64,000 nucleotides of DNA. Origin: Lytechinus pictus (Eukaryota). The translations under genes and the position numbers were made by a program. This document shows, one piece after another, positions 1 through 64,000 of the stretch (positions are counted from its first letter, which is position 1; each line of letters starts with the position of its first letter). The stretch spans positions 23,126,001 to 23,190,000 of the forward strand of contig NC_087259.1 in NCBI RefSeq assembly GCF_037042905.1, read 5' to 3'. The notes under the pieces were generated by a model. It saw only the letters and a list, made by a program, of their open reading frames with translations. It did no database searches and was not told the DNA's origin.

Positions 1-553
1 ACGCAACTAGTTTGCACTTGATGTTCGTAGTCGGCGTGTAGGCCTAAAACTTTATTTTAACATATATATAGCTTCCTTTTTTTCATTCTAAACTCCCAAG
101 TTATCCCCTCTACAGCAAACATCATGTCGCTATCGGTCCGCCAATATACGATCTTCTCGGATATTTTCAAATAAATGTGGCATTTTGGTAGGCACGGCAA
201 AATTGAAAAAAAAAGTATGCACAAGAAATTGTAAATAATTTCATATACTCACTTTTGCGTTATCCTTTTTGGTTATATATAAATGCCCCGTTATATTGAA
301 TTTTAACCTCCTTCACTCCTTCCGCCAAAATATTCCAAGTCAACAAATTTCCTCATTTTTTTTTCGCCCGGCAAGCTCATCAATCATCTCTCTCATTAAA
401 CCTTTCTTTCTTCACTCTAATCCTCTCAAACAATCCTCACTCTAATCCTCTGCGAAAAGTTGCGCCCTCCATGTCAATCGTGCCCCACTGACATCAAGAT
501 GTGTCTTGCCGCATCTCGCACATAATGCATAAACTTTTATGCATGATTTTATA

Positions 554-2587
554 TATTCATGAACTTTCACTTTATGCTGTATTTTTATGTTGTTTCTCAA
601 TTTTCCTCCTTCGCGTTATTGCTTTATTCCGTAATTGTTAAATTCTATATAGGGCATTTTATTATGTCCAACATTTTTGCGTATCTTTTCTACTCTTCCA
701 TCGTCACCCTATCATAAATGGATTTTGTCAATGTTAGCTTATTTTATTTTCCGCAAGAAAGAGCAAGACGGACTATTAATGATACAGATGTATATTCCAA
801 AGGTGATTAGCTACAAATACGGAATAAAGGAAAAACATATGTTAAAACGCAATTTGATTTTTTTGATGGGCAAATTGATTAAGGTGTTAGTATAGTGACA
901 AACTTCACTAAATACGGGATAAAGCTTATAGAGAAAACTTGGTGAGCATAGCGACGAATCAACCGAGATTCTAATAATTACTATTGACCGGAGGGCGGGA
1001 AAAGTGGTGTTCTGGGTTTGAAATGTCTGTCTGGGCGGGGGGTAGAGCGAAGGAAAAGTATATAAGGCAACAAAAATGGGAGGCATATTCGGGTGAGAGT
1101 ATAAAATCTTCAACAAAATACGTAAAAACCGATATAGTAAAGTTGAAACGCAATAATAGATTATTATTATTATTATTTTTTTTTTGGGGGGGGCATAATT
1201 ATTTAGGTGCTAATAAAGAGTGACAATTAAGCTTCACCAAAACACGGAATAAAGTAATAAAGAAAAGTTTGTGGGCATAAAGTACTAATGAATGATCGAG
1301 CCAAGATTCTTAATTCTCTATTGCTTTAGTCCGTATCAATTTGATGCAGTATAGAGTGACTGCATAACAAATATACAGAATAAAGCAATACAGAAATGTT
1401 GGCATATTAAGGTGCTGGTATAAAGTGACAAACTTATCAAAATACGGAATAAAGCGATATAGAAAATTTTGAACACAATTTAATTTTCTGTGGGTATATT
1501 AAGGTGCTAGTATAGAGTGACAAACTTCATAAATATACGGAATAAAGCAATATAGAAAAGTTGGTGGGCATATTAAGTTGCTAGTATACAGGCCCAAATC
1601 TCTTGAAATATGGAATAAAGCAAGAGAGAAATGTTCTCATTTAATTGATTCCTCAAAAATTGAATATGTTATTTTTATACAATTGTTTTACTAGTGATGA
1701 TTCTGATTTTAATGTTATTGATATCGAATTTATTCACTATTTGTATATAGAACCTAAGTTACACTTTTATCTTTTTGTATATATTGTTATTTCATTTTAA
1801 CAGGACCATGTTTAAAAACAGTGAATCTGAGCTTGTTATCCTGTATAAAGATATTTAAATAAATAAATAAATTTGTTATATTTGTTTATAGTCTTCATTC
1901 TTTATGGTGTATATTGCTTTATTACGTGTCTCTGTGTCTTTTTTTTTTCTTTTTTTCATCTGTTCATGATTTTATTTATTCATGAACTTTCACTTTATGC
2001 TGTATTTTTATGTTGTTTCTCAATTTTCCTCCTTCGCAATATTGCTTTATTCCGTAATTGTTAAACTCTATATAGGGCACTTTATTATGTCCAACATTTT
2101 TGCGTATCTTTTCTACTCTTCCATCGTCACCCTATCATAAATGGATTTTGTCAATGTTAGCTTATTTTTATTTTCCTCAAGAAAGAGCAAGACGAACTTT
2201 TAATGGTACAGATGTATATTTCAAAGGTGATTAGCTGCAAATATACGGAATAAAGGAAAAACACATGTTAAAACGCAATTTGATTTTTTTGATGGGCAAA
2301 TTGATTAAGGTGCTAGTATAGTGACAAACTTCACTAAATACGGGATAAAGCTTACAGAGAAAACTTGGTGAGCATAGCGACGAATCAACCGAGATTCTAA
2401 TAATTACTATTGACCGGAGGGCGGGAAAAGTGGTGTTCTGGGTTTGAAATGTCTGGCTGGGCGGGGGGGGGGGGTAGAGCGAAGGAAAAGTATATAAGGC
2501 AACAAAAATGGGAGGCATATTCGGGTGTTAGTATAAAAACTTCAACAAAATACGTAAAAACCGATATAGTAAAGTTGAAACGCAATA

Positions 2588-2618
<31 letters not shown>

Positions 2619-5050
2619 GGGGGGGGGGCATAATTATTTAGGTGCTAATAAAGAGTGACAATTAAGCTTCACCAAAATACGGAATAAAGTAATAAAGAAA
2701 AGTTTGTGGGCATAAAGTACTAAGTGATGATCGAGCCAAGATTCTTAATTCTCTATTGCTTTAGTCCGTATCAATTTGATGCAGTATAGAGTGACTGCAT
2801 AAAAAAAATAAAATAAAGCAATACAGAAATGTTGGCATATTAAGGTGCTGGTAAAAAGACAGTGACAAACTTATCAAAATACGGAATAAAGCGATATAGA
2901 AAATTTTGAAAACAATTTAATATTCTGTGGGTATATTAAGGTGCTAGTATAGAGTGACAAACTTCATAAATACACGGAATAAAGCAATATAGAAAAGTTG
3001 GGCATATTAAGTTGCTAGTATACATGCAGGCCCAAATTTCTTGAAATATGGAATAAAGCAAGAGAGAAATGTTCTCATTTCATTGATTCCTCAAAAATTG
3101 AATATGTTATTTTTATACAATTGTGTTACTAGTGATGATTCTGATTTTAATGTTATTGATATCGAATTCATTCACTATTTGTATAGAACCTAAGTTACAC
3201 TTTTATCTTTTTGTATATATTGTTATTCCATTTTAACAGGACCATGTTTAAAAACAGTGAATCTGAGCTTGTTATCCTGTATAAAGATATTTAAATAAAT
3301 AAATAAATTTGTTACGTTTGTTTATAGTCTTCATTCTTTATGGTGTATATTGCTTTATTACGTGTCTCTGTGGTTTTTTTTCTTTTTTTCATCTGTTCAT
3401 GATTTTATTTATTCATGAACTTTCACTTTATGCTGTATTTTTATGTTGTTTCTTAATTTTCCTCCTTCGCAATATTGCTTTATTCCGTAATTGTTAAACT
3501 CTATATAGGGCACTTTATTATGTCCAACATTTTTGCGTATCTTTTCTACTCTTCCATCGTCACCCTATCATAAATGGATTTTTCACATTTTTCGTGCATT
3601 ATATTCTTTCCAGGTTATTTTATATATTTTTTCTCCTCTTATACACATCATTGAATCCAGTTTGCTTGAGTCCACGACGGCATGTGTTCTATCTACGTAC
3701 AGCAGCACCCATCCATCTTCTCAGGGCATTCTCCCCCTTTTTCCCTTTTTTTTTTTTCTTCTCAAGTTTTTCTGGGGGGGGGTGGGAAGGGTAGATATTT
3801 TTAGGACGGGTTGTTTTGTCCTTCACCAAACTGTATATTTTTTATTACTTTGTATTTATTTTGTGAGTATTTCCCTCTCATTTATTCATTCTTTTCTCAT
3901 TTGATTATCTGTATTTATACTGTGTCATTTTGTTATTTGTTGTGTTATCTATTTCTTGAGGGGCCCACATTGTACAAGCATTGCTTTTTAGTGGGTCCCT
4001 CCATTTCCATCTTAATTTAATTTATATTGAAAAATAGTATATATATTTAAAACCTACAATGTGTTGCCCAAATCGTCTAAGTGTTTTTTTTTTTTTTCAC
4101 TACATATGTATAATTAATTTTGTTTGCAACGGATACAAATATTTATGTTTTATATATGGTATACAATTTGTTTTTGTTTGATGGAAGTGAAATAAATGAA
4201 TTTGAAATTTGAATTTGATTTTGTCAATGTTAGCTTTTTTTTTTTTTCCTCAAGAAAGAGCAAGACGAACTTTTAATGGTACAGATGTATATTCCAAAGG
4301 TGATTAGCTACAAATACGGAATAAAGGAAAAACATATGTTAAAACGCAATTTGATTTTTTTGATGGGCAAATTGATTAAGGTGCTAGTATAGTGACAAAC
4401 TTCACTAAATACGGGATAAAGCTTATAGAGAAAACTTGGTGAGCATAAGGACGAATCAACCGAGATTCTAATAATTACTATTGACCGGAGGGCGGGAAAA
4501 GTCAGTGTTCTGGGTTTGAAATGTCTGGCTGGGCGGGGGGTAGAGCGAAGGAAAAGTAAGGCAACAAAAATGGGAGGCATATTAGGGTGTTAGTAAAAAA
4601 AACTTCAACAAAATACGTAAAAACCGATATAGTAAAGTTGAAACGCAATAATATATATATATATTTTTTTTTTGGGGGGGGGGCATAATTATTAAGGTGC
4701 TAATAAAGAGTGACAAGCTTTACACCAAAATACGGAATAAAGAAAAGTTTGTGGGCATAAAGTACTAAGTGATGATCGAGCCAAGATTCTTAATTCTCTA
4801 TTGCTTTAGTCCGTATTAATTTGATGCAGTATAGAGTGACTGCATACAAAATATACAGAATAAAGCAATACAGAAATGTTGGCATATTAAGGTGCTGGTA
4901 TAAAGTGACAAACTTATCAAAATACAGAATAAAGCGATATATAAAATTTTGAACACAATTTAATATTCTGTGGGTATATTAAGGTGCTAGTATAGAGTGA
5001 CAAACTTCATAAATACACGGAATAAAGCAATATAGAAAAGTTGTTGGCCA
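554..5050. repeat. Three tandem copies of a ~1.43-kb unit (third copy interrupted)
   Basis: ATTCATGAACTTTCACTTTATGCTG recurs at ~555, ~1978 and ~3411. The units contain diverged versions of the downstream 74/190-bp satellite subunits and a LINE-like 3' tail ending in (AAAT)n at ~1857 and ~3294. Confidence 0.9.
3583..4216 (+). mobile_element. 5'-truncated non-LTR retrotransposon 3' UTR fragment (L2/CR1-group-like)
   Basis: Absent from units 1 and 2. Flanked by a GATTTT duplication. Has a stem-loop GAGGGGCCCAC...GTGGGTCCCTC and ends AATAAATGAATTTGAAATTTGAATTT. Confidence 0.7.
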
Positions 5051-8000
5051 TATTAAGGTGATAGTATAGAGTGACAAGCTTCATGAAAATACGGAATAAA
5101 GCAATATTGAAGAGTTGTTGGGCATATTAAGGTGCTAGTATAGAGTGATGAACAAGCCAAGATTCCAATAATTCGTGTTGGCCCGGAGGGCGAGAAAAGG
5201 GGTTTTCTTTTGGAGGTATATAAGCAGCGGACAGGGGGATTGAAATGTCTGAGGGGGGATAGAGCGAAAATAGAAAAGTAGGAAAGCATATTTTAATCAA
5301 AATTCTTTTGGGCATATTAAGGTGCTAGTATAGAGTGACAAATTTCATGAAAATACGGAATAAAGCAATATTGAAGAGTTGTTGGGCATATTAAGGTGCT
5401 AGTATAGAGTAACAAGCTTCATGAAAATACGGAATAAAGCAATATTGAAAAGTTGTTGGGCATATTAAGGTGCTAGTATAGAATGATGAACAAGCCAAGA
5501 TTCTCATAATTCGTGTTGGCCCGGAGGGCGAGAAAAGGGGTTTTCTTTTGGGGGTATATAAGCAGCGGACAGGGGGATTGAAATGTCTGAGGGGGGATAG
5601 AGCGAAAAGAGAAAAGTAGGAAAGGCATATTTTATTCAAAATTCTTTTGGGCATATTAAGGTGCTAGTATAGAGTGACAAATTTCATGAAAATACGGAAT
5701 AAAGCAATATATAAAAGTTGTTTGGCATATTAAGGTGCTAGTATAGAGTGACAAGCTTCATGAAAATACGGAATAAAGCAATATTGAAAAATTGTTGGGC
5801 ATATTAAGGTGCTAGTATATAGAGTGATGAACAAGCCAAGATTCTAATAATTCGTGTTGGCCCGGAGGGCGAGAAAAGGGGTTTTCTTTTGGGGGTATAT
5901 AAGCAGCGGACAGGGGGATTGAAATGTCTGAGGGGGGATAGAGCGAAAGAGAAAAGTAGGAAAAGCAAATTTTATTCAAAATTCTTTTGGGCATATTAAG
6001 GTGCTAGTATAGAGTGACAAGCTTCATGAAAATACGGAATAAAGCAATATTGAAGAGTTGTTGGGCATATTAAGGTGCTAGTATAGAGTGATGAACAAGC
6101 CAAGATTCTAATAATTCGTGTTGGCCCGGAGGGCGAGAAAAGGGGTTTTCTTTTGGGGGTATATAAGCAGCGGACAGGGGGATTGAAATGTCTGAGGGGG
6201 GATAGAGCGAAAGAGAAAAGTAGGAAAAGCAAATTTTATTCAAAATTCTTTTGGGCATATTAAGGTGCTAGTGTAGAGTGACAAGCTTCATGAAAATACG
6301 GAATAAAGCAATATTGAAAAGTTGTTGGGCATATTAAGGTGCTAGTATAGAGTGATGAACAAGCCAAGATTCTCATAATTCGTGTTGGCCCGGAGGGCGA
6401 GAAAAGGGGTTTTCTTTTGGGGGTATATAAGCAGCGGACAGGGGGATTGAAATGTCTGAGGGGGGATAGAGCGAAAAGAGAAAAGTAGGAAAGGCATATT
6501 TTATTCAAAATTCTTTTGGGCATATTAAGGTGCTAGTATAGAGTGACAAATTTCATGAAAATACGGAATAAAGCAATATATAAAAGTTGTTTGGCATATT
6601 AAGGTGCTAATATAGAGTGACAAGCTTCATGAAAATACGGAATAAAGCAATATTGAAAAATTGTTGGGCATATTAAGGTGCTAGTATAGAGTGATGAACA
6701 AGCCAAGATTCTAATAATTCGTGTTGGCCCGGAGGGCGAGAAAAGGGGTTTTCTTTTGGGGGTATATAAGCAGCGGACAGGGGGATTGAAATGTCTGAGG
6801 GGGGATAGAGCGAAAGAGAAAAGTAGGAAAAGCAAATTTTATTCAAAATTCTTTTGGGCATATTAAGGTGCTAGTATAGAGTGACAAGCTTCATGAAAAT
6901 ACGGAATAAAGCAATATTGAAGAGTTGTTGGGCATATTAAGGTGCTAGTATAGAGTGATGAACAAGCCAAGATTCTAATAATTCGTGTTGGCCCGGAGGG
7001 CGAGAAAAGGGGTTTTCTTTTGGGGGTATATAAGCAGCGGACAGGGGGATTGAAATGTCTGAGGGGGGATAGAGCGAAAGAGAAAAGTAGGAAAAGCAAA
7101 TTTTATTCAAAATTCTTTTGGGCATATTAAGGTGCTAGTATAGAGTGACAAGCTTCATGAAAATACGGAATAAAGCAATATTGAAGAGTTGTTGGGCATA
7201 TTAAGGTGCTAGTATAGAGTGATGAACAAGCCAAGATTCTAATAATTCGTGTTGGCCCGGAGGGCGAGAAAAGGGGTTTTCTTTTGGGGGTATATAAGCA
7301 GCGGACAGGGGGATTGAAATGTCTGAGGGGGGATAGAGCGAAAGAGAAAAGTAGGAAAAGCAAATTTTATTCAAAATTCTTTTGGGCATATTAAGGTGCT
7401 AGTATAGAGTGACAAGCTTCATGAAAATACGGAATAAAGCAATATTGAAGAGTTGTTGGGCATATTAAGGTGCTAGTATAGAGTGATGAACAAGCCAAGA
7501 TTCTAATAATTCGTGTTGGCCCGGAGGGCGAGAAAAGGGGTTTTCTTTGGGGGGTATATAAGCAGCGGACAGGGGGATTGAAATGTCTGAGGGGGGATAG
7601 AGCGAAAAGAGAAAAGTAGGAAAAGCAAATTTTATTCAAAATTCTTTTGGGCATATTAAGGTGCTAGTGTAGAGTGACAAGCTTCATGAAAATACGGAAT
7701 AAAGCAATATTGAAAAGTTGTTGGGCATATTAAGGTGCTAGTATAGAGTGATGAACAAGCCAAGATTCTCATAATTCGTGTTGGCCCGGAGGGCGAGAAA
7801 AGGGGTTTTCTTTTGGGGGTATATAAGCAGCGGACAGGGGGATTGAAATGTCTGAGGGGGGATAGAGCGAAAAGAGAAAAGTAGGAAAGGCATATTTTAT
7901 TCAAAATTCTTTTGGGCATATTAAGGTGCTAGTATAGAGTGACAAATTTCATGAAAATACGGAATAAAGCAATATATAAAAGTTGTTTGGCATATTAAGG

Positions 8001-8105
8001 TGCTAGTATAGAGTGACAAGCTTCATGAAAATACGGAATAAAGCAATATTGAAAAATTGTTGGGCATATTAAGGTGCTAGTATAGAGTGATGAACAAGCC
8101 AAGAT
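5050..8105. repeat. Satellite array: ten ~264-bp monomers (74-bp + ~190-bp subunits) with extra 74-bp subunits
   Basis: GGGCATATTAAGGTGCTAGTATAGAGTGA heads every subunit, and the monomers are near-identical. Confidence 0.95.
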
Positions 8106-8251
8106 TATGAACACACACAGTGCTTCGCTTCGCGAAGCACTGTACCCGTGTGTTCATATGTGTGCGTTTTGCGCCCGTCCCGGATTTTTTACTTAGATGA
8201 ACGGTATTAATGGCGGCTGGGCATATTAGCTAATATGGCCCTGTGTGCTAG
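8106..8251 (+). mobile_element. Helitron/Helentron-like terminus
   Basis: Nested hairpin ACAGTGCTTCGC-TTC-GCGAAGCACTGT within ATGAACAC...GTGTTCAT, then palindrome CATATTAGCTAATATG a few nt before CTAG|T, the rolling-circle 3' end signature. Confidence 0.5.
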
Positions 8252-8985
8252 TATCGATAACGCAATTGGTATCCATGTATCATTCCTTTAACCCAGGCCA
8301 GCTCGGTGTTGGACTTGGAGCTCGGTTCAGCGGCCTTTTTACGTTCTCACCACCAACACCGAACACCAAACTTGAAATCACCCAATGCACTGCAACAGTG
8401 CAAGCTGTGCAGCAGCTGCACTGACGTCCAAATCTTCACCTCGGTCCCACACGTTGCAAATCATGACATGAATTGAAAAGAGCGTTGGTTTGGCATGATA
8501 TCATGACATGAATGATGAAGTTTGTTGGAAAAAATAGTTAACTTACTGATAACCTCGTTTCTTCTGTCGCTGTCGTGGTACGCGCCGAAGTGTGTACTAA
8601 CGCTGTCCTTGTAGCCATTTTGTAGATAAAAAAAAAACAGCTTCAGACGGGAAAACAGGGTGTGAATTGTAAGTAAAGTAATAATGACTGGTACCGCTTC
8701 GCAATGTTGTTTTTCTCCGCGCACGTAGGATGACGTCATTCTGGTCGATCCGAAGTACAAGGACGTCAGAGATATTCATATCCAGAAACACAATTCGAGT
8801 AGAAAATAGGAGAATGAGAAGGATAGAGATGATGAAAATTAGAAGAACTAAAAGGAAATAAGAGAAGAAGGAGGAGGAGGAGGAAAAGAAAAAGATTAAG
8901 AAGAACTAGAATTAAGGAAATAAGAGGGAGGAGGAGGAGAAGAAGAAGAAGATATTAAGAAGATCAGAACTAGATCTAGAAGGAA

Positions 8986-10330
8986 CCCAGAAGGAAAAAC
9001 CAGTAAGACCAGTAAGAATTTTTACTGGTTTCCAGTAGAATTTTACTGGTTTCCAGTATAATTTTACTGGGCCAGTTGATTTTTAACTGGACCAGTAAAA
9101 ATCAACTGGAGACCAGTTACAACAATTGCATTCCAGTTGAAGCAATTAGTAATACCAGTTAAATTGTTTTTCATCAAACTGGTCAATGTTACTGGTCCAA
9201 TAAATGGTTTCCAGTAGATTTTTACTGGTTTCAGTATATGTTAACTGGACCAGTTGATTTTTAACTGGACCAGTAAAAATCAACTGGAGACCAGTTCCAA
9301 CAATTGCATTCCAGTTGAAGCAAAGTAGTAATACCAGTTAAATTGTTTTTTCATCAAACTGGTGTCAGTTACTGGTCCAATAAATAATGACTTTAATAAT
9401 ATTATTTCAAGTCAGATCATTTGACGAATTATGGAAAATGAATCTTGCAATTTAGAGAAAGTTATTATCGTTATCATTTATCATTGTTATCATCATTCTT
9501 CTTATAATTATCATAATAATTATTATTATGATTATTATGATCATTCTTGTTACTGTTATCATTGTTATTGATATTGTAATTATTATTATTAATATTATAA
9601 CATCATGAAAATACTTATTTCCTTTAATTATGATTAAGATCAAAGCAGATATATTCCTCTGATATAGTCAACTGGTCTAAGTAATTTATTGTTTAAAATT
9701 GAACTGGTCAAGACCAGTAATACCAGTAATTCTGATGATGCTGATCACGTGGTTTACCTCATTTGCATATTTTCAGTTTTTGAACGAAAAATCAGGATTT
9801 AGAATGGAATATCCTTGCAATGGCACTCATTCATTGTTTAAAAACTTTCTAAATAAGTGTGTGAACTAATTCACAATGAAAATGTGTAATTTCATATATC
9901 ACATTTAGAATAACAGCAGAAAGATTAATTTACTAACCATCTTTTCCATCACATTTCACTGACCATGCATGGTATATAACAAACCAAATGCATGTAATAA
10001 ATTGATCCAGTAAGACCAATACGAGGACCAGTTCGAGGACCAGTCAGACCAGTAGAAAATACCAGTAAAGACCAGCTTAAATTGGATACCAGTATGAAGA
10101 CCAGTGAGACTAGTAACAACCACCAGAAACAAGACCAGTATAAAATTCCAGTAATTCAAGATCAGTTTAATTTTTAACTGTAAAGTCAAAAAGGGGCCTA
10201 AGCTTTAACTGGACCAGTAAAATTTTAACTGGACCAGTATGACCAGTAAACCGATGTTCCAATTTCCAGAGTTATCAGTTAAAATTATATTGGTCTAAGT
10301 GGTCTAGTGGAACTGGTTTTTCCTTCTGGG
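8986..10330. mobile_element. Non-autonomous CACTA/EnSpm-type DNA transposon (CCC ends)
   Basis: TIR CCCAGAAGGAAAAACCAGT / ACTGGTTTTTCCTTCTGGG, 2-bp TSD AA, dense (G)ACCAGT subterminal repeats in both orientations, inserted in a (GAA)n tract. Confidence 0.8.
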
Positions 10331-11518
10331 AAAGAAGAAGAAGAAGAAGAAGATGAAGAAGAAGAAATTAAGAAGAAGGAGGAGAAGAAGAAGAAGGAGG
10401 AGGAGAAGGAAAAGGAGAAGGAGCTAGAAGAAGAAGATCGAAGTCGAAGAAGAAGAAGAAGCATCAGTTAAGGATGATAGAGGTATCATTCTGTTATCAA
10501 ACAAATTAAGAAGATTGATGGTATCATCATCATTATCATCATCATCTTCATCACCACCATCACCTTCACCATCATAACACTAATAACCATCATCATCACC
10601 TATAATCTTCATCATCATCATCATCATATATCATCATCTTCATCATCATCATCATCTCGACTGTTATTCGCCAGGAGATCTCGAAACACTCTTAATAATG
10701 CATTTATCAATCTACTCTCCCAAAACCCTACATTATAATTCATGGCAATAGATTGACAATAAAAAATAAGGATCACAAAATTATAAATATTTTGCTTCGC
10801 TAAATGTAATCGAGATCTGAAATACACACAGGACGAAAAAAATCATCTTATCTTCTTTTCTTCTTTGGACATAATCTTATTCTCGATTTTATAATATGCT
10901 CATAAATTATGCTTCTCACAATATATTTTAAGTATATACTACATACAGGCCTACCACGACGATGAATCTATTTCCTTAATCATGGTAATTGACCTTGATA
11001 GCTATAATGGTAGATCTTTGAATTCAAATTAATCCAATCCAACAATCCAGTAGTCATTTTGATGAAGTGTGTTTTCCTTTCGGGTACAAAGCGCTGCAGA
11101 AGAATAGAACTCAAAACTTAACGTAAAACCTATAATCATCTCATGAGCTTTTCCTATGTACAGTATATTTCAATAGGGACTTCATTTTTTTTTAATATAC
11201 TTGTCCGAATATATATCTTTACCTTTTGTCTACTTTAATGATTGTCATATCAGTTATCATTGCACTTTGAAAAATGTATCAACTCGCGTATAAGACAAAA
11301 GACAGAGACAATGGCAAGGCTTTGAATTAATCCTCGATCTCCCAAATATAGAATTTCACAAACAAACTTTTGTATAAGAAATATAACGATACAACTATTC
11401 GTCATGTCATTCTGCAGCGAATCATAATGCGTGAATCCAGGCAGGGACGCGTTTTATAAGAAAGTGAAGTTCACAGAGTAATATACTGATGACATTCCCA
11501 TACCTGTTCTTTCCTTAA

Positions 11519-12118
11519 AGGTCAAGTCCACCCCAGGAATATGCTGACCTGAATAAATAGAGAAAAATCAAACTAGCATAGTGCTGAAAATTTCATCAAA
11601 ATCGGATGTAAAATTAGAAAGTTATGACATTTCAAAGTTTCGCTTATTTTTCACAAAACAGTGATATGCACAACTATAGGTGAGTCAGTCGATGATGTCC
11701 ATCACTCACTATTTCTTTTGTTTTTTATTATTTGAATTATACAATATTTCATTTTTTATAGATTTGACAATAAGGACCAACTTGACTGAACCATATAGTA
11801 TTAAACAATGCTAATTCCACATGTTCAGGGAGGAATTAATCGTCGTGTCACTTGACAATGAGGAGAAAATTAGAATATTTCATATTTTATATTATAAACA
11901 ACAAAAGAAATAGTGAGTGGATGACGTCATATAGTCTCCTCATTTGCATACCAGCCAGGATGTGCATAATTATAACTGTTTTGTGTAATTTAGCGAAACT
12001 TTAAAATGTCATAACTTTCTTATTTTACATCCGATTTTGATGAAGTTTTCAGTGTTATGCTTGTTGGATTTTTCTATTTTTACTCAAATCAACTTTTTTG
12101 TTGGGGTGGACTTGTCCT
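11519..12118. mobile_element. Kolobok-like MITE
   Basis: TTAA|AGGTCAAGTCCACCCCA ... TGGGGTGGACTTGTCCT|TTAA, with long imperfect internal inverted symmetry. Confidence 0.85.
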
Positions 12119-13430
12119 TTAATGATGCGACAATTGGTTGTTTAGAGAGCTGGTGTGAAAGTTCTTTGATTTTGATTGTAGAGTTCCATTTATCTAGTGG
12201 GGATGATGCAAGAAATTATTCGCAGTCAATTGCAAATATTCTTTTTCAAGCTTACAATAGATAATTTTGACAATAGATATAATATTAATTTGAATTTCTC
12301 TTTTGGAAACAGACACACCGTACTTTCACTTCCCTTACTCTCAACTACAATTACAATTTTACTTGCACCAGCTTTCGATCCATTACTATAATCTATTGTA
12401 ATATAAGTGTTATTACCATGGTAACATGGCTGAACAGCCAGTGGTAACCAATTATTTCATCATTGTAATATTAACAATGCACCATATACAATTGTAAGTC
12501 GTCATGAAACTTGGTACAGGGTGTTTTGTTTGTTTATCACGGACTTTCCTTCAATCATGTTCTATACACCTATAATCAATCACTTTGGATTTTCTCACCA
12601 TTATCTTTGTTGTTTATTTGGTAAGTGATGAACCAAAAATTAGCACTAAAAAATTATTCAACATATTAAAACAAAATTGTTTAAACTGGATCTATAGCAC
12701 AGTTGAGGGGGTTTAACTGTTTGTCCATCAGGCAAACAAAACTTGCATAAAATTGCAAAGATTCTTCCCCTCCAAAAAAGAAAGAAAGAAATCCTTGTAA
12801 ATTATGAAAGAGTTCAAATTAATTGCTACTCGGCATGAACAAACGTATTAAAATCAGCCATGGTTCTTTTTCCACCCCACCCACTGTGTCATCTAGTTCT
12901 TTAGTCAGATTTCGATATTTTCATATCATGACTTAATTGCAGAATATACCCCGAAGATCGAAATCGATGAATTTTTAATTTAGGATTTGACGATTTGCGT
13001 ATAGGCAACCGAAATGCTGAATGTAAAGATACCAAATAGTGTGGAGTACATGGACAGCCCCTGAAAGATGAAAGAACTAAGTAAGGAGTCTTTATTTTGA
13101 AATTCATGTCAGAACTGTGCTGAACATGATGGTGACTATCAAGTCGGTGACAGACCAAAGAGTCACTCGTACATATATATACGGGAGCAAATGAACATCC
13201 ACCGGTGCATGTGCTTATATCTACATCAAAATCACAGTCAATAAAACTATCATTGCTTAAGAGTTGAGTATATTGTGTAATACATCGCACAAAATTATTA
13301 CAATTTGAAATGAGAACATGTCAGGAATATCAAGTGAGTTTCTTATTATGTCAACTAGTTATAAGAACTTGATTGAGGCAATGGCAACTCAAGATAACAT
13401 CAAAAAGCTTGTTCCGCCCCCATTTAATAT

Positions 13431-13570
13431 TCATATTCCATGCGTTAGCCAGTGGTATAGCGGGACTACCTCACAGTATGTTCCAAAAGCATTTTCAGGG
13501 CAGAGACATCGAAATCCATCTAGTTTCTCCATGCAAGTCCCTCCATTCAAACATACATTCGAACTACACG
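13431..13570 (-). CDS. EGF-like domain exon (probably the terminal exon)
   Basis: Polypyrimidine tract plus CAG acceptor, phase 1, encoding CSSNVCLNGGTCMEKLDGFRCLCPENAFGTYCE. Confidence 0.85.
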
Positions 13571-13763
13571 CTGGTAAAACATGGAAGAAAGAAAAATAAT
13601 TGATAGGAATTGGAGAACGTGTAACAAGAATCAGGAACGAAATAAACAACATGTCGTTGATAAAATAACCTTAGGTGATTTATATTTTGTAGAAATGGTG
13701 AGGTACACCATACAAGTAGTAGTAGAAATAGTTGTAGTTGTAGTAGTAGTAGTAGTAGTAGTA

Positions 13764-13821
<58 letters not shown>

Positions 13822-15562
13822 AGTAGTATAGTAGAAATATCATGAATTATAACGGCTGAGCAGATATAGTAAACAAATATTACAGGAAATACACATAAAA
13901 ATATAGTTTGCAGTTGAGAAATTGGGATCAAATAAAATTGAATGAGTAAAATCCACCCCTAATACAGTAGTAGTAGATCAAATATCAATCTATTTCGGAC
14001 TACAAGAAATATTTTTATTCTTTAAAATTAAATGTTGCTATATTTCGGTGTACAGGATAGAGGGGGCAGAGGGGACAATTTTTGACATTCAACCAGTAAG
14101 GTTCAATCTATTTCCCCCGCCGACGTGTGTCGAGCTGAAGCCTGAACATTTGCCTTTGTACTTTGATCTGATTAGACATCCACAACCATGGCCCTGGGAA
14201 GCGGGGGTGCTGCGTGTATTTTTTTCCATAGCCATCACCCCCAGGAATTCTGGAAAGTGTGACTAAATGGGCAAAATAAACCATAATGACCTACATATTT
14301 TACAGAAAACATTTTTTTTTTGCTTGTCAAATNNNNNNNNNNNNNNNNNNNNNNNNNNNNNNNNNNNNNNNNNNNNNNNNNNNNNNNNNNNNNNNNNNNN
14401 NNNNNNNNNNNNNNNNNNNNNNNNNNNNNNNNNNNNNNNNNNNNNNNNNNNNNNNNNNNNNNNNNNNNNNNNNNNNNNNNNNNACCCGCACTCAAAATAT
14501 CGTTTCCAGGGCCCTGTCCACGACCCCGTTTCCTAAAAACGTCCCCAATGATGTTCATATACCTGGAGGTGCGCAGTACAGGTTTATCTTGCCCTTCGCT
14601 TCTTTCGGCGTTCTGACGTCATACTCAGGATGGTCACGTGATAGATACTTTGGAACCAATTTGACGACTTCGCCGGTATTTTCATGGATTCCATAGGGAC
14701 ACGAATCTTGTAGTATGACAGGACATGTTCCATCGGCTAGAATACCTATTGAAAGCGTAACATCAATAGTTTAGGGATGTAATAACCAGCCCCACATTGT
14801 ATCCTGAATTAGTTGAAGAACTTGTCAACCATCCAAACCTCCCAAATGATTTGAGTCAGATCAATAATGATGAAAAGTATTTATTATTTTATTTTGGATA
14901 ACCATTTGTGATTTTTCTTATTTACTCCAGACAGGTATATTCTGTTTCCATGGTCCGACGAAGGGACACAAACTCAATTTCGTTGTTTTGAAATATTTGT
15001 TACATCGATAAATTGTCTCTTCTTTTTTAAGTACTGATGTTAAATAAATTCTGGAAACTCACTCTGTGCCTGAAGCTTGAGTATGGTTATTGTGATCGCT
15101 ACTTTGAGAAGCTGCTGCTTACGTTGGATAAAAATAAAAGCAAACAGAGGGTGTATAAGAGAATAAGAGAACAATAATCTTAGCGTTAGAAAATGGGTAT
15201 TACACCTGATTAAACAGTTAAATGTAAATTAGGGCAATTAAGGCAGTTTATGAATATTATATAGATATGCTTGACGTTTACGAATGGAAAGGGGTAATAA
15301 TATCATCGTGTTATGCTGGGTCTACTGGGAGAATATATCCATAAGAGATGAAATGGCTACCCTGGAAAATAAAAGTCATTATTACACTGATTAACAAACA
15401 TGGATACAGTCATGAGTTATTTCTGTCAAAACATATAATTCTCCAACGTAAAATTATCATAAAAAAGGAAAAAGAAATCATAATCCCAACTACTCAAACT
15501 ACCAATTGCAGCACGTACTAAAAACGTACCATTTTATGTTGATTGTCCATACTTAATGTCAT
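13431..15562 (-). CDS. Small secreted protein with one EGF-like domain (4 coding exons, ~136 aa)
   Basis: Exons 15562-15530, 15117-15063, 14745-14563 and 13570-13431 have GT/AG boundaries with matching phases (0,1,1) and total 411 nt. Translation: MTLSMDNQHKM|QQLLKVAITITILKLQAQ|SILADGTCPVILQDSCPYG...KINLYCAPP|ACSSNVCLNGGTCMEKLDGFRCLCPENAFGTYCEVVPLYHWLTHGI*. The N-terminus is signal-peptide-like and the EGF has canonical 6-Cys spacing. An N gap lies in the last intron. Confidence 0.7.
13715..13830. repeat. (TAG)n microsatellite
   Basis: Direct observation. Confidence 0.95.
14333..14483. other. Assembly gap
   Basis: Run of N. Confidence 1.
14563..14745 (-). CDS. Internal exon of the EGF-protein gene (three Cys, domain not recognised)
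   Basis: tttcaatag acceptor, CAG|gtatat donor, 183-nt open frame, phase 1-1, splices in frame to the EGF exon. Confidence 0.75.
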
Positions 15563-17106
15563 CTCAGCACAGACTTATCAAAGACTTCTTTCCAACACGT
15601 CGGTAGAAAAAGTGGGATATAAATTAGTACATTCCATAGATATATTTTGTTTCTATATACCGTCAGTCTATCATACTTTGTCACAGTGACACTGAACGGT
15701 AGCGATGGTAGCCGGAACATTCAATGAAAAAAAAGAGTGACAGAGAGAGGGAGAGTGAGAAAGAGAGAGGGAGAGTGAGAAAGAGAGAGAGAGGGGGTGG
15801 GGTGATAGCTGGAGGGTAATTGAAGTAATTAGTATAATTGTGATTATACTAAGAGTAACGTGATAATTTCGTGAAATATGACTTATCTGCTAGCCTTTCA
15901 TACTGTCATATATATTATGTACTGTCACAGCAAAACATATATTAATGATTTAAAATGTTACCTAATATAAATTATCAAATCTTGATTTGTTTGAATGTTT
16001 TAATGAATACAATAACACGAGAAAAAAATTCATGGTGAATAAAATTGGTGTTTATTCACGATACATGCACCTACAAAAGTATATAATATTTATTTTGTTG
16101 TTGAAAGTTATTTTATAGGCTAATTAGTTTTTCTTGAGTTAACATTATTGTTACGATTTTTCTTGTCGCAAAATGCTTGTATATTTATGTACCTCACATA
16201 AAAAAGGTCTATAGAGTCTTTGCCAAAAGGCAAGAAGCGAGTTATTCGTCAAAAGAAACATGCGATTTTTTTAAATTCTACATCTCGAAATGCACTATCG
16301 TTATACTGTTGATTTTATTAGAACATCTTATCTTTACAGCCTCGTGAAAGTTTTTTAACACTTTACACACGTCGTGTGAATATCCGATTGCAAAGCGTTC
16401 AACCAACTCCACAAGAACCCCCAACGCATATGTTACGGAATTCTTACGATCACCGCAGGAGATCTTACGACATTCGTTCGTTGATATGATAAGAGGGGGT
16501 TCCGTACAAGGCTAGGCGTTCATAATGGCTTTCTTAACAGTTCGTTATATCATTTGTGACCAACTGACCATCACGTTTAATTTGTTAGATCAAAACCTAC
16601 TCATTAATTCCGGTATAAGCATTGTTATGGATCAATCAAAATTAATGAAAACATGCAGTATTATCATTCACGCTAAAGATAAGTTCAGATGGCGTTGATA
16701 TGATCAGGTCCATCCGTAAAGCCATAGTGTCATGATTAAAATAAAACATGGTTCACAATGATCACATGAGCATCCCAATCAGCGAATTTCTTTGTTCCGG
16801 TCTGTTAGAATTGTGAAGATTGAAAGGTTGTATGGATTTAAAGAAGAACAATCGATATCATCAACTCTGCTCTAATTTCTTGAATTACCCCGCAAATATA
16901 ATAAAGACTAATTATCTCACTTAATGTCGCTGAGCAGTGAGCACTTCTGAACGCATCATCAGTTTTATTTGGAGACAGTTGAATATGGCACCTAACTACA
17001 ATGATTACAAGGTTAAGCTTACTATCGAAAATTACAATTACATATTATTTTCTGGATGAAAAATGGAGAGAAAAGAAGGAAAGAGATGGGCTTTCATGAT
17101 AACTTG

Positions 17107-17348
17107 CACTCTAAAATAGTGCTCCATGAGGGTAATTATGTGTCCAACCAACATTGGGCATTTCTTCAAAGCATTTTTATTTACCCAGTGTGATTAAAAT
17201 TTTGCCCATTCTAAAGTAATTGCTGCTTATTTTTTTAACCTTACTGGAGAATATGCTTCCCGCATTCGACGGTAAAATACGGCCCAAAATTGGTTGGACA
17301 CATAATTACCCTCGTGGTGGTAAAATTTTACCCAATATTTTTACAGTG
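17107..17348. mobile_element. Small CACTA-type MITE
   Basis: TG|CACTCTAAAA ... TTTTACAGTG|TG, with internal inverted pair GAGGGTAATTATGTGTCCAACCAA / TTGGTTGGACACATAATTACCCTC. Confidence 0.75.
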
Positions 17349-17849
17349 TGAGGATTAAACGTAATCTATAAATTTTGAAATTAAAACCTATAACTCTTTT
17401 AATTTTGTGTTTTAGTTTTCCGGTGAGGGCGTAGAATCCTTTCTGTTGATTATCAGCTATTCATAATTTCTCGTTCAGCACATAGTACGTGTCATCTGGT
17501 ATTGAGGGATATGGTGGCTTTCTCAGTGCAAATAATCTTACCCCAAAATGCCCCCTTTCATCTGAGAAGGACCCGTTTTATTTGTGAGCAAGTGCCCCTT
17601 TCCTTCTTGCAAGTGCCCTTTCTCGAATCAGTGCCCCTTTTTACCCAAGAAAAGTGCCCCTCACGAACGTGTTCTGTGCTCCTTTCACCTGTGAAAAGGA
17701 CCAATTTTATGTGTTAGTGTTACCGACTGCTCTTTGAAAAAAGAACAATATTCTAATTTTTAGATGTTACTACTTGTGAAGGAAAAAACTTGTAAGAATA
17801 ATCATACGTGCCTTATTCATGAGTCATGTGAGTGGGGTAAATTTCAGAT

Positions 17850-19398
17850 TGATTGAATTGAATATATTACCAAATATCACTGTCAGGTACAATTACATGG
17901 AAATAGTACATCACATATAAACGAAACATTTGGTAATTGGAGCTAACATAATAGCAAGATGCTAATCGAGGTTAGCCCCAAATAATGTCATTATCATAGT
18001 TTAAACAATAATTTCAACTAAATCTCAATACTGTAAAAATTCGGTACTAATTTTACTTATAACTGTTGCAGAAAATTGCGATCAGTTTTAGTGAACATAT
18101 TTACACTATTTACAAGAAAAAATATCTTAATTATTCACAAAATCTTTATACATAATTATTTGTTTTCAGGCAGTATACCATACCAAATTAATTAAAATCT
18201 TCCAGTAGCATTATAGTTTTAACGATTTGCTAAATATCTTGCGACTGGGGTGTTTCTAATATTAATGGGCAGATGATTCCATAAAGTAGGACCAGAAAAT
18301 GAAATTGATTGTTTTCCCAAATTGGTTTTATTTTTGCCAAGATTAACATTTCGCTTTTCTCTATTTCTCGTATTGTAAGGATGGTCTATGAATGAAAAAA
18401 AATAATCAATAAAACTATGCGGCAATCGATTAATAATTGAATCGTGCATAAATACTCCTATCAAATGTTGGTATTGTTTGAAAATATCGAGATTATTTAG
18501 ATCATATAATAAAGAAGCAGAGTGAAAAGTATGATGGTTGAACGTCATTATTCTAGCTATTCTTTTTTGAAGTAATAATATAGGGTTCAGGGTTGTTTTG
18601 CACGTCCCATCCCAAACTTCCAGACCATACGTTATATGTCATGTATGTGGTAAAATAAATGAGAGTTGTATAACATAACTAAGATTCTCTTTGTTACTTA
18701 ATTCCTGAATCTATAAAGTATTCCATTTTTTTTTGCTTAGCACATTGCATACAATGTCAACCTGATCCTTCCATGTAAGTTTTTTGTCGATACATATACC
18801 AAGAAATAATATTGAATCCACACACTCTAATAAAGTTCCTTTCATTAAAACATTTTTCGTCTATTTCTAAACAACATATATTTAGTTTTCGTAACATTGA
18901 TTGTCAATTTGTTGGCATTGCACCATGCTATTATATTGTTTAGATTGAGACTACTTTCTGATAAATCAATATGTTGTTCATCACAATTGAAGGTATGAAA
19001 TAAATTTGAGTCATCCGCAAAAAGACGGAAATTGAAATAATTTGATAAGTTTGCCAGATCGTTTATATACAACAAGAACAAAGTTGGACCAAAAACTGAT
19101 CCTTGTGGAATACCGCATGAAATCGACCTGTATTCGGAATTTACACCATCATAATTAACAAATTGCTTTCTGTTTCGTAAATAATCATTAAACCATTCTA
19201 CTGCCTTACCACGAATACCATAGTGTTCTAGTTTCTTAATGAGAATAGAATGATTAATCGTATCAAAAGCTTTAGCAAAATCGATGAATATTCCTAATGT
19301 CACCTTTCCTTCATCAGTATATCGTGTAATTTGATTAATCAGATTTATCAGTGAAAGTTTCGTACTGTATCCATTTCTAAAACCATATTGGTGTTTAT
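17850..19398 (-). mobile_element. 5'-truncated, decayed CR1/L2-group LINE (RT domain + 3' UTR)
   Basis: RT motifs QYGFR, IFIDFAKAFDTINH, GIPQGSVFGPTLFLLYINDL, LFADDS and NKLTINVTKTKYM, broken by stops and frameshifts; (TTCAA)n-like tail near 17850. Confidence 0.92.
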
Positions 19399-19756
19399 TT
19401 TTGCTCTATATTGTCCAGCCGCTCATTTCCCAGGTAAATATGATTTGGTATTGGATAAAAAATTGATTTCATCCGTGAACTGTATATCATAGCTATTTAT
19501 TATTTATTTCTGAAGGTCATTTATCAAAGTCATTGCATTGAAGGAAAGTTTAGCTGTGGGCTCCACTGATTTTAACGAGAATGAAGGATGTAAAAGTGAA
19601 AGTGATATTCTGGATTTATTCAGGAAGCGAAAAAAATTAAGGCACTCGATAGGGAGTATTGCTGATATGCAACCAAGACCAAGAAAAGAATATGAAGTGC
19701 CTGATGAAATCATTGGAAGTATTTTTATTATTTTGTGGAGAGAGATAGAGACAGAC

Positions 19757-19799
<43 letters not shown>

Positions 19800-20653
19800 C
19801 AGAATGTGACAGATAGACGGGGAAAAGAGAAAACGATGGATAATAAAGAAAAAAAAAAGAAGATGGATAAATATCGAAAGCAAACAAACACAAAAATTAT
19901 ATATCATCTCCATTCGACAAATAATATACATGTAAAATATATGTGACACTTCTATTTAAAAAAAAGGGGGGGGGGAATTGTACACAATACATGTAAATCA
20001 CAAATTAAATACACAAGTAGGGAGAGAAGATGGAGTAAATTGAAACTAAAAAAATTCTATCAACTGACCCACTTCTTCCCTAGTTAACGTGTTACAGACA
20101 CTTTCCTGATCTCTTACCATGCTTACTGCTATAAGTTCTTTCAGAACATTCACATCCATTTCTTTACAAGCCGGGACATCACAGTTCTTACTCTTACTAC
20201 TTCACTAAAAAAATATTGCATCTCATTTAAATTATCACAAAAAGTTGAAAAGGGTTCCTTTTGGCATTATTTCAAAACCATTCTCAATAATCCCGACCCA
20301 GTTTTCACAATTATGTTATTATACTTTTGAAATCTATATCTTAAAGCATTCTAAAGAGGTTGACAATCGGACAGTAAAGCTACCAAATCACAATGAGTCA
20401 TATTCTCCATTTTTTTATCAGAGCTTTCCTCCAACATGTGATATGTTCAATACAGCTTTACTTCTTGATTGCCACTGGCATGCTCCATAGAAACAACACT
20501 ATTGTTTGAATAATAAACACTGCACTGATCATTTAATATGTTCAAAATCTGATCTGAGAATATTGAAACTTTTCCCGAATTTAGCAGTAGCTGCTGAAAC
20601 CAAGCGATTCTTGTCAATAGTTGAAATATGGTGACCCAAGTGAACCCCACTAT

Positions 20654-22113
20654 CATGGGTGTCGATCACGGGGGGGGGGGGGGGGGGATGGGGGATATAT
20701 CCCCCCAAATATTTCAAGTGGGGGATGGCCTGTATTATCATCCCCCAATAATTTAGGGTAGAAAAATTATAATAATGATGATGAAAAAATGAAAAGTTTG
20801 ATCATGATGATTATAGTGAGGATTATAGTATGCCATCAATCAATTTGTTTCCCTCGCAATTTTTGTATATTGTTATTAAATAAAAACATTTTTTCAAGGA
20901 CTTTTAAACAGATGGGTGGAGGTTCAAGATGAAAAAGAATGAAATGTTTATGCATATGATATTTTTTAACACATGACATAAAAGGACCCCGACGAAAAAC
21001 AAATTTTGTTGATAGGGTGTTCCATCCCACCAGTGGTGAATAAATTAATTTTAATAAATCAATTAATTCAAAAGGGTGGAAAATAAACGGGAGTAAAAGG
21101 GTGGCAAGATAAACGGAGAAAACCCCATGGACGTAAATCCCGGAGGGGTAGATCTTGAAAAAGTACAAATAACTTTTCTCAGATTTACCCCTCCCCACAT
21201 CCAAGTGCATGATGTTTGTCCCATTTAATCTACAACCCTTAATATGATCACATTTTTACAATTTTTTAATAAGTGAAATCAATTAATGGTTTCAGAAAGA
21301 ATAATCATTCATTTCTCTCTAAAGCGTATCTTCGGATATGAACATCGTATGTTTTTTTTTCCATGTTATTCTTGTTATTGTTATGGACTTGAATAACTAA
21401 ACTTGATTGATTTTTTCTTATTTTGGCAAAAAGAAATCTCTTTTGAGTTTGGAAAGGGATGACAGTTTTGCATTCTATATGAGCACACTCATGCGGTACG
21501 TAAATTTCATTTTAACACATATATTAGCTGATATTACACACTGATGGTTCAAGAAAATGTTGGAGAAATATCATAACATGACAGTTGAGTTTTGATGTTT
21601 TTGTGTTTGTTTTTGTTTTATGCACTTATAAAGCATTTAAAACATGTTAAAATCCAGGGTTAAAATCGTCTAAGGAATGACGGTAAGCCCGATGGCGCAC
21701 GAGAAGCCACACATTTTGTAATTTGTGCTAGTCTTAATTTGTCCGAATCTGCATTGTATCATCATGCATTAAGAAGAAAAAAGATATTGCCAGTCGGGTT
21801 AGATTTAAGAGAGAAGTTGTATACATCATGCTCAATAAACAGATCACTTTGTACACGGTCCAGACAATTTTGTCATTTTTTCTTTTGTATGAGTTTAGAA
21901 TAGGCTTACTTGTAACACAAATTGAATTTTCAAAAAAATTATATAAGTACAGTACACTGCAACAATGTAGGAATTTCCAAGAACACCATGCATATCAACC
22001 ACTCCCAAATGTCCTAACTTGTGATTTTAGTGGGGGTAATGTTGAAGATCCCCATCCACAAGAACATTTGTGTCAATCATCCCCCCAGCCAAGAATACCG
22101 ATCGGCACCCATG
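20654..22113. mobile_element. Non-autonomous hAT-like element
   Basis: TIR CATGGGTGTCGATC / GATCGGCACCCATG. CCCACTAT lies on the left flank and again on the right after an 8-nt filler. Confidence 0.65.
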
Positions 22114-24036
22114 GTGCCATGCCCACTATTGACATTTAACACATTAGTATGATTAATAACAACAGAATATTCCCTTGAATTGCTGTTTCTAAAAGATGGA
22201 AAGACAAGAAATTTACTTTGAGATCCATTGAAAGTGATATCAAATTCTATGGCAAAGCTCTCACATAATTTGTATCATGGTTTGTAAACATTTCTTTGTT
22301 GGTAACATAAGAGTGATATCATCAGCATATGCTAAGCATCCCGCAAAATAATAACCAATGCTACAACCAATCCATTCTTGTTCAAGTTTTACAAGCAGAT
22401 CAATCACATGAACTGAAAACAGAATAGAAGATAATACTCCTCCTTGTTTTACTCCGTCAATAGTTGAAATAAGGTAACCTAAGTGAACCCCGGCCCACTA
22501 TTGACATAATAAGTAACGGAAATAAACACATGAAGAAAATAGAGGTAAGAAAAATAGATCTAGAATGATGTAGAAGGGGATAACTATACCATAAACCAGT
22601 AAGCAGTCTAAACCCTCAATGTAATTAATTGCGTTTCAATTTCGTCTAGGTGAGAAGAGATGGTGTTTCTATTAAAAAATGAGGGAAAACGGTGTTATTT
22701 TGTGTTCATGCGTGGATTTCTCAGCATATTAGTCACCACTAACAGGATTTCAAGAAGCTGGGGTGACTGATCATACTGATGAAATTGCGCTGATTTTATT
22801 TCCTTGACGTAATTGTTTCCTACGTGTTGCAATGAAACGTAAATTCTGTTGGTTTCTTTCAATTTCCACAAGAGACACAGTTCTTAATTTCCGTATTTCA
22901 TCGACATTTTTAAAAGGGAATTCTGTATCCCATTTGAAATGTGGTCGCGCTAGTACAGGACCTGGTGTAAATCCGGTCCGAGCAGGGGCAGCGGTGATAG
23001 CAATATATTGAGCAGAAAATACAAAAATGTGGGGGCACCCCCATGTATGCGGGGTACATAAAACGTGTACATAATCATGATAATAATACCATCTTTCACT
23101 TTTGGTGATGCTGCTGATATCCTTTTAGTCTAGATCTGGACGTTAGTTGGAAAACCCCACACTTACTTACTAAGAGAAGGTGAAAATAATTTAGGAGGAC
23201 TGGTCTATTACGCAATGAGTGTAGGGATTTTCAAACAAATAACTACTAACGTCCATCTATATATACTAATACAAGCCTTGCAATAAAAACAAACGTATAT
23301 TATCATGGGTAAATTCTTGTAAGATTGAGCGCGGGAGCAGAGCGATAATTTTTCCGTTTATAACTTTGGTCAGTTCATGGACCTATTTCGTAATAGGTCC
23401 ATGGTCAGTTTAAGCACTTAAACGACATCTAAAGGTGAATCAACGCATTAACAGCAGTATTTTAAAATCATTTGAAAATCAGCAGTATTTTAAAATCATT
23501 TGAAAATTGGAAAATAATATCGTTTTATGTCTTGAAAAGTGTATGTGTGCGTGCGTGTGTGTGTGTGTGTGTGTGCGTGGAGGGGGATTTTACAGCTAGG
23601 CCAACCTCTTTCCAAAAGTGTGGAGGTATTACCCCCCCCCCCTCCGATTAACACCAGTGCTCTAGAACATTGTATTGTAATGCACTTATGATCATTACTT
23701 TGTATTTGAAATGTTTTTAACTGATCGGATCCGGTTAATTTTACATTCCTACTTCAAACAACGACTACAGCATAATCACTCAAGGACCATTTTACGATAG
23801 ATCAATAATTTTATCATTCGCCTTAACCCAGTTCTCTATAAGCAAAGAGGTATTACTATACCAGGTTAAACTTTTGGATTTTTGAAATACGATTCCGGCT
23901 TCCTCATTTATCATGTTTATAGTCCATAAAAAATGTTCGACGATGAATGCTAAGCCTTGTGTTACGGGCCACCGTTGCAACGAACGCAGAGGAGAAATCG
24001 AATTCTTTGTAGTGCATTAAGCTTTCTGATTTCAAG

Positions 24037-24088
24037 ATGATGGTACCATTGTCTCCAAGCTCTCGTTTATTCTTCCTCTTTGTTTTAG
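24037..24088 (+). CDS. Receptor exon 1 (signal peptide)
   Basis: MMVPLSPSSRLFFLFVL(G), donor G|gtaaat, phase 1, joins INVCWS in the next exon. Confidence 0.65.
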
Positions 24089-27000
24089 GTAAATACAACT
24101 CTTTATTCTTCTTTATTCACTGTGAATAGAACTTGCTTTGCTTCTTCGACTTCACTTGAGATTTTAAAAACTGCTTAGACTTATTTCTACTTGTTTGCAT
24201 AATATTTGATGTAACTTTTTTTCTTTTTTAGGGAAATATATGGACATTCTTATGCCTGTTTATTGAAGGTGTTTATAAGCTTTTCGTATAATTATAGCTG
24301 TTCTCGAGTTTTCACACTTCGCCTTTTCTGTCATATTCATTGATAAATGGGCTTAGACTGACCCTGTTCCAGTAATGTTCCTCATTGTGCTTGCATCATC
24401 TACTCCTTAACATTTCTGTCTTGTCGTTAAAAATGTTTTATTTTTTGCTTTAACCAAGGAAATATCCGACTTATAGCTTACATTTTCTCTGGTTGAAAGG
24501 TTGAAATGAATTCGACTTGTGAATAATTGATAACTATAACAACTATTTACATCTTAAAGCGAAATGATTGAAGATGGGGGGTGGGGAGGTATATAGCCTT
24601 TCTCTTTCAAAACATTATGAACTCCTTTTAGACGCATGTTTAGAGGGATGCTCCAGGCTGAAAATAATATGATTTAAACAGATGAAGATAAATTGGACAA
24701 ACAAAACACTGAAAATTTGATCAAAATCGGACAAGGAATAACAAAGTTATGGCATTTTAAAGATTTGCATTTTCCGGTAAAACAGTTCTAGGCATGTCTT
24801 AATGAATATTCAATGAGCAACTTGATGATGTCATATCCCCACTTGTTCTTTTGTATTTTATTACATGAAAATAGGTTTATTCAAATTTTTTGACCAAGAA
24901 CTGACAAAAATTGGATTGACAACTGATTTAGTGCATTAGATATTCAATGCTGCAACTTATTTCATTGTAAAGGAGACACATTATTTACACACATGAAAAC
25001 AATTGTGATTTCATGTAATAACATGAGAAAAGGGAAAGTGGGGATGTGACATCATCATCAAACCTAATGAATATTCATGAAGACTTTTTTTCACAAACTA
25101 TTGCTAAAATTTAAAATTAAATAACTTTGTTTTTTGTTATCCAATTTTGATGAAATTTTCAGCATTTTGCTTTGTGAATTCTACTCTATTTATTTAGATG
25201 TAAATATTTTCAGCCGGGAGTACCCCTTTTACGATCCATATACAAAAATGTGACTGAATATTGATTAATTTTCTTACAGGGATCAACGTCTGTTGGAGCA
25301 TCAAATCGACGAGAATTAATTCGCCAAATTATCCCTCTCCATACCCCTCCGATGACATTCAACAGTGGACTGTTGTAACTCCAGCAGGGAATCAAGTACA
25401 TCTTCTTATTCTATCAATGATGACAGTGATATACTGATGATGATGATGATGATGGTTATGAAGATGAATAGGGTAGAAGGGGTGGAAGGAGAAGAACGGG
25501 AGGAGAAAAGGGAGAAGAGGGAGGAGGAGGAGGAGGAAGAGGGGGTCAATGAGAAAACTTAGGACGATGGTGATGGTGGAGAATATTATTTTTATTTATT
25601 AAAATAGTTTAAAAAAATGAAATTGTATATGATTAAAACCATTGGTTGTGCTGCTGTTCGTGCTTCTAATTGAATTGAAATGAATTGAATAACTTTATAA
25701 TTGTCCATAAAGAAAATATTTTTTCTTCTGGTTTACACACATGTCGATATAATGTACAATGTATATCATGTATACACAGAACAAAACAAAAAATGGTGAT
25801 AACATGTCAACCTAAGGAATATAAGATATACAAGGTGTAAGATTCACGTAAAATTTACGATACACAGTTATTTGAATTACAAGTCCAAGTTAAGGCCTGG
25901 CTTAAGAATTGTTCATAAAAAAATTATACATGTATTTGGTTATAGTTATATAGGGACATAATGGTGGTGATAGTGGTGGTGGCGGTGGTGATTTTGATGA
26001 AAATGAGGATGATTATGATGATAATGGTGATGGCAACTACCTAATGATAAGATAGAAGAAACAGAAATTTCCTGATTTTGATTTTTCATACTTAGACGTT
26101 GATAATCGTCAATGAGTTAAACATTGAGGAACCATGGGATACCCTGACCATAACCCACACGTCTCCAGCACTCCCGGTGCCTTTCACATCGCACCTCCGC
26201 ACGGGTGTAAAAGGCTTCCTATTCAAAGATGACGGCATCACCAACATTTCGTTCTGCAGCGACACAAGACGTGAACTCACAGGGTTTGATCTGGAAGTTA
26301 TCACAATGGACATCACAGGTGATTAACCATTGTTTGATATGTTTGATATGGAGTACAATTAAGATGATTTTCTAAAAGAATAATCAAATAGAAAAATCTA
26401 CCGGGCGAAATTTAACCAAAATTAAATGAAATGGTAAAAATTTGATTTTTACAGTATATAATTAAAATGTAAACTTTAATAGTTTGAAAAAAAAATCTAT
26501 AAGAGTTGGCTAATAATAATTTTTATATATATATTTTTTTCTATTACAACTCCCTTTACAAATATCGTACATCTATGTCGTTTCGCTGATGAGGAATTTT
26601 CCGCACCGCGATGCAGAAAGAATTCAAGAGCACAGCAAATGTGTTAAAATGCCCGTCCAAATTAATGACAAAGAACAACCTGGAGGTCTTGGTCGAATAT
26701 TGGTGAACCGAAATAGCAATTTCATCCTATATACGTTTCGGAGCTGACGAAAAATTGCAAATATGTCGTTTGTTCAGAGTCCAGTACGAAACTGGTGTTT
26801 TGATCCACCAATTTTCGAAAAAAAAATCTAGGTTGCTCTTTGTCACGAAGGGCCTGTTTTCCATGTCCTTGACTACGTCTTGCGTCCTAGAGCGGAAACT
26901 CCCTAAAATAATCTGGAGCATGACTGTACTTATCAATCTATAGGGAGAGCACCATCACCTGATTTTCTAAAACCTTCTTTTTATAGCACTTTTGACAAAA

Positions 27001-30000
27001 AAATCCACTCAAGTGTGAATTGAATTCTGAAGGGGGCAGTGGAAAACAGCACAAACTGCAGCAGCAGAAAACATATCATACAAACAAGAAAACACCGCAA
27101 CTCGATCATAATCTGTTCGATCTCTTAGCTCGCTCGTTTCCACAGTCACTTGATCATTTTGTAAGGGACCTTGCCAAAACAAAATAATCACCTACATCTG
27201 GGGGCCTACATATTGTTTTTATTTTTTACGTGTGCGGTCATTGTTTTAATCTTTCCCGCGTGCGGTCATACACGCAGTAATCTTTACCCGTTACATTTAC
27301 TAACATTCTGTATAAATTCTTACACTTAGACCAAGGTGATGTCGCCGTGACGGAGAGAGCGGGAAATCTATCTCACTGGTGTTCGACCGAGCATCATCAG
27401 TTCATAGCATCCGACGCACAGTGCAATGGAGTATTTGAGTGCGCTAACTACACAGACGACGCAGAATGCTTCGGTGAGTCACGTGCACTTCACATATTGA
27501 CCAATCAAAATTGTCTGTGAAAATAGTGGCGCGTAGTAATGATAACGAACATTCATACCTTGTGCGAACGTTATGTTCGCTTATGTTCGCTTCGTTATGT
27601 GTTTGTCTTCATAAATCTATTAAATAAAAGAAGCTTAATGGTGCTCGATGACTGGGCGTTGTGGCGTGCGCCTGTCATCCAAGCTATGTGGGGGAAGTTA
27701 CAAATTGATGCAGAGGTTCGAGCCCTGGTCACGTCTTTCGGATGGTGACGCTAAAGGTCGGTCCCAGATGTAAATAATCATATCTGATTGATACACGTCT
27801 GACAAAACTCAATTACACACACACTCGATCGGTGTACCCATGACCCTCTGGTTTTGCGACCAATTGAAAAATTTATCTCCCCAAAAACGATTCTCATTGG
27901 GTTTGTTTAAACCATACTAGTATGCCTTGAAACGATTATGTTTATTGGACATTGTGGTTTTGCGATTGACCACAAAAACGTGACCCTTATTTGTTTAATC
28001 TACAGGTCGGGTACTAAACAATGTGAAAACTATTGACATTCTGAACCAAAAAAAGTTTTTCATCTGTCTTCATTCTTCTGAAAAATATGTATATTTAAAA
28101 TCATACTTGACCGTTTAAAAACAGATATAAAGTCCGAATAAATAAAAAATATCTACGTGTTTTCCGTTGTTCATATAATTTATTTATTAGATTTTGTAAC
28201 AAAACTTAAAGCTAAATTTTTAAAGGTCCATTACCATATTAACCCATTTTAATGTCGTCAGTTTCACGTTTTGTTTAAAGTCTTCTTTTATTTACTCTCT
28301 GCTCATGGTGTTCGTCCGATATCGTTAAGACCGTTCAGCAAATCGTCTCTTTAAAAGTTTAGCAAATAAATAAGCTTTTTGTTAAACTTTTTAACTTTTA
28401 ACCGATAAATTTAAACTCCCGCTTTTATAGATGAAGAGTTTGGCAGGGAATGTGGACCAGGCTTTCACCAGTGCATGACTTCACCCGAGTTGTGTGTCTC
28501 ACAAGAAAGGGTTTGCGACGGTTGGAATGACTGCCCCTTGGGAGACGACGAAGAAAATTGTGGTAAGAACTTCGATGTCATTGACTACGGTATCAACATA
28601 CGTCATCGATGACGGTTGTATTACTCTTGCATTCATGCCAATAACGGGGGTGGAGATGGAAATGTTGGAAGTGATGTGGTTAGTAATGAAGTAAATGGAG
28701 ATTAGAATGATAACGACACGAATGATGATGATGATCGATGACGATCGTGACGATGTTAGTGAAGACGATAGTAGTATAAGAACGTCTCCAGCGTCATGAC
28801 GTATATAATATTACGTAACCCTCATGAATATTAATGAGGGTCGTGAATACATAATGAGGGGTCTTGGGCGTCATGACGTCATCCGAGCCCTAGCCTTAAC
28901 CCTAGCCATAACCCTAACCGTTAGAGTACCAGCAACTGTAACCCTACCGAAACCCTAACTCTAAATGTACCAGCAACCCTAACCCTACCCCCAAACCATA
29001 ATCCATCGATGTCACTGACGTCAGTCAGTGACATATGGACGACATCGATAAGGACATCGTTGGATTGCAACAGGGAAGTGCAATGGAAGGGGTAGGAACA
29101 CGATATGACATGAAATGGGTGGGGGTATAACAATAGGATAAAATACAAGGGGAGTTCTATGACATCATACTCGATATAGTCATCCATGACATCGTTGGAT
29201 TGCGACAGGGGAGTGTAGAACGTGATGGGACATGAAATGGAGGGGTCAACAATAGGTCAAAAAACAAGGAAACCTCTATAAAGGGTGGAGGAAAACCGTC
29301 ATTCGTCATTATTGCGACGAAGAAGGAGTAACACTCAAAAACTGGGACCGTCTACATACAACATGTGTAATACAACCGCAAAACGCCGACGATACCGAAT
29401 GGTGTCAAGAATTTCAGAAACAAGTGGAAAAGGCGGACTTGCTCATGGTCATCGAATATCTGGCCATTATCGAGATTTTCAAAGACATGAACAAATATCC
29501 CAAGACATGGGTGGAAGAATTGATCAAAGAAAATCCTCAGATGAAAGTACGGCAATCGTTGGAGTGCTTGGACCCTCAAGTTGGTCAAATTTTACCCCCA
29601 CATAGCGAGAGTGATGTGGCTGAGACGAGAGCTGATGGACCCGTACCTCGTCACAGAGTATGGGTTGTCTATAGCGTCATAACTTTATTATTTGTTTTAT
29701 GAATATGAATTATGACATATGTAAATTCATAACGTGTATGAAACATGGACATGACGTCATAATTATGCATAAATTATGAATAAATTAAGATTAAAGCTAT
29801 CGTGACGTCATACCGATGATGTAGTGGTCCCAAACTTTGCTTGGTTTAGAGCCCTTGGTTGTTTGCTCTCTATATTAAGCAGCTATAGGCTTGGATTTGA
29901 TTCTCAATGTTTACCTCGTTGGGTTTCATGCGAATGCATATATGGCCAGTATCGTCGTCACTACCCATCAATGATCGATTTTCTGTATGATAGGACTAGA

Positions 30001-33000
30001 ATGGCGAAAAACAATGGGGGAAGTTGTAAAGAGTGGAGAAAAATAACAATTTATTCGTCAGTTTCGTCATTTGGTTATTTTCATAATTTTGATAATTTTG
30101 TCATTTCGTCATTATTTGTTGTTCTGTCATTTGTCAATCGGTCAATTATTCATTTTCTCGTGCTGCCATTTCGTCATTCCATCCTTTAGTGGGAATAGGG
30201 TGGGAAAGGGGAGGATCGATCGGCAAGGGAGGAGCCCTGAGGGACAAGTATCCATCTTTTCATCATTGTACAATTCGTCATTTTCATGCCATCGTTTTTT
30301 ATTTTTTCTCTCGTTTTGTCATTTTGATAATTCGGCCATTCGGTAATTATTCTACCATTTGTCGATCGTTCATTAATTTATTTCTCGTTCAGCCATTCGG
30401 TTATTTCGCCGATTTATCATTTTCTTCCTTACGTTATACGCTGTTCTGCTTTTTAACAGTTTCCTAAAGAAATTGTTCATTGAAAATCAAGAAACATATG
30501 CATCACTTTTTTTCTACTTTGTTTAATCTGTCTATCATCATTGTACAATTCGTCATTTTAATGTCATCCTGTTTGTGTTATTTCCATGCCATCGTTTTTA
30601 TTTTTTCTCTCGTTTTGTCATTTTGATAATTGTCGATCAGTCAATTGTTCATTTTCTCCTTCTGTCATTCGGTCATTTCGTGGTTTTGTCATTTTCTTCC
30701 TTACGTTACGTCGTTGTTTCGTTACTAATAGTTTCCAAAAGAAATGGTTTCATTGGATATCAAGAAAGATATAAGAGAACAAACAAAATAGATGGTCATC
30801 GTGCGTATACACAATGATTGTTCATCTTCTACTCCCTCCTATACTTGTCAGATGATTCATAACAATTATTATAATGTTATATTATTGGGAGAAATATATC
30901 CCCCACCCCGCGATTGACACCCATGTCAACGATTCAACCAAAACAATATTGCTGCCTAAGTTCTTATACCCCCGAAACCTTCATTAATTATGGTCATGAC
31001 ACCATTTCCTCATTATTTCATTTTATCATTTAGTCATTTGGGCATTGTTATTTAATTCAATTTTTATTCCGTCCTTCAATTCTCTCATCATTTGACCACT
31101 TTCACCATTTTTGTTTTCATTTCCTCATATCACCAGTCATCCGTTATTAGTTAATCGGTCAATTTATCCTATGGTCATTCCGTAATCATGGTAATTTCGA
31201 TAATAACTCGTGTCGTTTCGTCATATTTCGATGTCACTGTTTTCCCATCTTCTCCTTTCATAATTTTGTCACACTCATATTTTTCTTTCCGTAATTTCGC
31301 AATCACATATTGTAAATTATTCCTATTGCCAATCGGAATTCTGGTTGTTCTCGTCATTTTTTTATAATTCTGTCGTTCAAATCGGCGTCAACGGCGTTTA
31401 GTAATTGCCGCTCCTTGAGTCGGCAACGGCGTTATGCACTTCAGTATTGCAACGTTGTAATGTTACTTGCATGCGACATCATGGTCAAAATTGCAAACAC
31501 TACAAAAAGAACAGATTCAGCCATTTCTTTTCATTTTGCGAGCTAGGAGCCATCAAGTCAACAGGATGAATAACCTCGATATATCAAAACGCTATGGCTG
31601 TTCACTATGCCATAGAACGTATAGTCGTAAATATGACATGAAAAGGCATCAACAAAATGCACACCCTGAAATGGAAAATGGTTATGATTATGCTGAAAAT
31701 GAATACGAGGATGAAGATTCCAAAAACGAGGACAGTCATAGTGATGACGGGGGAGTAGAAACGAGTCATTCAGAAAGAGATGATGATACAGAGGACGACG
31801 AATCTTCTAATTCAGAGACACCTGACATGGGCTGCGTTTATGCGACCTCAAGCCAGAATCATGATTTGAATCATGATTTGAATCATGATTCAAAACACAA
31901 ACATGAATCACGATGTCACAGAATCAGCGTTTAGACGACCTTCATTACAATGCTGTTTCTCCTCAGATTCGGGCCAATCCAGTGCGCATCACTAGTGCGC
32001 AGTTTGACAGAGGAAGTTTTTCGCACGTGTTTCGGCTCTCGAAAAATCTTTTGCTTCCAGAATTCAGTCTATACCTAATTTTGTTTACTTCTATAGGGTC
32101 CATATGCTTCTATTCATCTTGTTAGTTTATCCAAAATGGTGTTCGGAAGTGAATTTCAGCGTAGATCCAATTTAATATTAACACTCTATACTCAACAACA
32201 ACTGAGATCATTGTCTGTCCAGTTAATTCATTCACTAGAACTTGAAGTTGAAGACATGACCAAAAAATGAAAAGTAGTGGACGATGCGATGACCAACACA
32301 GAACTTGAACATGACAAGAAATGCATGCAGAGTAACCATGTACATACAGTGAGCATATAGAGAGCCTTGAGCTTGGCAAGAGTCAAACCGAAAGTAGCCC
32401 GACACAGTGAGGTCATATAATCATGATTCAAATCACGATATCGTTTATTCGAACATTTTCATACGTGATTCTGTAGAAACGTCTTTCCAAACGCCCCTTT
32501 TTTCGTAGTTCATGTTTGTGATTCTAATCATGATTATATTCAATTTCGACTAAACGCAATCGTGATTCTGCAGAATCGTGATTTGAATCATGATTCAGAT
32601 CATGATTCTAGGGTGAAAAAGTGGCGGATAAACGCACCCATGGACGACCCAGCAGACAACCTAGCTTATCAAGAATGGTACGCAGAGGCGATGGCAGCTA
32701 CCGAGCAATTGAGGAATGAAAAGCACGACAAATACATCTCTAATGGAATGAGTGATGAAGAAGCCAAAGAAAAGGCTCATGTGAAAGTTCTGTGGGCCGT
32801 CAAACGGATCTTTTTCGACCGCTATTCTAATTTTTTGCGACAAACTTTGTACCTCGAAGAGGACGACACGAATCAGGAAATAATTTCTGATCTCTCGGAA
32901 AAAGTAGAAAGTGGCATGAACGTTCGAAAAGCAGTACAACGAGTCTTAGCAAGACAAGGAACCAAGTTCGATGGATTATTCCGATATCAAGCTGAAGAGG

Positions 33001-36000
33001 ATGATGATGATAATGATGATGATGAGATGGAAGGAACCGAAGAAATTCATAACTAAAATACTGCATTGATTGATTTAGTACGGAATCTATATATTGAGTC
33101 CGTTCTTAGGGTGGAAAGAAATAATGCATATTCATTAAATCAACTGACACGAGTCTAAAACCCTTTAAAAATACCATTCTATATGTGATTACCCTGTGTT
33201 CTGTGTAATAAAAATAAATTAGAATAAGTTTATCCCAGATTTCTGTTTTTTTAGTGTGTGTGGGTTGTATGTGTTTCATAATTTCTTCATAATATTTGGC
33301 CAGCTTTACACATGGTGCTTTACCATAATAAAGAAACTTATATGGGATATCCTATATAGAGAGACAAATAATATACGTAGCAATTCATTATTAAACCATG
33401 TCTAGATGGAGTGGAAGGAAATACGATTTTGCAAATGATGACTGGTGATATGAGGAAATAAAAACAAAAATAGTGAAAGTGGTAAAATGATGAGAGGATT
33501 GAAGGACGGAATAAAAATTGAATTAAATAACAATGCCCAAATGACTAAATGATAAAATGAAATAATGAGGAAATGGTGTCATGACCATAATTAATGAAGG
33601 TTTCGGGGGTATAAGAACTTAGGCAGCAACATTGTTTTGGTTGAATCGTTGACATGGGTGTCAATCGCGGGGTGGGGGATATATTTCTCCCAATAATATA
33701 AAATTATAATAATTGTTATGAATCATCTGACAAGTATAGGAGGGAGTAGAAGATGAACAATCATTGTGTATACGCACGATGACCATCTATTTTGTTTGTT
33801 CTCTTATATCTTTCTTGATATCCAATGAAACCATTTCTTTTGGAAACTGTTAGTAACGAAACAACGACGTAACGTAAGGAAGAAAATGACAAAACCACGA
33901 AATGACCGAATGACAGAAGGAGAAAATGAACAATTGACTGATCGACAATTATCAAAATGACAAAACGAGAGAAAAAATAAAAACGATGGCATGGAAATAA
34001 CACAAACAGGATGACATTAAAATGACGAATTGTACAATGATGATAGACAGATTAAACAAAGTAGAAAAAAATGATGCATATGTTTCTTGATTTTCAATGA
34101 ACAATTTCTTTAGGAAACTGTTAAAAAGCAGAACAGCGTACAACGTAAGGAAGAAAATGATAAATCGGCGAAATAACCGAATGGCTGAACGAGAAATAAA
34201 TTAATGAACGATCGACAAATGGTAGAATAATTACCGAATGGCCGAATTATCAAAATGACAAAACGAGAGAGAAAAAAAAAACGATGGCATGAAAATGACG
34301 AATTGTACAATGATGAAAAGATGGATACTTGTCCCTCAGGGCTCCTCCCTTGTCGATCGTTCCTCCCCTTTCCCACCCTATTCCCACTAAAGGATGGAAT
34401 GACGAAATGGCAGCACGAGAAAATGAATAATTGACCGATTGACAAATGACAGAACAACAAATAATGACGAAATGACAAAATTATCAAAATTATGAAAATA
34501 ACCAAATGACGAAACTGACGAATAAATTGTTATTTTTCTCCGCTCTTTACAACTTCCCCCATTGTTTTTCGCCATACTAGTCCTATCATACAGAAAATCG
34601 ATCATTGATGGCTAGTGACGACGATACTGGCCATATATGCATTCGCATGAAACCCAACGAGGTAAACATTGAGAATCAAATCCAAGCCTATAGCTGCTTA
34701 ATATAGAGAGCAAACAACCAAGGGCTCTAAACCAAGCAAAGTTTGGGACCACTACATCATCGGTATGACGTCACGATAGCTTTAATCTTAATTTATTCAT
34801 AATTTATGCATAATTATGACGTCATGTCCATGTTTCATACACGTTATGAATTTACATATGTCATAATTCATATTCATAAAACAAATAATAAAGTTATGAC
34901 GCTATAGACAACCCATACTCTGTGACGAGGTACGGGTCCATCAGCTCTCGTCTCAGCCACATCACTCTCGCTACGTGGGGGTAAAATTTGACCAACTTCT
35001 GAGGGTCCAAGCACTCCAACGATTGCCGTACTTTCATCTGAGGATTTTCTTTGATCAATTCTTCCACCCATGTCTTGGGATATTTGTTCATGTCTTTGAA
35101 AATCTCGATAATGGCCAGATATTCGATGACCATGAGCAAGTCCGCCTTTTCCACTTGTTTCTGAAATTCTTGACACCATTCGGTATCGTCGGCGTTTTGC
35201 GGTTGTATTACACATGTTGTATGTAGACGGTCCCAGTTTTTGAGTGTTACTCCTTCTTCGTCACAATAATGACGAATGACGGTTTTCCTCCACCCTTTAT
35301 AGAGGTTTCCTTGTTTTTTGACCTATTGTTGACCCCTCCATTTCATGTCCCATCACGTTCTACACTCCCCTGTCGCAATCCAACGATGTCATGGATGACC
35401 AGAGCTGCCAACCACACTTGACCAAAAATCCTATTATTTCACCCCAAAAATCCTATTTTTAGGCAAAAAATCCTATTCATACCCGTCGTGTACTTTCCTA
35501 CTATACATCTCATTATTTTGTTGTGCTCACTGTAATTTTTACATCCGACAGGCAAGGTTCCACATTAACTTTTTTGGTGGTGGCCCGTTTGGTGGTTTTG
35601 GTGGTGGCCCGTTCGGGCCACCAAAACCTTCAAATTATTTTTGTTGGTGGCCCAATATTAAAGTTTGGTGGCCCCACCAAAACAGAACAGGAAAAAAAGT
35701 AAAAAAGTAAAAAAGAAAAATTAAAGAAAAAAAAAGAAACAAAAGACAATTTAAAAAAAATTAATAAAACAAATAAATAAAAATGGTGAAGGGGGAAAAA
35801 ATGAGAAGCCATTACAAATATTTTTTAACAGCTGTACGTAGCAACAGTTTAAGCCAATTGAGCAAATAATTTTCACTCACCTTTTGGGGATGACGCATTT
35901 CTGTTTTTATAACCTTAATTTCGTTTGTATTATTATTTTTTTAGTAGAAACATATTCTTTAATCAGGCATATTCAATGGGAAGGGGTATATGGTTTAACC

Positions 36001-39000
36001 ACTGTCAAAAAAAAAAAAAAAAAATAAGAAAACTGTAAAAGTTATATCTGGAAAAAAGGTGAGAAAAGTCCTTTACTTTGTTTGCCAAAATGTTTGAAAA
36101 ATTCACATTTCATATCAATGAAATGCCTTCCCAAAGTATTTTCTTTATGAAGAGTGATTTAAGAAGTCATTTATAAACAAAAAAGAAAGAAACTGTCTGC
36201 TTATTTTTTGCTAGAAAAGACGCAGCTTCGAAAGAAACCAAGTATCAACATACATACAAATGCACATGTGGGACTGTGATGTACTCACCTGTGTTTTTAT
36301 GTGTATTAACACATTTGGAAATCGGTCTTTTTGAGTCAAAAGAGAGGTCATAATTCCTGTTTTTAATGCTTGCAGATAATCAGTTTACACCAGATTTGAG
36401 TAATCTGGACTGTAGAAGGGCATGTCATTGGTGTAAAATGTGACTTTGACATAGATTTTCAAAGTTCTGTGGAAGATTTCTTAGCAGCAACATTTCGTAT
36501 CGTAGCTCCCCGAATCTGAATAGGCCGCTAGCGCTAGCGCACAGATATAGCTACATGTACGTAGCTGCTGTGGTTTCATGCAAAGCTCACGCCAGCCGGC
36601 CGGCAGGATAATAGCTACTGTATGCTATAGCGGTAAGGCTATGTACTGTCATGTGTGTGTGTATTTGTGTGTAGATCAACAAAAAGGGCGCATGATGATT
36701 TGGTTGCAATTTGAACTGTATAAAGTTGATAAATGCGTGAAAAATCGGAGGAAAAATTGCGCTACTTTGAAAATTATTGGTTGCCCGATTCGGGCCACCA
36801 AAACTTAACATTTTTCATTAATGATTGCCCGAGGTGTATTTCTGTAATGTCGAGCCTTGCCATAGCTATATTTTCAAAAAATCGTATTTTATCTATAAAA
36901 ATCCTAGTGTCGTATTTCAAGTGAAAAATCGTACGGAATACGACAAAATCGTACTATTTGGCAGCTCTGGATGACTATATCGAGTATGATGTCATAGAAC
37001 TCCCCTTGTATTTTATCCTATTGTTATACCCCCACCAATTTCATGTCATATCGTGTTCCTACCCCTTCCATTGTACTTCCCTGTTGCAATTCAACGATGT
37101 CCTTATCGATGTCGTCCATATGTCACTGACTGACGTCAGTGACATCGATGGATTATGGTTTGGGGTAGGGTTAGGGTTGCTGGTACATTTAGAGTTAGGG
37201 TTTCGGGTAGGGTTACAGTTGCTGGTACTCTAACGGTTAGGGTTATGGCTAGGGTTAAGGCTAGGGCTCGGATGACGTCATGACGCCCAAGACACCCTCA
37301 TTATGTATTCACGACCCTCATTAATATTCATGAGGGTTACGTAATATTACGTCATAACGCTGGAGACGTTCTTATACTACTGACGATGACGATGATGAGA
37401 ATGATGATCATGAGGATGTTGGTGGTGATGGTGATTGTAGTGATGATAATGATGGAGATGTTGATGATAATGACGGTGGTGGTGATGATGACCCTTGTAA
37501 AAAAGTACTGCGATTACCGCGGTACTACTGCGGTACTACCACAGTACTACTGCGGTACAATTGAAGTACTTGTAGTACCGCGGTACTACCGCGGTACTAC
37601 CGTGGTACTTATGCAGTAGTACCGCAGTACAATTGAAGTACTTGTAGAACCGTGGTACTATCGTGGTACTACCGTGGTACTTATGCAGTAGTACCGCAGT
37701 ACAATTGAAGTACTTGTAGAACCGTGGTACTATCGTGGTACTACCGTGGTACTTCCGTGGTACTTATGCAGTAGTACCGCAGTACAATTGAAGTACTTGT
37801 AGAACCGTGGTACTATCGTGGTACTACCGTGGTACTCTTGCAATAGTACCGCGGTACAATTGAAGTACTTGTAGAACCGTGGTACTATCGTGGTACTACC
37901 GTGGTACTACCGTGGTACTCCTAATCACTAAATATGGCTCAGAATATGCTTATTATCTGTATCAACATCCATTTTTACTAAATAAACTGGTTTTTAACAT
38001 TACAAATTGTGATAGCCAACAAATTCCTCATGTATTTCTTGGTTTTTAATTTCTTATGTATTTGTTTGATATTATATTTTTTTTGTTTTTCTTTTTATGG
38101 AAAAAATATTGAACATTATTCAACAACTTTTAGCCCCAAATCAAATGATTGCAGTGATGAAAAAGAAAAATAATGAGGGTTTTGACTATTCTTTGAAAAA
38201 AAAAACAATTCCCACAGGATTTGTACACAAATTTATATAGGCTAATTAATCTTTACATGCAATATGGACATTGAACAGTAAAATCATGCGATGTAATATG
38301 TACGCGATTGTTTGACAATCGTGATCACCTGAAGGACGCATGCGCGTATCTCGAAAAATCACGTGACGCGCGTGCACCTTTTTTATTGGATCGTAGAAAG
38401 GCGCGCGCGATCGTCTATTTTTCATTCAAGATCCACGTACGTGCAGTCGCCGCTGGCTAACGTCAGCTTAATGGACGACGCCATATTGCCAGATTCAGGC
38501 AGATTTGGCCCGCGCCCTCTCCGGCTAAAGCTCGAACGCCATTCACCCATACACTAATTCCCCTTGATTACCGTTGTTAAAAACCTCTGTCATATCTTTT
38601 CCAGCATTTTTATGAATTAGCGATTTATGTTTTTCCGTTTATCAGATATCCTTCATTATACACATATTTTTTTCATATTTATAACATTTTTATTTTAATC
38701 ACAATTTTAGTCCAAACGCGGGTCAGTTTTTGTTAACCCACGTTGTTTGTGCATGCCCACGTATAGCCTTACGCGTATTGAAAGGAATGATGTTGGGTCG
38801 AAAAACAGAATTGTTATTGTTTGTTCCTTGTTTGTTGGGGATGAAACTATGATGGCGACCAGTCACGTTTGACTGTACCGCCAAATAGTTAAGATTAATT
38901 AATTAAGGTCAAGGTGAGATAAGAGAAATGAGCAAGGGGCATTGTGGTGGGGGAGGGGGAGAGGGAGAGGGGGGGGGGGGGGGGTTACGAGGGCCGAGTG

Positions 39001-42000
39001 GGGATACAGTTTCATCATGCAGTACAGGGCGTCGATGAACACTTTTATTTTTTTCTCCAAAATATGGAAAGTGACAGAATAATCAGAAAAAGGTTGATTG
39101 GTTCTGATTTAAAAAAAAAAACAGAATTTATCAAGATTGCTGTTATTCTTCATGGTTGTAGAATTTAATTTAGTTTCTCTGATAAGTATAATTCTTAATT
39201 TCAAACTCAAATTTTGATTAATCGTATTTCATTTATTTCACTCTTTTCTTTCGCCTCGTTTTTTTTTCTTCCAAAAAACCAGGGAGCTGAAAAATATGAG
39301 AGCTAGAACCTAAAGATATGGGGTAGCTATGACGTTGGAGGGGGCGCAGCCTCATGCACTTGCAGATCCAAATAAATTTTCACAGGGGACACTTAGAGTA
39401 GCCCCTATTTCTTTAATATTATTTTTACAAGCAAAAAGAAGTCAATGAAGACATCAGGCCACCGACAGCTGCCTCGTCAAAGGGGGGGGGGGGGGCGGTC
39501 GATTATTTTGAGTATTTTTTTTTTCATTTTGTCCTCAATAAGGGGGGGGGGGGTTCAATTAATTCTATATACACTTCTATTGTCTTTATATATGGGGGGG
39601 GGGGGTCTGCTACTGAGCATGTTTTTAAAAGGGCTTAATAAGGGGCTTAATACAACAGAAATTGTACGATTTAATACAATAAAATGTATCATCGAGGTTA
39701 ATACTAAATTAATACATAATTAATAATTGTTTTAATTGAAAATGAAAATAATAAAGGCACCCATAGATCTTAACATCTCATAAATACAGGCCTAAACCTG
39801 TATTGGAAGTTGAACAGGCATAAAGTATAAATGTTTAGCTATATAGCTGATGCTTTGATCCCGCAACCAAATAATGTTATCATAAACTAGTAGATGTTAT
39901 ATCAGTCATGTCAGTGGCGTAACAAGTGAAAATAATTGAGGGTACTACGATATGGCGTATCAGGCAAAATTTATAAAATATATAGTTGCAAGCAAGCGAC
40001 ATAAGCATAATTTTGACTTTTGGTTACAAAAATCCAATTGAACAATTTCGCAAGATTCTCTTACCTTTTCCTTTTTTTTCTTGTTCGTGAATTGGGGACC
40101 CACCCCCCCCCCCCATACAGCACCACTCTTTGTTGTCACTGTCTAAAATTTGATTTAAACTTTGAGAATGTGAATTTCTTATCTAAGTAATCCAAAGGGA
40201 TAAGACAAAAATATTTGCAGATTACTTATTTCAAAGTATTTTTATACCTATAACTCCCCAACTCTGCTCTAGCTGCACTGCACGTTGCCTAACGGCCTTC
40301 CACCAAAGGGCCAGGCCGACTCGCCCCGTGAGCAAGTGACCGCGTTCGCGTAAGTTCACCCGAAGCCATGACTAAATTCTGACCATAAACATCACCTAAC
40401 TAATCACTCTCTGACAATATTTCAAAGTATCTTTTATTACAGTCGATCCTTTGGGCCATTAAACGATAATATTTCCAATGTTATCATGACAAACAATTTT
40501 AATGAGATAGTGGCATTGTAGAAAAAACAAATTTATAAGCACGAAATGGCACCAGATAAATCATCAAACATACAGCGCAGCGTTCGGGACTGGTGAGTGG
40601 TACGTCTCTCTTGGAGTTTTCGCCCCGACGAATTCGGCGAAAACGCTACCATTGCGCCGTGCGAATGTTCAATCTGCGGCTCTCAATCAGAGACTTGAAT
40701 GTCTCTTTTTGCATTATCGAAAATGTATCATAGACTTTGTTTGATTTGTTTACAAGTAAGTTGCATATCCGTCGTGATAATTAGGAAAATCCATGATGTC
40801 TTCTTCTAATTCTGTAAAAATTACCTCTTCAAAGTGCCTGTGTCAGAAAATTGCCGGAAATCGTAAAAACTTGCCTAAAATGTCTCTTTTTGAAAGTTCA
40901 TCCATGGTCTGGAAAAAAATGTTATAATTTATGTAGACGTATACCGTAAACAAATACATCCTCGATCACTGAAATGAAGTGTTTGCTAAGCTTTTATATC
41001 TCAGACCGCGTTACCATGGCAACTTGGGAAAACCTTTATTTTTTACTAATAAAATTCTGGTTTTAAGGGTCATTTTAGAGACATAAAACTAACCATATTT
41101 TGAAGTATTGGGTTTAAATTTCACATAAAACTGAATTATCTATGTTTATACTTTCGTATATGAATATTCATATTTCTTGTAGAATCCTAGTTTTTGATTG
41201 GTCAATGTTTCAGTCATGGATAATAACTGAGCGTAAAAAAATCTGAAAATGCGCATTTTATCGGCAACCAACAAGCAAGATGGCGGAACACATTAAGTTG
41301 GCGCTATGCACGTACGGTACGTGGATCTCAGCTTCAGCTATGCCGCCACCAGCTTCAGACGAGTTCTTCTGTCTTTTTGAATTTGAAAGCGATGACAGCG
41401 TCGAAATTGGACCATTTTCTTGGATATTAGACACGGACAAGGATGTGGATCCTGAAAGCTATGTCGATCAAGCTGTTGAAGTTATGTGGGTCAGTGGCAG
41501 CAAAACGGAGAAGTATCGAGCAACAGTGTTGGCTGTAAATAGTAAGTCCGTACCGTACGGTGTACCCATGCAACTCAGTCCCATGCATCATGCAGTACCG
41601 TATACGATAATTGTGGTCATACATATTTACAATGACGTACATGTCAACGAATAATGTCAAAAATACATATTCTCTGCATAAAATCAAATTGAAAATTATA
41701 TGATCGGCTGCACAATCTCATAATGAACACATCTGATGTCATACAATATTTAAGTCTAAAGAATTTAACGTAGGCCTACATATTTTTCTTCAAGTTCAAA
41801 TCGACTTTCAAATAGGGCCTAGATCTAAACCTTCCAAAAAGAAACTGCGTCTGCGAAGCCGAAGACAAACGTGTGCATGGCCATGGGAATGTAACATTAT
41901 TGTTGACATGCTCACTCACTGCCACCATTCCTAATCCTATATATTCTTGTCATATGTGTAAAACACCTTGTGTATGTTAGTAGATCTACTTGTGACTCAT

Positions 42001-45000
42001 TAACCCATCAAGGACGAGAGCTATTTAAAGCCTAAAGGCTAAAGGCCAAATTGATCATTGTTTTCCTCTACAAATTGGCAACTCGTATTTGTCGTAAATT
42101 TTGTTGGCCATTATTCGTTAAAATATCACTACCATCCCACAAATATGCGGGGCTTAGCCTTAGGCACTGATGGGTTAACAGTCAATTGACATGGTCCATT
42201 GACTTGTACCACTACCAGTATTACAGTCAATGTACTATTAATTAGATCTATATTGATTCAAATTGTTATTTTGGTAAAAAAAGGTCTACAATTGCACACC
42301 CCCCTGGCATTTCAACAAATATTTGGCCGATTGAAATTTGCACAAATTGATGCTCTAACTAATAATGATTGATATGTGACAAAAATTTCAAAGAAATTCG
42401 AAGGCGGGAACTCACGATATCGCCTTATCGGTGTCAACATGGCAATGGCTGCGATTGCGATGCCGATGGAGAGTAGTTGTTGCCTCCGATCGTACAACCA
42501 ATTGTGATGGATCACAAACAATTATAACGCTGTGAGTGTGATAACATTAACAAGACTTTTTACATTTTTTTCTGTTATTTTTTCCCTTATAATTTATATT
42601 CATAACGGAAAAAAGTTTATCACATGTTATGATCAGCGTTATTATTGTTTGGGATTGATCACAATTGGTTGTACGATCGGAGGCAACAACTACTCTCCAT
42701 TGCGATCGCATTGGATGTCGATGCCGATATCGTATTTATGTATTAATCATTATTAGAGCATCAATTTGTGCAAATTTCATCTCAATCGGCCATACACTTT
42801 TGAAATGCCAGGGGGGTGTGCAATTGTAGACCTTTAGGCTTTACCGTTATTTTTGTTAACTGAATTTGACTTTGTATTTGAATGTTCTACTAGCTACTCT
42901 TCTATATTATAAACATTGTCTGTGATTTATGTTCTGATGTTCGTACATTGCCATGATGTTGGTATATTGCAGTGAGTGCGATGTAAACAGTGGCACTGAC
43001 CACATGATCACGTAGTACTAGTAAATTTCCAAGACCAAGCCTCACATGCATTATCAACATGTCTGTTATTTAACTCCGGGCATCGCTAGCAGATTTTTTT
43101 TTTTTTTTTTTTTTAAATTATTTTAAAGCAGTTTTTCGCTGCGCATTACTCCCATTAGACATTTTTGGCTCCGGATCACTAGCGCTGTCGCGCTAGCGAT
43201 CCCCGGAGTTACATGTCTGTTAACTCCGAGGATTGCCACGCTGCGCGTGGCGATCCGAATCCACTCAAAAGTGAACAAAAAAAGTTCACATTTGTGCAGC
43301 TGAATTCAGCTTTAAAATAATGAAATCATGCAATACTTAATTACCACCAAAATATGACGCAATATGCTAGCTTTGCTGTGCCTCCATAAAAGAATCGGAT
43401 TTCCCCCTCCATTCGGCACAAATTCAGTCATTTAATGGCTTCCGAGACTTCCCTCCCGTGGCCAACTGCACAAATGTGAACTTTTTTAGTTTTTTGTTCA
43501 CTTTTGAGTGGATTCGGATCGCCCCAGAGTTATGTCTGTATGTGTGGCGCTGGCGAGCTGCATGAATGATGAGGTAGGTACTAGAAATTGACAATCTGAC
43601 ATAAACATGATTATGTGCATGATTATTTTTTAGAAGTGCCCTAGCCTGTTAAAAAAATTTTTCGGGGTCTCCCTGATATGTTAAAGCAATTATCATGATT
43701 ATGGAGACATTTGAAAAGTGATTTTTGTATTAATTATTTCCATAAACCAAACCAAATGAGGAGTGGGAAAGCTCCAAGTGAGTTTGTTTGAAATTGTATA
43801 GTTAATTTTTTAATTTGTTTCAAAATTGTTTAAAGGATCCAAGGATAATCTCATCAGAAAAAGGAACAAGATGTGTGACGGGCAATCAATGGAGACTGAT
43901 AAGGAAACTGGGAGAGGGAAGAGAAAGAAGAAACCAACACGCACATACATGTATTCATCTTCGGAGTTGGAGACGGATGATGAGGAGCCTCAACCAAAAG
44001 AAACAAAGGTGTGTGTACATGTGTCATATGATATCCCAACACTGGAAGTAATTTTTGATGACTGACAGATTAACAAAATCTTTCTATCCAGTTATCATTT
44101 ACAAACTCATCAACAAACATAGTCAATAAATCCTTTACAGTTTACAGAAATAACATTGTTGGCTTTGTTTCAATATTATGCAGCTCAATCATATTTATAA
44201 ACAAATGTTCTGGTTAAAATGTATAAGGAGGGATATTTGTTTTCAATTTGTAGAAACAGAATAACATGTTTTTGCTCTTTTTTTAAATTTCTTGGGTGCT
44301 TAATACAGATGGTTCTAAGCGTCTACATATTGCTAAATTTTTCTTCATGAAGTAACTGCAATCGCCAATGGTTGTGTAACTTGTGTGCCTAGACAATTCC
44401 CAAGATGCTAAACAGTACTATTTAAAAAAAATCATAAAATTGTTTTTACTTCTATCTTTTCCTTTTTCAGAAATCAAAATCAAAAATTTCACAGTGCAAT
44501 GAGATGGCCAGGGATCTCAGGAAGCAAATGTTTGGTGCCAATGAAACGGTATGTGCAGCTATTTAAACACCTTGGAATTGCAACTTGCAAGCGTGATTAA
44601 TCTAAGGTACCTGTTGATGCATAGTAAGCTATAAGTTTGTTCACATATGCAAAGTGTCCTAAAATCACTGTTATATGACAATTAACTAAATGCTCAGTCC
44701 TGGGCAAGTCCAAGATAACGCGCGTGTTACGTATGGGACATTTCAGAGGCTTTTATTTCCAGAAAAAGGGTGTAAAGGAACTTTGATTGCATTGAATTTA
44801 ACCATGGTGATTGATATCCAGGAGAAGTGTATTCATGTAAAAAATTGTGAGAAATGACCTTGACAATGAGATTTTAGAAGAGAAAATGTGTGCTGTTACG
44901 TATGGGACCAGAAGAAAAGAGATTTTTTTAATTTCTTTTTCAAGTTGAAATTGCTCAGAAAGTATTTCATTTAAAACCTTGAAACTCACTGTGATAAAAG

Positions 45001-48000
45001 TCACAGCACTCAAGTTTACCAAGGATAAATTTCATGTAAAAAGGCAGAAAGCTCTAAGTACAGGCTCTGATTAAAGACAGATATGACGTGTTACGTATGG
45101 GACATTTTTTCCCCTATTCGTTTAGTGTGTGGAAAGCGTATATTGGATTTTTGGTCTGGTTACCAAAGTGAAATAAGCTGTAATTAATCAGATTTGTTTG
45201 CAAATTGTCAGGAAAATGAAATTCCAATAAAATTTACAACCATAATCATATTTGATTATATTTTTCATTTTTATCTATTTTGTTTCATACGGGCATGCTG
45301 CTAATCAACCACTTACTGATTTGAACATGTATTTACTAGTGCTAATTATTATAGAAGTTTTGATGATATTTTTTTGTTTTTTTTATTTGGGGGTGGGGGC
45401 AATTTTTATACATTCACTGGGCTTTTAAGTTGTATAATTAAACTGTGTGAAAATGCCTTTTCTATTGTTCAAGAAGAACCACTTGAGTAATACCAGCTAT
45501 AGATCTACAAACAAGTATGATCATTCTGTGCGAATATAATGAACCACCGTGCACCGTTCTTGGTCTATATTAGTGTATTTTCCCTAAATATGAAATGCCA
45601 TGAAACAGTTGCATGATTTCTAAAATGAAAGCATACACACCCTTGCTTTTATCAAATACATCTTTACTACCTGTAGATTTAATCTTGAACAGGGGGGCCA
45701 CAATATGAAATAATACACAGTTAAAATTCTTGATGTTGTCACAGTTTCTAACAAAACTTTTCTGAAAGGCTATTTTTTATGGGCATCTTCTGCATCATCA
45801 CATAATTTTTGTAAAATTTGTTCTTTTTTTTTTTTTGTTATCCCTCTTCACTGTATTTATCTTACTCAGTAGCTACACTTTCCTCTGTAAAGATGTGAAT
45901 TTCTTGATTGGTAGTAACTGGTGGAGGTAAAAAAAAAAAATCTGTCTCTGGTTCATTAGCAAAGCTGAACTTTGTTTTGCAAGACTTGTTTTCTTCCTCA
46001 TGATTCCGAGGCTGACAGTAATGGCAACTGTCTGATTGTCATATATTTTCACCTTTCTTACAAATTAATAAATAAGAGGGTATTTTTTAATCAAATTATA
46101 GCATTCTTTCAATCTGAATCAGGTTCTTCTGGATGGCTTAATGTTGTTGCATTTCTTGAAGAACAAATGTGCTCCTTCATATTCAGATTGTTCTCAAATG
46201 AAGTGATGACTTCTGTATGGATTATGCTCTACCTAAATTAATATATTTTACACATTTCATGCTGATTTATTTTACCTACCTCTCCCCATTTAGAATGCAG
46301 CAGTCTAGTATTGTCTCAAGACAGTGGCTGCAAGATTGGGATGCATGCTGCAGGCTCATTGACCATTCATGTACTGAGAAACTATTGATGCCTGCTGCAT
46401 GTACATTCGCATGCAATATATATGGGGATGTCCCATACGTAACACATTGTCACATACGTAACATTATTTCATTTGCTAATTAAAAATGGGTCTAATTGTT
46501 ATTTCTTTTCTTTCTAACCAGTATCTAACTTCTTAACACAATAAATTAGAACTTCCCAGAATAGCACTGCAATAACTTTTACAAATTCAGAAATAAACTA
46601 AAAAAATGTCCTCAATTTGTTACGTATGGGACAATCGCTGATAGGACGCGACCTAATTTGCATAATTAATTGCGTCGTGCATAAATTTTCATACCAAATT
46701 AAAATAGATGATGAACCTCTTAGGTCCACATATTAATAAAATTTCAATTGTGTTCCTTTAAAGGTGTAGATCAGTAGTGGTTTAGGAACTCGAAATGTAT
46801 TTGAAATCAGGTTAATGGGTATTTATATAAAGAAAACATCATTAAAGAACTATCGTGGAATTTTGGACACCTAATTTTACTTCTGTGTGATTTTATGAAT
46901 GAAAAAAGGTTGATCTTGTATCCATCGAAGAGCGAAAATTCGTTCGTAAAATTCAAATATCAATACACACAGCCGTTATCGACTTTTGTACGTGGGCCAC
47001 GTACAAAAGTAAATATCTGTTTTCTTTGATATTTCAGCCATTTCTGAACCGATTTTGATCAAATAAACGTGACATTTGTTTAAAATTAATGATCTTACTT
47101 CAGTATTTTTAGTTATTTTCATTCCAGCTCCCAAAATAGTTAAATGGTTCCAACGCCCTCTCGCCCACTACTGATCTTCCTCTTTAAATAATAATGATTT
47201 TTTATATTTGTCCCATACGTAACACAGCATTTCTAATTTATGCAAATTAAGTCACTGAAATTTGCATAAATTTGCATGATACAATTTATTCCTTCACAGA
47301 ATTTTAAATTTCAACTATCATGCTTCAAAATGACACCAAACATTTCAATGTTGAGCAAAGATGAAATTTTGTCTTCTCAGGGGACCTTATCTTGGACTTG
47401 CCCTCCTATTGATTGCTACAATTTTAACACATTTGAATGAATCCTTTAAAATTTTCATTGAACATATTTAGCTAAGTAATTAAACATTATAAATGTACAA
47501 AGTCAATATATTTAGTTAGATAAGTATGCTAATTGCCATGTAAAATCTTACAAATCCTAATTCACAGTGAAACCTTGTTATTGGTCAAAATTAACTAAAT
47601 CCTGTTATGACGAGGTAATTGCGCTGGTTCACATTCATAAACCATACTTTTTAACTAGTGTCCGATTTGTTATCATTCTGACAGAAAAAATCAAATGGAC
47701 GTACGGCAACGGGAAGTGGAACAAGTGGTGAGATAATTGACCTGAAAAAGCAGTTGGAGAAATCAAGGAGAGAGACTGAGGATCTGCAGGTGAAGCTGAC
47801 TAAGGAGAAGGCAGTTAGGGAAAAGATACAGCAACAGCTGTTGTTTTTGCAAGGTACAGTATTTCCTCCCATTATTTAGTATTCAAATGCTTGGACAATA
47901 CCTCATAGTCATATACCTCACATATTCGTTAAACAAACCTTTAGTTTATGGTGCCCTTTTGAGCCCATTTAAATAATTCATGTTGAATAGTTGGTAAAAA

Positions 48001-51000
48001 AAAAAGTTGGAATGAGGGGACTTGTTCCATATGTTAACAACTCTGTATAAGCCTTCTGAACTTTGTGAAATTCATGGAGTGGCTTCTTTTTCTGAGGTAT
48101 CCCAATCTCTCAAAGAAGTTTTCTACTTTTTTTTATCTGTGTCATGATCTTATGTTTGTATTAAATCTCCAGCTCTCTTCTCCATTCTAGAGTATTCAGC
48201 TTCGGTTTGGCAAATTTTTCTTCATATAATACCTTCATAGTTTTAAATAGTTCAATTTTTAGTGGTATGAATAAATATCTATGTTATTTTGTTTTTGTTC
48301 AAGGAGTGCCTAAATTCATCGAAACCTTTAAAGGGTTCATAGTGGATATGGAGGAGATGTCGAGACTCAAGGTATGTTGTGAATCTTAAGGGGTGGTCAC
48401 ACTGGACATGACTATACCCACGAATTTGCTGTATGCATGTGGTACGAACTAGTGCTCTATGTCTACTGTTCACATATTTGCCAATGCCATGAGAAAGCAG
48501 TAAGAATCCGATAACACTTCCATCAAGAATGGAGAAGAACCAGTACGATGTCTTGCGAACTCAGTATGATTGCAGTAAGAATGGTGGACAATACCTATGA
48601 CATTCTTACTGCAATTGTACCAAGTGTGTAACCCTCGTACTGGTTCTTCTTTCTTGATGGAAGAGTATCGCATATTTACTGCTGTCTCACTGCATTCTTG
48701 TGGCATTCGCAAATATGCATACAGTATGCATTGAGCATATGTAGGTATGGTCGATACATGGCGAACTACGATCGTACAGGTTAATACCGCAGGCAAATGT
48801 GTACAGCATTTGTGGGTATAGCATACCTGCCAACCATTCCGATTTTGGCGGAATTATACCGATTTTTTAGCCTCCATTCCGAATTCCGAATTTTTAAACC
48901 AAAATTCCGATTTTTAGGTCAATCAATATAGTGTTGAAATTATTGAAACGGCTGTATGATGCGACTAACGCATAAGCGGCTGTAACATACGACTAACGCA
49001 TAAACAACTGGGGCGCACGGCTAAGTGCTAAGTGCACAGTTCCATTGCAATTGCATGTGAAAATTACGAGCAGCGGCCACAGCGGCGCGGCCGATATTAG
49101 CGTTGACTTCCGGAACAAAATGGCGGCTGACATCGGCTCGCGAAAGTGCCAGTTTTCAGTGAGGACACGTTTTCAAAATCCACGAACATCGGAAAAACCG
49201 TGAAAAATTCACTTTTTTAGACCCCTTGTTTCCTAACTACGATGTATAGAATTAAGGATGGTGATATTTTTGACGCGAAATATGGTGATTTAGTAAGAAA
49301 ATTTCACTTTTTATTCGAGGTTTTGCTCTTTTCGCCGGATGATTTTGTATTGTGGAATGAGTTAGTGAATGAGTCGTGTACTGGTGTCTAGAGTGTGTTG
49401 GTAATATCATTGATGAGTCTGCTTACCGGCGCGGCGCCTGCTTACCCGGCCGATCGGCCGCGCCGTGCACATCGGGAGGCTCTGCCGTAGTTACTCAAGT
49501 TTATCCCTACGCAATGTTAAATTGATCTGTACTTTATTTTTTCGAATAATTGTCAAATTTGTGAGAAAGAAAGCGGCAATTATCAACTTTCGAGTCAAGT
49601 TGATCCATCGGAGCCGAACGCCAAATCTACTTGCTTCGCTTGCCTAAACTCCCGGCGCCCGAGTTGCAGCGCCTCAGCCTCCCAGTCTCATCGGCGCACC
49701 GCAAGTGCAGTGGTGGGTGCGGGTCGGGCGTATTCCGCCGTATTACTTCGGCTCCGTTTTTGTCATGGCTGAAAATATGCTTTCTTATGCCAACAAGCAC
49801 TTATCTAATAAAGGTTATGATATAACCTTGTCCTCAGTCACTACTCCTGTGTGGTGAAATATAAACATGAATAAGATGACAATGTTTGGCTTATTTTGAT
49901 GCATATGATAGACTTGATATAATTATAAATGATAAATAAATGTTCTGGATCTGGATGTATACGATGCAGGGCCCTCCTGGGCATAAACGCATCGGGTGAG
50001 AGAGGGCGGGGTGAGGATTAGAAAGCTCTGTCAATGGCCTTCTTGAATGAGCTTGTCGATGTTGAGTTGATGACAGCGTCACTCAAGTGATTCCATCACT
50101 TGTTAGATTTTTTTGCACTCAGTTTTTAATACAGTAGGCTAGGCCAACTTGAATCTGAATTAATGATACAAAATATCCCTTGGCCCAAAACTCAATTGAA
50201 TTCTTGAAATTAGTTTTTTTCTGATTAAAAAGAGAATCTTTCCAGAAACTTTCCAACAATAGAGGGCCTTACAAAAATATGCTCAAAATCAAATTATTCC
50301 TAAATCTATATAGATTTCAATGAAAACAAATCACACCTGAATGAAACTGGGTGTATTTTTTTGTCACAAACGTGATATCTTAAAGACCCTTGTTTTAATG
50401 TTTGATTGATAAATGATATTATATTACATATAAGTAGACTAACGTTACATGTAGGTCATCCTGTGGTATGGTTAAGAGGGTAAATTTGCTTTAAAAAGGG
50501 TAGGGAAATGCTACTTTTACATGCAGAAAATGCAGAGTCCCTACCATGGGAGGGGGAAACCATCTCGCGCGCGACCCGCTCGGCGCCCTCGTGACTTTGA
50601 TACTGATTTTTTATTATCAAAGGTTGGCAGGTATGGTATAGTCATGACTGTGTGATCACTCCTTTAGGCAAAGCGATTCCAGGCCAGCGTGCATTTGTGT
50701 TTATGATGAATTACTCTGGATGGATCGTTATATTGTATAGGTCTATGAAAACTGAATCAGTGGGAATTAGTAACTATTTAGAAGTCATTTTTTAGAGGAG
50801 GAAACATGCATGCAAATCTCTTATGCTATTTGCTATTTTCTGTTTGCTTTTGTTTCCTTTGATTGCTTGACCTACTTTGCAGTAAAATCTTGGTAAATAT
50901 TTGATGGTATGAAATATGGATTTTCGTTTTCATTGGCAGGCTGATCATGAAGAGATGCACTGTCCATCAGGAGGGTCATCTACATCATCCTCGCCCGCTC

Positions 51001-54000
51001 GTTCCTCGCCCGCTCGTTCCTCCACCCAGTCCTCCACCCAATCCTCGCCATCATCAGCACGACCACAGGTAATTACTTCATGTATAAATATTTTAGTTCG
51101 ACTAAGTGGCCCAGATTCAAAAAGAAAATTTGTACATAACCATGATTAACATTGATTACTGCTCGTATACAAGATAACAATTTCTAATTATATGATGGTT
51201 CGAGCTTGCAAATCGGCAAAATATTTCAGAAACATTTATTTGTTGCATTAAGTGTGTACTGTCAATATTGTTAACAGTATTTAGTCCTCACCAGGCCAGG
51301 TTAGTCTATAGCCCGCACCCCCCCCCCCCACAAGAAATCTCGGCCCCTTATAACGAGGTGTTTGGGACCATCGATTTTACCTTGTCATAAGCGGTATCTC
51401 GTTATAAACGGCAGATTCAATAACACATATAGAAACACATTTACAATTGGGACCAAAGGATTCTCCTCGTTATAAGCGGTACAGGGAAACCCCGTTATAA
51501 CGAACTCGCTTATAACGAGGGGAATCCTTTGGTCCCGATCGTAAATCTGTGTTTTATATGTATTATTAAATCTGCCGTTTATAACGAAGTACCGCTTAAT
51601 ATAACGAGGTAAATTTGATGGTCCCGACCACCTTGTTAAAACAGGGTTACCTGTACTTCATTATAAGCGAGCTCGTTATAACAGGGTTTCCCAATATCAT
51701 GATCACTTCTGACAGATGTACCCGTCCATTATGTAATTTTTACTCAGATTACAAAGCTACCAGCAATTTTGATTTGATAATATTTTCTTCATTCATTGTT
51801 CGTTTATAGTGGAAAATGTGTGCCATCATGGACATTACATATTTGGGCAAATTATGTAATGGATCCTGATGGTACACATTTTATGAAATAGCTGAACATT
51901 TGATGAGCCAAATGTTTGTAAACTTGTAGTGTATAAACTTGTTCATAGCTTTGTATTCAAAGTACAAGTTACATCCTTTAAATTGTGCGATAGCGGAAGC
52001 AGGATTTTTTATAGTTCGCAATCGAAGATCCATCTAGTTCATATTTGTAATGTCTTTGACTCTGGAATAGCCCGTATCAGCCTACTTATTATAAAAAGAT
52101 ATCACTGCCCAATCTATGCAGGGCTAGTGCTTAGCTTTTTATTTACAGGTGAACATAACACATTAAATATATTTGATCATAGACTTGTGTGTTGTAGAAC
52201 CTAACAAGTTTGTGGCTAATACAGAGCTTCTTTCTTATTTCTAGTGGCCAAATAAAATTTCAAGTGGCCATTGGCACCCAAGTCGTGCTATGATTCTCAT
52301 TTACCTACCTTGACTATAATCTTTTATTTTTTGTTTTTTACGTGTTCCTTTGCAGGTCATGTCAAGTCAAAGTTCCCAGGAGTGTCATCATCGGAAATCC
52401 GCATCGTTATGCGGAACAAAGTTGGCAACGAAATTAAGTTGGCCAAACGTAGATCTCAACCGAAAGAGAACCAAGCCAAAGAAAACCAAGCCAAAGAATT
52501 AAACCAAGAACCACAAGATGAGACCGAATGAAGCACTTTGTCAAGATGACTAATTAATTAATAATGAGCTAAGTCTTGTTACTTACTAATTATCCCCTGT
52601 TCACTGTCCAGAGGAGGCAAATTTGCGCGACCTGCCACATTCTTCGCACCATTCAGTGACGAGGTCAGTAACATGGGCCTGCCGAACACTGCCAGCATCA
52701 GAGGACTTAACAAGCACATGCATATTCTGTTCCAAATATAATTTAGTATGATCATCATGATGCGACCTATCCGAGTATGCCATGTTTGGTACGTTTCTGG
52801 CACTTCTGAATCGCCCGTCGCTCCTGTGTATTTTTTTGGTTGATTGGAATATGTTTTAGACCACAGGCATTGCTATAATGCTTGCTACAGACCAACATTA
52901 AAAAAAAAAATAATAATGTTTTAATAGGGGCCAGAATTATCCTTATCTGATATATTAAAGGTGCTCCTGCATCGTTTATCATACACACAGTGCCATCTTG
53001 CGCACAAACTAGCCTAGTTCAAAATGGCGATCTGTAGCGTAGCATCCCAACGCTTGATGATCTTTAACATTTCACCTGTTTCTAAAGCTATTTTGATAAA
53101 AAGCTCTTCATGGGCCATCACATCAATTCTAGGCATGTATTGTGTTTTCCGTCCAGCTGGTACTAATATATTAAATTTTATGTTTTGGCATGTGGATATC
53201 AAATGACAGTGCGCACGCATCAATCAGTGTTCTTTGTTGGCACCCTTCTAAACAAATAAGTGTCAAGAACTTTCTTGTTGAGTAAATTTTGATCTGATAA
53301 GGAAACAATTTGAGATTTTTTTGTGCAAAAAATGGCATTTATATATGATCTACGGATAAAAGCCCAAATTCACCTTGAAGAATAGAATCAAATCAGACTA
53401 ACAAGAAACTACGTCTCTTGGAAGACATCAAAATTTATATGGGGAACCTAAATTGCCTCAAACATGCATTAAAATTTGAGACATTTGGTATTGTTAATCT
53501 GATCTTTAAACAAAAGCGAATGGAATTAAAATTGCTTTTGTTATGATTTTGAATGACGGGAATATACCAAATTATTTCATGTTCCTGATTGTTCCGTACT
53601 CTATTTGCCAAAGATATTGCTGAAATGTATTCATTGTGTGCTGAAAAATAACTTTGATAATGTGTATGCGTTTGACGCCATTTATTTAAGTGGCAAATTT
53701 CCTCTCGTCCTTTAAAAACTTTGCCTTGTGCCAAATAACAAAGTATGCTCATGTAACATTTTAAAGGCATTGTCTTCTATATGTGTACACAATATATTTA
53801 CCCTACTTATTTGTTGTGTAAGGTCACATTGATAAAGTGCTGTAACAAATATTGTTATATTATTGATAGATTATCTGTAGTAGTTATAAAAAAGTACTAA
53901 AGTAGAGATGTTAGATATCTTCATGTTTTTGTTGCAACTCAGTACAGATGTTTTTAACTACAGTTTTGAGATATTATTGATAGATTATCTGCTACAATTT

Positions 54001-57000
54001 CTACATATATGATTCATTTATTTATTTATGATTCATTATTTTAAATAATCATATTTTACTTCTATTTACTTACCTTGTCAAAGATTTTCTTTGCTCTTCA
54101 TTACCTATAATATATATTTATGTTCAGTTTAATTCTCCACTCAATTCAATCTTTATTTGGAAATAAAGATTGAATTGACTGTATTATTCGTGTTAATTAT
54201 ATATTCAAAAAGCTGCATCACTTCGCCGTGATCCCTCGCATAGGCCTATAAAGTTGATTCTATCCTTTGGGTTTATGTCAGGTTTCTATAGCTTCTGACC
54301 ATACGAGCATTGAAAGTTAAGGGGTTTATGGGACGAATTATCGACTAGGGCCGTCCATAGCTCAGTCGGTAGAGCACCGGGCTAGCAATCCGGAGGTCTC
54401 GGGTTCGAATCCCGATGGAACCCCATTTTCTTTGCTCTTTATTACCTATAATATATATTTATGGTCAGTTTAATTCTCCGCTCAATTCAATCTTTATTTG
54501 GAAATAAAGATTGAATTGACTGTATTATTCGTGTTACTTGTCAAAGATTGGAAGGAACTTGATTGATGTATGTTTTTGTTCCAACTTGGATACAAGTACG
54601 TGTTTTACAACTCAACAGTTCTTGAAAATTTTATAGACTTTATATGAAGCGTAATCTCAACTTGCCTTTACCATAAACATTGTGCTCGAACCTAAAACTC
54701 GTTAGTCATAGTAGTTATAAAAAAGTACTAAAGTAGAGATGTTAGATATCTACATGTTTTTGTTGCAACTCAGTAGAGATGTTTTTAACTACAGTTTTGA
54801 GATATTATTGATAGATTATCTGCTGCAATTTCTACATATATGATGCATGTGTTTAGTTTTAATGGTTTTAAATAATCGTGTTTTACTTCTATTTACTTAC
54901 CTTGTCAAAGATTGGAAGATTTATGTTTTTGTTGCAACTTTGATACAAGTACGTGGACAGTGTTTTACAACTCAACAGTTCTTGGAAATTGTATAGACTT
55001 TTTATATGAAGCGTAATCTCAACTTGCCTTCACCACAAACATTGTGCGTGAACCTAAAACTCGTTAGTCATAGTTGTTATAAAAGTACTAAAGTAGAGAT
55101 GTTAGATATCTTTGTTTTTGTTGCAACTCGAGTACAGATGATTTTCACTACAGTTTTTATCATGTAAAATATTAAGCATATAACTTTAACTTGCCTTTAC
55201 TTCAACCAACCATTCAGCCATTGTGTGTGCTAAAACTTCAGGAATCCCGTTACCTCAACCAACCATTTAGCCATTGTGTGTGCCAAAACTTAGTCATGTT
55301 AGTAAGAAAGTACATGATTACAGATGTTAAAACATATATATATATATATATATATATACATATCTCAAAATAAACTTTTTATAATATTAATACTTTTGTA
55401 ATTTTCTTATTACTGTGATTAAGCTAAATGAAATTGTGATCGTTTTCATAAAGGTGTGCAAGTACCGCAGTAGCACCAGGGTAGTACCATGGTACAGGTA
55501 CCACGGTACTATCGCAGTACAGGTTTACAGGTACAGCGGTACTACTGCGGTAGTACCGCAGTATAGGTACCGCGGTACTACCGCAGTACAGGTACCGCGG
55601 TACTACCGCAGTACAGGTACCGCGGTACTACCGCAGTACCTGTACTGCGGTACTACCGCAGTATAGGTACCGCGGTACTACCGCAGTACAGGTACCGCGG
55701 TACTACCGCAGTACCTGTACTGCGGTACTACCGCAGTATAGGTACCGCGGTACTACTGCAGTACTACTGCGGTACTACCGCAGTATAGGTACCGCGGTAC
55801 TACCGCAGTACAGGTACTGCGGTACTACCGCAGTACCTGTACTGCGGTACTACTGCAGTACTACCGCAGTATAGGTACCGCGGTACTGTACTGCGGTACT
55901 ACCGCGGTACTACCGCAGTAGTACCGACCAATTTACCACGAGTACTACCGCAGTACTTGTACTGCGGTAGTACTGCGGTACTTGTACCGCAGTACTACCG
56001 CAGTACTTTTTTACAAGGGGATGATGATGACGGTCGAGGTGATGGTGGTGATGATGATACTGGTGATAATTATGATCATTATAATGATGGTGAACTGAGG
56101 ACTAAGATTCGGCAAGAATTATGGAATGCTGCCGCTATAAAGATAAAATGATGAAATTGTAGTTGTATGATGATTATGACGATGATGAAGACGATGACGA
56201 CGGGTGATAAAATATTTCTCATAATCCTTCATAATCCATAATCGAACTCACAGAAACTGTGATGTGCCCGTTGGATTGTTCGTGTGGTGAGTCTGCGTTT
56301 TTCGGGAGATATGGTCCTGATCAACCCCAGTGCAGCGATCCCAACTGGCTCCCGTTCTGGGTAAATTGTTCGAGCGGATGGAACGAAGAATACAGAAACA
56401 ATACTGCTCCCAAAGCGATTATGTTGTAAGTTATTGTCAAACTATTATGTGTTGTTTCGTTTCCCTGGAAATTGAAAAAAATGTCAGTTTCATAATTCAC
56501 ATGTCAAATATATGGCAGAAATAATGTCTTATTAAACATAAGTTTATTGATTAGGTCGTTTTGCTCGCTCACCCAAAATAACCTACTGCAACGTTTAAAA
56601 ACGAACAAGGACCCTCTTGATTAATGCCAATATATGTTCTTATCAATCATCATGAAAATCAATCTTTTCAGATGCACCTTGTGACTTAAGGAATAAAAAA
56701 ATATAAGTGATGGAAATCATATTCCTACTGGAAAAAAGGATCCACTTCTTACATTTGACAGAAATTGTAATTCTAGAGCTCTTTAATACTTTATCAAGTA
56801 GCTTGTACGCCAAATAGATATTACATGAGAAACAAGGACTCGCAATCAATTAATTTGATGTGCATATATTTCGAGGAGGGTTAAAAAATATAGAATAACG
56901 TTTGTTTATTAACGTCATGTTTTAGACATATGATTTCTTAGCCAGAGGGCGTGTCTCTACGTTTTCCCCCTCAGAAATCTGAACCATGCACCGATCAGAG

Positions 57001-58328
57001 AATTGCATCCGGGTTCTTTTGATGGGCTACGAAATGTACATACACTGTGAGTATAAAATATCTCACTGATCGTCTCCTCAAATATTCAGGACTGCGCCAA
57101 TTAAAGGGGTGGGGGAGGGCAACCGCCCCATCATCTTCAAGACCTGAAAAGACCCCCCGAAAAGAGAGAGAGAGAGAGAGAGAAAGAAAAAAAGGAAAGA
57201 AAGAAAGAGTATAAAATCAAGGATAGGTTTTGGCCGTGTAACTTTATAATATTCATACTGTTCGATTTAGAGGGGAAAGTGACGTAAAGTGTTGGTCATC
57301 GAGTCCCATAAAATACCCTGGTGCCCTAAATGAATTTTTTTTTTCCTTTTGGTTTCGTCAATAATCATGAAGAAAAGCTTCGATTTCTATTGGCTTTGTT
57401 GTATATCTCTTCGCTTCCGATTGCCTCTGTTTCGGAATCAAATTTCTGATGACCATTTCCTATGTTTTCCTGCCCAGGAAATGGAAAGCAATCATTATTA
57501 ATTGCATTTGTCCTATTTGTCCTCAGGACAATGCTAGATGATAATAGATTCATAGAATCCTTGTATGGAAGAGGTTTGAGCCTGTAAACCTTAGTGGGCC
57601 AAAATGATTTCTGTAATCAAGTTTTATTTTCCTATTTCCATTTCACGAAGGGAAAGGCGATCACAATTAACTTTTTTTGCAATGAATGTCTAGTTTCATA
57701 AGTTTTTTTTATGTGATATTTTTAACATCCAAATACAGAGACATCGATTCAGCCCAGCTGAAGAGGTTGCCACCTGATGTGTTTATCGGAATGCATCGAC
57801 TGGTCAAGATGTGAGTGGCAAAGACAATATGTAGTAAGGATGCTTTGACAATAAAGCAACTTCATCAACACTACCACAAATGCTACTNNNNNNNNNNNNN
57901 NNNNNNNNNNNNNNNNNNNNNNNNNNNNNNNNNNNNNNNNNNNNNNNNNNNNNNNNNNNNNNNNNNNNNNNNNNNNNNNNNNNNNNNNNNNNNNNNNNNN
58001 NNNNNNNNNNNNNNNNNNNNNNNNNNNNNNNNNNNNNNNNNNNNNNNNNNNNNNNNNNNNNNNNNNNNNNNNNNNNNNNNNNNNNNNNNNNNNNNNNNNN
58101 NNNNNNNNNNNNNNNNNNNNNNNNNNNNNNNNNNNNNNNNNNNNNNNNNNNNNNNNNNNNNNNNNNNNNNNNNNNNNNNNNNNNNNNNNNNNNNNNNNNN
58201 NNNNNNNNNNNNNNNNNNNNNNNNNNNNNNNNNNNNNNNNNNNNNNNNNNNNNNNNNNNNNNNNNNNNNNNNNNNNNNNNNNNNNNNNNNNNNNNNNNNN
58301 NNNNNNNNNNNNNNNNNNNCAAATTCTT

Positions 58329-58361
<33 letters not shown>

Positions 58362-58423
58362 ATACTATATTACTGCTACTACTACTACTACTACTTCAAC
58401 AACAAAAACAAATTCTACTACTT

Positions 58424-58471
<48 letters not shown>

Positions 58472-58519
58472 TATTACTGCTACTACTACTACTACTGCAA
58501 CAACAAAAACAAATTCTAT

Positions 58520-58557
<38 letters not shown>

Positions 58558-58601
58558 TATTACTGCTACTACTACTACTACTTCAACAACAACAACAAAT
58601 T

Positions 58602-58648
<47 letters not shown>

Positions 58649-61600
58649 GCTGCTGCTACTACTACTACTACTCATGGGCGGAAATCCTAGGGGGGACAGG
58701 GAGGACGCGTCCCCCTACCAAAAATATCAAATGTCCCCCTACTATTTTTGGTCTTTCATAATGGAGAAAAATTCATCATTCCCAATCAAAATAATACATG
58801 GATTTTGGTATAAATGACCTTACATTTTGGGTGAAAACTTTTTTTTTTGCCTGTCAAAATTTCAAGCCCCTGGTCCCCCTTCCTTTGGGGACAGATTTCC
58901 GCTCATGCTACTACTACCACTATTACTTCTACTACTGCTCAAACTACTTATTATATTTGTAGTTTATTATTACCATTCGTAGCTGTATTGAAACAGTAAC
59001 TACGAGTATAATCAATAATACTGACATTATTTTGGCAAGTCGTGTAACTTGGGGCCGGACTTGGCGTTGGCTGTGGGCATCATCTTTGATTGCGATTTGT
59101 CCCTTATACGGGCTTGATCTATGTCCTTTTCTCTAGCATTGCGAGTAACAACAGCCTGACTTATCTTGAACGTGGGACATTCCGAGGACTACACAAGTTG
59201 AGATTATTGTAAGTAATTATTATTATTTTCACACAATAAAGAATATATTAAGGCTTACAAATAAACAAAGATGCGTATTTGATGTAGAATATAATGAAAG
59301 AATTCAATTTAATATGATATTTACTGAACAGTATGAATACACTGCGTTTCTACACTTACAAAAACATATCAATCACACCTTTTCATTAGAATCAGAAGAA
59401 TGTGTCCAAGGTGCTTGCAAAATGGCTTAAAAGTTCGCATCGAATCATAGAAGCTTGTATGACGAATGAAAGGTTTATTATGATGTCGTCTTCTTCAATT
59501 CATGCGATCTCAAACAGGTACCTAGATTTGAACAAAATATCGCGGCTCGACGAGGGTTGTTTTATGGATCTTCACAGTCTATTCTTCATGTAAGTTTCAT
59601 CTGAATAATTCATTTAATAATTAATTTGAAATTAAAATCCTTCCCTTTTCATTTTTCTTCGTTTGTTAATATATGATTCGTTCTAAAGTAGTTCAAATAT
59701 TTCTTTTATCATTAGTTTCTTTTTATCTGCTTATATCTATAAATTTTGTCTTTCAATCAATCAATCAATCAATATTTCTTTCATCATTAGTTTCTTTTTA
59801 TCTGCTTCATCTGTAAATGTTGTCAATCAATCAATCAATCAATCAAATAATCTTTATTTTGTCCTTCTTTAACCTTTTGTCTTCTTCATTTCAAAAGTTG
59901 TTTTAAAAAAGCATTACTTATATTTTTTTTACATCAATTAGGTGAAAATCCTGACAAAGATCTAATTTTATGGTACGAATAACTCCTCCAATCAAAATCA
60001 AATTCCAAAACAAGATCAAAGGCAGAACCCCCCCCCCAAAAAAAAAAAATCTGGGAACTCCTCCAACCCCCCCCCCTAATTAAACCAGTTCTGAATTTAA
60101 ATCATACTACTGGACTTCCGCAGAAATTGTTTTGGAACTTACAAAAAACTTTTCTTTCATATTTTTTTGTTATAAAATAATTGAATATATTTTTATTCTG
60201 TATGATTACGACGACAATGATGGTGATGATGATGATAATGATAATGACAGTGATAATTAATCTAAAATCTTTGAATTCATTGCTTTTCATCATAATTCCA
60301 GAGGACTGAATCAGAATCCACTTGGCAATATTAGGCCTGGAACTTTCAGAGAGCTCGGAGATTCTTTAGAACGTCTGTAAGGATATACCAGTATATACTT
60401 TATACTTTCATTCATTTTTTTAGGGATGAACAGTGCGTCTTTAAATCTGCAAGTAGATTTGGCATTATACAGTGCGTCCTACAAAAAAAAAACGATACTG
60501 AGATTTAGCAACGATTTATCATAATTAAATCACAAATACAATAGACAAATGACCTCTATTTGTAAAGCTTAGAGTCTCTCTTTGAGCTGGTATAACATAG
60601 CTTTCCGATTCAAGCATGAATGAGTGAATTTCTGGAAAAAAGGATACAAAAAATCATCTGGCGGGGGTATCTAAATTTCAAAAAAATAAATCACATGCCT
60701 AAAACATCAATACCTGCTCTTTAATTATTTTGATACCTCAACCACAGACAAAAATAGTCAAGAAATAATGAAATAACAAAGTTAATTTTCTTCGAAACAA
60801 TGCTTGTATTTCCATAAATTAATTTGTTTCCAAAGGTTTCCAACCAAAGCTATTACAAAAACAAAGGCCTTTATGCATGGATGATCGTCAACAAAAAGTA
60901 GTGTCGAGAAAGTCTGAAAGCTAACATATAAAACCTCTTCATTTTATGAAATTATTGGAATTCAAGCCTTACTTCAATAAACAGAATTTTTATGGGACAC
61001 ACTGTATAAATGCCATAATAATTATGATGATGATTATGGTGCATGGTGATGCTAATGGTGGTGGTAATGGTGATGGTTATTACTATTTTTTGTTTATGAT
61101 AATATTAATTTCTATGACATTGTCCATGATTATACACCTAAAATGTAAATTTAATTGTGGTTTATATGATTGTAAAATTAAAGAATTTCTATGTGGACAA
61201 TAAAATTGAACTGACTAATTCACTGGCGATGATCCGTGACATACTATTCAAGAGGGGGGGGGGGTGGATCAAACAATATATCACCCCCCCCCCTTGAACA
61301 ATAGATTCACAACACAAATCAACACCAATGGACTAATTGAATAGAATTGTATATGTCCTCTATCAAAAATATAATTAATTGTATCTCTGTTTTCCAGGAT
61401 TTTACGAAACAATAGTATCACATCAATAAACTCCAGTTTGTTTGATGGAATTGGACAAAAGCTCCTACGTCTGTAAGTAAATCACCTTATAATTATTTCA
61501 GCACATTTTGTATTATTTCCATATAAAACTAAAACAAAACACATTATTTTTGTTTATTTCATGAGATAAGTTAACAGAAAAAAACCCATTGATTGAGGTT

Positions 61601-63516
61601 TAACGACACTACCAACACATTGCTTTAAATATTAATATTAGTCTGTTAAGTGGAATATTGTAACGTACAACACCAAAGTAAAACATGGGCAAAATGAAAA
61701 TGAAACATGTTAGTAATGGAGGGGGCTACTAAAAAGCTGAACTTGTAGAGTGCAGCCTTCAATAAATTCTAATGCAATTTCCATTGATTTGCACATTATC
61801 TTCATTCTGCACATAATGAAGGATGTGGAAGAGCCGTGGTGTAGTGGTTCTGACTCTCGCCTTGTAAACAGAGGGTCGTGTGTTCGAATCCCACCGCGGT
61901 CTAGCGTCCTTTGGCAAGGCGTTAATCCACACTTTGCCACTCTCGACCCAGGTGCTAAATGGGTACCCGGTAGGATGCGAAAGATATTGTATGTTTGATT
62001 TTGCCAGCGCCATAATGAGGCTGCGATGAATGCAAAGAATGCTCCCCAGGGAGTGGAAATTGTGCACTTTTCGTGCGGGATTGAAATGAATCCAATGACC
62101 GGGGTAATAATATGCTGTAACGCGCTTTGAGCCATTCTGGGAAAAGCGCTCTATAAAAATTGGCTATTATTATTATTACTGAAATTCCCTAACAAAAAAT
62201 GTCTTACAATTGCTTGCCATTTAAAACCAACGTTTACATGAGGTTAAGGCATATATTCTTACTACCTGTTCATGTGTTATTGCTCATAAAAACTTTCTAT
62301 CAGGCCTTTTTTATGACGTGCTTCTATATTCTCATTACATGTAAAATATTTCAATTTTGGGATGTACACTTATATTACCACAATTGCCAATTTCTTGTCT
62401 TTTAGAAATGTCCAAGATAATCCCATTTCGGTGGTTGCACCTGGTTCCTTCACCAACCTTACTAATGTGACAAGTTTGTAAGTAAACCTTATTTACATAC
62501 TGATGATAAATATATGAATAGTTTGAATACAATACTATTAATAATCATAATTAGCAATCAAATTCAAATTGTTTATTAATGTAATCTCTTTGTCGGAATT
62601 GAACATTCATTTTAATCTTCAATTAATTTTCATTTAACAAAAGTCAAACTTTATGAGAATTTTTTACAAACAATAAATTACATACATATCATTTAACTTA
62701 AATTATAACATATATCACTATGGTATTCTCAAACATTTTAATGAATTATAATTATCAGTTTTATTAAGTTACTCCACTACGGTGCAGAATGATTTTGTTA
62801 CTTATACAAGCAAAATAGAATGAAATATCTTTGCTTCGTATTAAAATGCAAAACAATTCTTTGTTCTTGCAAATTTGTTTATAAATATATATGGTAAATG
62901 GAGCTTTCCATCAAAATAAGATTTGAAAAAGAAATATACAGGTTCATCTTATGATCAGTCTGATTTTAATTATATGACAGCCTGAGAAGATTATTCACAA
63001 AGACCAAGGCCAAGGCCGAAATGGTTTCAAATCACCAAGAAACACCAAGACAACATTACGACTACATAATTCAATTCGCTTTCATTCTATGGTAGCATCG
63101 TCACAGATTTGAACATAATTATTCATAAGATGATTTAAAAATTCAACTTTGCACAGTAAGATATTCGCATCAAATTTTACTACGTTTTATTCCAAACATG
63201 GATTGCAGACTAATCATAATTTGTGCGGTGGCTTTAATACTACTTTCCGATTGGCTGGAAGTAGAAGTGAGCTGACATACATCTCCTAACCCTTTGGCAT
63301 ATATTTAACCCATATACCTATAGGTCCATGTCTAAAGGCTGAATAATCTCACAAATCAATAAAACATACAGTGTAAGGTGTCCACCCCCAGCAGTATATA
63401 GGCTTGATAATGATTACACTCCAACTAAATTCATATAGGTCCTTGATGCTAACACCCAAAAATCCAATACATCTATATCCTGGATTCTATGATGGGCTGG
63501 AAAGTCTTGAAACAGT
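24037..63516 (+). CDS. GRL101/LGR-like receptor ectodomain: signal peptide-CUB-LDLa-LDLa-LRRNT-LRR x8 (continues beyond the window)
   Basis: Fourteen phase-compatible GT/AG exons: 24037-24088, 25280-25395, 26096-26318, 27330-27473, 28431-28562, 56254-56425, 56975-57046, 57739-57810, 59137-59208, 59518-59589, 60302-60376, 61398-61472, 62406-62477, 63439-63516. LDLa followed by phase-2 LRR exons of ~72 nt is the known RXFP/GRL101 layout. The 7TM domain is not seen here. Confidence 0.85.
24644..25227. mobile_element. Kolobok-like MITE (older copy)
   Basis: AGGGATGCTCCAGGCTGAAAAT ... ATTTTCAGCCGGGAGTACCCCT, degenerate TTAA flanks, internal layout similar to 11519-12118. Confidence 0.75.
25280..25395 (+). 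CDS. CUB domain N-half exon
   Basis: INVCWSIKSTRINSPNYPSPYPSDDIQQWTVVTPAGNQ contains the CUB hallmark I-x-SPNYP-x-x-Y...W. Confidence 0.85.
26096..26318 (+). CDS. CUB domain C-half exon
   Basis: TLIIVNELNIEEPWDTLTI...ISFCSDTRRELTGFDLEV contains the E..D.L and F.SD....GF motifs; phase 0 in, phase 1 out. Confidence 0.85.
27330..27473 (+). CDS. Degenerate LDL-receptor class A exon
   Basis: HWCSTEHHQFIASDAQCNGVFECANYTDDAECF; four Cys; phase 1-1; gtgagt donor. Confidence 0.85.
27650..27823 (+). mobile_element. SINE with a 7SL (Alu-domain)-like head
   Basis: Starts GACTGGGCGTTGTGGCGTGCGCCTGTCATCCAAGCTA, then B-box GGTTCGAGCC, central TCTTTCGGATGGTGACGCTAAA, (AC)n tail; TSD CTCGAT. Confidence 0.75.
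28431..28562 (+). CDS. Canonical LDL-receptor class A exon
   Basis: ECGPGFHQCMTSPELCVSQERVCDGWNDCPLGDDEENC; phase 1-1. Confidence 0.92.
31566..33056 (+). pseudogene. C2H2 zinc-finger/acidic/helical protein of the Polinton-like element, disrupted by a MITE (225 aa when restored)
   Basis: CSLCHRTYSRKYDMKRHQQNAH finger. Removing 31830-32642 fuses ...SETPDM to DDPADNLAYQEWY...EEIHN* in frame. AATAAA at ~33207. Confidence 0.8.
31830..32639. mobile_element. PIF/Harbinger-like MITE
   Basis: ATG|GGCTGCGTTTAT ... ATAAACGCACCC|ATG (3-bp TSD), with GAATCATGATT(T/C) palindromic subterminal repeats. Confidence 0.85.
34894..35154 (-). CDS. Small hypothetical protein encoded in the Polinton TIR (open in the right TIR, frameshifted in the left TIR copy at ~29424-29682)
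   Basis: MVIEYLAIIEIFKDMNKYPKTWVEELIKENPQMKVRQSLECLDPQKLVKFYPHVARVMWLRRELMDPYLVTEYGLSIAS, preceded by TATAAAAGG...TCATT. The true start codon is unclear. Confidence 0.5.
   Translation of the reverse strand: MEKADLLMVIEYLAIIEIFKDMNKYPKTWVEELIKENPQMKVRQSLECLDPQKLVKFYPHVARVMWLRRELMDPYLVTEYGLSIAS
35400..36969. mobile_element. Non-autonomous DNA transposon with a 6-bp TSD (hAT-like) in the right Polinton TIR
   Basis: GATGAC|CAGAGCTGCCAA ... TTGGCAGCTCTG|GATGAC; the empty site is visible in the left TIR at ~29180. Confidence 0.88.
35553..36859. mobile_element. hAT-like element nested in 35400-36969
   Basis: Imperfect TIR CAAGGTTCCACATTA / TAATGTCGAGCCTTG and GGTGGCCC(G) subterminal repeats; no TSD detected. 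Confidence 0.6.
41280..52531 (+). CDS. Spliced transposon-borne gene: N-terminal globular domain, NLS, coiled coil, Ser-rich linker and BEN-like C-terminus (probably missing an exon)
   Basis: Exons 41280-41541, 43836-44008, 44471-44548, 47685-47853, 48304-48371 and 50940-51068 join in frame (293 aa). The last exon 52356-52531 (HVKSKFPGVSSSEIRIVMRNKVGNEIKLAKRR) resembles a BEN C-terminal helix but is phase 1 after a phase-0 donor. Confidence 0.7.
42281..42834. mobile_element. Palindromic MITE (superfamily unassigned)
   Basis: AAGGTCTACAATTGCACACCCCCCTGGCATTTCAA at the left, its reverse complement at the right, and inverted arms of about 250 bp. Confidence 0.8.
43071..43532. mobile_element. 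Two adjacent MITEs with related TIRs (43071-43211 and 43221-43532)
   Basis: Both have TAACTCCG(G/A)G...GAGTTA-type ends; (CA)TGTCTGT occurs before, between and after them. Confidence 0.65.
44702..47403. mobile_element. Sola2-like non-autonomous DNA transposon
   Basis: TCCT|GGGCAAGTCCAAGATAA ... TTATCTTGGACTTGCCC|TCCT (4-bp TSD, GRG ends); internal repeated motif TGTTACGTATGGGAC in both orientations. Confidence 0.8.
46762..47183. mobile_element. Kolobok-like MITE nested in the Sola-like element
   Basis: TTAA|AGGTGTAGATCAGTAGTGG ... CCACTACTGATCTTCCTCT|TTAA. Confidence 0.75.
48389..50663. mobile_element. PIF/Harbinger MITE (interrupted)
   Basis: TTA|AGGGGTGGTCACAC..CATGACTATAC ... GTATAGTCATG..GTGTGATCACTCCT|TTA; palindromic body at 48389-48821. 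Confidence 0.8.
48822..50635. mobile_element. Non-autonomous DNA transposon with a 6-bp TSD (hAT-like)
   Basis: GTATAG|CATACCTGCCAACC ... GGTTGGCAGGTATG|GTATAG, with ATTCCGA subterminal repeats. Confidence 0.88.
51345..51692. mobile_element. Tigger/pogo-like MITE with a second same-family copy (51482-51653) inserted in it
   Basis: TA|CAGGGAAACCCCGTTATAACG ... CAGGGTTACCTG|TA sits inside an oppositely oriented copy; CGTTATAA repeats. Confidence 0.7.
53878..55155. repeat. ~2.3 tandem copies of a ~365-bp unit
   Basis: AAAAGTACTAAAGTAGAGATGTTAGATATC at ~53890, ~54721 and ~55080. Confidence 0.85.
54087..54536 (+). mobile_element. tRNA-containing partial-tandem retroposon (Penelope-like non-autonomous element?)
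   Basis: 13-bp TSD CTTGTCAAAGATT, empty site in the neighbouring unit at ~54901, ~109-bp direct terminal repeats, tRNA-like segment at 54348-54425. Confidence 0.7.
56254..56425 (+). CDS. LRR N-terminal cap exon
   Basis: VMCPLDCSCG...WVNCSSGW...PKAIML; phase 1 in, phase 2 out; gtaagt donor. Confidence 0.88.
56975..57046 (+). CDS. LRR exon 1
   Basis: 72 nt, phase 2-2, NLNHAPIRELHPGSFDGLRNVHTL. Confidence 0.9.
57739..57810 (+). CDS. LRR exon 2
   Basis: 72 nt, DIDSAQLKRLPPDVFIGMHRLVKI. Confidence 0.9.
57888..58319. other. Assembly gap
   Basis: Run of N next to a (CTA)n array. Confidence 1.
58325..58672. repeat. Compound (CTA)n microsatellite
   Basis: Direct observation; higher-order units are punctuated by CAACAACAAAAACAAATT. 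Confidence 0.95.
58673..58907. mobile_element. hAT-like MITE
   Basis: CTACTACT|CATGGGCGGAAATC ... GATTTCCGCTCATG|CTACTACT. Confidence 0.75.
59137..59208 (+). CDS. LRR exon 3
   Basis: 72 nt, IASNNSLTYLERGTFRGLHKLRLL. Confidence 0.9.
59518..59589 (+). CDS. LRR exon 4
   Basis: 72 nt, YLDLNKISRLDEGCFMDLHSLFFI. Confidence 0.9.
60302..60376 (+). CDS. LRR exon 5
   Basis: 75 nt, GLNQNPLGNIRPGTFRELGDSLERL. Confidence 0.9.
60470..61004. mobile_element. Tc1/mariner-type MITE
   Basis: TA|CAGTGCGTCCTACAAAA ... TTTTATGGGACACACTG|TA. Confidence 0.75.
61398..61472 (+). CDS. LRR exon 6
   Basis: 75 nt, ILRNNSITSINSSLFDGIGQKLLRL. Confidence 0.9.
61827..62178 (+). mobile_element. tRNA-derived SINE (Deu/Nin-domain-like, L2-type tail)
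   Basis: A box GTGGTGTAGTGG, B box GTTCGAATCCC, central CCACTCTCGACCCAGGTGCTAAATGGGTACC, 3' GCGCTTTGAG...AAAGCGCTCTATAAAA and a (TTA)n tail. Confidence 0.9.
62406..62477 (+). CDS. LRR exon 7
   Basis: 72 nt, NVQDNPISVVAPGSFTNLTNVTSL. Confidence 0.9.
63439..63516 (+). CDS. LRR exon 8
   Basis: 78 nt, SLMLTPKNPIHLYPGFYDGLESLETV; gtaagt donor. Confidence 0.85.
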
Positions 63517-63676
63517 GTAAGTAATTAAATTCAATTGTCTTTTCTCTGTCTTATGTGATAACATATGTACATATAAATGATAGAAAATACTACTACTGCT
63601 ACTACCTCCTCCCTCCTCTTCGTCTTCCTTCTTCTTATTCCTCCTCCTCCTCCCTTCCTCTTCTTCTCCTTCAACT

Positions 63677-63920
63677 NNNNNNNNNNNNNNNNNNNNNNNN
63701 NNNNNNNNNNNNNNNNNNNNNNNNNNNNNNNNNNNNNNNNNNNNNNNNNNNNNNNNNNNNNNNNNNNNNNNNNNNNNNNNNNNNNNNNNNNNNNNNNNNN
63801 NNNNNNNNNNNNNNNNNNNNNNNNNNNNNNNNNNNNNNNNNNNNNNNNNNNNNNNNNNNNNNNNNNNNNNNNNNNNNNNNNNNNNNNNNNNNNNNNNNNN
63901 NNNNNNNNNNNNNNNNNNNN
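63677..63920. other. Assembly gap
   Basis: Run of N. Confidence 1.
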
Positions 63921-64000
63921 ATAATGACCACTTCTACAACCTACTACTTGTAGTACTATATTCTGGCTTACACTAGTGTTCCACTACTACTATTCTACTT

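Follow-up and report, generated by a model that had tools for sequence, protein, structure and literature searches.

A probable non-autonomous Polinton derivative with kilobase inverted arms and an ATPase-derived gene in a sea urchin

Structure of the element and its arms

The window (the whole 64-kb stretch of DNA analysed here) holds a single copy of an element at 28770–37381, built of two inverted arms of ~2.37 kb and a core with one gene. The left arm (28770–31141, forward strand, 2,372 nt) has no protein-family match by Pfam or tblastn, and self-alignment identifies 33437–37381 (reverse strand) as its reverse complement, interrupted by one insertion. Aligned as two separate pieces, the arms match over 2,384 nt with 20 mismatches and seven gap openings; identity is 97.4% in the outer ~417 nt and 99.0% in the inner 1,965 nt. 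The core that they flank (31142–33436, forward strand, ~2.3 kb) is unique sequence. The element begins with AGTAGTATAAGAACG... and finishes with its complement, giving the form AGTAGT...ACTACT. Each end opens with (AGT)2, a brief reiteration at the terminus and a trait of Polinton-type ends, followed by ATAA; this 10-mer, AGTAGTATAA, lies at 28770–28779 on the forward strand and at 37372–37381 on the reverse strand. The hexamer GACGAT stands on both flanks (28764–28769 and 37382–37387). Both 5'-AG...CT-3' inverted termini and a 6-bp target site duplication (TSD) are therefore present, and alignment and end inspection bear out the arms, ends and flanking hexamers given in the preliminary description.

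That description also took the intact TSD as proof of insertion by an integrase. The 6-bp length stands, but the duplication by itself is weak evidence because its target is of low complexity: as the flanks are GAY-rich, the chance of a flanking 6-mer match is ~1% by local composition, as opposed to 0.02%. It gains weight only through the relatives with clean 6-bp TSDs (GTAGTA and TTTGCT) described below.

Two nested insertions that had been proposed for this copy are real. One, of ~1.57 kb in the right arm, is hAT-like, has an 8-bp TSD and is unrelated to the element; the other, of ~0.8 kb, lies in the gene and is revealed by an uninterrupted relative (L002). With one transposon breaking the gene and another the right arm, this copy is dead. 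Arithmetic on the measured piece lengths gives an original element of ~6 kb with about three quarters of its length in the arms, in agreement with the earlier estimate. Long-read sequencing is known to produce spurious inverted duplications, and such an arrangement might be put down to a chimeric read folded back on itself, or to a host gene that an inverted segmental duplication has come to flank by chance. The arms, however, differ at 27 sites, a transposon with its own 8-bp TSD sits in only one of them and the core is unique, all of which argues against an assembly fold-back; given also the sharp ends with flanking duplication and the same design in relatives from Lytechinus (L001) and Pinctada (L007), we give either version almost no credence.

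The arms carry several kinds of repeated sequence. Degenerate telomere-like CCCTAA/AACCCTA repeats occupy 28885–28995 (forward strand), ~115–225 nt from the end, with six copies of AACCCTA per arm against 0.11 expected; they are mirrored at ~37155–37266, so that the G-rich strand runs 5' to 3' toward each terminus. Short motifs in a fixed orientation, together with longer repeats, mark a zone at 29298–31038 (forward strand), the whole of it mirrored in the right arm. It contains 15 occurrences of GTCATT, every one on the same strand, six of TCGTCATT, and repeat units of ~270–300 nt that occur two to three times. TGACGTCA occurs four times per arm, at 29752 and 29803 within this zone and at 28874 and 29016 nearer the terminus. 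The oriented motifs are candidate protein-binding arrays. The GTCATT, TGACGTCA and CCCTAA arrays are not shared with the terminal inverted repeats (TIRs) of the Lytechinus or Pinctada relative, and for this reason we take them to be specific to the lineage and not a signature of the whole family. ORFs in the arms have no match in Pfam, so the arms are treated as non-coding; the single tRNA that Rfam finds in the whole window lies outside the element. Comparison of the arm DNA with Lytechinus and 87 other loci finds conservation in the coding region only.

TU and FB foldback elements have TSDs of 8–9 bp and arms made largely of short tandem repeats. Here TRF finds only small arrays in the arms, the remainder being complex sequence, and the TSD is 6 bp, so neither foldback trait is present. 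A foldback-type transposon unrelated to Polintons, moved by a different transposase and carrying the gene as captured cargo, would account for very long inverted arms with internal repeats, and sea urchins are among the known hosts of such elements (Liebermann 1983, cited in PMC4079207). It would leave unexplained a 10-nt terminal match to a Polinton and a cargo that is itself derived from a Polinton gene, and we consider it improbable.

The single gene

The core has one gene only (31566–33056, forward strand). Its product has a C2H2 zinc finger at the N terminus and a domain of six helices at the C terminus, joined by an acidic disordered linker. The nested insertion splits the gene at a single place, and both pieces are free of stops and frameshifts. 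The preliminary description was right in placing one gene here; the gene is not, however, anonymous cargo. Homology ties it to the A32-like ATPases of Polinton type, of which it has the finger and the C-terminal module but not the P-loop domain. In three proteins (P0129, P0158 and P0115) a Pox_A32/Adeno_IVa2 match occurs together with a finger and with the C-terminal domain seen in the window gene; hhalign of residues 257–417 of P0158 against the urchin family gives a probability of 98.7% (E 3.6e-16), and tblastn with a Mytilus ATPase matches the window at 32574–32981 (E 1.8e-13). The protein of the L. pictus homologue matches 12 ATPase-bearing loci, and in six of six comparisons the family's finger scores closer to the N-terminal C2H2 finger of the ATPases than to their internal C2HC finger. 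By these homologies the window gene descends from a Polinton packaging-type ATPase gene.

The closest named homologue of the window gene is from Lytechinus pictus (64% amino-acid identity). The small gene forms a diversified echinoid family under purifying selection, with dN/dS of 0.10–0.33 within it and no stop in either window piece. Clusters with its architecture, the gene's own start codon included, number at least 48 at E<1e-30. No significant match in PDB or BFVD was found for an AF2 model of the L. pictus homologue (P0009) or for a model of the C-terminal piece of the window gene, and profile searches of PDB and Pfam return the C2H2 finger only, with no match to the helical domain. The latter cannot, therefore, be given a function by likeness, and a DNA-binding role for it is our conjecture. 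Exact look-ups of the window ORFs in the sequence collection gave no match.

Gene content and Polinton affinity

A complete 10.7-kb element from the pearl oyster Pinctada imbricata (L007:2966–13643) has TIRs of ~0.52 kb and the clean 6-bp TSD TTTGCT, and encodes a protein-primed polymerase (pPolB), an A32-type ATPase and an integrase with rve and chromo domains. Relatives of its pPolB match PF03175 at E values of 1e-11 to 1e-15. Between the left TIR and pPolB lie ~2.1 kb free of ORFs, near the length of a window arm, and no capsid or protease ORF was found in the element. The "packaging" label for its ATPase rests on Pfam matches barely above threshold: scores are 27.7–28.3 bits (P0158, Mytilus protein) against a cut-off of 22.8 bits, with P0129 under it at 20.8 bits. 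At the Mytilus locus (L006), an rve/chromo integrase gene directly follows the ATPase gene. The first 10 nt of the window and Pinctada elements are the same, AGTAGTATAA, a cross-phylum match of 10 nt only, and the only one to a full-length element; in both sequences the 10-mer is confined to the two termini. Together with the 6-bp TSD, these termini, present also on an element with pPolB and integrase genes, support the Polinton affinity first proposed for the locus. Occurrences of the 10-mer at four other loci (L008, L020, L076 and L077) are internal or microsatellite matches, not termini, and terminal 16–17-mers find only chance matches inside large phage contigs in IMG/VR. A metagenome scan with the ATPase alignment returned 80 loci and no further complete element.

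The Lytechinus element with a relative of the small gene (L001:3884–12561) is bounded by AGAGAA...TTCTCT, and its flanks, which are not repetitive, carry the TSD GTAGTA. It starts with AGAGAA, unlike the AGTAGT of the window, and its arms, of 0.5–0.7 kb, cannot be aligned to the window arms. In none of the six contigs with gene tables does a polymerase, integrase or capsid gene lie beside the small-gene homologue (the seventh contig is 1.3 kb long). A non-autonomous member of another superfamily with 6-bp TSDs, IS3EU/GingerRoot or Dada, could produce the TSD length seen here, which is usual for IS3EU/GingerRoot (PMC10045372). Complete IS3EU families, however, always have TA..TA termini (PMC10045372) where the window has AG..CT, no such transposase is found near family members in the contigs with gene tables, and termini and gene both indicate Polintons; an origin in either superfamily is very improbable.

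Within the window itself, tblastn finds no pPolB (with pieces of the Pinctada protein) and no rve integrase (with the Pinctada and Mytilus integrases) anywhere in the 64 kb. The element has no capsid or protease gene, no ORF of at least 150 aa besides the gene pieces, and no other coding capacity that we could find. This confirms the earlier statement that polymerase, integrase, protease and capsid genes are missing, and the element is considered non-autonomous because they are. Of the morphogenetic module (capsids, protease and packaging ATPase) it has only a derivative of the ATPase gene, without the P-loop domain; none of the three marks of an autonomous Polinton, pPolB, rve integrase and the morphogenetic module, is present. 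Internal sequence from an autonomous element is present, in the form of the ATPase-derived gene. Kapitonov and Jurka are said to have described Polinton ends in 2006 as 5'-AG...CT-3'. Polintons also have 6-bp TSDs and long TIRs (PMC3014272, PMC10045372) and are defined by pPolB plus integrase (PMC5499653). By its gene content, the window element is not a Polinton proper but probably a non-autonomous Polinton derivative.

Such a derivative could in principle be a one-off defective copy, as the preliminary description allowed: after insertion of a full-length Polinton, its interior would have been deleted and host repair would have put an inverted copy of one end in place of the other; the structure would never have been mobile at its 6-kb size. 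In favour of this stand the single visible copy, arms four to five times as long as the Pinctada and Lytechinus TIRs, and the ORF-free stretch beside the left Pinctada TIR, which resembles an arm in size. The gene, however, is no random stump, given the shared architecture, start codon and dN/dS values cited above, and a diversified, selected gene family points instead to an established lineage of small elements. The compact Lytechinus element that houses the small gene has AG...CT ends, a 6-bp TSD and no Polinton genes, and a terminus rebuilt after insertion is not expected to spare the TSD, although the TSD here is weak evidence. We regard a one-off history as unlikely. Taken together, the data make it probable that 28770–37381 is an inactivated non-autonomous element descended from a Polinton/Maverick.

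A possible life cycle and comparison with known systems

If so, insertion would have been carried out by an rve-type integrase from an autonomous Polinton of the same genome that recognised the shared ends, and any replication would have depended on the protein-primed polymerase of this helper. The finger-plus-helical-domain protein may represent the DNA-recognition part of the ATPase, and it probably binds the oriented arm motifs, recruiting the helper machinery or competing for it. The 2.4-kb arms may have arisen when one end was copied onto the other, either by copy-back or panhandle repair during linear replication or by fold-back repair in the host. A broader and rather doubtful possibility is that sea urchins harbour satellite-like mini-Polintons, which have shed their enzymes, keep only the end-recognition module of the ATPase, bear kilobase arms with oriented motifs and telomere-like repeats, and hijack or interfere with the replication, packaging and integration of resident autonomous Polintons. 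These would be a counterpart of transpovirons or defective-interfering genomes with a selected gene of their own.

Polintons stand at the boundary between transposons and viruses, and the literature searched scarcely mentions their non-autonomous derivatives. The present element suggests that such derivatives can be more than deletion debris, since a selected fragment of a virion-type ATPase gene persists as a free-standing protein between unusually long arms. If the family is confirmed in the source genome, its 10-nt ends, motif arrays and finger-plus-domain protein would offer a sequence handle on the parts that Polintons require in cis and on the module that recognises these parts. The biology of animal Polintons would gain a further level, that of a parasite living on a parasite, and attention would be drawn to a widespread, unannotated C-terminal domain in the Polinton ATPases of bivalves, cnidarians and echinoderms.

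Among known systems, the Polinton/Maverick elements (Orthopolintovirales), as represented by the Pinctada element, share with the window element the AG...CT ends, the first 10 nt, TIRs, the 6-bp TSD and homology in the ATPase module. The window element differs in being without pPolB, integrase, protease, capsid and the ATPase domain itself, in its size (~6 kb versus 10–20 kb) and in its arms (2.4 kb versus 0.5 kb), which make up three quarters of it. Defective adenovirus genomes, transient products in infected cells, bear a long inverted duplication of one end. Like the window element, they belong to a lineage of protein-primed linear replicons and have one end inverted and duplicated around a short unique centre; the window element, known here from sequence alone, is chromosomal, with a TSD, and has a selected gene family.

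Transpovirons are ~7-kb linear plasmid-like elements with TIRs, for which an origin from Polinton-like viruses through loss of genes has been proposed (PMC5499653). They too are small, TIR-bounded and gene-poor, can integrate and descend from a Polinton-class ancestor minus the morphogenetic module; they need another replicon, as the window element probably would. They keep a fusion of a helicase with an inactivated polymerase and associate with giant viruses of protists, whereas the window element has only the putative ATPase-derived DNA-recognition module and lies in an animal chromosome with a TSD. The foldback transposons (TU of Strongylocentrotus purpuratus, FB and Tetris of Drosophila; PMC4079207) resemble it in having repeats inside inverted arms of kilobase length, and TU likewise has a sea urchin as its host; the arms of the window element are not short tandem repeats, however, and its TSD length, termini and gene all indicate Polintons.

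Arms, ends and target site

The two arms of the element (window 28770-37381), at 28770-31141 and 33437-37381, are reverse complements of each other. Compared as two separate pieces, they give an alignment of 2,384 nt that contains 20 mismatches and 7 gap openings, identity being 97.4% over the outer ~417 nt and 99.0% over the inner 1,965 nt, as expected from the near-identical inverted arms of the preliminary description. Its two later insertions are likewise borne out, in the form of two nested transposons unrelated to the element. The one in the right arm (~1.57 kb) is hAT-like, with an 8-bp target site duplication (TSD) and CAGAG-type ends; the other (~0.8 kb) interrupts the gene, and was revealed by an uninterrupted relative at locus L002 (DNA identity 83–87%). 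Without these transposons the element would measure ~6.2 kb, of which the arms would account for three quarters, an estimate that is arithmetic only and agrees with the original size first proposed. There are 27 sites of difference between the arms, and a nested element is present in just one of them, which excludes a fold-back assembly artefact; of the rival accounts, an artefact is the one to which we give least credence. The core between them (31142-33436) is unique and contains a single gene (31566-33056), and the arm–core junctions are sharp, with no obvious homology across them.

The termini begin AGTAGTATAA; the element starts AGTAGTATAAGAACG, and its other end is the complement of this. 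Polinton ends follow an AG...CT rule, and the same pattern is seen here. Long inverted arms could also be read as those of a foldback/TU-type element, which we consider very unlikely. Membership in IS3EU or Dada is more remote still: IS3EU/GingerRoot, another superfamily with 6-bp TSDs, is counted out because its termini are TA..TA (PMC10045372), as against AG...CT here. GACGAT directly abuts the element on both outer sides, so that part of an earlier claim of a perfect 6-bp TSD stands; as proof of insertion it is weak by itself. The target (28699-28769 and 37382-37491) is GAT/GAC-rich DNA of low complexity with 3-nt periodicity (~36 units on the right by TRF), and GACGAT occurs three times in the left 71 nt and twice in the right 110 nt. 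Because of this composition, the chance of drawing an identical 6-mer pair from the two flanks is raised to ~1%. The GACGAT pair is consistent with a TSD, though not strong alone.

The arms are rich in repeated motifs. Degenerate telomere-like CCCTAA/AACCCTA repeats lie 115–225 nt from each end (28885-28995 and 37155-37266), with the G-rich strand running 5' to 3' toward each terminus, the polarity of real chromosome ends; AACCCTA occurs six times per arm against 0.11 expected. There are four copies of TGACGTCA per arm, so that 8 of the window's 11 sites fall within the arms, and six occurrences of TCGTCATT (0.02 expected). All 15 copies of GTCATT lie on a single strand, with none on the opposite one, ~11 times background, and the arms also contain 270–300-nt repeat units in two to three copies. 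The Lytechinus and Pinctada terminal inverted repeats (TIRs) compared have none of these features. Arm ORFs have no family match in Pfam, and apart from the ATPase-derived gene a tblastn search found no Polinton protein remnant in the arms or elsewhere in the window, in agreement with the earlier report that no Polinton enzyme genes are visible in the element.

The surrounding sequence has features of its own. An array of 72/155-nt units, made of 11-nt TACCGCGGTAC-like repeats, directly adjoins the element at 37515-37919, and a related array (66–77% identity) lies 18 kb off at 55460-56010. An RVT_1 ORF fragment on the minus strand (18845-19303; E 8.7e-22) is what is left of a retroelement and has no connection with the element described here, and a tRNA-Ala (AGC) gene at 54352-54425 is the sole Rfam/ARAGORN match in the window.

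The core gene and its ATPase relatives

In the gene product, a C2H2 finger at the N terminus is joined by an acidic linker to a conserved domain of ~115 residues at the C terminus. The Pfam match of the finger is weak in the window copy, but zf-C2H2 is matched by 15 of 17 relatives, and the profile matches the PDB at 1.6e-8. The C-terminal domain is modelled by AlphaFold as six helices (pLDDT >90); searches of Pfam, PDB and BFVD matched it to no family or fold. Word-indexed searching recovered 21 relatives of 190–253 aa, and exhaustive profile searching 48 clusters at E<1e-30; LOC135157287 of Lytechinus pictus is among the relatives.

Among three intact family genes dN/dS is 0.23–0.33. The two pieces of the window gene, always compared separately, are free of stops and frameshifts; the C-terminal piece gives 0.10–0.18 against each of the intact genes, and the N-terminal piece 0.17 against the relative at L003 and 0.76 against that at L002, the latter over 52 codons only. 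By these ratios the family evolves under purifying selection. The window copy was disabled by one insertion. Upstream of the gene in these two relatives is a palindromic region (L002:1-315 and L003:1-410), of which a 46-nt remnant precedes the window gene (31372-31417); this region is a candidate regulatory element for the family.

Exhaustive searching also identified three longer proteins (P0129, P0158 and P0115) in which a Pox_A32/Adeno_IVa2-type P-loop ATPase is combined with a finger and the C-terminal domain of the small gene. Residues 257–417 of P0158 align with the urchin family at a probability of 98.7% (hhalign, E 3.6e-16), a Mytilus ATPase matches the window gene at E 1.8e-13 (tblastn), and the L. 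pictus small-gene protein matches 12 ATPase-bearing loci. At least 539 proteins, most of them from bivalves, belong to the ATPase family, and in Mytilus a rve-plus-chromo integrase gene immediately follows the ATPase gene. In six of six comparisons the urchin finger is closer to the N-terminal C2H2 finger of the ATPases than to their internal C2HC finger, so that the small gene looks like an ATPase gene minus its P-loop domain and internal finger, a suggestive match rather than a proof. A metagenome contig (L038:289-3025) carries a finger-ATPase-finger-domain gene followed in tandem by a close copy of the 3' portion of that gene, which forms a free-standing 296-aa ORF with the internal finger and C-terminal domain. 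Such duplication is a second natural route to a gene of this kind, and the copy a natural intermediate in the origin of the small gene.

Related elements and comparison with Polintons

Relatives of the small gene sit in compact TIR elements. One in L. pictus (L001:3884-12561) has ends AGAGAA...TTCTCT, TIRs of 0.5–0.7 kb with 54-nt repeats, and a clean TSD (GTAGTA) in flanks that are not repetitive; it also has a nested LINE-type endonuclease/RT ORF. A second small-gene copy, 7.7 kb off and 89% identical over 1.7 kb, lies within its own pair of inverted arms (L001:14719-20673). With such relatives in view, we think it unlikely that the window element is a one-off rearranged wreck. Seven contigs with small-gene homologues were looked up, and in the six with gene tables no polymerase, integrase or capsid gene neighbours the homologue; the seventh, L002, is 1.3 kb long.

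An element of 10,678 bp in Pinctada (L007:2966-13643) has TIRs of ~0.52 kb that are 97% identical, a clean 6-bp TSD (TTTGCT) and ends that read AGTAGTATAAAAGT.... Its first 10 nt are identical to those of the window element, and in both sequences this 10-mer is confined to the two termini. Short terminal reiterations have a role in protein-primed slide-back initiation. The Pinctada ATPase gene lies between a polymerase gene and a rve-plus-chromo integrase gene, and the polymerase and integrase frames are each split once. The polymerase has more than 5,000 relatives, typically of ~1,200 aa, that match PF03175 (DNA_pol_B_2) at E 1e-11 to 1e-15; it also bears a pair of C2H2 fingers at its N terminus, together with an endonuclease-VII-like domain, and ~2.1 kb of ORF-free DNA separates its gene from the left TIR. 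No capsid or protease ORFs were seen in this element. Polintons are defined by a protein-primed polymerase plus an integrase (PMC5499653), and by its gene content the Pinctada element is one.

The window element has Polinton-type ends and a Polinton-type TSD, no enzymes, and a selected, ATPase-derived gene. Its insertion was probably by a rve integrase supplied in trans, and any copying would, with somewhat less confidence, have depended on a helper polymerase. More tentatively, the finger-plus-domain protein may recognise the motif arrays of the arms, recruiting or competing for helper functions. Most tentatively of all, the arms might have grown when one end was copied onto the other, either by copy-back/panhandle repair while the element was in linear replicative form, or by host fold-back repair.

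Repeat libraries contain non-autonomous Polinton entries, and we found almost nothing about such elements in the literature searched. Nor did we find there a description of a mini-element with a selected ATPase-derived finger-plus-domain gene, or of arms of 2.4 kb that contain telomere-like repeats. In their general plan, Polintons have 6-bp TSDs and long TIRs (PMC3014272, PMC10045372); the window element has GACGAT on its flanks and arms of 2.4 kb.
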